The notes under the pieces: generated by a model
Seen by the model: the letters and a program-made list of their open reading frames with translations, nothing else
Databases searched by the model: none
What the model was told of the DNA's origin: nothing
Origin: Candidatus Liptonbacteria bacterium
GTDB lineage: Bacteria; Patescibacteriota; Minisyncoccia; UBA6257; 2-01-FULL-56-20
DNA length: 32,584 bases
Direction: 5' to 3'
Assembly (NCBI GenBank): GCA_016204385.1
Contig: JACQKW010000003.1
Location: 1-32,584 of the forward strand
Part shown: positions 1 through 32,584 of the stretch, one piece after another
Position numbering within the stretch: position 1 is the stretch's first letter
Layout of the letters: every line of letters starts with the position of its first letter
Position numbers and translations under genes: made by a program

Positions 1-1
1 C

Positions 2-87
2 GTCCTTCGACTTCGCTCAGGACTTTTTCCGACACGGAGGGAACCCGGTGGCTTTCCCTCCGACCCACCCTTCGGTTCGAATCCCTG
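2..87 (+). repeat. GACAC-hairpin-GACCC element copy E0 with antisense copy of the tRNA-Gln T-arm (left end may lie outside window)
   Basis: TTCCGACAC-[GGAGGGAA..TTCCCTCC]-GACCC at 27-66 aligns with the element at 10207-10246(-); GGTTCGAATCCCTG (74-87) is the exact reverse complement of 151-164. Confidence 0.7.
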
Positions 88-100
88 TCGATAACTTAGA

Positions 101-138
101 TACTGAAACGCCTGCCAAAATTGGCAGGCGTTTTAGTA
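101..138 (-). terminator. Hairpin downstream of tRNA-Gln, probable intrinsic terminator
   Basis: TACTGAAACGCCTGCCA-AAAT-TGGCAGGCGTTTTAGTA near-perfect 17-bp inverted repeat directly 3' of the tRNA. Confidence 0.65.
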
Positions 139-142
139 TTAG

Positions 143-213
143 CTGCCGGGCAGGGATTCGAACCCCGATAAATACCTTCAAAGGGTACTGTCCTACCATT
201 AGACGACCCGGCA
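143..213 (-). tRNA. tRNA-Gln(TTG)
   Basis: Minus strand folds as a cloverleaf: acceptor TGCCGGG/CCCGGCA, D-loop AATGGT, anticodon arm GTACC-CTTTGAA-GGTAT, T-loop TTCGAAT, discriminator G; CCA not encoded. Confidence 0.95.
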
Positions 214-266
214 ATTTTTTCCCTCCTATGCTATAATGAATCCCGTTCCCCATTCTACGGGAAAAT

Positions 267-752
267 ATGAGAAAAAACAACAAAACGTTCGTCATCATCT
301 TCGTAATCGTGGCGGCGGGCATAGTGCTCTTGGGATACCGCAGTTTCGTTCCCTCGGGCGGCGCGGGCACCGTGCCCTGCAACAATCCTGCGATACCAGA
401 TTCTCCAAATCTCCATTTGCATCCCCAGCTCACCATTATCATAAACGGTGAGCAGGTGCGCATTCCGGCTAATCTCGGCATAGAGTTTGCGGGATGCCAC
501 CGCGTGCTCCACACGCACGACGAGACAGGAGTAATTCATATCGAGCCGGACTTTGCCGGGGATTTTACGCTCGGACAATTCTTCGATCTCTGGGGAAAGC
601 CGTTTTCGGAAACACAGATTCTCGACCGCGTGGCTGACGAGAAACATGAAATCATACTGACGGTGAACGGCGAGCCGAGCACGGAATATGAAAACCTACT
701 CCTCAAAGACAAACAAAATGTTGTGATTGAATACCGTGGCACCAGCGAATAA
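267..752 (+). CDS. Membrane-anchored conserved hypothetical protein with His-rich putative metal site
   Basis: N-terminal TM helix; HLHPQL...IPANLGI...C..LHTHDETGVIHIE motif; TGCTATAAT upstream at 229-237. Confidence 0.8.
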   Translation: MRKNNKTFVIIFVIVAAGIVLLGYRSFVPSGGAGTVPCNNPAIPDSPNLHLHPQLTIIINGEQVRIPANLGIEFAGCHRVLHTHDETGVIHIEPDFAGDFTLGQFFDLWGKPFSETQILDRVADEKHEIILTVNGEPSTEYENLLLKDKQNVVIEYRGTSE

Positions 753-771
753 CGAGTTGTATATTTGCATT

Positions 772-806
772 ATTCGTATCATTAGTACCATTCGTATATT
801 AGTATC
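772..806. repeat. ATTCGTA/ATTAGTA 8-9-nt periodic repeat (half array)
   Basis: ATTCGTATC ATTAGTACC ATTCGTAT ATTAGTATC; related to arrays at 6088-6165 and 29522-29600. Confidence 0.6.
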
Positions 807-812
807 GATACC

Positions 813-1301
813 ATGAAGCTCATCGGTTTTCTCTCGAAAATCCTTCCCACGGTCACCGCCGAGGCCCATTGCGACATCCCGTGCGGCATCTACGACCCTA
901 CTCCCGCGAAAATCGCCGCAAAAACCGTGCAGAAAATGGTGATGCAGCTCGGCGAGCTCAAAGTTCCCGAGGAAATGGATACGCACACCTTGAACGCGTA
1001 TCACAATGCGGTCATGCGCCGCGTTGCCGTAAAAGAAGCGCACGCGGAAACCTGCAAGCGGGAGCTCTCCATTCTTTGGTCTGATTTTTTCAAGCCGGAA
1101 CACGTGAAAAAATTTCCTGCCCTCCACGAAACGTTCTGGAACGCGTTAAAGCTTTGTTCAAAAAATAAACAAGAGGTAAACGACGTGCTCGCGAAAGAGC
1201 TGGTGTCGGCGGTGGACGACATTGCAAAAATATTTTACGACGCAAAAGGTGATCCGAAACGCTATGATGCCTACAAGGAAATCACCGACAAGCTTTTTTA
1301 A
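813..1301 (+). CDS. sodN: Nickel superoxide dismutase precursor
   Basis: 18-aa propeptide followed by the Ni-hook HCDIPCGIYDP; downstream LWSDFFKPEH segment. Confidence 0.95.
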   Translation: MKLIGFLSKILPTVTAEAHCDIPCGIYDPTPAKIAAKTVQKMVMQLGELKVPEEMDTHTLNAYHNAVMRRVAVKEAHAETCKRELSILWSDFFKPEHVKKFPALHETFWNALKLCSKNKQEVNDVLAKELVSAVDDIAKIFYDAKGDPKRYDAYKEITDKLF

Positions 1302-1575
1302 GCGCCTTCTCTTTGTCGTTCGGGTGGAAGGGGAAAGCGCGTGGCCGGAACTCATCCCCGGGAAGCATTATCTCGCCACAAATCTCCGGAACCCTAAGGT
1401 AGGGGATTTTGTTGTGTTCAGAAATCCGCTTCGCGAAGCGCAAATACTCGTCAAAAAGATAGAAGCAAAAGAAAAGAGGGGCTATCGCGTGAAAGGAATG
1501 CTCCCGTGGGCGACGTCCTCAAAAGAGCTTGGAGTGATACCCGCATCGCACGCGCTCGGAACAATTGTTCGTTAA
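1264..1575 (+). CDS. sodX: NiSOD maturation protease (peptidase S26-like)
   Basis: VRVEGES..P (catalytic Ser region), VGDFVVF, LVKKI (Lys); immediately after and overlapping sodN; start uncertain. Confidence 0.8.
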   Translation: MMPTRKSPTSFFKRLLFVVRVEGESAWPELIPGKHYLATNLRNPKVGDFVVFRNPLREAQILVKKIEAKEKRGYRVKGMLPWATSSKELGVIPASHALGTIVR

Positions 1576-1643
1576 TTCCCCTACCAATCGTTCTATCGGC
1601 TAATTCGTACGAATAAGAGAATGGTTGTCGTAATGACAAAACA

Positions 1644-2615
1644 CTACGAGAGCGTCTGGGACGTCTTGCCTTCCACCTGAATCTTTTTGAGTAGGAGTTT
1701 TCCGTCCCGAATCTCGGCTTCCAGGAGTTTTACCCTCTTCCCACCCGCGATTTGCGATTTGCCTGCCCGACTTCGCATTGACGACCTGCCCGACTCGCTT
1801 CGCCTGCCAGAAACGACATCTTGTCCGGCTGGCGACTCGAAGCGGGTGGGAGTCAAGGCAGGCGGGCGATTTGCGAGTGCGCTTCCAAACGTCCAAACTC
1901 CCGGCTCGGGATTCAACGCCCTGATCATGCGATCGATTTTTATGGCTTTCTCCGCGTCGCCCGCCTGCGCATCTTCAATATCTTTCTCGCCCACACACGC
2001 ATCTTCCGTTGCAAACTTTTTTGTGTACGTCGCCTGCGATTCATCCTGCGGCACCGGCCGAATCTCACCCTTCACGAATTTCGGCAACGTTTGTATGAGT
2101 AAATTCCCGCCCAAAGCCGCCAATTTTTTGAGAAGCATTTCGTAATTGCTATTTGCCATTTGCGCTTTGCTCTTTGCTATAATCGCCCCGTGATCCACCT
2201 TTTCATCCATACAGTAGAGCGCGACCCCTGTTTCCTCATCGCCCGCAAGAATTGCGCTCTGAATGGGCGTCGTGCCCCGATATTTTGGCAGAAGTGAGGG
2301 GTGAACGCCGATCGTCCCAAGCCGAGGCAATTCAATGATTTCTCGGGGCAGAATCTTCGCATAAGCGGCGACCACGAAGAAGTCGCAGTTGGAAGTTAGA
2401 AGTTGGAGGTTGGAGGTTGACAAAACTTCCGGCTGGAGTACCGGAATATTATATTTTTGTGCGAGAAGTTTTGTCGGCGGGGGAGTGATGACTTTTTTTC
2501 TCCCCACCGGCCGGTCGGGGTTGCAGACCACCGTAGCGGGGGGCATCCCGGCTCCGATGAGGCGTTCCAATACAATCGCCGCAAATTCCGGCGTACCGAA
2601 GAAAACGTACTTCAT
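1644..2615 (-). CDS. fmt: Methionyl-tRNA formyltransferase carrying in-frame repeat insertions
   Basis: KYVFFGTPEFA, PDRPVGRKK, HPSLLPKYRG, RALNPEPG motifs. Confidence 0.95.
   Translation of the reverse strand: MKYVFFGTPEFAAIVLERLIGAGMPPATVVCNPDRPVGRKKVITPPPTKLLAQKYNIPVLQPEVLSTSNLQLLTSNCDFFVVAAYAKILPREIIELPRLGTIGVHPSLLPKYRGTTPIQSAILAGDEETGVALYCMDEKVDHGAIIAKSKAQMANSNYEMLLKKLAALGGNLLIQTLPKFVKGEIRPVPQDESQATYTKKFATEDACVGEKDIEDAQAGDAEKAIKIDRMIRALNPEPGVWTFGSALANRPPALTPTRFESPAGQDVVSGRRSESGRSSMRSRAGKSQIAGGKRVKLLEAEIRDGKLLLKKIQVEGKTSQTLS
1761..1868. repeat. 108-bp nested palindromic element inserted in-frame in fmt
   Basis: Ends (ATTT)GCCTGCCCG...GGCAGGCGGGCG identical to the ends of the element at 17126-17170. 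Confidence 0.75.
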
Positions 2616-2638
2616 GATTTCATACATTGCGCAATCTC

Positions 2639-2668
2639 TTGACGCTCATCGTAAGTATACGCTACACT
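2639..2668 (+). promoter_or_regulatory. Putative sigma70 promoter of orphan gene
   Basis: TTGACG-18 nt-TACACT; AAAGAGGTG SD-like site before ATG 2729. Confidence 0.5.
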
Positions 2669-2728
2669 TTTTGGTAGCAACAACTGCAATACGGTCGAGC
2701 GGACCCTAAGCGCAGAAAGAGGTGCGGT

Positions 2729-3139
2729 ATGCCAAGTTTGACGAGCAGTGTCGCGAGGTTGCACCGGGCAGGCTCGGAGCACTCGAGTGCATGGCAGAAA
2801 CTCGACGAGGCAGCGAGAAATCTCGTTCGGTGGTTGGGAGAGCACGCGCCCACAGAGGAAATTTTCCCAAGAAACTGCCAAATCAATGTCGACCACTGGG
2901 GTGACGGGATCCGGTATACACTTTTACACCACCCCGCAAACGCGGCAAGAACAACCGTAGATTTCTGGTTGAGCACTTATTGGAAAAACGAGCGCTCGCA
3001 CCTTATCAGGTTCGCCGAGCTCGTCGCCGACGGCTGGCTCGATGAGGTGAGTAAGTGGCTCGAAGAGTGGACGAAGCGCTGCAAGACCACGACAGCGAAG
3101 ATCGAGTCAACGCTCGGAGAGATGCAGAACCGCACCTAG
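2729..3139 (+). CDS. Hypothetical protein (orphan between def and fmt)
   Basis: 136-aa ORF with own promoter, SD-like site and terminator. Confidence 0.7.
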   Translation: MPSLTSSVARLHRAGSEHSSAWQKLDEAARNLVRWLGEHAPTEEIFPRNCQINVDHWGDGIRYTLLHHPANAARTTVDFWLSTYWKNERSHLIRFAELVADGWLDEVSKWLEEWTKRCKTTTAKIESTLGEMQNRT

Positions 3140-3153
3140 GGGAAGGGAAGCAG

Positions 3154-3186
3154 GTCCCGAAGAGTAATTTTACTTCGGGACTTTTC
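3154..3186 (+). terminator. Intrinsic terminator
   Basis: GTCCCGAAG..CTTCGGGAC stem followed by TTTTC. Confidence 0.65.
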
Positions 3187-3723
3187 TTATTGCCGAGTCC
3201 CTCCTATTTTTTCTTCCTGCCTCTTGAGCCGTTCCGACGTCGGCGCCTCGTGAAGATGCTTTGCCTTATCAATGAAAAGCTTGCCGTTCAAGTGATCTAT
3301 TTCGTGCTGAAACACGCGCGCGAGAAGCCCCCATGCCTTTATTTTTATCGGCCGTCCATTCTTGTCGAATCCCGCAAGCGTAATGCGCTCCGGCCGCTCC
3401 ACTTCTCCGTAGAGCCCGGGAACGCTCAAGCACCCTTCCTCGAGCGCGCTGGTTTCCTCGGAAGCCCTTACGACCTCGGGGTTGAATATCGCGTAAAACT
3501 TGAGGTGGCCGTTCTGGTCGGGAACCTGCGCCACGAATACGCGGGTCTCAAGGCCTATTTGGTTCGCGGAGAGCCCGATGCCGTTCGCATCCTGCATCGC
3601 CTGCTTCATGTCGAAAACGAGCTCGCGCACGCGCCTTGCCTCCGCCGGGAAAGGAAACGGCTTCGTCTTGTTGCGCAGGAATTTTTCCTCTTTTTTTTCG
3701 GAAACTTTCAAAATATGCGCCAT
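3187..3723 (-). CDS. def: Peptide deformylase
   Basis: GIGLSANQIG, EGCLSVPG, QHEIDHLNG motifs. Confidence 0.97.
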   Translation of the reverse strand: MAHILKVSEKKEEKFLRNKTKPFPFPAEARRVRELVFDMKQAMQDANGIGLSANQIGLETRVFVAQVPDQNGHLKFYAIFNPEVVRASEETSALEEGCLSVPGLYGEVERPERITLAGFDKNGRPIKIKAWGLLARVFQHEIDHLNGKLFIDKAKHLHEAPTSERLKRQEEKIGGTRQ

Positions 3724-3724
3724 A

Positions 3725-3976
3725 TCAGCGGCTGTGGAGTACTTTCATAAAATATGCGCCTTTTTTCTTTATTCCTTTCCGCTCGGCAACCTCTTTTGCA
3801 AGGCGCAAAAGCGCATCCGCGTTTCCCTCTTTCGCAAGCTTGATATAGAGCGCCTTGTGTGTTTCGTCTTTCAGAAGCTCCGCGATTTCGAGCCCGATAA
3901 GCTGATATTTCCTGTATACGTGCGACGCTTTGCTTCGCTTCCTAAGCTCCTTCAGATAATGATTGCCGAGTCTCAC
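3725..3976 (-). CDS. Small basic hypothetical protein
   Basis: Protein-like ORF ending 1 nt before def start; probable GTG start just downstream of TATACT. Confidence 0.7.
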   Translation of the reverse strand: MRLGNHYLKELRKRSKASHVYRKYQLIGLEIAELLKDETHKALYIKLAKEGNADALLRLAKEVAERKGIKKKGAYFMKVLHSR

Positions 3977-4058
3977 GCGTATAGTATATCTCCGGGCACG
4001 GCAACATCGCAATTTTTACCCATTGAACGCGTGCCTGTTCCTGCGTATAATTATGCAT

Positions 4059-5294
4059 ATGGTGAAAAGGCGCATTTTTTTTATTCTCTCGGGGTTGGCG
4101 GTGCTTGCACTCATCGCGTTTGCCGCGGGCGGAAGCTTTCTTTTCGGATACCGGCTCGGCAGCGAGCACCCGCAAACGCTTGTGGTAGAGGGCGTCAAAA
4201 ACATAAACCCGGAGGCCCCGCTCCAAGGGGATTTCGGCGTGTTCTGGCAGGCATGGCAGCTTATTAACGAAAAATTTCTCAACAACAAGGAGGTAAGCGA
4301 CCAGGAAAAAGTGTATGGCGCAGTCCGCGGTCTTGTGGGCGCGCTCGATGACCCCTACGCAGAGTTCTTTGACCCCGAGGACAACCAAAAGTTTCAAGAA
4401 GACATCAAGGGGCACTTTGGCGGCATCGGTGCCGAGATCGGCATCCGGGACGAACAGCTCATTATCGTCACCCCTCTCGCGGATACTCCGGCAATGCGCG
4501 CGGGGCTCCGCCCCAGCGACAAAATCGTGCGCGTGGACGGCGAATCTACGGCAGGGATCACGGTGCAGGAAGCGATAAAACGAATCCGCGGCATTCAAGG
4601 AACCAAGGTGGTGCTCGACATTCTAAGGGATGGGTGGGACAAAACCCGCGAATTCCGGATCATTCGTGCGGATATTACCGCGCCTACGCTTTCATTCGAA
4701 ATGAAAAACGATATCGGATACGTGCATCTCCAGAGCTTCAACGACAACACCGCAAGACTCCTCCGCGATGCGGTTTCCGATATGCGGAGAAACAACGCGC
4801 GCGGCATGGTGCTTGATCTTCGGAACAATCCCGGCGGATTTTTGAACGTCGCGATTGACGTGAGCGGCTGGTTCTTGAATCGCGGCACGCTCGTCGTCAA
4901 AAAGGAAGGGACGGGAGAAAACGAGCAATTCTTTGCGAACGGGAACGAGCTCCTGGCAAAATTTCCCGTGGTGATCGTCATAAACAAGGGTTCTGCTTCC
5001 GCATCCGAGATCCTCGCCGGCGCGCTCCATGACCAGCGAAACGTAAAACTCGTGGGAGAAACAAGCTTCGGGAAAGGCACGGTGCAGGAACTTGAGAATT
5101 TGAAAGACGGGTCGTCCTTGAAGGTTACCACGGCGCATTGGGTGCTTCCGAGCGGCAAAATCCTCGAGGGAGAGGGGATTCCGCCGGACGTGGAGGTTGC
5201 GCTTACCGAGGAAGACGTCAAAAACAAGAAAGATCCCCAACTTGAGAAGGCGCTCGAAATCCTCGGAGGGGAGATCGCAAAACTTGGTTCCTGA
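4059..5294 (+). CDS. ctpA: Carboxy-terminal processing protease, S41 family
   Basis: N-terminal TM, PDZ (FGGIGAEI), [29 protein letters not shown]. Confidence 0.93.
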
Positions 5295-5310
5295 TTTCTC
5301 CCGGACACCG

Positions 5311-5778
5311 ATGCGCGTGATCCTGCTCCGTGACGTAAAGAATTTCGGAAAAAAGTTCGACGTGAAGGACGCACGCGACGGCTATGCGCGGAATTTTCTT
5401 TTCCCTCAAAACCTTGCAAAACCCGCGACTCCCGCCTCACTCAAGGAACTTGAAGCGATGAGGAAAATCGAGGAAAGAGAGGATGAGGAAACAAAAAGCC
5501 GATTGCGCCGCATTGCGGATACCCTCCGTGGCCGCTCAATTACGTTTGAAATCAGCGCGAACGAAAACGGGGAGGCCTATGGCTCTGTGACGAAAACAAT
5601 GATCCTCCGCGCGCTCCGCGAGCACGCTCTCACCACGAAGGATAGGGTGGAAGTGAAGCTCATTCATCCGCTCAAGCATGCAGGCGAACACGAAGTGGAA
5701 GTCGAATTTGAGAAGGGGATCACGGCGCGCCTCAAGATCATCCTCGAGCCGGAGAAGAATAAAAAGACCGCGGCATAA
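5311..5778 (+). CDS. rplI: 50S ribosomal protein L9
   Basis: MRVILLRDV...[14 protein letters not shown]. Confidence 0.95.
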
Positions 5779-5803
5779 GCGCGGACTTTTTCCCGAAAGA
5801 GCG

Positions 5804-6076
5804 CTATTCAACCGCAACGACGGTAGCCCGCCGCCGGGAACCGTCGAATCGCGATTTCATCTTCGAGAAAAAGCGCACAAGCCCCGGCTTTCCTGCGTAG
5901 AGCGTATCATCGCCGCCTCGGCGGACATTCTTTCCCGGCATGTACTTCGTGCCTCGCTGGCGAATGATAATCTCGCCGGCCAAAACCCTCTCGCCGTCCT
6001 GGATCTTTACGCCCAGGCGCTTCGCGCGCGAGTCCCTCCCTAATTTTGTAGAACCGCCTGACTGTGTATGTGCCAT
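5804..6076 (-). CDS. rpmA: 50S ribosomal protein L27
   Basis: [38 protein letters not shown]. Confidence 0.97.
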
Positions 6077-6087
6077 GGTACAATTAT

Positions 6088-6165
6088 GATACCAATATAC
6101 GAATTGTACTAATGATACGAATGAACATTATTTGTATCATTCGCATGCATTAGTATATTGGTATC
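6088..6165. repeat. Long imperfect hairpin built of TACGAAT/ATTCGTA-like periodic units
   Basis: GATACCAATATACGAAT...ATTAGTATATTGGTATC inverted arms between divergent rpmA and exonuclease gene. Confidence 0.7.
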
Positions 6166-6173
6166 GCATAATT

Positions 6174-6893
6174 ATGTCAATTTCTCAAAAACTCGTGCTC
6201 GACATCGAAACCGTCGGAGAGGATTTCGATTCCTTGGATAAGGCGACGCAGGAATCACTCACACGGTGGATCAAGCGCGAGTCCGCGGATGACGAAGAAT
6301 ACAAGATCGCGCTTGAGGACTTGAAGAATGGTCTCGGATTTTCGCCACTCACCGCAGAAATAGTCGCGATCGGAATGCTTGATTACCACAAAAACGAAGG
6401 CGCGGTCTACTTTCAGGCGCCCGGCGAAAAGCTCGAGGAAACCAAGGAAGAGGGGATAACCTTCAAGCCGATGGCAGAGAAAGAAATGCTCGAGAAATTC
6501 TGGGACGCGGCGAAACACTATCAGGTGTTCATCACGTTCAATGGCCGCGGTTTCGACGTGCCGTTTTTGATGATCCGTTCCGCAGTACACGGCATCCGGC
6601 CGACCAAAGACCTCCTCCGCGGCCGATACCTCTACCAGCATAACCCCGATGCGCTCCATATTGATCTTCTGGAACAGCTTACGTTCTACGGCGCGACACG
6701 GCGGAAGGGAAGTTTGCACCTCTGGACACGGTCATTCGGCATCCTAAGCCCCAAGGCAAGCGGGGTGACCGGCGACGACGTAGGGCCTTTATTCAAAAAG
6801 AAGAAATATCTCGAGATTGCGAAATACAATGTGGGCGATCTCCGCGCCACGCGGGCACTCTATGAGAAGTGGGAAACATATTTGCGGTTTTAG
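6174..6893 (+). CDS. DEDD 3'-5' exonuclease, PolB-exo/RNase H-like
   Basis: LVLDIET (ExoI), TFNGRGFDVPFL (ExoII), YNVGD (ExoIII). Confidence 0.88.
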   Translation: MSISQKLVLDIETVGEDFDSLDKATQESLTRWIKRESADDEEYKIALEDLKNGLGFSPLTAEIVAIGMLDYHKNEGAVYFQAPGEKLEETKEEGITFKPMAEKEMLEKFWDAAKHYQVFITFNGRGFDVPFLMIRSAVHGIRPTKDLLRGRYLYQHNPDALHIDLLEQLTFYGATRRKGSLHLWTRSFGILSPKASGVTGDDVGPLFKKKKYLEIAKYNVGDLRATRALYEKWETYLRF

Positions 6894-6927
6894 TTGAATA
6901 GGACTTAGTCGTTAGGACATAGTAAAA

Positions 6928-7083
6928 ATGAAAGAAAAACTTCTAAGGTATCGCAAGGAAATCATCTTCGCCATTATCATTTTCCTCGTCGCAAGCACAA
7001 GCTTCGCCTTGGGCTATCTCGCGAACCGCGAATTCAACCACGCGCCGATTATTATCGAGAAATCAAGTAGTGCTCCAGAATAA
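6928..7083 (+). CDS. Small single-TM protein (51 aa; absent from ORF track)
   Basis: MKEKLLRYRKEIIFAIIIFLVASTSFALGYLANREFNHAPIIIEKSSSAPE*, translated by hand. Confidence 0.7.
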   Translation: MKEKLLRYRKEIIFAIIIFLVASTSFALGYLANREFNHAPIIIEKSSSAPE

Positions 7084-7097
7084 AAAAGCTCGGATTG

Positions 7098-7174
7098 ACC
7101 CCGCACCAAACCAAGCGCTGCGCTCTACGTGCTTCCGCACGGAGCAGGATAAAAGCGCTCGGTGGGTGACGGGG
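7098..7174. repeat. ACCCCGCACC...GGTG(AC)GGGG palindromic element
   Basis: Terminal inverted repeats plus inner CCAAGCGCT/AGCGCTCGG arms; related ends at 12031-12055 and 16253-16406. Confidence 0.55.
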
Positions 7175-7192
7175 CGGGCGTACCTCGCAAAG

Positions 7193-7310
7193 AAAAAAGC
7201 CAGCGTTGACGTAGCTGGCCACCACACCTCAAAGGGCTGCTTGGTGCCCCGAGATCACGCCGCCGTACCCCGGCGGAAGGGATCTTTAATCGCCTCCCTT
7301 GGGAGGTGGC
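7193..7310 (-). ncRNA. Candidate structured small RNA (rod with central bubble; 6S-like?)
   Basis: Promoter upstream; CACCTC.CAAGGG/CCCTTTGAGGTG outer stem, AGATC/GATCT and CCGCCG/CGGCGG inner stem; ends in GCCAGC-GCTGGC-T6 terminator. Confidence 0.45.
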
Positions 7311-7313
7311 TTA

Positions 7314-7343
7314 ATGATATACCCGGCCAAAAAACCCTGTCAA
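7314..7343 (-). promoter_or_regulatory. Sigma70-like promoter of candidate sRNA
   Basis: TTGACA (7343-7338, overlapping copZ stop)-18 nt-TATCAT (7319-7314). Confidence 0.55.
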
Positions 7344-7546
7344 GAGGCCGTATATCCCAAATCCGCAATTGCTTTCACGATGTCTTCCTTTTTTACCTTC
7401 GCGGGATCGAATTCGAACGTTCCCTTCTTATCGTCGTAGCTTACTTCGGCTGATTTCACGCCGCCCATCTGCGACGCGAGCATCTGTATCCCCACGGCGC
7501 AGGAACCGCAATGCATTCCGTCTATCTTTAACGTAAGTTTCTCCAT
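7340..7546 (-). CDS. copZ: Copper chaperone (single HMA domain)
   Basis: IDGMHCGSC motif, C-terminal IADLGY; follows P1B ATPase. Confidence 0.9.
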   Translation of the reverse strand: MEKLTLKIDGMHCGSCAVGIQMLASQMGGVKSAEVSYDDKKGTFEFDPAKVKKEDIVKAIADLGYTAS

Positions 7547-7553
7547 AGAAATA

Positions 7554-7694
7554 TTATAAGACGGAATGCACTTCGGGCAAAAGGGGGTCCCGCCTCTGTC
7601 CCGCCACCGCGGGACTACGGACGGGCAAGCGGGGAAAAGGTTTGTTTTCCCGGTGTCTGAAGACCCCGCCTCCGGCGGGGGCGTTAGAAACCAT
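7554..7694 (-). repeat. GACAC-hairpin-GACCC element copy E1 with antisense copy of copZ GMHC codons; open throughout as a 46-aa ORF
   Basis: 7653-7692 matches 10238-10277 at 37/40 nt; 7559-7570 is the exact reverse complement of 7512-7523. Confidence 0.75.
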
Positions 7695-7699
7695 TGAAT

Positions 7700-10171
7700 C
7701 TACGCCTTTTTCTCCATCGGCGGCGTGTAGCGCCGAAGCAAAAGCGAATTCGTGACGACCGACACAGAACTTAGCGCCATCGCAAATCCGGCGATCTCGG
7801 GCCGCAAGGTCGCCTGCGAGAGATTGAAGAAAATCTGCCCGATGCCGGAACCGAGCGCATTGCGCGCGGCGAGTATCCAGTCTGACGGCACGCCGAAGGA
7901 CGATTGCGTGAGAAGCAAATGAATGCCTCCCGCAATCGGTATCGCGATGATGTTGTAGATGAACGCCCAGAAGAGATTTTGCCACACCTTCTTGATGGTC
8001 TTTTTGGAAAGCTGGATCGCGGTGACCACGTCGCGGAGGTCATCCTTGACCAAAATCACTTCTCCGGTCTCGATCGCTACGTCCGTGCCCGAACCGATGG
8101 CGATGCCCACCTCCGCCTGCGCGAGGGCAGGGGAGTCGTTGATGCCGTCGCCAACCATCGCAACTTTTTTACCCTCCGCTTGGAGTTTTTTCACGACGTC
8201 CGCTTTCTGCTGGGGCAAAACCTGCGCGAGATAGCGGTCAATGCCAAGTTGGTGCGAAATTGCCTCGGCGGTTTTGGGGTTATCGCCCGTGATCATGATA
8301 ATTTCCTTGCCCATTTTCTTTAATCCCTCTATCGCCTCATGCGCGTGAGGTTTCAAAGTATCCGCGAGCGCGAGAATGCCGATAATTTTCTTCTCTGACG
8401 CCAAAAATACGACGGTTTTCGCCTCTCTCTGTAATTTTTCCACATCCACCTCGAATTCCTTGATATCCATTCCCAAACTTTCAACGAACGCGCTGTTGCC
8501 GATATGCACTTCCTTGTTCCCGATTTTTCCCTTCACGCCCAAACCCGCCACCGCCTCGAAATCGGTCACTTTGGGGAGCTCGCCGATCTCCGCTTTCGCT
8601 TTCTCCACGATCGCGCGCGCAAGCGGATGTTCGGAGCCCGTCTCAAGCGCGCCTGCAATCGCAAGCGCATCTTTTTTATTCATATCCCCAACCACCATAA
8701 AATCGGTGACGTTTGGCTTCCCGATCGTGAGCGTCCCCGTCTTGTCAAATGCAACGGTCGTAATTCTGTATGATTTTTCAAGCGCTTCGCCGCCCTTGAG
8801 AATTATGCCGAAATTGGTCGCGCGGCCGATGCCCACGATGAGCGCTGTGGGCGTGGCTAACCCCAAAGCGCAGGGGCAAGAGATCACCAAGACCGCGATC
8901 ATGCGGAGGAGGCCCGCACGGAAGGGGAGACCTGCCCCGAAATACCACCCCGCAAAGACCGCGATCGAGAGCAGGACCACGGCGGGCACGAAGTATTCGC
9001 TGATTTTGTCCACAAGATTCTCGATAGGCGCTCGCGACGCCTGCGCTTCCTCCACCATCCGCACCACCTGATAGAGGAACGTGTCTTTGCCGACCTTCGT
9101 TGCTTTGAAGGTTATCAAACCCTCCTGATTGATGGATGCGCCGATCACTTCGTCGCCCACGGTTTTCGAGACCGGATACGACTCGCCGGTCACCACTTTC
9201 TCGTCAATGTGGCTTTTTCCTTCGGTGATCATCCCGTCCACGGGGATCTTTTCGCCCGGCCGGACCACGATAAGGTCGCCTTCCTTAAGCTGGTCTACGG
9301 GCACAAGCTCTTCTTTACCGCCCTTCAGAACATGCGCCTCTTTTGCCTCGAGTTTCAAGAGTTCTTTGATGGCGTTCGATGCCCTTCCCTTTGCGCGCGC
9401 TTCGAGAAATCTTCCGAGGAGAATGAATGACAGAAGCGCCGCCGAGGACTCCCAGAACGGGTGGTCAATGTTAAAGAAAAGAAATCCGATTGCCGAGTAG
9501 AAGTACGCGGCAGAGGTCCCTAAGGCGACAAGCACATCCATGTTTGCCGAGCCCACGCGGATGGAGGTGAAGGAATTGCGGTAAAACGGCCACGCAATCA
9601 CAAACTGTATCGGCGTGGAGAGCACCCAGTAAATATAGTTCAGATCTATCCGAAACGGGGGATTCGCCACATTCACGAAAATGCCCGCGATGGCTTTTGA
9701 TGGTTGCGCCACGATCCAGAAAAGGTAATTCGTAAAGAATGAGCCGTATGCGGCAAATCCCTCCCCGGTGAGCGACGGCTGGCGGAGATTCAGAAAATCA
9801 AACAATTCATGCACATGCGTTACGTTGAACATGTGGATGAGCATATAGTAGAGGATGATGGGCGCGGAAATGACGAACGCGGCAATCACGCGGCGCTTTG
9901 CCTCCTCGATCTGGCGCGCTTCTTTTGCCTCCTCGTCCGCGGGCGTCGCTCCGGCTTCATCCGGCCGGATGAGGTCATAACCCAGCTTATTGATAAGCTC
10001 ATCAATCCGCGTGAGCGTGATCTTCGATTCGTCGAACTCGATCGCCACCTTCTCCGCGCCGTAGCTCGTCGTGATGGACGTGATGCCCTCCTGCTTGCCG
10101 ATCAATTTATCAATCAAGACCGAACAGGAAGCGCAATGCATTCCTTTAACTTTTAAAATATATTTACTCAT
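7700..10171 (-). CDS. copA: Cu(I)-translocating P1B-type ATPase
   Basis: N-terminal GMHCASC HMA, TGES, CPC in TM, DKTGT, SEHPLA, GDGIND, YN..IP and MALSS Cu(I) signatures. Confidence 0.95.
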
Positions 10172-10389
10172 CGTTGTGTGTTAAAGGAATGCATTGCGCC
10201 GAAGAAGGGGTCGGGAGGAAAGTATGAAGTTCCTCCCGTGTCGGAAGACCCCGCCTCCGGCGGGGGAGCTAGAAACCCCGCCTTCGCCCAACGGCTACGG
10301 ACGGGCAGGCAAGGGTGTCTAAGGAGTTTTGAGCGGCAGTCGAAAGACGACGCACAATGCATTCCTTTCACCTTGAGAACGTATTTCAT
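10168..10389 (-). repeat. GACAC-hairpin-GACCC element copy E2 between a duplicated copA 5' end and copA; open as a 73-aa ORF overlapping the copA start (ATGA)
   Basis: 10180-10199 is a perfect 20-bp inverted repeat of 10131-10150; 10348-10389 encodes [14 protein letters not shown] versus Cop[16 protein letters not shown]. Confidence 0.8.
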
Positions 10390-10391
10390 AT

Positions 10392-10862
10392 CTACTGGGT
10401 CTCCGAAATTATGCTCCTCACATGCATCTTCCCGATTTGATCAAAATGCCCGCGCTTTTCTCCGGCATATGCTCCGCCCTCCACCACGCCGCCCGGGAGT
10501 ATCGAGCTGTCGCCGCAGGGAACGGAGCAGTAATAGGGGAAATCGCCGACCTGCGTCGCGACAAATTCGGCTTTTATAGTCTGGTTCGCGGGCACCCGCT
10601 GGGAAATGCCGAATGCGTCAATCGAGAATCCGTGGTCAAAATCATCTTCATTGACGACGGTAAGAATAATTTTATCTCCGCGTTCAACCGTAATTTCCTC
10701 GGGGTCGAATGTCCAATGGAGCTTCCGCGCGGTAATTGTAATCTCGCGGACGTTTCCCGTTGTAACCGGCGCGGACTCTTCCGACCGGATAAACGCGGTA
10801 TAGGCGATTCCACCTCCGATGATGACAATTCCTACGATGATGAGCCAAAGGTATTTGTTCAT
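10392..10862 (-). CDS. Membrane-anchored cupredoxin-domain protein
   Basis: N-terminal TM; FDPEEITVERGD, HGFSI, YYCSVPCG...GHFDQ (CuA/COX2-like fold motifs). Confidence 0.85.
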   Translation of the reverse strand: MNKYLWLIIVGIVIIGGGIAYTAFIRSEESAPVTTGNVREITITARKLHWTFDPEEITVERGDKIILTVVNEDDFDHGFSIDAFGISQRVPANQTIKAEFVATQVGDFPYYCSVPCGDSSILPGGVVEGGAYAGEKRGHFDQIGKMHVRSIISETQ

Positions 10863-10925
10863 AAATTCAAAATTCTAATATCTAAATTCTAAACAAATTA
10901 TAAGCAACAAATTCTAAACTCTAGA
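10863..10925. repeat. AAATTCT-type heptamer array (downstream arm of four-helix-bundle gene)
   Basis: AAATTCA AAATTCT AATATCT AAATTCT AAAC...; inverted relative to 11269-11325. Confidence 0.75.
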
Positions 10926-10927
10926 CA

Positions 10928-11293
10928 TTACTTTGATTTCTCTATTATTGAGCCGAGGATTTTCATAAGTTCTGTTGACTCTTGAATAAGCATTTCTTGT
11001 TCATGGCGATTTTCTTCTCCTGGCTCCGCGAGTCTTAGCCACAGCCTACTCTCCTTTGCCTCCTTTTTGGAAATCTTAGCTCGCATAAGAAAATCCTTCT
11101 TACTTAGAGATTCGTTCGCTTCGATATAATTCGCGGCAACAGAACCAGCAGATCGGACAAGTTGCTTGCCGTTTTCGATATTCGGTATGGTCTTCGGCAA
11201 TTTGTTCACGTAATTATTCACACGTTTTGCAAAATTCAACGTTCGTTCCTCAAGATTATAATTGCCTCGTTTGGAATTTGGAATTTCGCCCAT
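10928..11293 (-). CDS. Four helix bundle protein (23S rRNA intervening-sequence protein family)
   Basis: LEERTLNFA, QLVRSAGSVAANYIEA, KKEAKESRLWL motifs. Confidence 0.9.
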   Translation of the reverse strand: MGEIPNSKRGNYNLEERTLNFAKRVNNYVNKLPKTIPNIENGKQLVRSAGSVAANYIEANESLSKKDFLMRAKISKKEAKESRLWLRLAEPGEENRHEQEMLIQESTELMKILGSIIEKSK

Positions 11294-11325
11294 TTGGGAT
11301 TTGTTTAGAGTTTAGGATTTCGGAT
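11269..11325. repeat. Inverted heptamer array (upstream arm of four-helix-bundle gene)
   Basis: ATTTGTTTAGAGTTTAG (11299-11315) is reverse-complementary at 16/17 nt to 10882-10898. Confidence 0.75.
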
Positions 11326-13533
11326 TTAGGGCTTCTTCATCACAGGAACCGTGATATAGCGCTTCACCCCCCAGCTCAGGAGCACGATTGCGATCGCTGA
11401 CCAAATGAGATTGATCCACCACGGCGAAAGGGAAAGCCCGGGTCCTGCGGCCGCCACCTCTACATAAAATTCGGCAGTGAGCGCCTCGTCGGGAGGGAGA
11501 TCAATGCCTTTCGGGCGGAATTGCGCGAAGAGCTTGTAGATTCCTTCCTCGGGGAAGGTGACATGGAATGAAATCTGTTCCGTCGGCTCATGGGAGTGTT
11601 CACCGCCGTTCGCACGCGCGAGCGGAACAATGCCGGGCGCGCGGCTGTGGAGATGGTCGCCGCTCTCGGGATGCGTGTGGATATACGCGCCCCAATCATC
11701 TTTGATAATCGTAAGATGCATATCCGCCGCAAGGTACGGTTCAACCTCGACTGGCGTGCCAAGCACGTCGCGGATCTCGAAGACCAAATCTGCTTCCCGC
11801 TCTTTCACAAGCCGCTCTCCGCCAGAGAAGCCAACCTGATAGTCGCCCACGATTACGTTCGTGAGGTATTCGACACTTTTTTCACTCCGCGGGCCGTCTC
11901 CTTCCACGGAAAACGGAAGGTGGCCAGTCGAGTGTGTCTCGCCACCGCGCCTCACATCAGACCATACCTTGTAGGTACCCGGCTTCTTGAACACATAGGG
12001 CACTGACCAGTAGCCCGTCTGCTGGGGGTGCCCCAGCACCACGTCGGGTGCGGGGCTACCCTGAACCCCGCGTGGTTCAGGGTGGATATGAAAAAATTCA
12101 TTCAGGTCGTCGCGGGCACCAATCACATGAATGAACTTTTCATGCTCAATCTCAAGGTCGGTAACCGGAACATTCCCCGGTTTTTTATTCACAAAGAAAT
12201 CGAGCCGCGCGATGGTCCCCGCGAGGACAGGAACAGGCGTGATATTGAAATTCACCGCAAGGCCTTCCGTGATTTCCCCTTCCTCGTGGTAGAGCGCGCC
12301 GCCGTGCGCCTCGTTATGGCCGTCCGGTATCATGCCGCCCTCCATGCGCATCTCTTCCGCGGCATGCGCCGCAGTTTGGTGCCGAAAGCGAGCCGGCAGA
12401 GCATAGCCGAACACCGCAATAAGGAGGAGGGAAAGCGTAACGAAATTCCAAAAAAGATATGGTAGCGTTCGCCTTGCGGTAGTTTTTTCTGGCGTTTCAG
12501 ACATAGCTTCTACTTCTTTCTTTTTCTTCTTATAGTGCCAGAAAAACGGCAGGATCCAGAGGAACAGCAGGACCCACGTGCCCCACGCAAGCGGCAACCC
12601 CAAGAGCCCCGTGTGGCCCGCAAGTTCCTCCCCGCCGTGGGCATGGGGCGCCGCCGCTCCCAAGCGTTCCGATATGGCTCCCAAAAACCGTTCCTCTTGG
12701 GTAATTTCTTCAAGAAGCGTGTGCTGTCCCGAAAGCACCCACCAATCGTGCGTAAAGAGTCCTAAGACAATAATGAAACCGGCAACGAATACCATGCCCC
12801 AGCCGGTCGCGCGCGAAATTTTTTCCTTGTGCTTCACCAAAGCATTCAGCGCATTCACGCCGATAATGCCCAGGATCGCGAGGAAAAGAAGCGGCAGGAT
12901 GCGGCCGATCGCGTGCACGAAAAAGAGGAGCCAGCCGTAGAACACGTCTCCGGAGACGGCGATCCTCGTGAATATCACGGGCGTTGCGGGGTGGGGGCAT
13001 CCCACGCCGATGTTGCCGAGGAACAATCCCAAGAGAAGCGCCTTGAATACGTCTTGCTGGCGCTGAATGAATCCGGGGAACGCGCCGCTGTAGGACGGCA
13101 TGTGGAAATTCACGAGCCCAAGCTCGCCCAGCGCAAAAAGATAGGCGAACGCTCCGGCAACAAAATAGAGCCAGTTCTTTACCGTCTCGAGCGGGGCGCC
13201 CAAGCCCTCGATCGCTACCTTCCCAACGATCGCAGCGATAACCCCATACATGCTAAGGGTGACGGCCACGCCCAACCCAAACGCGATTGCAATCAGAAAT
13301 CCCTTCGCCGGCCCCTTACCCATCGAGAGAGGCACGATCACAAATGCCAAAGGCAGGGTGCAGGGGAGCACGATCATCGAGAGTCCTGCCGCGAAGCTGA
13401 AGAGATACCATCCAAAGCCCACGGGAGCGGCGGCGCCCGCGCCGAAGAAAAACCAAACTAAACCGAACGCGATAATCGCAAGAAACGCGAAGAGAAATGC
13501 GATGAGAAATTTTTTCGATCCGGATTCTCCCAT
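11326..13533 (-). CDS. CcdA/DsbD-beta-like membrane domain fused to two His-rich extracytoplasmic domains
   Basis: FAAGLSMIVLPCTLP and GVGCPHP TM cysteines; HEKFIHV..FFHIHP and MHLTII..YIHTHP repeats, G.YK.(W/F) motifs; C-terminal TM. Confidence 0.8.
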   Translation of the reverse strand: MGESGSKKFLIAFLFAFLAIIAFGLVWFFFGAGAAAPVGFGWYLFSFAAGLSMIVLPCTLPLAFVIVPLSMGKGPAKGFLIAIAFGLGVAVTLSMYGVIAAIVGKVAIEGLGAPLETVKNWLYFVAGAFAYLFALGELGLVNFHMPSYSGAFPGFIQRQQDVFKALLLGLFLGNIGVGCPHPATPVIFTRIAVSGDVFYGWLLFFVHAIGRILPLLFLAILGIIGVNALNALVKHKEKISRATGWGMVFVAGFIIVLGLFTHDWWVLSGQHTLLEEITQEERFLGAISERLGAAAPHAHGGEELAGHTGLLGLPLAWGTWVLLFLWILPFFWHYKKKKKEVEAMSETPEKTTARRTLPYLFWNFVTLSLLLIAVFGYALPARFRHQTAAHAAEEMRMEGGMIPDGHNEAHGGALYHEEGEITEGLAVNFNITPVPVLAGTIARLDFFVNKKPGNVPVTDLEIEHEKFIHVIGARDDLNEFFHIHPEPRGVQGSPAPDVVLGHPQQTGYWSVPYVFKKPGTYKVWSDVRRGGETHSTGHLPFSVEGDGPRSEKSVEYLTNVIVGDYQVGFSGGERLVKEREADLVFEIRDVLGTPVEVEPYLAADMHLTIIKDDWGAYIHTHPESGDHLHSRAPGIVPLARANGGEHSHEPTEQISFHVTFPEEGIYKLFAQFRPKGIDLPPDEALTAEFYVEVAAAGPGLSLSPWWINLIWSAIAIVLLSWGVKRYITVPVMKKP

Positions 13534-13955
13534 TATTGCATAGTGCTGGTGAGCGGTTTCTCCTTCGCAAGGAGAATGAAGAAAAGTGCGAGCGAGGCGC
13601 CCAGAAGCCCGATGTCGCGGAAGGTAATCAGGAAATTCGCTTCGCTAAAGGGCATAAACGCGAGTGCAAGAATCGCTGCGAACTCGAGCGTGGAGAGAAG
13701 CGCAATCCACTTTACGAGCACGGGTCTTGCAAACCACGCGAGCAGCACGAGGGCAAACACAACCTCCACCGCGCCTTGAAAACGAATGTATGCGTCCACG
13801 GTCATGACTTTTGAGATGAGCTCGCGGAGCCAGAAGGGGATTGCCCACGTCCACGCGGAAGGATGGCGGATAAGGTCCTGGCCGGAATACAAATACATCG
13901 CGCCGAGCGTGATTCGCAGCGACCATTCAGGGGAAATTCTCATTAAAAATTTCAT
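13533..13955 (-). CDS. DoxX-family membrane protein
   Basis: LRITLG..YLYSG, G.VEV, RDIGLLGASLAL. Confidence 0.8.
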   Translation of the reverse strand: MKFLMRISPEWSLRITLGAMYLYSGQDLIRHPSAWTWAIPFWLRELISKVMTVDAYIRFQGAVEVVFALVLLAWFARPVLVKWIALLSTLEFAAILALAFMPFSEANFLITFRDIGLLGASLALFFILLAKEKPLTSTMQ

Positions 13956-13956
13956 A

Positions 13957-14223
13957 TCACTTTCCTGACACTTCTTTGAGCTTTGCGACAAGTTTTTCTT
14001 TGTTAAATCCGCCGGTCGAAAAAAGCTCGCCGTTTATGATGATCCCCGGCGAGGCGAAAATCATGTATTTTTGCACCAGTTCCTGTCCTTCGGGTGTCGT
14101 GACCATCATCTTTTTATACTCAACGTTCGGCCAGTCCTTCTGAATCGTGCTCCAGAACCGCTCAAACTCGGCGCAATGCACGCATCCCGGGGCGGAGAGC
14201 TCCTCGAGCAGTACTTTCGTCAT
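13957..14223 (-). CDS. Thioredoxin/glutaredoxin-like protein
   Basis: APGCVHC active site, ASPGIIING cis-Pro loop; TATAAT 8 nt before ATG. Confidence 0.88.
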   Translation of the reverse strand: MTKVLLEELSAPGCVHCAEFERFWSTIQKDWPNVEYKKMMVTTPEGQELVQKYMIFASPGIIINGELFSTGGFNKEKLVAKLKEVSGK

Positions 14224-14270
14224 TTCATCCAATTATACCATACACAGCGCCGATATTCAGATAGAAAAAG

Positions 14271-14297
14271 AAAAACGCCCCGCCGTATGGCGGGGCG
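14271..14297 (-). terminator. Intrinsic terminator
   Basis: CGCCCCGCC..GGCGGGGCG stem followed by a T-run on the minus strand. Confidence 0.7.
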
Positions 14298-14313
14298 CCT
14301 CGCTCAAGGCTCT

Positions 14314-14442
14314 TCAGCTCTTCAAAAGAAGAATGATGACAACCACGCCGATAAGCACGGTGTCAACGACAAGGAGGGTAAGTACTGTTTTTGCCCTCTG
14401 TTTCTCGCGTTTTTGATCAACCCCCAGAAAGTTTTCATCCAT
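14314..14442 (-). CDS. Small C-terminally anchored membrane protein (42 aa; absent from ORF track)
   Basis: MDENFLGVDQKREKQRAKTVLTLLVVDTVLIGVVVIILLLKS*; followed by terminator. Confidence 0.55.
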   Translation of the reverse strand: MDENFLGVDQKREKQRAKTVLTLLVVDTVLIGVVVIILLLKS

Positions 14443-14492
14443 TCCTTCCACGTTTTTATTCTATCATAATGCCTGCGCGAAATACAGAGTAA

Positions 14493-14521
14493 TTGACAAA
14501 GTTCATACACCTGCGTATTGT
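14493..14521 (+). promoter_or_regulatory. Putative sigma70 promoter
   Basis: TTGACA-17 nt-TATTGT; AAGGAGGT SD before GTG 14556. Confidence 0.55.
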
Positions 14522-14555
14522 GGGAGCTAGAAACCTTGCGAAGGAGGTGGGGGGC

Positions 14556-14900
14556 GTGAACCGAGAAGAGAAAGACAGATTACTCAAGAAGATTAAGCGG
14601 GATATACGAATACTCTCCGCACTCGAGGTTGTGTGCGAACGTTGCGCAGAATGTACCTCATCGCTCGAGCGATTCTGCACATGGTGCGGCGCCGAAAATC
14701 CGGCATTCAGTCTCGAAGAATTCACGGATTACCACCATGAACCTTTCGAGAGAGTGATGGGACGTAACTGCCGCGATAACCATATCGAAGAAAAGGAAGC
14801 GATTTTCGAGGTTGCGTTTCCCTTTAATCCGGGATTCTGCCCTTTCTGCGGCGCACCGTTCCCCGCGGTACCCACGCAGGAAGTCCAGGGCACTCACTGA
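14556..14900 (+). CDS. Zinc-ribbon hypothetical protein
   Basis: CERC, FCTWCG, C..NH, FCPFCG motifs; strong SD. Confidence 0.7.
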   Translation: MNREEKDRLLKKIKRDIRILSALEVVCERCAECTSSLERFCTWCGAENPAFSLEEFTDYHHEPFERVMGRNCRDNHIEEKEAIFEVAFPFNPGFCPFCGAPFPAVPTQEVQGTH

Positions 14901-14902
14901 CA

Positions 14903-14932
14903 ACCAGCCATGCACATCGGCTGGTCTTTTCT
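14903..14932 (+). terminator. Intrinsic terminator
   Basis: ACCAGCC..GGCTGGT stem plus CTTTTCT. Confidence 0.55.
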
Positions 14933-15703
14933 TTATACATACCCGATCTTCTTGAGCCAAAACTCATTTTCCCATTCCCATAATTTTTTCGCCGCAAGGA
15001 ACGCCTCGAAGTCGTCGTTCCAGTAGGGGAATTCCTTAAGCTCAACGACGCCCTTCACCTCGCCCCAGCCGTGTTCGCCCACCCCACACGCCGGAATGCC
15101 GTTTCGCATGGTCTTTATTTTTTCTCTCCCGCCTTTCGTCCGAAGCGTTGCCCCGCACCGTACGCACGTTTGAACTTGGTCTATCCGCAATATCCACCTC
15201 GTCTGGAGATTCCGAAACTCCGACTTAAGCGCTTCCATATACGCGGCGGTCTGAAGATTGTAATCCCGATAGATGCCCTGCGAGGTTTTAATGTCCATAA
15301 CCCCGAACTTGCCGTCAATCAAGGCAAGCGCGTCAATCGTGCCCGCGTAGCGATGATCGTGGTGCACAATCCTTCGCTCAATGTATTCCTCCGCGGTCTG
15401 GATATTTTTTTCATCGAGAAATACTTTGAATGCCTCGATTGCGGGGGCAACCGTGGGATCAATGTCAGGCGTCTTTCCCAGTAATATCGCCTGGGCAATC
15501 TCGTGGACAAGGGTGCCCTCGGCGGCAGATTTTGTCGAAACACTTTGCGCGGCTTTATAATTTTCCGCCTCGCCGTAGAACCGGAGGAGCGCCGGCTTGG
15601 CCTTGATCCCGACAATCTTCGTCACCCGCGGAAACCACGCGCCGTCGAGCGTGTAGCCGTTTGCGCTCTTGAAGCTTTCGGCATCTCTGTAGAAGTCGAA
15701 CAT
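14933..15703 (-). CDS. PD-(D/E)XK nuclease-superfamily protein with Zn-finger-like insert
   Basis: PRVTKI, GTLVH, YAGTIDA, DIKTS, LQTAAY; CVRC...C...H insert. Confidence 0.8.
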   Translation of the reverse strand: MFDFYRDAESFKSANGYTLDGAWFPRVTKIVGIKAKPALLRFYGEAENYKAAQSVSTKSAAEGTLVHEIAQAILLGKTPDIDPTVAPAIEAFKVFLDEKNIQTAEEYIERRIVHHDHRYAGTIDALALIDGKFGVMDIKTSQGIYRDYNLQTAAYMEALKSEFRNLQTRWILRIDQVQTCVRCGATLRTKGGREKIKTMRNGIPACGVGEHGWGEVKGVVELKEFPYWNDDFEAFLAAKKLWEWENEFWLKKIGYV

Positions 15704-15829
15704 CAGAATAGGAGATAGGACTTAGTTATTAGGACTTAGAATCTTCTATTAGATACTATCAGAAGGAGGAGGGGAATTCCATCGGCTGGGCGCTGGCAGG
15801 GTTTTAACCAATTATGACTTACGGTTGGC

Positions 15830-15858
15830 TTGCTTTTTTTGAGGCGTTATGCTATAAA
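15830..15858 (+). promoter_or_regulatory. Putative sigma70 promoter
   Basis: TTGCTT-17 nt-TATAAA with TG extended -10. Confidence 0.5.
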
Positions 15859-15899
15859 TCACCCCAGCATTTCATTCCATATAACATCGGGGGTGCGAG

Positions 15900-16214
15900 A
15901 TGGATGACCACGAAATCGAGAAGTGGCTCACGGAGTACGAAGATCGTTCCCGGGAAAGCATTGGGATCGTCGAGAGAGGAGAGGACGACAGCGCCAATTC
16001 AGAGAGAAGAGTAGAGCTTCTCGTGCTGACCGAGCGGAAACTCCAGACGTACATCGGAAGCCCGGAGTGGGGGGTGATCTATGACGATATAGAAGAGCGA
16101 AAATGGCGCGCATGCGATCTTATCGACCGCGCCATAAAGAGGCGTGATGCGGCTCTCCGCGCCTCGCTCGAGAACAGCAGGGGCTCCGAGCCCGGTGTCC
16201 ACGACTCCCCGTGA
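15900..16214 (+). CDS. Hypothetical protein (orphan)
   Basis: 104-aa acidic ORF with promoter, GGGGGTG SD-like site and terminator. Confidence 0.65.
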   Translation: MDDHEIEKWLTEYEDRSRESIGIVERGEDDSANSERRVELLVLTERKLQTYIGSPEWGVIYDDIEERKWRACDLIDRAIKRRDAALRASLENSRGSEPGVHDSP

Positions 16215-16232
16215 AGCTGCGGGGAGTTTTTT
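16204..16232 (+). terminator. Intrinsic terminator
   Basis: ACTCCCCG..CGGGGAGT plus T-run. Confidence 0.7.
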
Positions 16233-16252
16233 ATTTTATCTACAAAAAAATA

Positions 16253-16406
16253 ACCCCTCACCAATTTTGCCGAAGATAAACGAATGAAAGCATGGAAAGA
16301 AAGCAAACGCGATTACCCCATCGGTGCAGAGGTCGAATAGACCTAATCCGCCAACTGGCGGGGAGTGCACTGCCGTAGCATAACAGAGCAAAATTGGTGT
16401 GTGGGT
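16253..16406. repeat. ~154-bp structured element with terminal inverted repeats
   Basis: CACCAATTTTGC (16259-16270)/GCAAAATTGGTG (16388-16399); internal hairpins AGGTC/GACCT and TCCGCC/GGCGGG. Confidence 0.6.
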
Positions 16407-16408
16407 AT

Positions 16409-17899
16409 TTATCTTAATAGCGAATCAGTATAGTTCACAATATTTCCCGCGCCCATCATGACTATCGTAGCTTTCTGCTTCCGGCTGCCAGCTGCCAGCA
16501 GGGTGGTAAGGGCTTTTTTTAAGTTTTTGGGGTTCGGGAGATAAAAAACCAGTTTCTTGGGATGCTTTTTCTGTATGGCGCGGACAAGCGCTTCGGAGGT
16601 AAAGCGGGGATTGACGTTCACTTTATCGCGGCCGGCGACCTCATAGACAGGCATAATCAATGTGATATCAGCGTCATCAAACGCCGACCGGAACTCTCCG
16701 AAGAGCGCCTGAAGCCGCTTCGCCTGATGCGGCTGATATACACAGACGATTTTTGATTTCGGAAACTTTTCGCGGAACGCTTTGAGAGTGGCTTTGATTT
16801 CGGTGGGATGATGGGCATAGTCGTCGTATACTGGTACTGGCAGAGAGCGTATGGCATATGGCTTATGGTTCCTCCCCCTTTTAGCTATTTGCCCCTTGCT
16901 ATACGCTATATGCCATTCGCCGCGATATTCGAACCTCCGCCACGCGCCGCGGTAGCCGCCCACAACCTTGAGCGCCAATGATTTTTTTACCCCAAAGATT
17001 TTTGTCGCAACCGTGAGCGCTGCGAGCGCATTTGAAACATTATGCTCACCCGGTATTTTAATTATGCTTCTGATTTCCCGCGCCTCTTTCTCGCGCACGC
17101 TGAACCAAAACACGCTTAGCAATTTGCCTGCCCGCCACTCGCCTGCGCTCGAGGCGCTGGCAGGCGGGCGCTTCGCGATACGCGAAATAGGGGAGCGGAG
17201 CGAATAAAGATTCTTGTCGTCGCGGTTCAAAACCAAAAATCCGCGATCTTTCGTCTGTGAGAGAAATTTCAAAAACGTTTTTTTGAGGTCGTTCAAGTTC
17301 TTATAAAAATCCAGGTGCTCGCGATCAATATTGGTCACGACCGATACAAACGGCCGGTAGTTTAAAAAAGCCGCCTTCCATTCATCTGCCTCAAGCACAA
17401 GCCATGGATGCCTTCCGGCATAAAAGTTCTTATTGTCAAGTTCGCGGAGTTTCGTGCCGACGATGATGTTTGGCTCAAAGTTCGCTTTCTTTAGCATCAA
17501 GCCGACGAGGGCTGTGGTCGTACTTTTCCCGTGGCTCCCGGCGACCGCGACGGTTTCATAGCGCGCAGTGAAACGTCCCATCGCCTCGGGATATGAAAGC
17601 GGTTTGATCCCTAGGCGGCGCGCCGCGCGAAGCTCGGGGTTAGATTTTGGAACCGCGGAGCTATAGATGACCATATCGGGAGACGCCCGCCTGCCGGCAG
17701 ACAGGTTCCGGGCCTTATGCGGCCCAATTTTGACTTTTACGCCTTCTTTCTTGAGTTCCCGGGTAATTCCGCTCTCCACTATATCTGACCCTGAAACAGC
17801 CCAATTTTGAGCCATAAACCACCTCGCAAGGGCGCTCATCACAATCCCGCCAATACCTACAAAGTGAACGAGGGGCTTTTTAGAAGACTTATGTGTCAT
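16409..17899 (-). CDS. murC: UDP-N-acetylmuramate--L-alanine ligase with in-frame repeat insertions
   Basis: HFVGIGG, AGSHGKSTTT, EADE, TNIDREHLD, RRFE, DDYAHHPTE, MGAG. Confidence 0.95.
   Translation of the reverse strand: MTHKSSKKPLVHFVGIGGIVMSALARWFMAQNWAVSGSDIVESGITRELKKEGVKVKIGPHKARNLSAGRRASPDMVIYSSAVPKSNPELRAARRLGIKPLSYPEAMGRFTARYETVAVAGSHGKSTTTALVGLMLKKANFEPNIIVGTKLRELDNKNFYAGRHPWLVLEADEWKAAFLNYRPFVSVVTNIDREHLDFYKNLNDLKKTFLKFLSQTKDRGFLVLNRDDKNLYSLRSPISRIAKRPPASASSAGEWRAGKLLSVFWFSVREKEAREIRSIIKIPGEHNVSNALAALTVATKIFGVKKSLALKVVGGYRGAWRRFEYRGEWHIAYSKGQIAKRGRNHKPYAIRSLPVPVYDDYAHHPTEIKATLKAFREKFPKSKIVCVYQPHQAKRLQALFGEFRSAFDDADITLIMPVYEVAGRDKVNVNPRFTSEALVRAIQKKHPKKLVFYLPNPKNLKKALTTLLAAGSRKQKATIVMMGAGNIVNYTDSLLR
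17126..17170. repeat. 45-bp palindromic element in-frame in murC
   Basis: Same ends as the fmt element; encodes RPPASASSAGEWRAG. Confidence 0.75.
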
Positions 17900-17985
17900 T
17901 CTGGTAATAACGGGGGGTAGAAACGATTTATAGCGGTCATCAAAAACATTATCTGTCGCACATTATGTCTTTTATGACGGATGAT

Positions 17986-18630
17986 TTAAACTCGAAACCG
18001 AAGCGATAATTTCTCAAGATAAGGTATTGGATTCACGTCATCCCCGACGGGCGTAAGGCCGCATCCGTCTTTCTCGTCCATTGAAAATGAATTTTTCATA
18101 AACACCGAAAAATGAAGATGTGGTGCGGTGGCGAGGCCGGTCATGCCGACATGCCCCACGAGCGATCCGCGCGCAATCTCTTCGCCCGCCTTCACCTTCA
18201 TGTCGTTCAAGTGCGCATACAGAAGCACCCGTCCGTCGTTCGCGTTCTTAATTGCGACGAATTTCCCGTACCCGCGCCGTCGGCAGAATATATCCTGATC
18301 TCGCGACGCGATTACCGTGCCGGGCGCGGCAGAATAGACCGGAGCGCCCTTCTTCGCCGCAATATCTATGCCGTTGTGCCGCCGCCCGGGATACCGGTTC
18401 GAAAATCCGGTAATGCCGTACCCCTGCGAAATATAGCTTTTTTTCTTCTCCTGGGTAAAAAAATTGAAATCGATCGCCGCGAGCCCGGAGCCCGAAGAAC
18501 GCGCGATAACAGAGGTGGGCAGAAAATGCCCGTCGAAAAGCGAGGCTCGTATCCAGCCGAGAGATATGAAAACAAAAATCGCGCCAAAAACTATGAGGAA
18601 AAACTGTATGCTCCCGGCTCGGCTTCCCAT
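17986..18630 (-). CDS. M23 family metallopeptidase, membrane-anchored
   Basis: N-terminal TM; HNGID, YAHL, PHLHF. Confidence 0.9.
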   Translation of the reverse strand: MGSRAGSIQFFLIVFGAIFVFISLGWIRASLFDGHFLPTSVIARSSGSGLAAIDFNFFTQEKKKSYISQGYGITGFSNRYPGRRHNGIDIAAKKGAPVYSAAPGTVIASRDQDIFCRRRGYGKFVAIKNANDGRVLLYAHLNDMKVKAGEEIARGSLVGHVGMTGLATAPHLHFSVFMKNSFSMDEKDGCGLTPVGDDVNPIPYLEKLSLRFRV

Positions 18631-18640
18631 GCAATTGCAA

Positions 18641-19063
18641 TCAAAGCAACGACGCAAGCCAGCGAAACGGCTTGGTAAGCAGATCGAGAAACCAGAGAAA
18701 AATATTCCCTGCGGCGCCAAGCGCCTGCGAAAAAGGAATACCCGCAACGCGTTCAAACCATTCGTTAAAGCGCTGCCAAAGACTCTCGGCACTCGTTTCT
18801 GTAAAGTCAATTTCTTGCGTCGGTTGGATCACATTGCGATTGATAATTTCATATGCGCTATCGGCAAACTGCAGGAACGGCGGCGGAACGAATTCGCGAA
18901 GCGATTCGTAGACAAGCGCCGTTACTGCGCGGTAATTTCCTTTCGTGCTTGCCTCCGCGCTCCGCGGCCCGGCAAGCAGAAGGGCGCACAGCATAAGAAG
19001 CGCACAGGAACGGCATCCCCTGCGCGCGAGAACGATCGCAAAGAAACGAGTTCCCATGCACAT
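18641..19063 (-). CDS. Hypothetical membrane/secreted protein
   Basis: Signal-like N-terminus, amphipathic C-terminus; fills the gap between two M23 genes; start 19057 or 19063. Confidence 0.6.
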   Translation of the reverse strand: MCMGTRFFAIVLARRGCRSCALLMLCALLLAGPRSAEASTKGNYRAVTALVYESLREFVPPPFLQFADSAYEIINRNVIQPTQEIDFTETSAESLWQRFNEWFERVAGIPFSQALGAAGNIFLWFLDLLTKPFRWLASLL

Positions 19064-19087
19064 AGTATAGTCCTTACGCGCCCTCGA

Positions 19088-20407
19088 TTAAAGATAGCGC
19101 TCCGGATTCAAATCTCCGCCAAACGGCATGGTGCCGCACACGCGGCTCGGTCCCATATAGAACGTGGGCTGCGCAAACACCGTAAAGTGAAGGTGCGCCC
19201 CCGTCGCGTAACCGGTGCTCCCGGAATATCCGATAAGCTGTCCGCGGGTCACTTCTTCGCCCACGCGTACCGCCTGCCGCGAAAGATGCGCATAGAGGGT
19301 CGTGAGATTATTGTTGTGGTTGATGACAATGAATTTACCGTACGCTCCGCGGTAGCAACCCTTAAACGAGTCCTGATCCCCCACCGCGGCCACGCGCCCT
19401 GATTCCGCTGCAACGATTGGCGTTCCGAGCGGAGCACGGAAGTCGGTGCCGTTGTGCCATTTCCCCGGATAGGCGGTCTGCGCAAATTTCGTGCTCCCGT
19501 ATTTCTGGGTGACCAAGGGCGGATCCACAGGAAGTGCAAGCACCCCCGGACGCGCAGCCGGAAGGAGGCTGGGGTCAATCTTCGTCCGCAGTTCCGCGTC
19601 AAGACTTTCAATTTCTTCCGCGATTTCCTGCTGAAGCTTTTGGAGCTCTGCAACCTGCTTTGCATACTCGCTCTCTTTGCTTTTTGTCTCGGTAAGCAGC
19701 ACCTGCCTCGTTCTCGTCTGGTCCTGCACGATGGAAGTCCTGTTCTCTAAATTCTTGCGGTGGCGGGTTACCGCGTCCTTCTTCACGCTCGCATCATCCA
19801 ATTTTTCCGCAAGTTCCCCCTGAAGCGTCCGCAGGCTCCCGATATCCACGGCAAGCTGGGTGTTGAGATCGCTCAAGGCCTGCGCTTCAAGAACGCCGTC
19901 GGCAAGGCTTTCGTTCCTCAAAAACACGATGAGCGGACTCACGTCGCTCGACCTCTGAAGCAGGCGAAACACCTGTACGATTGCGGAACGCTTGCTTTTC
20001 GTTGCTGATTCGATATCCGAGATATCGAACGAAAGTGCGCGAAGCTCGAGTCCGAGTTTCGAAATGCTCACCTCATCCGCGCGGATGTTTAATTTGAGCT
20101 GATTCGTCGCATATTCAAGACGTTGCAATTCGTTCTGAAGGCTTACTCGTTCGCCCTTTGTCGTATCAAGGCTTTTTTGGGTCCTCTCGAGCTCCTCGTT
20201 TATCCTCTCGAGCTCCCTCGCACGCGCTTCGATCTGCCCTTTGAGCGTTTCCTGTACGAGGGGTTCGCTTGAAGTGGAGTGATTAAGCTGCCCTTCTCCG
20301 CTTTGCGCATCCACCGGGGGTTCCGCGCCAAACACCGCCGGGGCCAAGGTAAGGGTGAGCACACAGAATAAAAAAGCTGAAACTAATTTTTTAGCCGCTT
20401 TGTGCAT
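19088..20407 (-). CDS. Coiled-coil plus M23 peptidoglycan endopeptidase
   Basis: Signal peptide, long coiled coil, intact HNGTD, YAHL, AHLHF. Confidence 0.9.
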   Translation of the reverse strand: MHKAAKKLVSAFLFCVLTLTLAPAVFGAEPPVDAQSGEGQLNHSTSSEPLVQETLKGQIEARARELERINEELERTQKSLDTTKGERVSLQNELQRLEYATNQLKLNIRADEVSISKLGLELRALSFDISDIESATKSKRSAIVQVFRLLQRSSDVSPLIVFLRNESLADGVLEAQALSDLNTQLAVDIGSLRTLQGELAEKLDDASVKKDAVTRHRKNLENRTSIVQDQTRTRQVLLTETKSKESEYAKQVAELQKLQQEIAEEIESLDAELRTKIDPSLLPAARPGVLALPVDPPLVTQKYGSTKFAQTAYPGKWHNGTDFRAPLGTPIVAAESGRVAAVGDQDSFKGCYRGAYGKFIVINHNNNLTTLYAHLSRQAVRVGEEVTRGQLIGYSGSTGYATGAHLHFTVFAQPTFYMGPSRVCGTMPFGGDLNPERYL

Positions 20408-20427
20408 GTCGTTGCGCAAGGGTCAGT

Positions 20428-21918
20428 TTAGGCGATTTTTTCAAGTTTCTCAATCGCAAGCCGCACCCGCGCGGCGCTCTCCGCACATCCCAATACTCCA
20501 ATGATCTCATAGGGGTCCGGCGAGGCGGCTTTTCCGGAAAGCGCCACGCGGAGGGGCCAGAGCACGCTGCCATTCCCCTCGCGTTTCGTAATGGGCGCGA
20601 GGGCTTTCTCAAGCGCCGCGCGGTCGCACGGCGCGGTCGCCGCATTCATTTCGAGAATCACAAGAAGTTCCTTGAGAATCGCGGCAGTTTTTTTTCGAGG
20701 ATCTTTCTGCCAGAGAAGAAGCGCGCTCTCGTACCCGGGCAATTCGACAAAGAACGACGCGAGCTCAAAGAAATCCGCGAGCGTCTTCATGCGCTGTTTT
20801 TCGACCGAGAGTATCTTCAAAAGCCTCGCCTTCTCTACGCGCATTTCCCGTATTCGTTTCTCAAACTCGGGGTTTTCGAGCATCGCCTCAAGGATCGCGG
20901 CGTCGCTCATGGCGTGGAGGCGCTCTGCGTTCATCCATTCCAGCTTTTCTCCGTCAAAGATCGCGCCGCTTTTTTGGATACGCTTGAGGTCAAATGCGCT
21001 CACCAGTTCCTCGCGCGAGAGAATCTCGCGGTTATCTTTCGGATGCCAGCCAAGCAGGGCGAGAAAATTCACCATTGCATCGGGCAGGAACCCTTTTTCC
21101 CGATATGCAAGAAGCGAAGTCTCCGCGTATCGCTTTGACAGCTTACTCCTGTCAGAGCCGAGGATAAGCGGCACATGGGCATACGCGAGCTCGCGAAACT
21201 TGAGCGCGCTCTGCAGTAAGATTTGCTTCGGCGTATTGGGCAGATGATCCTCGCCGCGGATCACGTGCGTGATGCTCATCAGTTCATCGTCAACCACCAC
21301 CGCGAAATTATAGAGCGGAGAATCTTCGCCCTTCGCGATGATGAAATCCCCGAAAAGCGCGGCGTCGAAGCTCACGTTCCCCCGGATCAAGTCACGGAAC
21401 TCGACGCGTATCTCCGGCGTCCGAAAACGGATTGCCTGGGGTGCGCGGCCTTCGGGCGGAGATTCGAGCGCCCGGCAATGCCCGTTGTATCGCGGCGGAA
21501 GCCCCTCTGCAAGCATGCTCTCACGCTGCGCTTCGATTTCTTCTTTCGTACAATAGCATACGTAGGCGTTGTGCGATTCAAGAAGCGCCCGGAGGTACAT
21601 GCGATATTTCTTTTTCCGTTCGCTTTGCCGGTACGGGCCGTGCTTCCCCTTTTCCCGGTGACGTTTCCCCTTCTCGTCCTTCCAATCCGGACCTTCGTCC
21701 CACGAAAGCCCAAGCCAAGAGAGCCCCTGCATGAGATTATCCTCATATTCGGGCTTTGATCGCGCCGCATCGGTATCCTCCATGCGCACCACGAACGTTC
21801 CAGTGTGCTGGCGCGCAAAAAGCCAATTAAAAAGCGCGGTTCTCGCGGTGCCAAAATGAAACGCGCCCGTGGGGCTCGGCGCGAGGCGAACCCGAATTTT
21901 TTCTTTTGCTCCTCTCAT
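20428..21918 (-). CDS. gltX: Glutamate--tRNA ligase
   Basis: RLAPSPTG.FHFG, R.EDTD, HVIRGEDH, KLSKR. Confidence 0.97.
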   Translation of the reverse strand: MRGAKEKIRVRLAPSPTGAFHFGTARTALFNWLFARQHTGTFVVRMEDTDAARSKPEYEDNLMQGLSWLGLSWDEGPDWKDEKGKRHREKGKHGPYRQSERKKKYRMYLRALLESHNAYVCYCTKEEIEAQRESMLAEGLPPRYNGHCRALESPPEGRAPQAIRFRTPEIRVEFRDLIRGNVSFDAALFGDFIIAKGEDSPLYNFAVVVDDELMSITHVIRGEDHLPNTPKQILLQSALKFRELAYAHVPLILGSDRSKLSKRYAETSLLAYREKGFLPDAMVNFLALLGWHPKDNREILSREELVSAFDLKRIQKSGAIFDGEKLEWMNAERLHAMSDAAILEAMLENPEFEKRIREMRVEKARLLKILSVEKQRMKTLADFFELASFFVELPGYESALLLWQKDPRKKTAAILKELLVILEMNAATAPCDRAALEKALAPITKREGNGSVLWPLRVALSGKAASPDPYEIIGVLGCAESAARVRLAIEKLEKIA

Positions 21919-21928
21919 ATTCCGGCTT

Positions 21929-23128
21929 TTATTTTACCACAGGGCCGCTGCTCGGTTCTCCGGGCTCGCGCCCCCGAAAGCGCAGGAGTTCCTCTGCAAT
22001 TTTCCGTGCGGCATCGGGGCGAAAAAAACTCTCGGACGCGCGGTGCATCCGCTCCCACGCCCCGGGATTTTGGAGTATCGCGCGGATCTGATTTCTTACA
22101 ATCCCCATCATGAGGTTTTTCTCCTCAATCACGATTGCCGCGCCGCAGGCGGCGTATTCATACGCATTCCTGCGCTGATGGTCATTTGCGGATTCGGAAA
22201 GCGGCACGAGGATCGCGGGTTTCCCGAACGCGGCCGCCTCAAAAATACTCCCGCTTCCGGCGCGCGCGAGAATGAGGTCCGCGGCGCTCAACGCAAGCGG
22301 CATATCGTCCTCGAGGAAAGGCGCGGCGCGATACGCGGATTCACGCTCCATAAATCCGGTGTCCTTGAGCGCCGCGGTGGCAAGCATATTCACTTCATCG
22401 AAATGCGCGCGCCCGGTTTGGTGCAACACCTGCGCTTCGCGAAGCAATTCTCCGAGATTTAAAATCACAAATTCATTGAGGCGCGTTGAACCCTGCGACC
22501 CCCCGAGCACAAGGAGCAGGGCAGTGCGGGGAGAAAAGCCGAGCTGTTGTTTCGCCTCTTCCGGCTCGATGCGCTTTGAAAGAAGCGCGCGCCGCACGGG
22601 ATTTCCCGCGTGGATCACTCGCGTTCTCTTAAAATATTCCATTGTGGATTCGAAGCTCACGAGAACCGTCTTTGCCACGCGGCTCGAGAGCGCATTCGTG
22701 AGGCCGGGAAATACGTCGGATTCGTGGATTACCACGGGGACGCGAAATACCCACGCCGCACAGACCACCCAAAGCGCGCCGGCGCCCCCTTTCGAGAACA
22801 CCGCGTCGGGCATAAGGCGGAACACATGAAAAAATGTTTGCGCGAACCCGATCACCATTTTCGGCGCGTCGAGGGCGGTAAGGAGCGAAAAATATCTCCG
22901 CAGCTTCCCCGTGACGACTCCGACCGTGCGCACCCCTGCGCCCGCAATCACGTTCCGGTATTCGTCGTCCGGACCGATATAAAACAGCTCAAGCGAAACG
23001 TTCGCGGCTGCCGCCGCGTCTTGGAGGCCCTCGACCGCGGCAAGCAGCGGATAGACGTGTCCCCCGCTCCCGCCTCCCGTGATGAGTACGCGGAAGGGGG
23101 CTATTCCGCCGCCCGTCGCTTGATTCAT
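21929..23128 (-). CDS. murG: Lipid II GlcNAc transferase
   Basis: TGGGSGGHVYP, HESD..PG..N, GNPVR, GGSQGS, HQRRNA. Confidence 0.95.
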   Translation of the reverse strand: MNQATGGGIAPFRVLITGGGSGGHVYPLLAAVEGLQDAAAAANVSLELFYIGPDDEYRNVIAGAGVRTVGVVTGKLRRYFSLLTALDAPKMVIGFAQTFFHVFRLMPDAVFSKGGAGALWVVCAAWVFRVPVVIHESDVFPGLTNALSSRVAKTVLVSFESTMEYFKRTRVIHAGNPVRRALLSKRIEPEEAKQQLGFSPRTALLLVLGGSQGSTRLNEFVILNLGELLREAQVLHQTGRAHFDEVNMLATAALKDTGFMERESAYRAAPFLEDDMPLALSAADLILARAGSGSIFEAAAFGKPAILVPLSESANDHQRRNAYEYAACGAAIVIEEKNLMMGIVRNQIRAILQNPGAWERMHRASESFFRPDAARKIAEELLRFRGREPGEPSSGPVVK

Positions 23129-24237
23129 GTATACTTCGAGATATTTGCGACGATTCCGGACATTACGAGAAATACGGTGAGCGCGGTTCCGCCGTAACTT
23201 ATAAACGGCAGCGGCACGCCGGTCAAGGGAATGATCCCTGATATTGCCGCCATGTTAAAAAAAGCCTGGAGCCCTATGATGCTCCCGAATCCGACGAGGA
23301 TAAATTTTCCGAAACGCTCACGGAAGTCCTTTGCAATCCACAGTATCCGAATAGAAAGATAGCCGAAAAGAGCGACGAGCGCCCCCGCGCCCACAAATCC
23401 AAGTTCGGAACCTATGACGGCGAAAATGGAATCGTTGATCGACGCGGGAAGCCTCCGCACCTTCGCGAGCGATTCTCCGTACCCCAATCCCCAAAGGCCC
23501 CCCGAACCAAGCGTGATGAGCGCCTCGCGCAAGTGGTACCCTTTGTCATTCAAATTGCGTTCCGATTCCCAAAAAGAAGAAATCCGATCACGGCGATAGC
23601 CGGTAGAGAGCACGAGGATGCCGAGCGCGAGAAGCCCCACCCCGATGGTGACGAGAATATACCTCCACTTTGCGCCGCTTAAAAAATACACCGCCATGCC
23701 GGAGGTGATGAGGATTACCACGGTGCTCGTTGCGGGCTGAAATACCAGCGTGCCCGCAACGATCCCGCTTACCACAAGAAACGGGATAAAGCCCTCGATC
23801 AGGTTCTTCTCTCTGCTCTTCCTCGGATTACTGAGCCACGCGGCGAGATAGATGATATAGGTAACTTTCAAAAACTCCGCGGGTTGAAACGTAAGGGGTC
23901 CGAGCGAAAGCCATCTCCCCGCTCCCCCGGCAACGTAACCAAAGCTCGTGAATACGAGCGCAAGCAGCGCAAGACTCATAAGGAGAAGCGGGAGCGCAAA
24001 GCGCTTGTACGCCTTATAGGGCGTAAAGAACGCGAGAAAGAAACCGAGAAGACCGGGCAGGACGCCCTTCAAGAGCTGCTGTTTGAGGTAATAGTAGGAA
24101 TCATTAAAACGTATTTTCCCGAGTTCGGATGATGCGCTTGCGAGCATTGCGAGTCCGAACACCACGAGGAGCGCCACGATCGCAATGATGACATACTCGG
24201 GGCGATGGCCCCTTTTTATCGTCGCCTCAATACCCAT
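23125..24237 (-). CDS. ftsW: SEDS peptidoglycan glycosyltransferase
   Basis: GAGRWL, FQPAEFLK, GSGGLWGLG, D.IFAVIGSELG, PLTGVPLPFISYGG; adjacent to murG. Confidence 0.9.
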   Translation of the reverse strand: MGIEATIKRGHRPEYVIIAIVALLVVFGLAMLASASSELGKIRFNDSYYYLKQQLLKGVLPGLLGFFLAFFTPYKAYKRFALPLLLMSLALLALVFTSFGYVAGGAGRWLSLGPLTFQPAEFLKVTYIIYLAAWLSNPRKSREKNLIEGFIPFLVVSGIVAGTLVFQPATSTVVILITSGMAVYFLSGAKWRYILVTIGVGLLALGILVLSTGYRRDRISSFWESERNLNDKGYHLREALITLGSGGLWGLGYGESLAKVRRLPASINDSIFAVIGSELGFVGAGALVALFGYLSIRILWIAKDFRERFGKFILVGFGSIIGLQAFFNMAAISGIIPLTGVPLPFISYGGTALTVFLVMSGIVANISKYT

Positions 24238-25735
24238 GATGCCGAAGCGGGCGCCCCGCGAGAATAGTTTGAACCGTGCCGTCCTTGAACGCCACGCGGC
24301 CGTTCACCACGGTAAATTTAACGTGTCCCTCATCGGTAAAGCATGCGAGGTCGGCGTAATTCCCCTCCCGAATCTCTCCGCGATCGCGGAGATTGAACTT
24401 TCTTGCGGGCTCTTGCGTCACTTTCTTTATCGCATCCTCAAGCGGCATGAGCTTCTCCTTGAGCACCAGGGAAAGGAATTTGGGGAACGTCGAAACTGCG
24501 CGTTCGAGTTTTTCCTCCTTCCGCGCATCGCTCAAACTCGCGGCATTCGAGGACACGAACGACCTCTTGCTTAGAAGTCCTCTCGTAATCAGCGCGGGGT
24601 TGATGTTCTTGTAAAATATTGATGCGCGAAGGCTGGTCGAAACCATGAGGCGCATGAGCGTCTCCTGCGGATCTCGAAGCCCGTAGATGTCCATCATCTC
24701 TCGGAGCGACCTGCCCGAGAGCGTGAGGTCGCCCGAGGCCCACGCAATCACAAAACCGTGAGGATCGACTTTGGGAAGCTCTTTCACGATCCGCGGCTGA
24801 AGCCACGAATCTTTCACGTTGCTCATCATCACCTCGATTCCGCCGTTCTGCACCCAGAGCGGAAGGAACGCGTAGAGCGGAATGACGCTCGTATCGAACG
24901 GGTAGAGATCGAAGTGGAAATCCGCGTCGCGCGGGAGCGATTCGATCCGATCGAGCGCGGCTTCGTATTCCTTCTCAAAGCCCTTGAGCGGTAAAAGATG
25001 GCTCACGACCACGCGCGCGCCCGTTTCGTTCGCGATCTTTATCGTCTCCTCAATGGAATCGCCGAGCCCCTCCCCGGTGTTTCTCAAGTGAGTCGCGTAC
25101 ACCGCCCCGTACTCGTGTACGATCTTCGCAAGAAACTTTATCTCGGCATACGGCGTCTGTCGGCTATGCACGTACCCCAATCCGGTTGAAAACCCCGCCG
25201 CGCCCTCTTTGAGGGCGCGGCGAAGCGTTTCGCCGAACACCACGAGTTCATTGGAGGTGAGATCCCGCATCGCCTCCCCCAACATTGCGCGCCGCACCGT
25301 CGAATGCCCGATGAGCGTCATAAAATTCACTCCGAGCTGCCGTTTCTCGATGAGCGAAAAGAATTCTTCGAGCGTATGCCAGCCGACATTCATATTCCGC
25401 ACATCCGTCCATTTCTGTATCGATTCCAAACTGCCGTAGAGGAGCGGCGCAAGCGACGCGCCGCAATTTCCCCCCACGATGGTCGTCACTCCCTGCCGAA
25501 GAAAATCTTCCTGGCCCGGATGGTCAAAAATCGAAAGATAGTGGTCGGAGTCGGTGTTTACGTCAATGAAGCCGGGGCTTAGATACGCTCCTTCGCCAGA
25601 GAGCACCTCGTCCGTTTTTTTATCTCCAAAACTCCCGATTGCGGAAATTTTATCCCCGTTCACGTATACGTCCGCGACCTCCGGCAGATTTTTTCCGCCT
25701 CCGATCACACGGACATTCGTAATAAGGAGCGTCAT
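24227..25735 (-). CDS. N-acyl-D-amino-acid deacylase-like amidohydrolase with degenerate metal site
   Basis: PGFIDVNTDSD, QGVTT..GGNCG, GFSTGL.Y, DRGEIREG..ADL. Confidence 0.85.
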   Translation of the reverse strand: MTLLITNVRVIGGGKNLPEVADVYVNGDKISAIGSFGDKKTDEVLSGEGAYLSPGFIDVNTDSDHYLSIFDHPGQEDFLRQGVTTIVGGNCGASLAPLLYGSLESIQKWTDVRNMNVGWHTLEEFFSLIEKRQLGVNFMTLIGHSTVRRAMLGEAMRDLTSNELVVFGETLRRALKEGAAGFSTGLGYVHSRQTPYAEIKFLAKIVHEYGAVYATHLRNTGEGLGDSIEETIKIANETGARVVVSHLLPLKGFEKEYEAALDRIESLPRDADFHFDLYPFDTSVIPLYAFLPLWVQNGGIEVMMSNVKDSWLQPRIVKELPKVDPHGFVIAWASGDLTLSGRSLREMMDIYGLRDPQETLMRLMVSTSLRASIFYKNINPALITRGLLSKRSFVSSNAASLSDARKEEKLERAVSTFPKFLSLVLKEKLMPLEDAIKKVTQEPARKFNLRDRGEIREGNYADLACFTDEGHVKFTVVNGRVAFKDGTVQTILAGRPLRHHGY

Positions 25736-25795
25736 TCCTTCTATTATAGAGGATATTCCCGCGACTAAAAAATCGTATGTGTGAGAGAGCGGCGG

Positions 25796-27079
25796 CTAAA
25801 GCCTGATAATGTCGCGAATGGTAATAACTACCATGAGAAAAATGAGCACGGCAAACCCGACGGTGTTCACAAATGCCTCTGCCGTGCGGGAAATCGGAGA
25901 ACCCTTGAGTTTCTCTATGATGAGAAGGAAGAACCGCCCGCCGTCCAGGGCCGGAAAAGGCATCAGGTTTATTACTGCAAGATTTACTGATATGACCGCG
26001 AGGAGGTTTAAAAGAAACACGAACCCCGCCTGGCTCGCCTCCGACGCAAAGGTGAAAATCCCGACTGGTCCCGCAATCCCCTCGGGAAGCGCCCCTTCGG
26101 TCACAAGGCTCCGCGCAAGCTCGGATACGCCCGTGACGGTGAGCCATGTTGCATCCCTCGTATGCGCGAAGCCCCCTTGAAGAGACGCGAGAAGTCCCCG
26201 GGGCGGAGCCCCGTATTCCCGCAGCACAAGGCCGAAATCCTTCACCAACCGCCCATGAGAGAGAAGCACGCCAAGGGCGGCCCGAGACTCGTCAGCCCGC
26301 ACGCGGGGGTTCAATTCAAACCTCTTTCCGCCGCGCGTCACGGAAATCGTGACCGCCGTGCCGCGGTTCGACTCGAGAAAATTGACGAATGCGTCGCCGC
26401 GCGAGAATCCTTGAATGACATCTCTTTCCGTGATGCCAACCTCCGCGGCGGGAGAGCCTGGCTCTATGCCCCGCACGAAAATCACCTCCTCTTCCGTGAT
26501 CTCGCGCGGGCGCGGGGAGAATATGATCGTGCTCTTCTCGGTTTCCCGCAAAACTTCGACCGACGCGCTCTTCCCCACCCCGGGATTCGCGGCGTTCAAA
26601 AATTCTTCGACGCTCTTCATTCCGAGGAGAAGATCTCCCTCTTTGAAACCGGCGCGGAACGCCTCCGAATTGTTTTGCACGCCGCTTACAAACACAAGCG
26701 GCGGGGTGCCGATCGCAAGGATCAGCGAAAATACCAGCCACCCGACGGCGAAATTCATACACACTCCCGCAAGCACTATGACGCTTCGCTTCCACGCGGG
26801 TTGAGCCGAAAAATAACGCTTTTTCTCTTCCGGGGACGGCACGTCCTTTCCATTATCCATATGATCGTTCTCGCCCGCGATCTGCACGAAACCGCCGAAC
26901 GGGAGCGCATTCACGCTGTATTCCGTTTCGCCTTTTTTCTTCGCAAAGAGGCGCGGCGGGAACCCGAACCCGAACTCATTGACGCGAAGACGGAACAATT
27001 TTGCCGCAAAAAAATGCCCGGCCTCATGGATAATGATAAGTGCGGAGAGCCCCGCGACGACAAAAATCAAAGTAAGCAT
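25796..27079 (-). CDS. rseP: RIP metalloprotease (M50) with two PDZ-like domains
   Basis: HEAGH, LPFGGFV, NLMPFPALDGG. Confidence 0.93.
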   Translation of the reverse strand: MLTLIFVVAGLSALIIIHEAGHFFAAKLFRLRVNEFGFGFPPRLFAKKKGETEYSVNALPFGGFVQIAGENDHMDNGKDVPSPEEKKRYFSAQPAWKRSVIVLAGVCMNFAVGWLVFSLILAIGTPPLVFVSGVQNNSEAFRAGFKEGDLLLGMKSVEEFLNAANPGVGKSASVEVLRETEKSTIIFSPRPREITEEEVIFVRGIEPGSPAAEVGITERDVIQGFSRGDAFVNFLESNRGTAVTISVTRGGKRFELNPRVRADESRAALGVLLSHGRLVKDFGLVLREYGAPPRGLLASLQGGFAHTRDATWLTVTGVSELARSLVTEGALPEGIAGPVGIFTFASEASQAGFVFLLNLLAVISVNLAVINLMPFPALDGGRFFLLIIEKLKGSPISRTAEAFVNTVGFAVLIFLMVVITIRDIIRL

Positions 27080-27094
27080 ACGTCCTATGATACG

Positions 27095-27646
27095 CTACTC
27101 GTGCAATTCCTTCAACTTGCGCTCAACAAGCGAATCTATTTCCTCGTTCGCCTTGTCCGTTATTTTTTGGAGACGTTCTTTCCCTTTGAACAGTTGGTCC
27201 TCGCTCACTTCTTTCCTCTCGTGCGAGGCCTTTAATTTCTTCTGCGCATCATCGCGATGCGTACGAATGTTGATCCGGACTGTTTCAGCCATTTTTCTCA
27301 CAAGCTTCGCAAGTTCGTTCCGCCGCTCCTCGGTAAGCGGCGGAAGGAGCGCGCGTATTATATTTCCCTCGCTCGAGAGGCTCAGCCCTACATTCGCGCT
27401 CTCAATCGCCTTCACGATCCCTTGAAGCGCGGATTGGTCCCACACGGCGATATCAATCTCCCGGGGGGGCTTCACGGTAAGCGACCCGAGCTCTCGAATA
27501 GGAAGCATCTGTCCGGCATATTCGGCTTTCACGTGCTCGAGGAGCTTTGTGGAAGGCCTGCCGCTCCGCACGCCCTGAAGTTCCTGCGTGAAATGGCCGA
27601 CGGCCCCCTCCAAATCAAGCTCAAGTCTCTTAAACTGCTCGTCCAT
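27095..27646 (-). CDS. frr: Ribosome recycling factor
   Basis: RSGRP, LPPLTEERR.EL.K, IRTHR. Confidence 0.95.
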   Translation of the reverse strand: MDEQFKRLELDLEGAVGHFTQELQGVRSGRPSTKLLEHVKAEYAGQMLPIRELGSLTVKPPREIDIAVWDQSALQGIVKAIESANVGLSLSSEGNIIRALLPPLTEERRNELAKLVRKMAETVRINIRTHRDDAQKKLKASHERKEVSEDQLFKGKERLQKITDKANEEIDSLVERKLKELHE

Positions 27647-27647
27647 A

Positions 27648-28499
27648 TCAGTGCCTTGAAGAAATGAGCGCGCCGAGACTTTCGAGCTGAAGCCGCGGGT
27701 TCAAGTTGAAAAAATCCGCGTTCTGCCGCAGGCGGAGCACTTCATGCCATGCGCCATAACTCTTCTCTGCCGCAAGCTCTGCGATGATCGCGTCAAGAAA
27801 CTTATGCAATCGAATGTCCTGCTCCTTAAACACGTCCTTGAGGAACGCGCGGCGCGCGGCGGGGGAAGAGGAAAGAAACGTGTGCGCGGCGCGCTCGAGC
27901 GCGCGGTATTCATCATCAAAAAGCATTGCATGCGCCCGTCCCGGCTGGCCGAACGATCTCTCCGCGATGCGCCGCGCAACCTCCGGCAGCGCGCCGTGCG
28001 TTTCGCAAAGCCACTCTGCGATGCGCGCGGGAGCGACATGCGAAAACGGGATCTTGTGGAGGCGGGACACAAGCGTCGGTTTGAGCGCTTCGGAACCTTT
28101 CGCGATCAATATGATGATGCTTGATGCCGGCGGACGCTCGGCAATAGTGAGGAGCGCGTTTTGCGCCTCCGAAGTGAGCGCGTCCGCGTCGTCCACCACC
28201 ACCGTGCGATACGGGCTATGAAACGGGGTCATTCGCAAAAAACCCTGGATGGCGCGTGCGGTATCAATGCCGATTGAACCCTTCTCGTCCGGACCCACAC
28301 ACAACGCATCGCTCAAAGGGGCGCGGCTGTGTCTCGGGTCGGCGCGGCGGACTCCCCTTTCAAATTCGCGCGCAAGCTCATGCGCTACCGTCCTTTTCCC
28401 TACCCGCTCCGGACCCCAAAAAAGATATCCGTGATGAAGCTTCCCGTCGCGCGCAAGGTTCCTGAAGAGCTGGATCGTGCGCTCGTGTCCAATACTCAT
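27648..28499 (-). CDS. holB: DNA polymerase III delta' subunit-like
   Basis: IGHE, HGYLFWGPERVGKRT, IGID, AQNALL..AE.P, PTLVSR. Confidence 0.85.
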   Translation of the reverse strand: MSIGHERTIQLFRNLARDGKLHHGYLFWGPERVGKRTVAHELAREFERGVRRADPRHSRAPLSDALCVGPDEKGSIGIDTARAIQGFLRMTPFHSPYRTVVVDDADALTSEAQNALLTIAERPPASSIIILIAKGSEALKPTLVSRLHKIPFSHVAPARIAEWLCETHGALPEVARRIAERSFGQPGRAHAMLFDDEYRALERAAHTFLSSSPAARRAFLKDVFKEQDIRLHKFLDAIIAELAAEKSYGAWHEVLRLRQNADFFNLNPRLQLESLGALISSRH

Positions 28500-28502
28500 C
28501 GT

Positions 28503-29510
28503 TTATCGCTTGTTCAAAAGCGTCCGCTTATATACCGGGAGGTGATTTAATATGATCCCCGTGCCCTTCGCCACGCAGAAAAGCGGCTCGCGCGCAGTAT
28601 ACGTGGCAACTCCCAAGTGCCGCTTAAAAAAATCTTCAATGTAATGGAGTTGCGCCGTGCCCCCCGAAAGGATGATGCCTTTTTGCATTATGTCGGCCAC
28701 GAGCTCCGGCGGCGTCGCATTGAACACGTTCTGGACGGAACCCACGATCTCCATAAGGTGCGGATTCAATGCCTCCGAAATCTCGTTCCCGCTGATCGTG
28801 ATATCCTTGGGAAGCCCCGACACAAGGTCTCTGCCGCGAAGCTGGAATTCCATCTTATCCTTCACCGGGAGCGCCGCTCCTATCTGGATTTTCACCGTCT
28901 CCGCCATCTGCTCGCCTATCGCGAGCGAGTACCGCTTCTTGACGTAGTCGCTGATCGCCTGATCGAACTTATTGCCCGCGACGCGCAGGCTCGTCCACGA
29001 TACGATTCCCCCCAAAGAGATCACGGCAACCTCGGAGGTTCCGCCGCCCAAGTTCACAATCATATTCCCCGAGCGGGCGTTGATGGGAATTCCTGCGCCG
29101 AGCGAGGCAAGGATCGGTTCTTTTACGATGTAGACCTCCGCCGCGCCGGCTTCGCGCGAGGCATTTTGAACCGCGCGCCGCTCGGTTTGCGTAATGCCCG
29201 CGGGCACCGAGATTACGACATCCGGCTTCAATATATTGAAGCGCCCGACCGCCTTCGCGATGAAATAGGTGAGCATCGCCTTCGTGATGTAGTAATCGGC
29301 GATCACTCCATCTTTGAGCGGCCGGTACGCCACAATCTCCTCGGGCGTCCGTCCTATCATTTCCTTCGCTTCGACGCCCACCGCAAGCACGGAATTGTCG
29401 GGTTTTGAAAGCGCGACGATCGTGGGTTCATTAATGATAAAACCGCGCCCCGGCACGAAGACGATCGTGTTCGCGGTTCCTAAATCAATGCCGATTTTGC
29501 GAGTGAGCAT
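28503..29510 (-). CDS. mreB: Rod shape-determining actin-like protein
   Basis: IGIDLGTANT, RPLKDGVIAD, GGGTSEVAVISLGG, TPPEL..DI. Confidence 0.95.
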   Translation of the reverse strand: MLTRKIGIDLGTANTIVFVPGRGFIINEPTIVALSKPDNSVLAVGVEAKEMIGRTPEEIVAYRPLKDGVIADYYITKAMLTYFIAKAVGRFNILKPDVVISVPAGITQTERRAVQNASREAGAAEVYIVKEPILASLGAGIPINARSGNMIVNLGGGTSEVAVISLGGIVSWTSLRVAGNKFDQAISDYVKKRYSLAIGEQMAETVKIQIGAALPVKDKMEFQLRGRDLVSGLPKDITISGNEISEALNPHLMEIVGSVQNVFNATPPELVADIMQKGIILSGGTAQLHYIEDFFKRHLGVATYTAREPLFCVAKGTGIILNHLPVYKRTLLNKR

Positions 29511-29521
29511 GAAAGATGTTC

Positions 29522-29600
29522 CGACGCTAATACGCTAATTGACGCGAATGTCGCGGATGAATCATTAGCGCCATTCGCATGCATTCGTATATTGGCGTCG
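29522..29600. repeat. Periodic-unit hairpin upstream of mreB
   Basis: CGACGCTAATA...TATTGGCGTCG arms; shares CATTCGCATGCATT.GTATATTGG with 6138-6161. Confidence 0.7.
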
Positions 29601-29644
29601 CGTTAAAAACCTCCTAGCAGTATAAAGCGCGGGATAGAAGAGAG

Positions 29645-30973
29645 TCAAACTCGTTCAATGTGAGCACCAAGATTCCGTAGCCGCTCGTCGATCCGTTCGT
29701 ACCCTCGGTCAATTTCCTCTACGCCGTCGATTTCCGAATCGCCGTTCGCGACGAGCGCGGCAATTACGTTTACGATCCCCGCTCGAAGGTCGCGAACGAC
29801 CATTTTTGCACCGCGAAGAGGGGTGGAGCCATGGATAGTCGCAACGTGCGGAAAGTTCTTCTCTGAAAACCGGCACGGCGCGGAGGGCGGGCATGAATCC
29901 CCTACCTCGATCTTTGCTCCCATTCTCTTCAGATCATCTGTATAACCGAAACGATTATCATAAATTGTTTCATGGATTGTGGATGTTCCCTCGACCTGAG
30001 TTAAAAGCACTGCGAGCGGCTGCTGCCAATCAGTCATAAACCCGGGGTGAATTGCGGTTTCCACCTCGAGGGGCCTTAAAGAATTTGACGTGCCCGCCGA
30101 CCCGCGAGCGACGGAGGGACGCCAGAACGCAATGCCCTCCGGCGAAATCTCATATTCCGCGCCAAGCCGCCGCACGGTGTTTAAAAACGTAATGAGATGA
30201 TCTTGAATTGCGTCTTTCACGAGTATTCTCCCGCCAGTCGCAATCGCAAGGCACGCGAAGGATACCGCTTCGTTCCTATCCGGCAACACCTTGTGCCGCG
30301 CGCCCCGCAGGCGGGGCACGCCCTCGATATAAAAGTCCCGGTTCGCGCCAAGCTCGATGATAGCACCCATCTTCTGGAGCATTTTGACCACGCTCATGAT
30401 CTCGGGCTCAAGCGCGGCGTTCCGGAGCACTGTTTTCCCTTTGGCGAGGACCGCGGCAAGAATGGCGTTCTCCGTCGCGCCGACCGATGGGAAATCAAAC
30501 CGAATCTCCGCGCCGCGGAGGCCGTGCTTTGCCCGCGCGCGATAGCATTTCCCCTCCTCAATTTCGATTTCTGCGCCAAGCGCCTCGAGCGCTTTGATGT
30601 GGAGATTAACCGGCCGCGCGCCAATCTTATCGCCTCCTAGAAATGGCACTTCTGCCTCGCCCACGCGCGCAAGAAGAGGTCCTAAGGCAAGGATGGGAAT
30701 ACGGTTCCTGCGGCTCTGCTCAAGCGTTACGCGGCTGTTTTTGACGGTTGTGGTCTCGATTGTGACGGTTGATCCGTTTCGGACAACTTTGCTCCCGATG
30801 TGCTTCAAAAATTCCGCGGTGATGTCGGTGTCCCCTATCCTTGGGAAATTGTCCAAGCGGCACGGCTCCTCGGTGAGGAGCGAGGCGACCATGAGTTTCG
30901 TCGCCGCGTTCTTTGCGCCCTGCAGTTTAATCTCTCCCTCAAGCTTTTTCCCGCCTCGAATGAGAAATTTCAT
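29645..30973 (-). CDS. murA: UDP-GlcNAc 1-carboxyvinyltransferase (Asp at catalytic Cys position)
   Basis: GAKNA, GGDKIGARP, SVGATEN, PGFMTD.Q, DLRAG, IDRGYE. Confidence 0.95.
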   Translation of the reverse strand: MKFLIRGGKKLEGEIKLQGAKNAATKLMVASLLTEEPCRLDNFPRIGDTDITAEFLKHIGSKVVRNGSTVTIETTTVKNSRVTLEQSRRNRIPILALGPLLARVGEAEVPFLGGDKIGARPVNLHIKALEALGAEIEIEEGKCYRARAKHGLRGAEIRFDFPSVGATENAILAAVLAKGKTVLRNAALEPEIMSVVKMLQKMGAIIELGANRDFYIEGVPRLRGARHKVLPDRNEAVSFACLAIATGGRILVKDAIQDHLITFLNTVRRLGAEYEISPEGIAFWRPSVARGSAGTSNSLRPLEVETAIHPGFMTDWQQPLAVLLTQVEGTSTIHETIYDNRFGYTDDLKRMGAKIEVGDSCPPSAPCRFSEKNFPHVATIHGSTPLRGAKMVVRDLRAGIVNVIAALVANGDSEIDGVEEIDRGYERIDERLRNLGAHIERV

Positions 30974-30991
30974 TTGGGGAACAAGAAAATT

Positions 30992-31258
30992 CTACAGCTT
31001 GTATGCCTTGTCTCGACGATCAATGTAGTGCACGACAATCGCATGTTCTTGCCACTTGACCGCATAAATAATCCGCCAATCGCCAACGCGCAGTTTGTAG
31101 AAATTTTTGAATTCGTAACTCAACACAACGGGCACCACGGTATCAAAATGTTCCGTGAGCCAGTCGAGCTTATCAATAATGCGCCGCCGCACTGGGCGAT
31201 CAAGACGCGCAAGATCCTCTTCGGCCTCACGGGAAAACTCGAGCGACCACCCCGCCAT
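30992..31258 (-). CDS. RelE/ParE-family toxin
   Basis: WSLEFSREAEEDLARLD, YKLRVGDWRIIY, IDRRDKAY. Confidence 0.88.
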   Translation of the reverse strand: MAGWSLEFSREAEEDLARLDRPVRRRIIDKLDWLTEHFDTVVPVVLSYEFKNFYKLRVGDWRIIYAVKWQEHAIVVHYIDRRDKAYKL

Positions 31259-31259
31259 G

Positions 31260-31454
31260 TCAGTTGTATCGTGCTTTGATGGTTCTAAATGGCATGGTTT
31301 TCTTTCTTGACTGAAGCGCTCCCCGGAGTCTCCTCTTAGCTTTTTCACTTAGTTCCAACCCAAAATCGGGATCATGCACAATTTCATAGAGAGCTTGGGC
31401 AATAATGGCTCGCATTTCTTTGGATATCTTTTGAGGTATGGTAACCGTGCTCAT
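31260..31454 (-). CDS. Putative antitoxin
   Basis: 64-aa ORF ending 1 nt before the toxin start; DPDFGLEL segment; TATACT 6 nt before ATG. Confidence 0.75.
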   Translation of the reverse strand: MSTVTIPQKISKEMRAIIAQALYEIVHDPDFGLELSEKAKRRLRGALQSRKKTMPFRTIKARYN

Positions 31455-31502
31455 AGTATAAGTATACCGCGGCAGTGTGAGCTAGACAACCTCCGCGTTC
31501 TA

Positions 31503-31524
31503 GCCCTTCGGCGATGCTCAAGGC
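31503..31524. repeat. CCTTCG..GCTCA.G short palindromic repeat
   Basis: GCCCTTCGGCGATGCTCAAGGC resembles GTCCTTCGACTTCGCTCAGGAC at 2-23. Confidence 0.5.
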
Positions 31525-31531
31525 AAATCAT

Positions 31532-32410
31532 TTATACGACTTCCGCGTTGTAACATTGTTCACAATAGACAATTTCTTTGCGATCGGGCGCGTAGGAGGT
31601 TTCAAATTCATTGGGACAGTGGCCCTCTTTATGAAAATGTACGATGGTATTTTGGTAAACATTGCTTTCAGATTTGATTCCATTGCACATGCAACTCCTG
31701 TGCCAAAGTTTCATTGGCGTCCTCTGGCGGACACGCGAGTAATGCCGGCAATTCGGACAAAGTCGTGGAAGGGGCAGATTAAGATTCTTATAGAAGTTCA
31801 GCTCCTCGGGCACAATGCGGAATGCAGTAGTGCACTGCTCGTTGCAAGATCCACCATGATCACAACCTATAACCTCTTTGAGTATTGATTCGCCAACTGC
31901 CTGAATTGTATCCGGTAGGTCCTTGGACATTTTGGTAACTTGATAATTGCGCCCTTCCGGTTCTTTCCAGTTATACTGACCCTCACGCGCTTCATTTTTC
32001 GTAAGAGGAAAATACTCTTGAGCTATTGTCTCGTTATAGGCAAATGGAGAAAGCTCTATTGGGAAAAATTCCCCATATTTATAGGTTCTGCCCTTTTTAT
32101 CAACAAACGGAACCGCATTCATTTGTGCGGTCACTTTGGGCAAAAGCGCTTCATATTCTTCCTTTGTGTATTGCTTGTTCAAGATGCAGTAGTGTTTGCT
32201 ACGGAGCCCCACACATCCGAAAAGATGCGATGAAGCATGGCAATTTAAGGAATATATAATATCGCTCGAGTTATAGATTGTGCTGGAGGCAAAATTCCTA
32301 TTCCCCACATTGCAGTCAACCAACTCGCACGAAAGTGGATTTTGGAAAATCCCATTGCCGTCGTAAGAATCCTTGAGATCCAATGCGCTGTATTCATATT
32401 TACAATCGGA
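31532..32410 (-). pseudogene. C-terminal part of a large Cys-rich/zinc-ribbon protein, 5' end missing
   Basis: LFGCVGLRSKHYCILNKQY.KEEY, YGEFFP..LSPFAYNET, PLPRLCPNCRH, IVYCEQCY; the frame runs into unrelated-looking sequence and a stop above ~32410. Confidence 0.65.
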
Positions 32411-32584
32411 ACGGCGGCGGCACAGCAAGCGCCATATCTTGTTGATGCGAGCGGAGTTGAATTGCAGACATATACGGCGAACAATTCAATGAAGCCATGA
32501 AATGCGAAACGGAAGAAGATGCTGCCCGCTGGCTCTTCGCGGAGATAGACTTTTATGGCCGCGAGTATGGGCAAGAACCAGAAG

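Follow-up and report, generated by a model that had tools for sequence, protein, structure and literature searches.

The first bases of the window, by which we mean the whole 32,584-nucleotide stretch of DNA analysed here, raise the question of why a small structured segment beside a tRNA-Gln gene should carry an inverted copy of part of that same gene. The window is one whole contig, with base 1 at the contig end, and the segment, which we call E0 (window 1-164, plus strand), carries a GACAC-hairpin-GACCC core. A first-pass annotation had read it as one copy of a scaffold that is re-programmed for different targets, here bearing an antisense copy of the tRNA T-arm, and had pointed to a similar core before copA.

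Organization of E0 at the tRNA-Gln locus

Because the window begins at the contig end, the left side of E0 is cut off. What remains is arranged as follows, where T is the intact gene end, T' its displaced direct copy and invT an inverted copy.

1..23, plus strand: remnant of the left module of E0, a 5-bp hairpin (2-6 with 19-23), cut by the contig start
24..35, plus strand: linker TTTTTCC-GACAC, from family alignments, with GACAC at 31-35
35..62, plus strand: core hairpin, with closing pair C35-G62, purine strand 36-43, loop 44-53 and pyrimidine strand 54-61
63..72, plus strand: AC turn, then the mirror tail CCACCCTT (65-72), proposed from co-variation as the third strand of an intrastrand triplex
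74..89, plus strand: invT, inverted copy of the tRNA-Gln T-loop and T-stem (74-87 exact, 88-89 lengthening the pairing in the fold)
90..141, no strand given: spacer with a 19-bp hairpin (99-117 with 122-140), from the fold, common to occupied tRNA-Gln loci
142..165, minus strand: T, the functional tRNA-Gln 3' end through the T-loop, that is, the restored target
142..213, minus strand: tRNA-Gln, anticodon ttg, a tRNA match at the Rfam gathering score

The E0 stem is formed by GGAGGGAA (36-43) with TTCCCTCC (54-61), 8 bp in all, with GACCC at 62-66, and these features, together with the short hairpin, GACAC and a 14-mer at 74-87, all stand where the first-pass annotation had placed them. The 14-mer is indeed the exact reverse complement of 151-164, with no mismatches, and the tRNA 3' end and the 19-bp hairpin (99-140) sit between the two repeat arms; when the region is folded as a single strand, 74-89 pairs with 149-164 around hairpin 99-140 (z = -9.0). 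What did not survive was the idea of an antisense RNA directed against the tRNA. As tRNA-Gln is encoded on the minus strand, 74-87 has the tRNA's own sense and is an inverted DNA repeat, and any plus-strand RNA made from it would not be antisense to the tRNA.

E0 is without the first hairpin typical of the family described below, and the contig start has also removed T', the displaced copy of the tRNA end, along with some 10 nt of the element. At a relative locus (L086) an identical 5-bp hairpin is preceded by T', and in genome G016 the displaced tRNA-Gln 3' end lies directly left of the element, corresponding to the part missing from E0. The displaced direct copy of the tRNA 3' end envisaged by the first-pass annotation is present at the corresponding tRNA-Gln loci of five relatives, whereas in the source genome the contig ends at this point and no other contig holds the copy.

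A simple promoter and terminator scan of positions 1-400 called nothing, the 19-bp spacer hairpin included. We also considered a plus-strand tRNA or tmRNA with E0 as its 3' portion, and rejected it, since the T-stem partner is absent and ARAGORN calls none there. Among public runs, the stretch is present in four runs of one study, as short, uninformative contigs with no usable joint or empty allele at either copy and no sign of a circular or single-stranded form.

A family of related elements in Patescibacteria

The second core in the window (10208-10242, minus strand) is found upstream of copA, whose product is a P-type ATPase with an N-terminal HMA domain, and its stem differs from that of E0 by two compensatory pairs. 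The bare GACAC...GACCC pattern is not significant alone, giving two matches against 0.76 expected, with at least two also found in 15 of 100 shuffles. Searches with the core pattern returned two further copies among 61 relatives, 24 stretches in metagenome contigs and 20 stretches in a species-level genome collection; 12 of the latter, all from Patescibacteria, were judged true members, and the remaining 8, from other phyla and without the rest of the element, were judged to be chance. After 6 duplicates had been dropped, this pattern set held 35 distinct copies. A covariance model, R1, was made from 29 of them; E0, the copA copy (E1) and four others were excluded because they have no plain first hairpin. 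R1 scores E0 at 54.1 bits (E 1.9e-8) and E1 at 52.8 bits (E 3.5e-8), so that both copies are recovered by a model that contains neither, a stronger test than the bare pattern.

The source genome has 12 matches to R1 at E up to 1, one of them in front of dinB. Within the taxonomic family, 87 of 125 genomes have matches (E up to 0.01) and the maximum is 17 in one 0.6-Mb genome, while in a phylum-wide sample only 7 of 151 genomes do, the source genome included. Near-identical cores are found at different targets in different genomes; the copies inside the source genome are diverged from one another, and so give no sign of recent activity. In Rfam 15, with riboswitches, ribozymes and omega-RNAs included, only the tRNA was found at gathering score, the two copies queried at E up to 10 gave nothing relevant, and a phage collection held no match to the element. 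Group I introns, HDV-like ribozymes and riboswitches were each considered and rejected, there being no fit by eye to their consensus features and no Rfam support. E0 is one copy, truncated where the contig starts, in a patescibacterial family of protein-less elements about 100-250 nt in length.

Three copies of the target in well-preserved elements

In nearly every well-preserved copy the order on the element strand is T', body, invT, spacer and then T, which runs into the gene body. T' is a direct, displaced copy of the gene end and T the intact gene end; invT starts 7-9 nt after GACCC, and the spacer between invT and T, often a long hairpin, ranges from 3 to about 190 nt. An opposite-strand tRNA gene lies within 130 nt of 42 of the 77 unique copies, with 14 tRNA kinds represented. 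The invT/T repeat score is at least 10 in 45 of the 77 copies and at least 12 in 33 (14 in E0), compared with shuffles (20 per locus) in which a score of 10 was reached at 4 of the 77 loci and 12 at none. The 3' segment thus complements a nearby downstream sequence in these 45 copies, whereas the other 32 have no clear inverted repeat, which counts against the first-pass reading; some of the 32 are nested, cut by contig ends or decayed, and some form a subtype at the extreme 3' end of same-strand tRNAs. For the direct repeat we used the 44 copies with an invT/T score of at least 10 and enough upstream sequence, and in 28 of these the T'/T score is at least 12, a value that no shuffle reaches.

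Protein genes are targets as well. The elements are found at the last 7 or so codons of rpsI (L003, L071, L074, L079 and L081), in the WYDNE region near the end of gap (L072 and L076), at the GMHC motif at the start of HMA/copA genes (the source window, L019 twice and L060) and at the start of dinB in the source genome. With the 14 tRNA kinds, these sites uphold the earlier proposal that one scaffold serves different targets and is not copper-specific. At 3'-end targets the gene points toward the element and at 5'-end targets away from it, the gene body lying always on the element's tail side in both cases. Orientation thus follows the position of the gene body and not the direction of transcription, which argues for a process at the level of DNA. 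Read by eye from the loci, the targets have no common motif at the junction, and so an Xer-like site-specific enzyme does not fit and recognition must come from the carried copy; the target appears to be found through a copy of its sequence rather than through a fixed protein specificity.

The copy at copA, E1, retains both ends of this arrangement:

10351..10389, minus strand: T', the displaced copA 5' end, from the ATG to the Cys codon of the metal-binding motif
10201..10350, minus strand: element body, with left module, first hairpin, extra hairpin and core hairpin (10213-10237)
10210-10212, minus strand: GAC
10202-10209, minus strand: mirror tail
10180..10199, minus strand: invT, an exact 20-nt inverted copy of copA codons 8-14
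10131..10179, minus strand: spacer, which contains the working copA start codon (10169-10171), and T (10131-10150)

The first hairpin of E1 is split by a nested palindromic insert at about 10279-10311. T' and T of copA encode the same peptide and differ at synonymous third positions, with GC-rich, host-like codons in T' and AT-rich codons in T; the synonymous differences mark two diverged gene ends and not a fresh duplication. Judged by these codons, T' and T are the resident and the incoming gene end, respectively. The three-copy layout with its displaced gene end is an insertion scar and not the design of a regulator.

The crossover point and the mobile unit

In 32 of the 42 tRNA-side copies, T' and T agree along the acceptor and T-stem, and T' then switches at the stem/loop boundary. 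The sequence that follows the switch is typical of the element subtype, whatever the local T-loop, being AAT(C/T)TC(A/C)C-like in 21, ..CGAAC-GTCG-like in 9 and interrupted in 2. This makes T' a hybrid, with target sequence outside and element sequence inside, and it has a conserved 2-nt change inside the stretch that matches invT. The invT segment at tRNA targets matches the local functional T and is about 15 nt long; by eye it is centred on the stem/loop boundary and takes in loop, stem and 2-3 acceptor bases.

The spacer hairpin beside T is common to five occupied tRNA-Gln loci in five genera (the source genome, G016, G134, G074 and G088), and is absent from the 9 empty tRNA-Gln loci of the family, which have unrelated flanks. 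Its presence at occupied and not at empty loci indicates that the spacer travels with the element. The restored target is also struck repeatedly, as nested and tandem units (L030, L034, L041, L044 and L065) stand in the order expected if a new unit enters at the junction between T and the gene body. Different body subtypes are also found on one tRNA-Gln spacer, which requires an extra step, either body exchange or gene conversion, that the model proposed below does not explain. We say, then, that the mobile unit is made up of the body, invT, the spacer and the outer part of the target, joined by crossover in a short shared segment.

Structure of the element body

Pairing was counted over 82 matches (79 distinct rows) in an alignment fitted to the R1 structure, which favours that structure; across the two helices 97.4% of the cells are paired, against 87.1% after column shuffles and at most 69.5% with the partners slid. 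Changes on both sides are seen in 13 of the 18 pairs across the two helices, and in the family alignment the core-hairpin helix has changed on both sides at 7 of its 9 pairs. Only about 6 of 1393 cells hold G.U pairs, a near-absence that fits pairing of DNA more than it does a typical RNA family. The TCC-GAC/TAC-AC part of the linker is near-invariant across the family alignments.

The tail that follows the core hairpin is a mirror image of the hairpin's pyrimidine strand and co-varies with the stem. A stem of GGAGGGAA, as in E0, is accompanied by the tail CCACCCTT, GGGAGGAA by CCCTCCTT, GGAAGGAA by CCATCCTT, GGGGAGA by CCCCTCT and, in 3 of 4 rows, GGAGGGGA by CCACCCCT; by our count, matching tails occur on at least five separate stem variants. 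The mirror rule (G to C and A to T, in parallel register) holds in 260 of the 309 cells of 40 distinct gap-free types, compared with 104-199 in slid registers and 99 in the antiparallel register. When the tails were shuffled among types (n = 2000), the mean was 217 (sd 5.9) and none of the 2000 reached 260, a comparison in which the types, being related sequences, are not independent events.

Purine/pyrimidine blocks with mirror symmetry are the signature of an intrastrand triplex, and triplexes of the purine motif do not need acid pH. At level 3 of the element stem, 14 of the 15 types with an A-T pair have an A in the tail, which is odd for the plus strand; in the minus-strand reading, all common triads are canonical for the purine motif (G.GC, A.AT and T.AT). 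The core has three consecutive blocks that could form canonical triads in register, as triplex motifs do, and the co-variation makes it probable that this part of the element is an intrastrand triplex. Three-way co-variation of this kind is rare comparative evidence for an intrastrand triplex that is biologically maintained.

A proposed mechanism and its alternatives

How might such a layout arise? The reading we prefer, which we would back about as readily as doubt, is that of a gene-free integrative element that carries a copy of its target and, by analogy with CTX, integrates as folded single-stranded DNA. Crossover would occur inside the short target segment (the stretch of about 15-20 nt that invT copies), the resident gene end would be pushed aside to become T', and the element-borne copy T would complete the gene. 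The acting form would be a folded single strand of DNA, with invT paired to the target copy that the element itself carries; spanning the crossover point, invT would serve to present the target or to splint it. The half of invT that complements the loop would stay free to pair with the chromosomal target, and the degenerate loop copy at the left end of the element could pair with the other chromosomal strand, such that both new joints would be splinted. One strand pair would be exchanged and replication would fix the insertion, with the body (two co-varying hairpins and the probable triplex) perhaps acting as a handle for a host or trans-acting enzyme. A splint role in the proposed fold would explain why invT exists, its length and its centring, and the folded single-strand model would also account for the hybrid nature of T', for its conserved 2-nt change and for pairing statistics that look like those of DNA.

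As to candidate enzymes, the source genome (80% complete) has no match to tyrosine recombinase (PF00589), nor to Y1 transposase, IS110 transposase or TnpB (PF01797, PF01548 and PF07282); it has one large serine recombinase, one reverse transcriptase and six GIY-YIG matches, and four of its five small GIY-YIG genes adjoin tRNA genes. The element can be present without small GIY-YIG genes and without reverse transcriptase: genome G104 has 10 element matches with one GIY-YIG match and no reverse transcriptase match, and G088, G003 and G139, with 12-17 element matches, likewise have no match to reverse transcriptase. We rejected models that rely on reverse transcription or a tRNA primer, as they predict strand orders that differ from the observed order and as element-rich genomes have no reverse transcriptase match (G088 with 17 element matches, G003 and G139 with 12 each, G104 and G134 with 10 each, G081 and G076 with 9 each). 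Snap-back replication, also rejected, predicts a spacer that is the reverse complement of the left flank, and by eye the complementarity stops about 15 nt into invT.

A bolder form of the folded-strand reading, decidedly doubtful in our judgement, would be a self-templating, gene-free insertion system in which the triplex handle and the invT splint use host enzymes only, on any carried target of 15-25 nt. If this were true, retargeting would amount to rewriting the copy, which would explain why a single scaffold is found at 14 kinds of tRNA and at four or more protein genes.

Several other explanations bear on the same observations. The six GIY-YIG matches of the source genome, with four of the five small ones abutting tRNA genes, and the presence of GIY-YIG genes near occupied tRNA-Gln loci in G134 and G016 would suit homing by double-strand-break repair, in which a trans-acting nuclease, for example a small GIY-YIG enzyme, cuts the empty target and the occupied allele is copied, invT being a by-product or an immunity device. 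The tandem re-insertions would suit it too, and the combination of a replacement end and a displaced resident one is what free-standing homing genes leave behind. We nevertheless consider break-repair homing unlikely, since there is a single GIY-YIG match, presumably UvrC, in G104 (10 element matches), G028 (6), G069 (5) and G067 (4), and since it leaves unexplained both the strong conservation of a non-coding body and the existence, fixed length and crossover centring of invT. The same elements might instead be old, immobile scars, with the body kept as an insulator, terminator or structural DNA element at gene ends and spread only via transformation and homologous recombination through conserved flanks. 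The divergence of the copies within the source genome, the ultra-conserved targets, which would permit recombination across lineages, and a partner enzyme that was not found would all accord with this, but tRNA-Gln is occupied in some genera and empty in others, units are found nested and in tandem, near-identical cores sit at differing targets across genomes and a 0.6-Mb genome holds up to 17 matches, all of which makes immobility very unlikely.

The arrangement of a scaffold followed by 15-20 nt matching the target, with many targets served by one scaffold and the conserved 2-nt change of the displaced copy falling inside the guide-matching stretch, also brings to mind an RNA-guided system, the body being an RNA scaffold and invT a 3' guide (5' on the other strand) for a nuclease or transposase. 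Such a guide, however, would lie wholly on one side plus the loop, and would match the restored target as well, so that occupied sites would be cut. With no TnpB-type match in the source genome, no Rfam match, an orientation unrelated to the direction of transcription and G.U pairs near-absent, we think RNA guidance most unlikely. Harder still to credit is a cis-regulatory leader in which alternative pairing (T'/invT or invT/T) controls the downstream gene, the reading that takes up the programmable antisense idea of the first-pass annotation. The copA start codon does fall within the invT/T hairpin, and T' there is part of a short open frame, yet this explanation fits only the copA and dinB copies, whereas most copies flank opposite-strand tRNA, rpsI or gap genes, beyond the reach of control within the same RNA, and no riboswitch family matches.

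Under the preferred reading of an integrative element that carries its target, the spare gene end brought by the element means that the target is not killed. With as many as 17 matches tolerated at the ends of essential genes in ultra-small genomes of 0.5-1 Mb, the element is a major shaper of genomes in these bacteria. It also breaks assemblies, as in the source contig, which ends inside a copy. If the mechanism holds, the element would amount to a compact insertion device of natural origin that can be reprogrammed.

Comparison with known systems

Free-standing homing endonuclease genes bring a replacement gene end with them, as in the fungal mitochondrial atp6 case. The elements resemble them in that a foreign gene end replaces the resident one and the displaced fragment stays behind, as in copA, where T' and T differ synonymously; however, the units of 100-250 nt have no nuclease gene and only a read-through frame of the displaced gene start. 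Williams reportedly described in 2002 integrative elements and islands that enter tRNA genes and supply them with a new 3' end. With such islands the elements share the T-loop crossover, the flanking direct repeats of the tRNA 3' end and a tRNA that is left intact, but they have neither integrase nor cargo, they add an inverted copy of the target, and the same body is found also at the 5' and 3' ends of protein genes.

The omega-RNAs of TnpB and IscB resemble the element in having a structured scaffold with some 16 nt of target-matching sequence immediately after it. Here there is no TnpB/IscB match and no Rfam match, and the matching segment is an inverted copy of neighbouring sequence, not the flank as such. 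Bacterial MITEs and palindromic elements, such as Correia, RUP, ERIC and RPE, are like the present family small, non-coding, multi-copy, rich in hairpins and tolerated in or beside genes. They differ in that the repeats flanking our elements (T' and invT) are not fixed ends, varying by locus and following the local target, and in that the element has no short target duplication of fixed length, its direct repeat being 15-40 nt and reaching the gene end. A survey of MITEs in prokaryotes (PMC11602168) is silent in its main text on Patescibacteria, CPR and triplexes, and in the literature on Patescibacteria/CPR, tRNA insertion, MITEs and triplex elements we found no description of the element, so that a large family has apparently gone undescribed.

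For the triplex, the closest parallel is in enterobacteria, where, according to the portions of Holder et al. 2015 available to us (PMC4666352), abundant intrastrand triplex repeats (TMECO/BoxC) fold stably in vitro. Like those repeats as that text presents them (PMC4666352), the element is multi-copy and has three consecutive mirror-symmetric purine/pyrimidine blocks on one strand, and its minus strand gives only G.GC, A.AT and T.AT triads. In contrast to the TMECO/BoxC repeats of that text (PMC4666352), the motif is here a predicted module of a larger element that copies its target, and its first loop is of 5-10 nt.

For the insertion, the closest parallel is CTX. In the available parts of two accounts (PMC3089051, PMC3442271), the single-stranded CTX genome folds two opposed dif-like sites into a forked hairpin, at which XerC exchanges one strand pair, and replication completes the insertion; the first of them, in those parts, places attP1 and attP2 in opposed orientation about 90 bp apart and has integration leave one functional dif and two non-functional copies (PMC3089051). 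Set against CTX and IMEX as so described, invT and T of the element make up two opposed target-like sites with a short spacer, as found in 45 of the 77 copies. The integrated state is likewise a working T with a dead T' and a dead invT, two of the three CTX copies being inverted, and a mismatched region is present at the crossover. Where CTX and IMEX, in these accounts, use dif with XerC/XerD, the element targets tRNA T-loops and the ends of protein genes; it is moreover gene-free, of 100-250 nt and known here from sequence alone, in a source genome with no tyrosine recombinase match. Beyond these systems, what is new is the covariance model and the spread of the family that it reveals, a hybrid T' whose crossover falls at a fixed point, a spacer that moves along with the element, the co-variation of the mirror tail with the stem, and the CTX-like reading of the element.

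Genes and repeats around the element copies

The two element copies in the window, one beside tRNA-Gln and one upstream of copA, lie among the following genes.

Window 267-1301: 161-aa frame, then nickel superoxide dismutase (PF09055), directly adjoining tRNA-Gln
Window 10392-10862: cupredoxin-like protein, upstream of the copA element copy
Window 10928-11293: 121-aa frame matching PF05635 (23S rRNA intervening-sequence protein, Avd-like four-helix family)

No Pfam match was found for the 161-aa frame within 267-1301. In the contigs of two public sequencing runs, ∼390-405 nt are missing at window 10895-11301 and are replaced by 4-35 other letters, a gap that takes out the 121-aa frame; this PF05635 gene is apparently carried by only part of the population.

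The same GC-rich palindromic insert of ∼33 nt was observed in the copA copy and in a further copy of the element in front of dinB. It occupies the first hairpin's loop in each, and is apparently a second repeat of smaller size, nested within the element.

Window 10279-10311, minus strand: palindromic insert, copA element copy
Source genome (G000) C6:46631-46748: dinB element copy, with the palindromic insert

The AT-rich intergenic stretches at window 770-812 and 6090-6170 are both made of ATTCGTAT/ATACGAAT-like words. Public-run contigs connect the one stretch to the other, and their summed depth at these stretches is very high, with >1200 for one bin, so that numerous organisms of the sample must share the motif, which may serve as an operator or promoter.

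Recombinase and GIY-YIG genes

The only serine recombinase of G000, a 554-aa frame, has a weak match to the covariance model of the element (30.6 bits) a few hundred bases away (C15:6391-6825 and C15:8720-8815). The same genome carries four small GIY-YIG open frames of ∼80-90 aa each, counted from the first Met, at 0-90 nt from tRNA genes (Gln, Tyr, Val and one tRNA at a contig end), and a fifth such domain is fused within a longer frame.

C6:38286-38504, C14:25278-25478, C7:73589-73798 and C12:25004-25198: small GIY-YIG frames near tRNA genes
C8:183387-183593: GIY-YIG domain within a 193-aa frame

Most genomes of the taxonomic family carry several copies of such small genes, with a maximum of 12 matches per genome.

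Replacement of the tRNA-Gln end

At the tRNA-Gln loci of two other genomes (L106, G019:C1; L111, G126:C11), a longer displaced tRNA-Gln fragment, which includes the whole T-arm and more, lies left of an intact tRNA-Gln at a distance of ∼45 nt, and the acceptor stem of the intact tRNA-Gln differs from that of the fragment. Neither locus holds any copy of the element family, and the arrangement is another kind of tRNA-end replacement than that of the element family.

Follow-up and report, generated by a model that had tools for sequence, protein, structure and literature searches.

A target-matched DNA element between copA and copZ, probably one copy of a small mobile element family of Parcubacteria-type CPR bacteria

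What is the stretch that fills the space between copA and copZ in contig JACQKW010000003.1 of Candidatus Liptonbacteria (assembly GCA_016204385.1), and why does it carry a segment complementary to codons of copZ? We call this stretch E1. The window, that is, the whole stretch of 32,584 nucleotides that was analysed, has a related copy, E2, upstream of copA and a third one at the contig end (Table 1). An earlier note made from the sequence had described E1 as a copy of an element with an antisense segment matched to its own target. We propose that E1 and E2 belong to a family of non-autonomous mobile DNA elements, small in size (~110-190 nt), that is found in Parcubacteria-type CPR bacteria and that we read as a new kind of element, and we put the probability of this reading, including the integration steps given below, at roughly 60%.

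Table 1. Positions of the genes, element copies and element parts in the window
Feature	Position	Strand	Remarks
copA	10171..7700	minus	
copZ	7546..7340	minus	
E1	7547..7699	minus	Entire copA-copZ intergenic stretch; 5'-truncated element copy lacking X1, the 5' module and the 5' half of P2
P2, 3' half	7683..7692	minus	GGTTTCTAAC; 5' partner deleted in E1
Optional GC-rich hairpin	7664..7681	minus	CCCCCGCC-GGAG-GCGGGG; common to E1 and E2
Segment ending in GACAC	7663-7653	minus	E1
Hairpin P3	7630..7652	minus	CGGGAAAA / TTTTCCCCG; purine arm pairs with pyrimidine arm
Nested hairpin insert, 40 nt	7590..7629	minus	CTTGCCCGTCCGTAG..GGCGG; within the P3-tail linker of E1
Linker and pyrimidine tail	7579..7589	minus	Linker GAC (7589-7587), tail CCCCTTTT (7586-7579); parallel pyrimidine copy of the P3 purine arm, candidate triple-helix third strand
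X' of E1	7559..7570	minus	TGCATTCCGTCT; copZ target in inverted form, pairing with 7523-7512 at 12/12 positions
X2 of E1	7512..7523	minus	AGACGGAATGCA; copZ codons 8-12, partner of X'
Bridging ORF, 46 codons	7554..7694	minus	ATG at 7694, stop at 7556-7554; between the copA stop and the copZ ATG
Promoter-like site	7553..7580	minus	TTGCCC-16 nt-TATAAT; in tail, X' and loop; consensus match only
E2	10172..10351	minus	Complete; lies upstream of copA and comprises the 5' module, P2 with its nested insert, hairpin, P3, tail and X' (10199-10180)
Displaced copA start	10168..10389	minus	X1 at 10371-10352; 73-codon ORF through E2, its stop overlapping the copA ATG (ATGA)
Third copy	26..75	plus	Incomplete, being cut at the end of the contig; its X', GGTTCGAATCCCTG, is turned towards a convergent tRNA-Gln gene at the 3' end (142-213, minus strand)

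What the earlier note had seen in E1 itself was confirmed. It had claimed a match of 37/40 to E2, and the two copies share a 43-nt block (7650-7692 in E1, 10235-10277 in E2) with 39/43 positions identical (91%). The segment that it had matched to copZ codons, here named X', pairs with them without a mismatch, and the X' of E2 is complementary to copA codons (10150-10131) at 20/20 positions. The palindrome does sit at different places, because E2 (10312-10278) and the C6 copy have the nested hairpin in the P2 loop, and E1 and a C10 copy have it between P3 and the tail, in the linker. Finally, the ORF that it had described opens 5 nt past the copA stop, runs through E1 and stops 7 nt before the copZ ATG.

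One possible answer is that E1 and E2 act as RNAs that regulate the copper operon in cis, either as a metal-responsive leader or as an antisense attenuator that sequesters the start of copZ or copA. Consistent with this, the stem formed by X' and its target, X2, encloses the start codon in a loop of 37 nt in E1 and 29 nt in E2, this stem is part of the minimum-energy structure of E1 (7705-7500; -81.4 kcal/mol, z = -3.52, 0/200 shuffles as good), the fold of E2 is likewise more stable than its shuffles, and the ORFs that cross the elements end at the start codons. If this were the case, the element would be expected at copper genes, and its distribution speaks against that. A covariance model of the element core was run on 125 genomes of the same family and on 150 other genomes of the class. 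The core was found in 88 of the 125, with up to 12 copies each, and patchily in the rest of the class (25/150); the source genome (~0.6 Mb, 80% complete) has 11 copies by the same model. The exact core pattern was found at 47 loci, all in Patescibacteria/Parcubacteria MAGs, and at none in the viral contigs searched with it. Of 92 copies, 30 point at a complete tRNA gene in convergent orientation, and these genes have 15 specificities; other targets are the 3' ends of the S9 and S10 genes and the 5' ends of copA, copZ and a dinB-like gene. Element and gene are convergent at the tRNA, S9 and S10 3' ends. Six genomes of one genus have the element at the S9 3' end, one of them as a decayed remnant. 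The tie to HMA genes that the earlier note had drawn therefore has to be given up, since the same element is also at RNase H-like, fusA and Nudix sites. Its term antisense is correct for genes on the strand of the element and incorrect for convergent genes, where the segment is a sense copy. Thus, the relation between segment and target is consistent at the level of DNA and not as RNA-RNA regulation. Unlike a riboswitch or a copper leader, the element is not confined to a single gene class and is not always in the sense direction upstream of a gene, and there are close copA-copZ clusters that lack it at one or the other site. Rfam scans gave no match to it: for 6800-11400 at E <= 10 there were chance-level hairpin matches only (best E 4.2), and for 15 canonical loci only neighbouring tRNAs scored above threshold. 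A copper-specific regulator as the function of the family is contradicted by the varied targets and orientations, and we consider a copper RNA at E1 and E2 very improbable.

A complete copy of the element has the order X1, a displaced copy of the target; 5' module, stem P2, hairpin P3 and pyrimidine tail; then X', a spacer and X2, the intact gene end. Copies lie exactly at the border of conserved sequences. Directly after the conserved core comes X', in which the final 10-20 nt of the adjoining intact gene end are copied in inverted form, and most copies have the further displaced gene-end copy, X1, on the other side. An X'/X2 stem (score >=10, start <=14 nt from the core end) was found in 59 of 85 distinct copies, in 0/425 shuffled downstream sequences and in 2/87 real-sequence controls; related genomes are not independent, and so these and the other counts overstate the number of events. 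Over the 10 positions nearest the junction (1-10) X2 equals the reverse complement of X', with at most 3 mismatches in 40 copies at any one position. The segment also changes together with its target, as the earlier note had required of orthologues. At the copZ site the X' of G071, GCAATGCATTCCTGATAT, pairs with ATATCAGGAATGCATTGC at 18/18 positions and G081 and G122 have matched pairs of their own, and at the copA site the synonymous changes of G036 (CAC TGT GC) are mirrored in its X' (20/20). Direct repeats of X1 and X2 with at least 11/16 identity were found in 40 of 58 copies. In one genome X1 and X2 at the S9 site are identical at 22/22 positions including the stop codon. The duplicated lengths vary from ~7 to 63 nt, and each target has its own flanking inverted segments, X1 and X'. 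Counted from the first base of X', the two junctions end at one and the same nucleotide; no conserved adjacent motif was found at the junctions, and the left flanks end differently for each target.

The scaffold between X1 and X' is also conserved in structure. P2 was identified in 77 of 92 copies with at least 10 compensatory variants, and its 688 scored pairs include 655 Watson-Crick, 3 A-C and 0 G-U pairs. P3, in a shifted register, is 96.6% paired with a few A-C mismatches, and 6/8 of its pairs have changed on both sides. When the wobble pairs of P2 and the A-C pairs of P3 were taken as a marker of the strand, they were indecisive between RNA and DNA and between the two strands, and a tetraloop census of 72 hairpins (GNRA 3, UNCG 0, reverse complement of GNRA 5) gave no signal. 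The tail follows the purine arm of P3 by a simple parallel rule, C for G and T for A, at 107 of 120 positions over 17 arm types, with an antiparallel reading reaching 38/120; the mean of the permutations was 81.6, their maximum 98, and 0/10,000 reached 107. The tail thus covaries with the P3 arm as the third strand of a triple helix would, and we regard the pair as a candidate triplex on the basis of its sequence, of the pyrimidine motif if it forms on the strand of the element or of the purine/GT motif if it forms on the other strand. Conserved structure and a possible triple helix could suggest a self-splicing or self-cleaving, intron-like RNA in which X' is the exon-binding guide, and joining the end of X1 to the sequence after X2 at E2 would restore an in-frame copA. 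On the other hand, in 10/12 cases the ORF of the displaced start crosses the element without a stop and ends at the real ATG or close to it, 4 of them with an ATGA overlap, and an insert in a Nudix gene is in frame in 2 genomes; splicing would make both unnecessary. In convergent copies, moreover, the active strand would have to be the opposite one, no Rfam ribozyme or intron model matched (E <= 10, E <= 1), and G-U pairs are missing. Of all the readings weighed here we give this one the least credence.

Comparison of orthologous sites showed that they can be empty, singly occupied or occupied in tandem, and that different element subtypes share one site. The earlier note had called for a search for empty sites at the copA-copZ junctions of relatives; among 6 readable close clusters the junction is filled in 4, empty in 1 and ambiguous in 1. 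Upstream of copA 6/8 clusters are filled and 2/8 are empty, and the P2/P3 subtypes differ; a metagenome contig gives an empty E2 site, joining 10171 to 10399 with 7 other letters. The in-frame copy in the Nudix gene is present in 2 orthologues and the site is empty in 9 aligned ones. In the genus with the S9 copies the genomes are 64-93% alike at the locus and all carry the element or a remnant, and no strain-level empty S9 site was obtained in that one genus. E1 is a 5'-truncated copy, because the complete copies at the same junction in G071, G081 and G122 carry a displaced copZ start and the 5' module, and it is probably a decayed, immobile one.

One further copy is an ectopic unit upstream of rpsL. 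It holds X', a spacer in which a remnant resembles the 3' end of rpsG, and 63 nt copied from the fusA start with its ATG; it is flanked by the 9-bp repeat ATTGACGCG, and the real fusA start is ~1.3 kb off. The 9-bp match lies in the part of X that is covered by X'. This fusA-start copy suggests that the unit carries its own gene end. It bears on another reading, in which X1-element-X' is a unit like a MITE whose terminal inverted repeats are copied from the neighbour by template switching at insertion or by later quasi-palindrome correction, so that the complementarity of X' and X2 is kept without selection. With the element removed, X1 does abut X' as a palindrome, several copies have short hairpin loops of 3-6 nt, and the hairpin arms of the Nudix copies change together between G000 and G001 even within the coding region. 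In the tRNA-type copies the spacer, a terminator, is unlike between genera for the same tRNA, and the spacer could therefore be resident, which fits an X1-element-X' unit better. Against this reading, the long gene-end copy of the ectopic unit (63 nt) is at X2, and the side of X1 has just 9 nt. The similarity of X1 and X2 stops at functional boundaries, namely, the ATG, the stop codon and the tRNA 3' end, and in protein genes the two diverge at synonymous sites. In tRNA-type-B copies, in addition, the X1-proximal positions are unpaired with X'. We therefore think it improbable that the repeats arose by copying from the neighbour.

Integrative elements at the 3' ends of tRNA and tmRNA genes carry a replacement gene end and integrate in the Campbell manner. 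The copies described here are like them in that direct repeats of the target flank the insert, an insert-borne end keeps the gene intact, and the similarity of the repeats stops at the gene boundary. Unlike them, the insert is ~150-300 bp and has no integrase gene, one scaffold serves many targets including the 5' ends of protein genes, and there is an inverted copy of the target. We propose that the mobile unit is the element together with X', the spacer and its own copy of the gene end. It would integrate at the resident copy of that gene end by pairing- or homology-directed, Campbell-like recombination, the resident end would be displaced as X1, and the unit would supply the working replacement, either a start codon with the first codons or the 3' end of a tRNA or ORF. 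X' would match its target because both travel in the same unit. The hairpin of X' and X2 in single-stranded DNA, along with the P3-tail part that may form a triplex, is likely to be the substrate of a trans-acting or host activity. At the copA-copZ junction the insertion might be tolerated in one of two ways: ribosomes that reach the copA stop may be led on by the stop-free ORF until 7 nt short of the copZ ATG, or copZ may be served by the -35/-10-like site in tail, X' and loop, the -10 hexamer of which ends 6 nt upstream of the copZ ATG. Apart from the spacers that could be resident, three points stand against this proposal. The tRNA-type copies have an X1 that departs from X2 at the 8 positions nearest the junction, and this in a manner specific to the subfamily, which simple Campbell integration does not predict; the proposed unit does not explain how a new X'/X2 pair for a new target comes about; and no candidate enzyme is consistently present in the source genome (80% complete) and 5 high-copy genomes.

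The enzymes that were sought are as follows. TnpB (PF07282) gave no match in the source genome, at 80% completeness, and none over the cut-off in the 5 high-copy genomes; IS110 (PF01548) was found in 0/6 of these genomes; Y1 (PF01797) is not in the source genome and is in one of the 5 others, G138 (1/6 overall); and no tyrosine recombinase was found in the source genome as far as it is complete. An ORF-sized insert, such as an autonomous version with an integrase would have, is present in 0/92 copies, and no known transposase is consistently present with the element across the genomes tested. Two candidates from the genome, the reverse transcriptase of a diversity-generating retroelement, the only one there, and a large serine recombinase beside a methyltransferase gene and tRNA-Arg, are not linked to the copies.

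These searches bear on the idea that the element is a programmable guide scaffold. By analogy with the guide sequences of IS608, the omega RNA of TnpB or the bridge RNA of IS110, X', as RNA or single-stranded DNA, would direct a nuclease or recombinase to X over an extended 10-20 nt, and the enzyme would set the boundaries after X1 and after X2 as well as the integration site. A structured core stands directly before a variable segment of 10-20 nt that is often followed by a terminator-like hairpin, the junctions are fixed relative to the first base of X', the ectopic unit lies at a match to the part of X covered by X', and there are tandem re-insertions at the same junction. All four speak for such a scaffold. 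It is weakened by the lack of TnpB, IS110 and Y1 in the source genome (80% complete) and of any consistent one in the high-copy genomes, by the lack of a conserved adjacent motif at the junctions, and by the P2 pairs, which with no G-U among 688 do not support an RNA structure; furthermore, the intact X2 would remain a target. We consider this idea unlikely.

In the IS200/IS605 family, IS608 transposes as a single strand and its internal guide sequences base-pair with the cleavage and target sites (PMC3201880, PMC5934647). The element resembles IS608 in having structured hairpin ends and in that an internal segment complements both the target and the end; changing this segment could reprogramme the specificity. 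The guides of IS608 are 4 nt and IS608 is not known to duplicate its target, unlike the complementarity of 10-20 nt and the lack of a fixed target tetranucleotide here. The IS200/IS605-derived non-autonomous elements (PATE) differ in the fixed 4-5-nt target at the left end, which the element lacks, and in their Y1 (HUH) transposase, which is in 1/6 of the genomes tested here. With the omega RNA (reRNA) of TnpB and the bridge RNA of IS110 the element shares a scaffold of ~100-150 nt followed by a variable segment of ~10-20 nt that matches adjacent DNA. In the omega RNA of TnpB the guide is the flank itself. X', unlike that, is an inverted copy of nearby sequence, with no TnpB over the cut-off and no Rfam match, and unlike the IS110 system there is no IS110-type DEDD recombinase (0/6 genomes). 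Rickettsia palindromic elements and other MITEs are small palindromic repeats that insert in frame into genes. The element is likewise small, palindromic, multi-copy, stop-poor and tolerated within ORFs, as in the Nudix gene and in the tRNA-type copies, where 29/72 frames are open. Compared by description, it departs from Rickettsia palindromic elements and MITEs, which have constant terminal repeats, in having no fixed repeats, a target-matched segment and a gene-end duplication, and from a classical MITE in having neither constant terminal inverted repeats nor a target-site duplication of fixed length. No description of the element or of its layout was found in Rfam or in the abstracts of the literature searched. 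This is apparently an undescribed, multi-copy element family of groundwater CPR bacteria.

A bolder proposal can be made tentatively, and we hold it to be possible rather than likely. The element may be the non-coding half of a programmable, pairing-directed integration system, in which a triplex scaffold of ~130 nt presents X' (10-20 nt), X' sets the site of both excision and insertion, and the spare gene end makes the insertion harmless. Its partner would be an unrecognised protein or a general host function, acting on folded single strands of the DNA that these bacteria, natural scavengers of DNA, take up. If it is true that X' directs integration, this would be a very compact natural case in which DNA insertion is programmed by sequence and no known RNA-guided enzyme takes part.

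The genomes of CPR bacteria are tiny and hold few recognisable transposons, yet this element reaches at least 11 copies in one of 0.6 Mb and is met again across candidate phyla. What is unusual in the layout is the combination of three parts, namely, a conserved scaffold with a covarying third strand of triplex type, an inverted copy of the neighbouring gene end, and a spare gene end that keeps the gene working. Even the conservative reading accounts for three features of CPR annotations, namely, gene starts in duplicate, spurious short ORFs and peculiar leader ORFs, and the copies offer markers of horizontal exchange. The element shows how selfish DNA can enter essential genes, such as those for tRNAs, S9, S10 and fusA, without cost to the host.

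The copA-copZ spacer, which holds the element copy E1, is 153 nt long and has a 43-nt block in common with E2, the stretch upstream of copA, at 91% identity, which confirms that the two are copies of one element as the earlier note had claimed. E1 opens with GGTTTCTAAC, a GC hairpin, and TCTTCAGACAC; its middle consists of the hairpin CGGGAAAA..TTTTCCCCG, a 40-nt nested hairpin, and GAC; and it ends with CCCCTTTT, GCCCGAAG, and TGCATTCCGTCT. The same note proposed that E1 carries an antisense segment matched to copZ's own codons, and indeed TGCATTCCGTCT is complementary to copZ codons 8-12 at 12/12 positions. The counterpart in E2 is a 20-nt segment that is complementary to copA codons at 20/20 positions and, at 18/20, to another copy of the copA start that lies farther upstream. 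Both stretches fold more stably than their shuffles (z = -3.5 for E1 and -5.7 for E2).

Positions of the features discussed (window coordinates unless a contig of this genome, G000, is named; extracted loci in brackets)
Feature	Position	Strand	Remark
735-aa membrane protein	11326-13533		upstream of the copper cluster
Putative mobile cassette	10870-11327		with 29-nt inverted repeats
Four-helix-bundle protein gene	10928..11293	minus	within the putative cassette
Cupredoxin-like gene	10862..10392	minus	first in reading order
73-codon ORF	10389..10168	minus	between cupredoxin-like gene and copA
Nested hairpin of E2	10312-10278
copA	10171..7700	minus
ORF crossing E1	ATG 7694, stop 7556-7554	minus
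Nested hairpin of E1	7629-7590
copZ	7546..7340	minus
Ectopic unit	C15:8690-8905 (L185 4690-4905)		upstream of rpsL
Methyltransferase and serine recombinase	C15:4450-7975 (L185 453-3975)		adjoin tRNA-Arg(tcg)
Diversity-generating retroelement	C8:37000-39600 (L128 3500-6100)

Two features lie beside the copper genes. The inverted repeats around the four-helix-bundle protein gene are rich in AAATTCTAAA, and we take its product to be a protein such as 23S rRNA intervening sequences encode. Metagenome contig depth has a spike at 10809-10900 with many loose ends at 10862/10898, and the stretch looks like another small mobile cassette. The 735-aa membrane protein may belong to metal handling because its C-terminal domain is His-rich (HPESGDHLH, HSHEP).

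The anatomy of the element was worked out from 92 copies examined with their flanks. From 5' to 3', a complete copy consists of X1, a displaced copy of the gene end; a 5' module (GTCG..) that may include a hairpin; stem P2 (YYARAACC, a 3-nt loop, GGUUYURR); an optional hairpin; UUUCCNACAC; hairpin P3, made of a purine arm, a loop, and a pyrimidine arm; GAC; a pyrimidine tail ending in ..CCUUCG; the inverted target copy X'; a spacer; the intact gene end X2; and the remainder of the gene. P2 is present in 77/92 copies in at least 10 Watson-Crick-compatible variants, and its pairs number 655 Watson-Crick, 0 G-U, 3 A-C, and 30 other mismatches. In the corrected register 96.6% of P3 cells are paired and both sides have changed in 6 of 8 pairs. 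In the tail the P3 purine arm is copied in parallel as pyrimidines, and arm and tail change together, the arms GGGAGGAA, GGGAAGGAA, GGGGAAAA, and GGGAGGGA being found with the tails CCCTCCTT, CCCTTCCTT, CCCCTTTT, and CCCTCCCT, respectively. Over 17 distinct arm types this rule scores 107/120, as against a mean of 81.6 and a maximum of 98 in 10,000 permutations and 38/120 when the tail is read antiparallel to the arm. The covariation itself is observed and is the signature of an intramolecular triple helix, a physical structure that we infer from it. The tail has a recurrent A facing the first A-T pair which, read on the complementary strand, would be the T.A-T triple that is canonical for the antiparallel purine/GT motif. 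DNA holds such a triple stably at neutral pH, which makes folded single-stranded DNA no less likely a form of the element than RNA. Separately, a motif of about 27 nt, TTCGAC-NNN-GCTCAGG with a short flanking inverted repeat, recurs in the 5' module and is also found alone in the Nudix genes of this genome (L024, contig C7) and two relatives, where it is inserted in frame as 'PSTNAQG'; window 1-25 and L062 are further places where it was seen.

The earlier note had also placed the nested palindrome differently in E1 and E2, and two alternative positions were found, the P2 loop and the linker between P3 and the tail. In E1 it lies in the linker, an insertion compatible with the triple-helix fold. 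This GC-rich hairpin of 35-40 nt (..GCCCGTCCGTAG..GGCGAAGGCGG) is also seen in the copies on contigs C6 and C10 of this genome, and related hairpins with GCGAAGCGGG are seen in copies of two other genomes, G122 and G025. Its behavior is that of an independent insert, smaller again than the element.

Target matching is a property of the whole family. When stems between X' and X2 were scored (score of at least 10, X' directly after the core, X2 3-75 nt downstream), they were found in 59/85 distinct copies but in 0/425 shuffles and 2/87 real-sequence controls. X2 is the edge of a conserved gene. Thirty of the 92 copies, a lower bound as the flanks are short, face a complete and convergent tRNA gene at its 3' end, and 15 amino-acid specificities are represented; rpsI (S9) and rpsJ (S10) are further 3'-end targets, and copies on the strand of their gene precede its 5' coding end at copA, at copZ, and at two genes that are dinB-like and RNase H-like. 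Because X' is a sense copy for convergent genes and an antisense copy for same-strand genes, the constant relation between X' and its target is at the level of DNA sequence. Profiled by position over 40 copies, X' in reverse complement is identical to X2 for the first 10 positions from the junction, with agreement decaying further out, and at copA of G036 X' matches its neighbor at 20/20 positions, synonymous sites included. The third target copy, X1, is usual on the opposite side of the element, and its similarity to X2 stops at a functional boundary, namely, at the ATG or stop codon or, for tRNA genes, 2-3 nt past the 3' end. X1 and X2 of protein genes differ at synonymous sites. At tRNA targets the distal 9-20 nt of X1 are nearly identical to X2 and the 8 junction-proximal nt are swapped for subfamily-specific variants (GCGAAC, TCTCAC, TTTCAC).

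Empty and filled sites were compared in eight copA clusters, this genome and seven at 77-83% amino-acid identity. The copA-copZ junction was readable in 6/8. It is empty in G143, where the stop codon is followed by 12 nt and the ATG without X'; G071, G081, and G122 have complete copies with a displaced copZ start, G081 having in addition an older bare X' whose pairing partner is that displaced start; G077 has only a degenerate start-like remnant; and this genome has E1. The P3 and tail of E1 are of the subtype of the G071 copy, compared with which E1 lacks X1, the 5' module, and the 5' half of P2. The site upstream of copA is filled in 6/8 clusters and empty in G071 and G077, and these copies were inserted independently because their P2/P3 subtypes differ. 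G122 has two tandem element copies and three copA-start copies there. One metagenome contig, in which 10171 is joined to 10399 via 7 other letters, is the empty E2 site of a related organism. As a side observation, the copA reading frame of G122 (L059) has an in-frame TAA and the copA match of G024 (L066) falls into two pieces, either of which findings may reflect a pseudogene or an assembly error.

Other targets were also informative. The S9 gene has one or two copies in 6/6 genomes examined of one genus, one being a decayed remnant. Read along the gene, its end with the stop codon comes first and is followed by a short loop, the inverted copy, the element, an older gene end that also has its stop, and the original terminator; in one genome both gene ends are identical (22/22). 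In the Nudix gene of this genome and G001 the element and a 27-nt hairpin are inserted in frame (residues ~67-110 of 206), the hairpin arms having compensatory differences between the two genomes, and nine aligned orthologues are empty. The ectopic unit upstream of rpsL consists of ATTGACGCG, the element, X', a spacer with a remnant resembling the rpsG 3' end, and the ATG plus 63 nt of the fusA start ending in ATTGACGCG, followed by unrelated sequence; the real fusA start is ~1.3 kb downstream. This shows that element, X', spacer, and gene-end copy are able to move as one module and that 9 bp of junction identity was enough for its integration. Beyond the fusA fragment, TTCGCCGGCGCTCATGG.. may be another insert in degenerate form.

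The family was searched for by BLAST and with a covariance model built on the 49-nt core. Among 125 genomes of the taxonomic family to which this one belongs, the covariance model found the element in 88, at up to 12 copies per genome, and it gave 11 matches in this genome, missing E1 and one C10 copy because of their nested inserts. Among other genomes sampled across the class it is in 25/150, with a patchy distribution. The exact core pattern was found at 47 loci in public MAGs labeled Liptonbacteria, Colwellbacteria, Jorgensenbacteria, Staskawiczbacteria, Wildermuthbacteria, Gribaldobacteria, Paceibacterota, and Patescibacteria, some being labeled Saccharibacteria, and in no viral contigs. 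In four groundwater runs contig depth has a spike at the E2 core, which is what a repeat shared across the community should give. No Rfam family matched the element in the copper region and 15 canonical loci.

The element failed the defining tests for a classical MITE or IS200/IS605 derivative, for omega and bridge RNAs, and for riboswitches, and no Rfam ribozyme or intron model matched it at E <= 10 (copper region) or E <= 1 (canonical loci). It is most like an integrative element with a replacement gene end but is ~200 bp, has no integrase, and adds an inverted target copy. Its in-frame tolerance resembles that of Rickettsia palindromic elements, which are tolerated in frame. A precedent for the internal target-complementary segment is IS608 where, according to two reports (PMC3201880, PMC5934647), an internal segment complementary to the target and element end sets the cleavage sites. 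Full-text literature searches, in the passages they returned, gave no description of the element.

The architecture, the covariation, the exact abutment of X' on the core, the direct repeats, the empty and filled sites, the tandem re-insertion, and the ectopic module are established. In the mechanism that we infer, the mobile unit would bring its own gene-end copy and integrate at the resident one, which would be displaced to become X1, and X'/X2 together with P3 and the tail would, as single-stranded DNA, form a hairpin and triplex substrate. Such a unit would explain why X' always matches its neighbor, synonymous sites included, why genes stay intact, and why highly conserved sequences are the targets. 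None of the models considered accounts for how a newly used target gains its X'/X2 pair. This genome is 80% complete, and a search of it found no member of the TnpB, IS110, Y1, or tyrosine-recombinase families; of five high-copy genomes, only one has Y1, none has IS110 or a TnpB above the cut-off, and four have a tyrosine recombinase above the cut-off. Two candidate enzymes of this genome were rejected, the reverse transcriptase being part of a diversity-generating retroelement and the serine recombinase being in an unrelated island. In the retroelement the reverse transcriptase is 366 aa long and is accompanied by an Avd-like four-helix-bundle ORF, a template repeat, and a target gene whose end is ..WFDNEWFSHYRFAAVRK; the 553-aa large serine recombinase lies with a DNA methyltransferase gene (DPPYN motif) in what may be a small integrated island.

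The element core is stop-free in every forward frame, and 29/72 frames of tRNA-type copies are open across the whole element. In 10/12 cases at 5'-end sites, the ORF from the displaced ATG crosses the element without a stop and terminates at the real ATG or close to it, four of these cases, including E2, having an ATGA overlap; against a 40% background the binomial p is ~0.003, from our own counts of 5'-end and tRNA-type copies. E1 has lost the displaced start, and the ORF that the earlier note described as bridging the spacer is real: it starts 5 nt past the copA stop and closes 7 nt short of the copZ ATG. Because it spans this interval and the gap at the empty G143 junction is 12 nt, it plausibly restores copA-copZ translational coupling. 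A TTGCCC-16 nt-TATAAT site, a consensus match only, lies across the E1 tail, X', and loop and ends 6 nt before the copZ ATG, and like the ORF it may have local effects. Thus, what was noticed at E1 is confirmed, and its reading is supported and extended: E1 is a decayed copy whose interest lies in the family revealed through it, and the element is not a copper-gene feature but a large family.

What the first reader, a model, noticed from the sequence alone, without database searches (positions are those of the whole stretch)
10131..10389. Candidate new system: miniature target-programmed insertion element that carries an antisense copy of its target and rebuilds the gene end
Seen (minus strand): [copA-like 5' end]-palindromes-TCTTCC-GACAC-stem-GACCC-CTTCTTCG-[perfect 20-nt antisense of copA GMHC codons]-29-nt loop containing the copA ATG-[copA]. 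The same core-antisense-loop-target geometry occurs at copZ and tRNA-Gln, and each target is centred on a 6-bp palindrome (ATGCAT, TTCGAA). No recombinase or transposase is encoded in the window. Inference: a non-autonomous element whose conserved hairpin binds a trans-acting enzyme and whose variable segment specifies a conserved site near gene ends, with the loop supplying a replacement terminus. This loosely resembles IS110 bridge RNAs or tRNA-restoring integrative elements but matches neither as far as I can recognise.
Basis: partly seen in the sequence, partly recalled or inferred. Interest (0 to 1): 0.9.

Follow-up and report, generated by a model that had tools for sequence, protein, structure and literature searches.

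The report
Tiny gene-end-rebuilding insertion element family
A roughly 200-base hairpin-rich DNA element, present in many copies in this and related tiny groundwater bacteria, sits inside the ends of essential genes (mostly tRNA genes, here also copA and copZ), carries a spare copy of the gene end so the gene still works, and also carries a mirror copy of its target, an arrangement that fits no described mobile-element family.

Summary
It is one copy of a repeat family: at least 13 copies in this 605-kb genome, and matches in 27 of 40 related genera. Read on the minus strand, the parts are:
- a displaced copA start (10389-10352);
- E, a 152-nt core of four hairpins (10351-10200);
- X', a perfect 20-nt inverted copy of the target (10199-10180);
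- a 29-nt loop holding a second copA start;
- the target X in the intact gene (10150-10131).

The same plan recurs at copZ, tRNA-Gln, dinB, rpsJ and lepA. In 59 of 101 oriented copies it lies at the 3' end of a tRNA gene. In 53 of 58 tested copies a displaced tRNA 3' end lies on the far side of E.

Related organisms carry empty copA and dinB sites. Stems are almost purely Watson-Crick (1421 pairs, 2 G-U), which points to DNA hairpins rather than an RNA guide.

Best reading: a non-autonomous, site-specific insertion element that brings a replacement gene end. The enzyme and the role of X' are unknown. Near-identical cores sit at different targets, so retargeting is easy, and this is unexplained. 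No known family fits (IS110, IS200/IS605, integron attC, REP/RAYT, Rfam).

The parts
10352..10389 (-). Displaced ('old') copA 5' end: ATG at 10389-10387, then [13 protein letters not shown]. The old target copy X_old is 10371-10352 (18 of 20 identical to the live target). It starts a 73-aa ORF (10168-10389) that runs through the element.
10200..10351 (-). Core E (152 nt). Left end GTCGTC with a small hairpin (10351-10339). P2 arms CCTTAGACACC (10324-10314) and GGGTTTCTAG (10278-10269). A nested 36-nt module GCCCGTCCGTAG..GGCGGG (10312-10277). GC hairpin P3 (10268-10249). TCTTCCGACAC (10248-10238). P4 GGGAGGAA..TTCCTCCC (10237-10213). GACCCCTTCTTCG (10212-10200).
   Evidence: (covariance model, 79.5 bits, E 9e-17)
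10180..10199 (-). X': perfect 20-nt inverted copy of the copA target (codons VKGMHCA).
10151..10179 (-). Loop: an 8-nt spacer plus the replacement copA start (ATG 10171-10169, MSKYILK). The stop TGA of the upstream ORF overlaps this ATG (ATGA).
10131..10150 (-). X: live target inside intact copA (7700-10171).
7571..7693 (-). Second copy of the core, directly after the copA stop. Its left part is missing. The GCCCGTCCGTAG module lies between P4 and GACCCC.
   Evidence: (D6, 91% over 43 nt)
7512..7570 (-). Second copy: X' (7570-7559, 12 nt), 35-nt loop with the copZ ATG (7546), target X (7523-7512) at the GMHC codons of copZ (7340-7546).
1..73 (+). Third copy of the core, cut by the contig end.
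   Evidence: 36.1 bits
74..164 (+). Third copy: X' GGTTCGAATCCCTG (74-87). The 63-nt loop (88-150) holds a terminator hairpin (100-139) and the tRNA acceptor 3' strand. Target X (151-164) is the T-arm of tRNA-Gln (142-213, minus strand).
   Evidence: (I22)

Best explanation
The stretch is one copy of a family of small, non-autonomous, site-specific insertion elements of Patescibacteria (CPR).

The unit has four parts:
- a conserved core E of 70-150 nt, made of four hairpins that pair almost only by Watson-Crick rules, which implies DNA;
- X', an inverted copy of 7-20 nt of the target;
- a spacer;
- a replacement copy of the short gene end that lies between the target and the end of the gene.

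The element sits inside a short conserved sequence X close to a gene terminus:
- the T-loop of tRNA genes in most copies;
- the GMHC codons of copA and copZ;
- the DMDA codons of dinB;
- the AHID codons of lepA/fusA;
- the last codons of rpsJ.

The resident gene end is pushed to the far side of E. The element's own copy is joined to the gene body, so the gene stays whole.

Shown: the anatomy, the copy number, the displaced ends, empty sites in relatives, tandem and off-target copies, and the DNA-type pairing.

Inferred:
- The element moves as folded single-stranded DNA.
- X' pairs with X, either to mimic the target duplex (as integron attC or CTX attP do) or to line up the cleavage sites (as IS200/IS605 guide sequences do).
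- A trans-acting enzyme, not identified, does the strand exchange within X.
- At 5' ends of protein genes, an ORF from the old start codon through E to the new start couples translation.
For: **Family**
- nhmmer finds 13 copies in the 605-kb genome.
- Covariance model R1 finds 13 at E<=4e-4.
- R1 finds matches in 27 of 40 other genera of the order and in 11 of 150 genomes sampled across the phylum.

**Structure**
- 7 of 17 model pairs show double compensatory changes.
- In 87 distinct copies the two modelled stems hold 1421 Watson-Crick, 2 G-U, 12 A-C and 44 other cells.

**Geometry**
- 59 of 101 oriented copies have a tRNA gene (19 amino-acid types) on the opposite strand, 8-137 nt beyond the X' end.
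- 49 of those 59 have an exact inverted copy of at least 7 nt of that tRNA's T-arm within 5 nt of the core.
- In 53 of 58 tested, a copy of the tRNA 3' end abuts the other side of E, with a score that none of 100 shuffles reaches.
- One locus (L034) has the same plan at a tRNA 5' end.

**Protein genes with old and new ends**
- copA: window, L128/L149, L160, L145.
- copZ: L143, L130, L163, L101.
- dinB: G000, G007, L304.
- rpsJ 3' end.
- lepA.

**Empty sites**
- A contig about 85% identical joins 10171 to 10399, skipping 227 nt.
- 76 of 80 copA relatives have no core match upstream of copA.
- 36 of 37 dinB relatives have none upstream of dinB.

**The new side travels with E**
- A fusA 5' fragment lies beside E, 1.3 kb away from the intact fusA.
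- X' fits the new copy better than the old in 79 of 96 copies.
- The old copA start sits at the native stop-ATG junction.
- The old side has its own terminator-like hairpin in 16 of 40 tRNA loci, against 3 of 40 controls.
- In L047 the old and new terminators differ by compensatory changes.
- Both old lepA copies in L052 carry the same T-to-G change that the live copy lacks.

**Coupling**
- The ORF from the old ATG ends 19 nt before to 5 nt after the new ATG in 7 of 7 copA/dinB loci.
Against: - No enzyme was found.
  - Tyrosine recombinase is a single near-universal gene (38 of 41 genomes). It was not found in G000 (80% complete), in G006 (13 copies, 97% complete) or in G011.
  - Y1 transposase is present in only 10 of 41 genomes, and no core lies next to those genes.
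  - No half-elements that could flank a gene were found: in five high-copy genomes, 26 of 26 right-half motif matches coincide with complete cores.
  - No copy was found among the 80 of 100 viral contigs scanned, nor in phage or plasmid records.
- Cores that are 94-100% identical sit at different targets with unrelated X', spacer and gene end. This holds within a genome (G003, G027) and across genera (G014 and G008). A unit that always carries its target module does not predict this.
- In L071, X' fits the old copy better than the resident tRNA.
- In L128, old and new copA starts are 38 of 39 identical, as a duplication made on the spot would give.
- The 12 A-C against 2 G-U cells could hint at an RNA read from the opposite strand.
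- The uORF ends near the new start in only 1 of 4 copZ loci.
- Movement itself was not observed. All runs laid were contigs.
Confidence: 0.6

Rival explanations
1. Only the core E moves. The direct repeat of the gene end and the inverted copy X' are made from the target at each insertion, for instance by staggered cuts plus fold-back or template-switch synthesis.
For: - Identical or near-identical cores lie at different targets with wholly different X', spacer and gene end. G003 L048/L049 are 100% identical, G027 L022/L089 99%, and G014 L078 versus G008 L071 97%. The nearest neighbour lies in the same genome in 29 of 89 copies, against 4.4 expected.
- L128 old and new copA starts are 38 of 39 identical.
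- tRNA repeats are mostly identical.
- L049 has no terminator-like hairpin on the old side.
Against: - In most loci the spacer next to the new copy is not duplicated.
- The repeat starts at or near the ATG in the protein-gene cases.
- By my own hand count, 29 of 40 old-versus-new differences in six protein-gene cases fall on third codon positions.
- The fusA fragment lies away from fusA.
- In L047 the old and new terminators differ by compensatory changes.
- In the young-looking L022 copy the repeat is 26 of 26 identical, yet X' is imperfect.
Confidence: 0.25
2. The copies are scars. On this reading they are the attachment-site arms left after larger integrase-encoding islands or prophages entered tRNA and other genes and then lost their interior.
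For: - Displaced tRNA 3' ends starting in the T-loop are the classic mark of integrase-mediated insertion.
- G006:C14 has the core in an 856-nt tandem unit with a small ORF.
- A large serine recombinase lies 2 kb from the C15 copy.
Against: - The distance from the core to the tRNA end clusters at 56-67 nt, so the unit has a uniform small size.
- No integrase lies beside the copies. Serine recombinase was not found in 14 of 28 genomes that have the core.
- Strict compensatory pairing in four hairpins is not expected of protein-binding arms.
- The short unit itself is repeated in tandem in L052 and L089.
Confidence: 0.07
3. It is a structured RNA: a leader, antisense regulator or bridge-like guide RNA, whose variable arm pairs with the mRNA or tRNA.
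For: - The conserved multi-hairpin core has covariation.
- The 20-bp stem encloses the copA start.
- The excess of A-C over G-U (12 against 2) would fit weak wobble pairing on the opposite strand.
Against: - G-U pairs are almost absent on either strand (14 of 1479 cells at most).
- The element lies antisense and downstream of tRNA genes, sense and upstream of protein genes, and in frame inside a NUDIX gene.
- X' has the same sense as the tRNA, so it cannot pair with the tRNA itself.
- Displaced gene ends and empty alleles need DNA insertion.
- No Rfam family matches.
- IS110-type recombinase is present in 2 of 41 genomes.
Confidence: 0.05

Closest known systems
Integrative elements and genomic islands that enter tRNA genes by tyrosine integrases (attP carries the tRNA 3' end)
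   Same: The crossover lies in the T-loop. The element supplies a new 3' end. The resident 3' end is displaced to the other side. The identity block runs from the T-loop to or past the tRNA end.
   Different: The unit is about 200-300 bp and has no integrase. One core family serves at least 19 tRNA types and at least 6 protein genes. It carries an inverted copy of the target and four strict DNA hairpins.
IS200/IS605 single-strand transposons and their gene-less derivatives (knowledge recalled, not read here)
   Same: The hairpins look DNA-type. A sequence inside the element is complementary to the flanking target and to the element's own end. No gene is needed in cis.
   Different: - The complementary segment is 7-20 nt, not 4.
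- The element carries a gene end.
- Y1 transposase is present in only 10 of 41 genomes and none in this one.
- No core lies next to those genes.
Folded single-strand recombination sites: integron attC and CTX phage attP (recalled)
   Same: An imperfect long-range inverted repeat could fold into a duplex that resembles the partner site. These genomes have a single Xer-like recombinase (38 of 41).
   Different: - Those systems have one fixed target (attI, dif). Here the stem sequence changes with each target.
- Folding and recombination were not tested.
IS110/IS1111 bridge (seek) RNA
   Same: A conserved structured part sits next to a segment complementary to the target.
   Different: - DEDD recombinase is present in 2 of 41 genomes.
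- The complement is one contiguous block, not split loops.
- The pairing pattern argues for DNA.
Rickettsia palindromic elements and other in-frame MITEs (recalled)
   Same: It is a small palindromic repeat tolerated inside coding sequence. The NUDIX gene reads through the reverse complement of the core in frame. An ORF also runs through the core at copA and dinB.
   Different: Those elements do not duplicate or replace gene ends, and they do not carry a copy of the target.

Membership tests
IS110/IS1111 with bridge RNA | DEDD (RuvC-like) recombinase encoded by or near the element | tested here: not met
   PF01548 was found in 2 of 41 genomes and not in G000.
IS110/IS1111 with bridge RNA | RNA structure with target- and donor-binding internal loops | tested here: not met
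   The stems are strict Watson-Crick (2 G-U in 1479 cells). The complement is a single 7-20-nt block at the end of the core.
IS200/IS605 (including gene-less derivatives) | Y1 HUH transposase available in the genome | tested here: not met
   PF01797 was found in 10 of 41 genomes. It was absent from G000 and from three genomes with 13 copies each.
IS200/IS605 (including gene-less derivatives) | Subterminal DNA hairpins, and an internal sequence that pairs with the flanking target | tested here: inconclusive
   The hairpins look DNA-type and X' is complementary to the target. The length of X' and the carried gene end differ from the family.
tRNA-targeting integrative element | Element-borne copy of the gene end, and a displaced resident end | tested here: met
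   53 of 58 tRNA loci. Also copA, copZ, dinB, rpsJ and lepA.
tRNA-targeting integrative element | Integrase gene within the element | tested here: not met
   The unit is about 200-300 bp with no ORF of its own. PF00589 was not found in G000. No orphan half-elements were found.
Integron attC / CTX-type folded attP | Recombination of a folded single strand by IntI or Xer | not testable with these tools
   Only a single Xer-like gene was seen, in 38 of 41 genomes. DNA folding is predicted with z = -7.1.
REP/REPIN with RAYT | The repeats flank a single-copy RAYT gene | tested here: not met
   RAYT-like ORFs of 225-256 aa were seen in the five such loci whose ORFs were listed (L362, L364, L365, L367, L368). 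With filters off, no core match above 9.6 bits was found at any of the nine Y1 loci scanned.
Any Rfam family | Match at the gathering score | tested here: not met
   Only the tRNA matches in the window. The best sub-threshold hit over 10100-10420 scores 19.6 bits against a cut-off of 139.

The most novel reading that the evidence does not exclude
A DNA-guided, easily reprogrammed insertion system. The folded single-stranded element would use its 7-20-nt segment X' to base-pair with a chosen sequence near a gene end. A host or still unknown enzyme would then cut and join there. On moving to a new gene the element would acquire a new X' and a matching replacement gene end. This would explain why 94-100% identical cores serve different tRNAs and protein genes within and across genera.
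Probability: 0.3. Interest if true: 0.92.

Novelty: new variant of a known kind. Interest (0 to 1): 0.8.

Why it matters
If the reading holds, these very small genomes carry a selfish element that can enter essential, conserved genes without harming them, because it brings the lost gene end with it. It does so with about 200 bases and no gene of its own. The element explains many tRNA gene fragments and odd short ORFs in Patescibacteria annotations. It marks horizontal exchange between genera. Its target-matching segment beside a conserved DNA fold is a concrete lead to a possible nucleic-acid-guided insertion mechanism that could be tested with oligonucleotides and a few candidate enzymes.

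Tried and rejected
**Searches that gave nothing useful**
- Rfam at gathering and at E-value threshold gave nothing beyond the tRNA.
- The first exact motif scan of viral contigs found 0 stretches. The looser motif found 100. I scanned the 80 listed with the model and found none at E<=0.01. The other 20 were not scanned.
- blastn of 10125-10395 against phage and plasmid records gave no match.
- No RNA holder was listed for the stretch, so expression could not be examined.
- All three runs laid were contigs, so rare empty alleles and circle junctions could not be sought.

**Enzyme hunt by family in 41 genomes**
- PF00589: 38 genomes. PF01548: 2. PF00078: 21. PF07282: 0 over the cut-off. PF00239: 19. 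PF01797: 10.
- None tracks the element. Reverse transcriptase is lacking in 11 of 28 genomes with the core. Serine recombinase is lacking in 14 of 28.
- All 10 Y1-positive genomes have the core. Nine Y1 loci showed no core.
- Orphan right halves that might flank a gene: none. In five genomes, 26 of 26 motif matches lie in complete cores.
- The small ORFs in the G006 tandem unit have no Pfam hit.

**Ideas considered and dropped**
- Retron, DGR or tRNA-primed reverse transcription: the sense and antisense order of the tRNA pieces does not fit a primer-binding site, and there is no adenine-specific change.
- Group I or group II intron: no matching domains, and the gene is restored by duplication, not by splicing.
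- CRISPR-like repeat plus spacer.
- Assembly artefact.

**Literature**
- Four searches ran. I saw listings and abstract openings only and read no paper. None describes such an element in Patescibacteria or elsewhere in the library.
- Supplementary files were not consulted.
- Statements about IS200/IS605, integron attC, CTX, IS110 bridge RNA and Rickettsia palindromic elements are recalled, not read here.

- Complex prediction, structure prediction and the protein-database searches were not used.
Full report
**1. The observation.** On the minus strand, 10389-10131 reads as follows.
- A copA-like start (ATG at 10389, [13 protein letters not shown]).
- A 152-nt hairpin-rich core E (10351-10200).
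- A 20-nt segment X' (10199-10180).
- A 29-nt loop that holds the ATG of the real 823-aa copA.
- The 20-nt target X (10150-10131).

X' and X are 100% complementary. X' and the upstream copy (10371-10352) are 90% complementary. copA has HMA, E1-E2 ATPase and hydrolase domains. As single-stranded DNA the 251-nt stretch folds with z = -7.1. Contigs of two runs cover the whole stretch without a difference. Those runs may be the source of the assembly.

**2. A family.** The window is a whole contig of a 605-kb, 15-contig genome, 80% complete. nhmmer with five seeds finds 13 copies. I built a covariance model from ten copies (17 pairs, 7 with double compensatory changes).
- In the own genome it finds 13 copies at E<=4e-4.
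- It finds matches in 27 of 40 other genera of the same order, 1-15 per genome.
- It finds matches in 11 of 150 genomes sampled across the phylum, under stricter filters.

Record titles of relatives fetched by dinB name Patescibacteria and Paceibacteria groups.

**3. Anatomy of the core.**
- A left end, (G)CGTCG.. or TCACG.., followed by a variable small hairpin.
- P2 (TTAGAAACC/GGTTTCTAA).
- A variable GC hairpin.
- TTTCCnACAC.
- P4 (GGGAGGAA/TTCCTCCC).
- GACCCCTTYYYC.

A 35-40-nt module (GCCCGTCCGTAG-hairpin-GAAGGCGGG) is nested at two different places in some copies.

In 87 distinct copies the two modelled stems hold 1421 Watson-Crick, 2 G-U, 12 A-C and 44 other cells. Such near-absence of wobble pairs, with frequent AT/GC/CG swaps, points to pairing as DNA. 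The alignment was fitted to the model, which leans towards pairing but does not forbid G-U.

**4. Where the copies sit.** I oriented 101 copies: 89 from 26 relatives and 12 from the own genome.
- 59 have a tRNA gene on the opposite strand, 8-137 nt beyond the X' end, with the mode at 56-67 nt. Nineteen amino-acid types are represented.
- In 49 of these 59 an exact inverted copy of at least 7 nt of that tRNA's T-loop and T-stem lies within 5 nt of the core. By my count of the lengths listed, 26 are 12 nt or longer and so specific to the tRNA.
- In 53 of 58 tested, the other flank of the core holds a second copy of the tRNA 3' end. It runs from the T-loop to the end and sometimes 6-9 nt beyond. 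No shuffle out of 100 reaches its score.
- The five that fail include G000 tRNA-Ser, where I read the old copy as interrupted by a short inserted CGCTTCGCT-type block.
- One locus has the same plan at a tRNA 5' end (L034).
- Among the 42 copies without such a tRNA, 20 show a direct repeat across the core with z above 6.

Protein targets:
- copA GMHC codons: window, L128/L149, L160, L145.
- copZ GMHC codons: window, L143, L130, L163, L101.
- dinB DMDA codons: G000, G007, L304.
- lepA AHID codons: L052.
- rpsJ last codons: old ..VAVEIKMV*, new ..VDVEIKMV*.

All are conserved motifs within about 80 nt of a gene end. In every case the X' end of the core faces the intact gene.

**5. Signs of insertion.**
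- A 258-nt contig of a relative about 85% identical joins 10171 to 10399. It skips 227 nt with 7 other letters, which puts the stop of the upstream cupredoxin-like gene next to the copA ATG.
- Of 80 copA relatives from metagenomes, 4 have the core upstream of copA, 4 have it in front of copZ and 72 have none.
- Of 37 dinB relatives scanned, 1 has it.
- Depth over the core is about 20 times that of its flanks in these runs, because many organisms hold it.
- A fusA 5' fragment (MPREYPLEKVGNIGIIAHIDA) lies beside a core upstream of rpsL, 1.3 kb from the intact fusA. The same 9-nt ATTGACGCG lies on both sides.
- L052 has three lepA starts in a row with two cores, the older core truncated.
- L089 and G006:C14 are also tandem. 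Unequal recombination between the repeats could produce these arrays.
- A NUDIX gene reads in frame through the reverse complement of a core.

**6. Which side belongs to the element.** Evidence that the new side does:
- X' fits the new copy better than the old in 79 of 96 copies.
- The old copA start keeps the native stop-ATG junction.
- The old side has its own terminator-like hairpin in 16 of 40 tRNA loci, against 3 of 40 controls and 28 of 40 on the new side.
- In L047 the old and new terminators differ by compensatory changes.
- Old copies share recurrent changes that the live copy lacks, as if the right half of the site next to the core were element DNA. Examples are T to G twice in L052, and AAGCGAAC for AATCGAAC in three tRNA loci.
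- By my hand count, 29 of 40 old-versus-new differences in six protein-gene cases fall on third codon positions.

Evidence against a unit that always carries its module:
- Cores 94-100% identical lie at different targets with unrelated X', spacer and gene end. This is seen within G003 and G027, and between G014 and G008. The nearest neighbour is in the same genome in 29 of 89 copies, against 4.4 expected.
- In L128 the old and new starts are 38 of 39 identical.
- In L071, X' fits the old copy better.

I cannot decide between frequent exchange or homogenisation of cores and fresh synthesis of the target module at each insertion.

**7. Enzyme.** No family tracks the element.
- The single Xer-like tyrosine recombinase is near-universal (38 of 41 genomes). 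It was not found in G000, G006 or G011.
- Y1 transposases occur in 10 of 41 genomes, all of which have the core. Five of the loci hold RAYT-like ORFs of 225-256 aa. No core lies beside any of the nine Y1 loci scanned.
- No split cores that could flank a gene were found in five high-copy genomes.
- No copies were found on the viral contigs scanned or in phage or plasmid records.

**8. Expression.**
- In 7 of 7 copA and dinB loci the ORF that starts at the old ATG stays open through the core, X' and the spacer (50-85 codons). It stops between 19 nt before and 5 nt after the new ATG. In three loci the stop and start overlap as ATGA.
- In the six loci where I checked the other two frames, they close within 0-22 codons.
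- In the four copZ loci the ORF ends 5, 30, 55 and 137 nt before the new ATG.
- These loci are related by descent, so the count overstates independence.
- The pattern fits translational coupling of a start that has no visible ribosome-binding site. This is inference.

**9. Comparison with known systems.**
- The displaced and restored gene end is what tRNA-targeting integrative elements do. Here, though, there is no integrase, the unit is tiny, and one core serves many targets.
- The internal complement to the target, together with DNA-type hairpins, recalls IS200/IS605 guide pairing and folded attC or CTX attP sites.
- The IS110 bridge RNA likeness fails on the recombinase and on the pairing pattern.
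- REP/RAYT fails on context.
- Four literature searches (listings only) found no description.

**10. Verdict.** The stretch is a real, widespread element that rebuilds gene ends. The mechanism and the role of X' remain open. The ease with which one core is found at many targets is the most interesting unexplained point.

Noticed in passing
G000:C15:9440-9590 (locus L010, about 1040-1190): The 3' end of rpsL is present twice (..QRSKYGAKRPKKQ* and ..QRSKYGAKRPKA*) around a different GC-rich hairpin insert of about 65 nt. The differences are mostly synonymous. A second kind of small element seems to rebuild gene ends in this genome.
   Followed up: no
window 10870-11327: A gene of the 23S rRNA intervening-sequence protein family (PF05635, 10928-11293, minus strand) is bracketed by an AT-rich inverted repeat (10870-10898 and 11299-11327). 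Many metagenome contigs break at 10862/10863 and 10896-10899, as at a variable cassette.
   Followed up: partly
window 10277-10312 and about 7590-7630; G000:C6:46720, C10:13749, C4:194: A 35-40-nt module (GCCCGTCCGTAG, a small hairpin, GAAGGCGGG) is nested in the core at two different positions and also occurs outside recognised cores. It may be a still smaller mobile hairpin.
   Followed up: partly
G000:C7:104948-105568 (locus L002:49-669, minus strand): A NUDIX hydrolase ORF of 206 aa reads in frame through the reverse complement of a core and its hairpin. This adds about 41-45 residues between the GG and the REx2EE part of the motif.
   Followed up: partly
G000:C15:1-7960: A large serine recombinase gene (match at 6391-6825) lies between inverted copies of about 90 nt of a sequence that abuts tRNA-Arg (7886-7960). 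This may be an integrated element.
   Followed up: no
L015/L040 (G006:C14:1-3347): A tandem 856-nt unit made of a core module plus a 126-aa cysteine-rich ORF with no Pfam match. No tRNA was detected in the stretch.
   Followed up: partly
loci L283-L298 (dinB relatives): Outside Patescibacteria, the closest dinB homologues (55-61% identity) are in MAGs labelled Nitrospira, Nitrospirae and Deltaproteobacteria. This hints at gene transfer.
   Followed up: no
window 772-806, 6088-6167, 29561-29601: A repeated 35-41-nt motif (CATTCG.AT..ATTAGTATATTGGTATCG) occurs in direct and inverted copies.
   Followed up: no
loci L101-L180 (copA relatives): Many copA matches span 200-1000 nt more than the 2472-nt query without a core match. 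This suggests other insertions or extra HMA domains in these genes.
   Followed up: no
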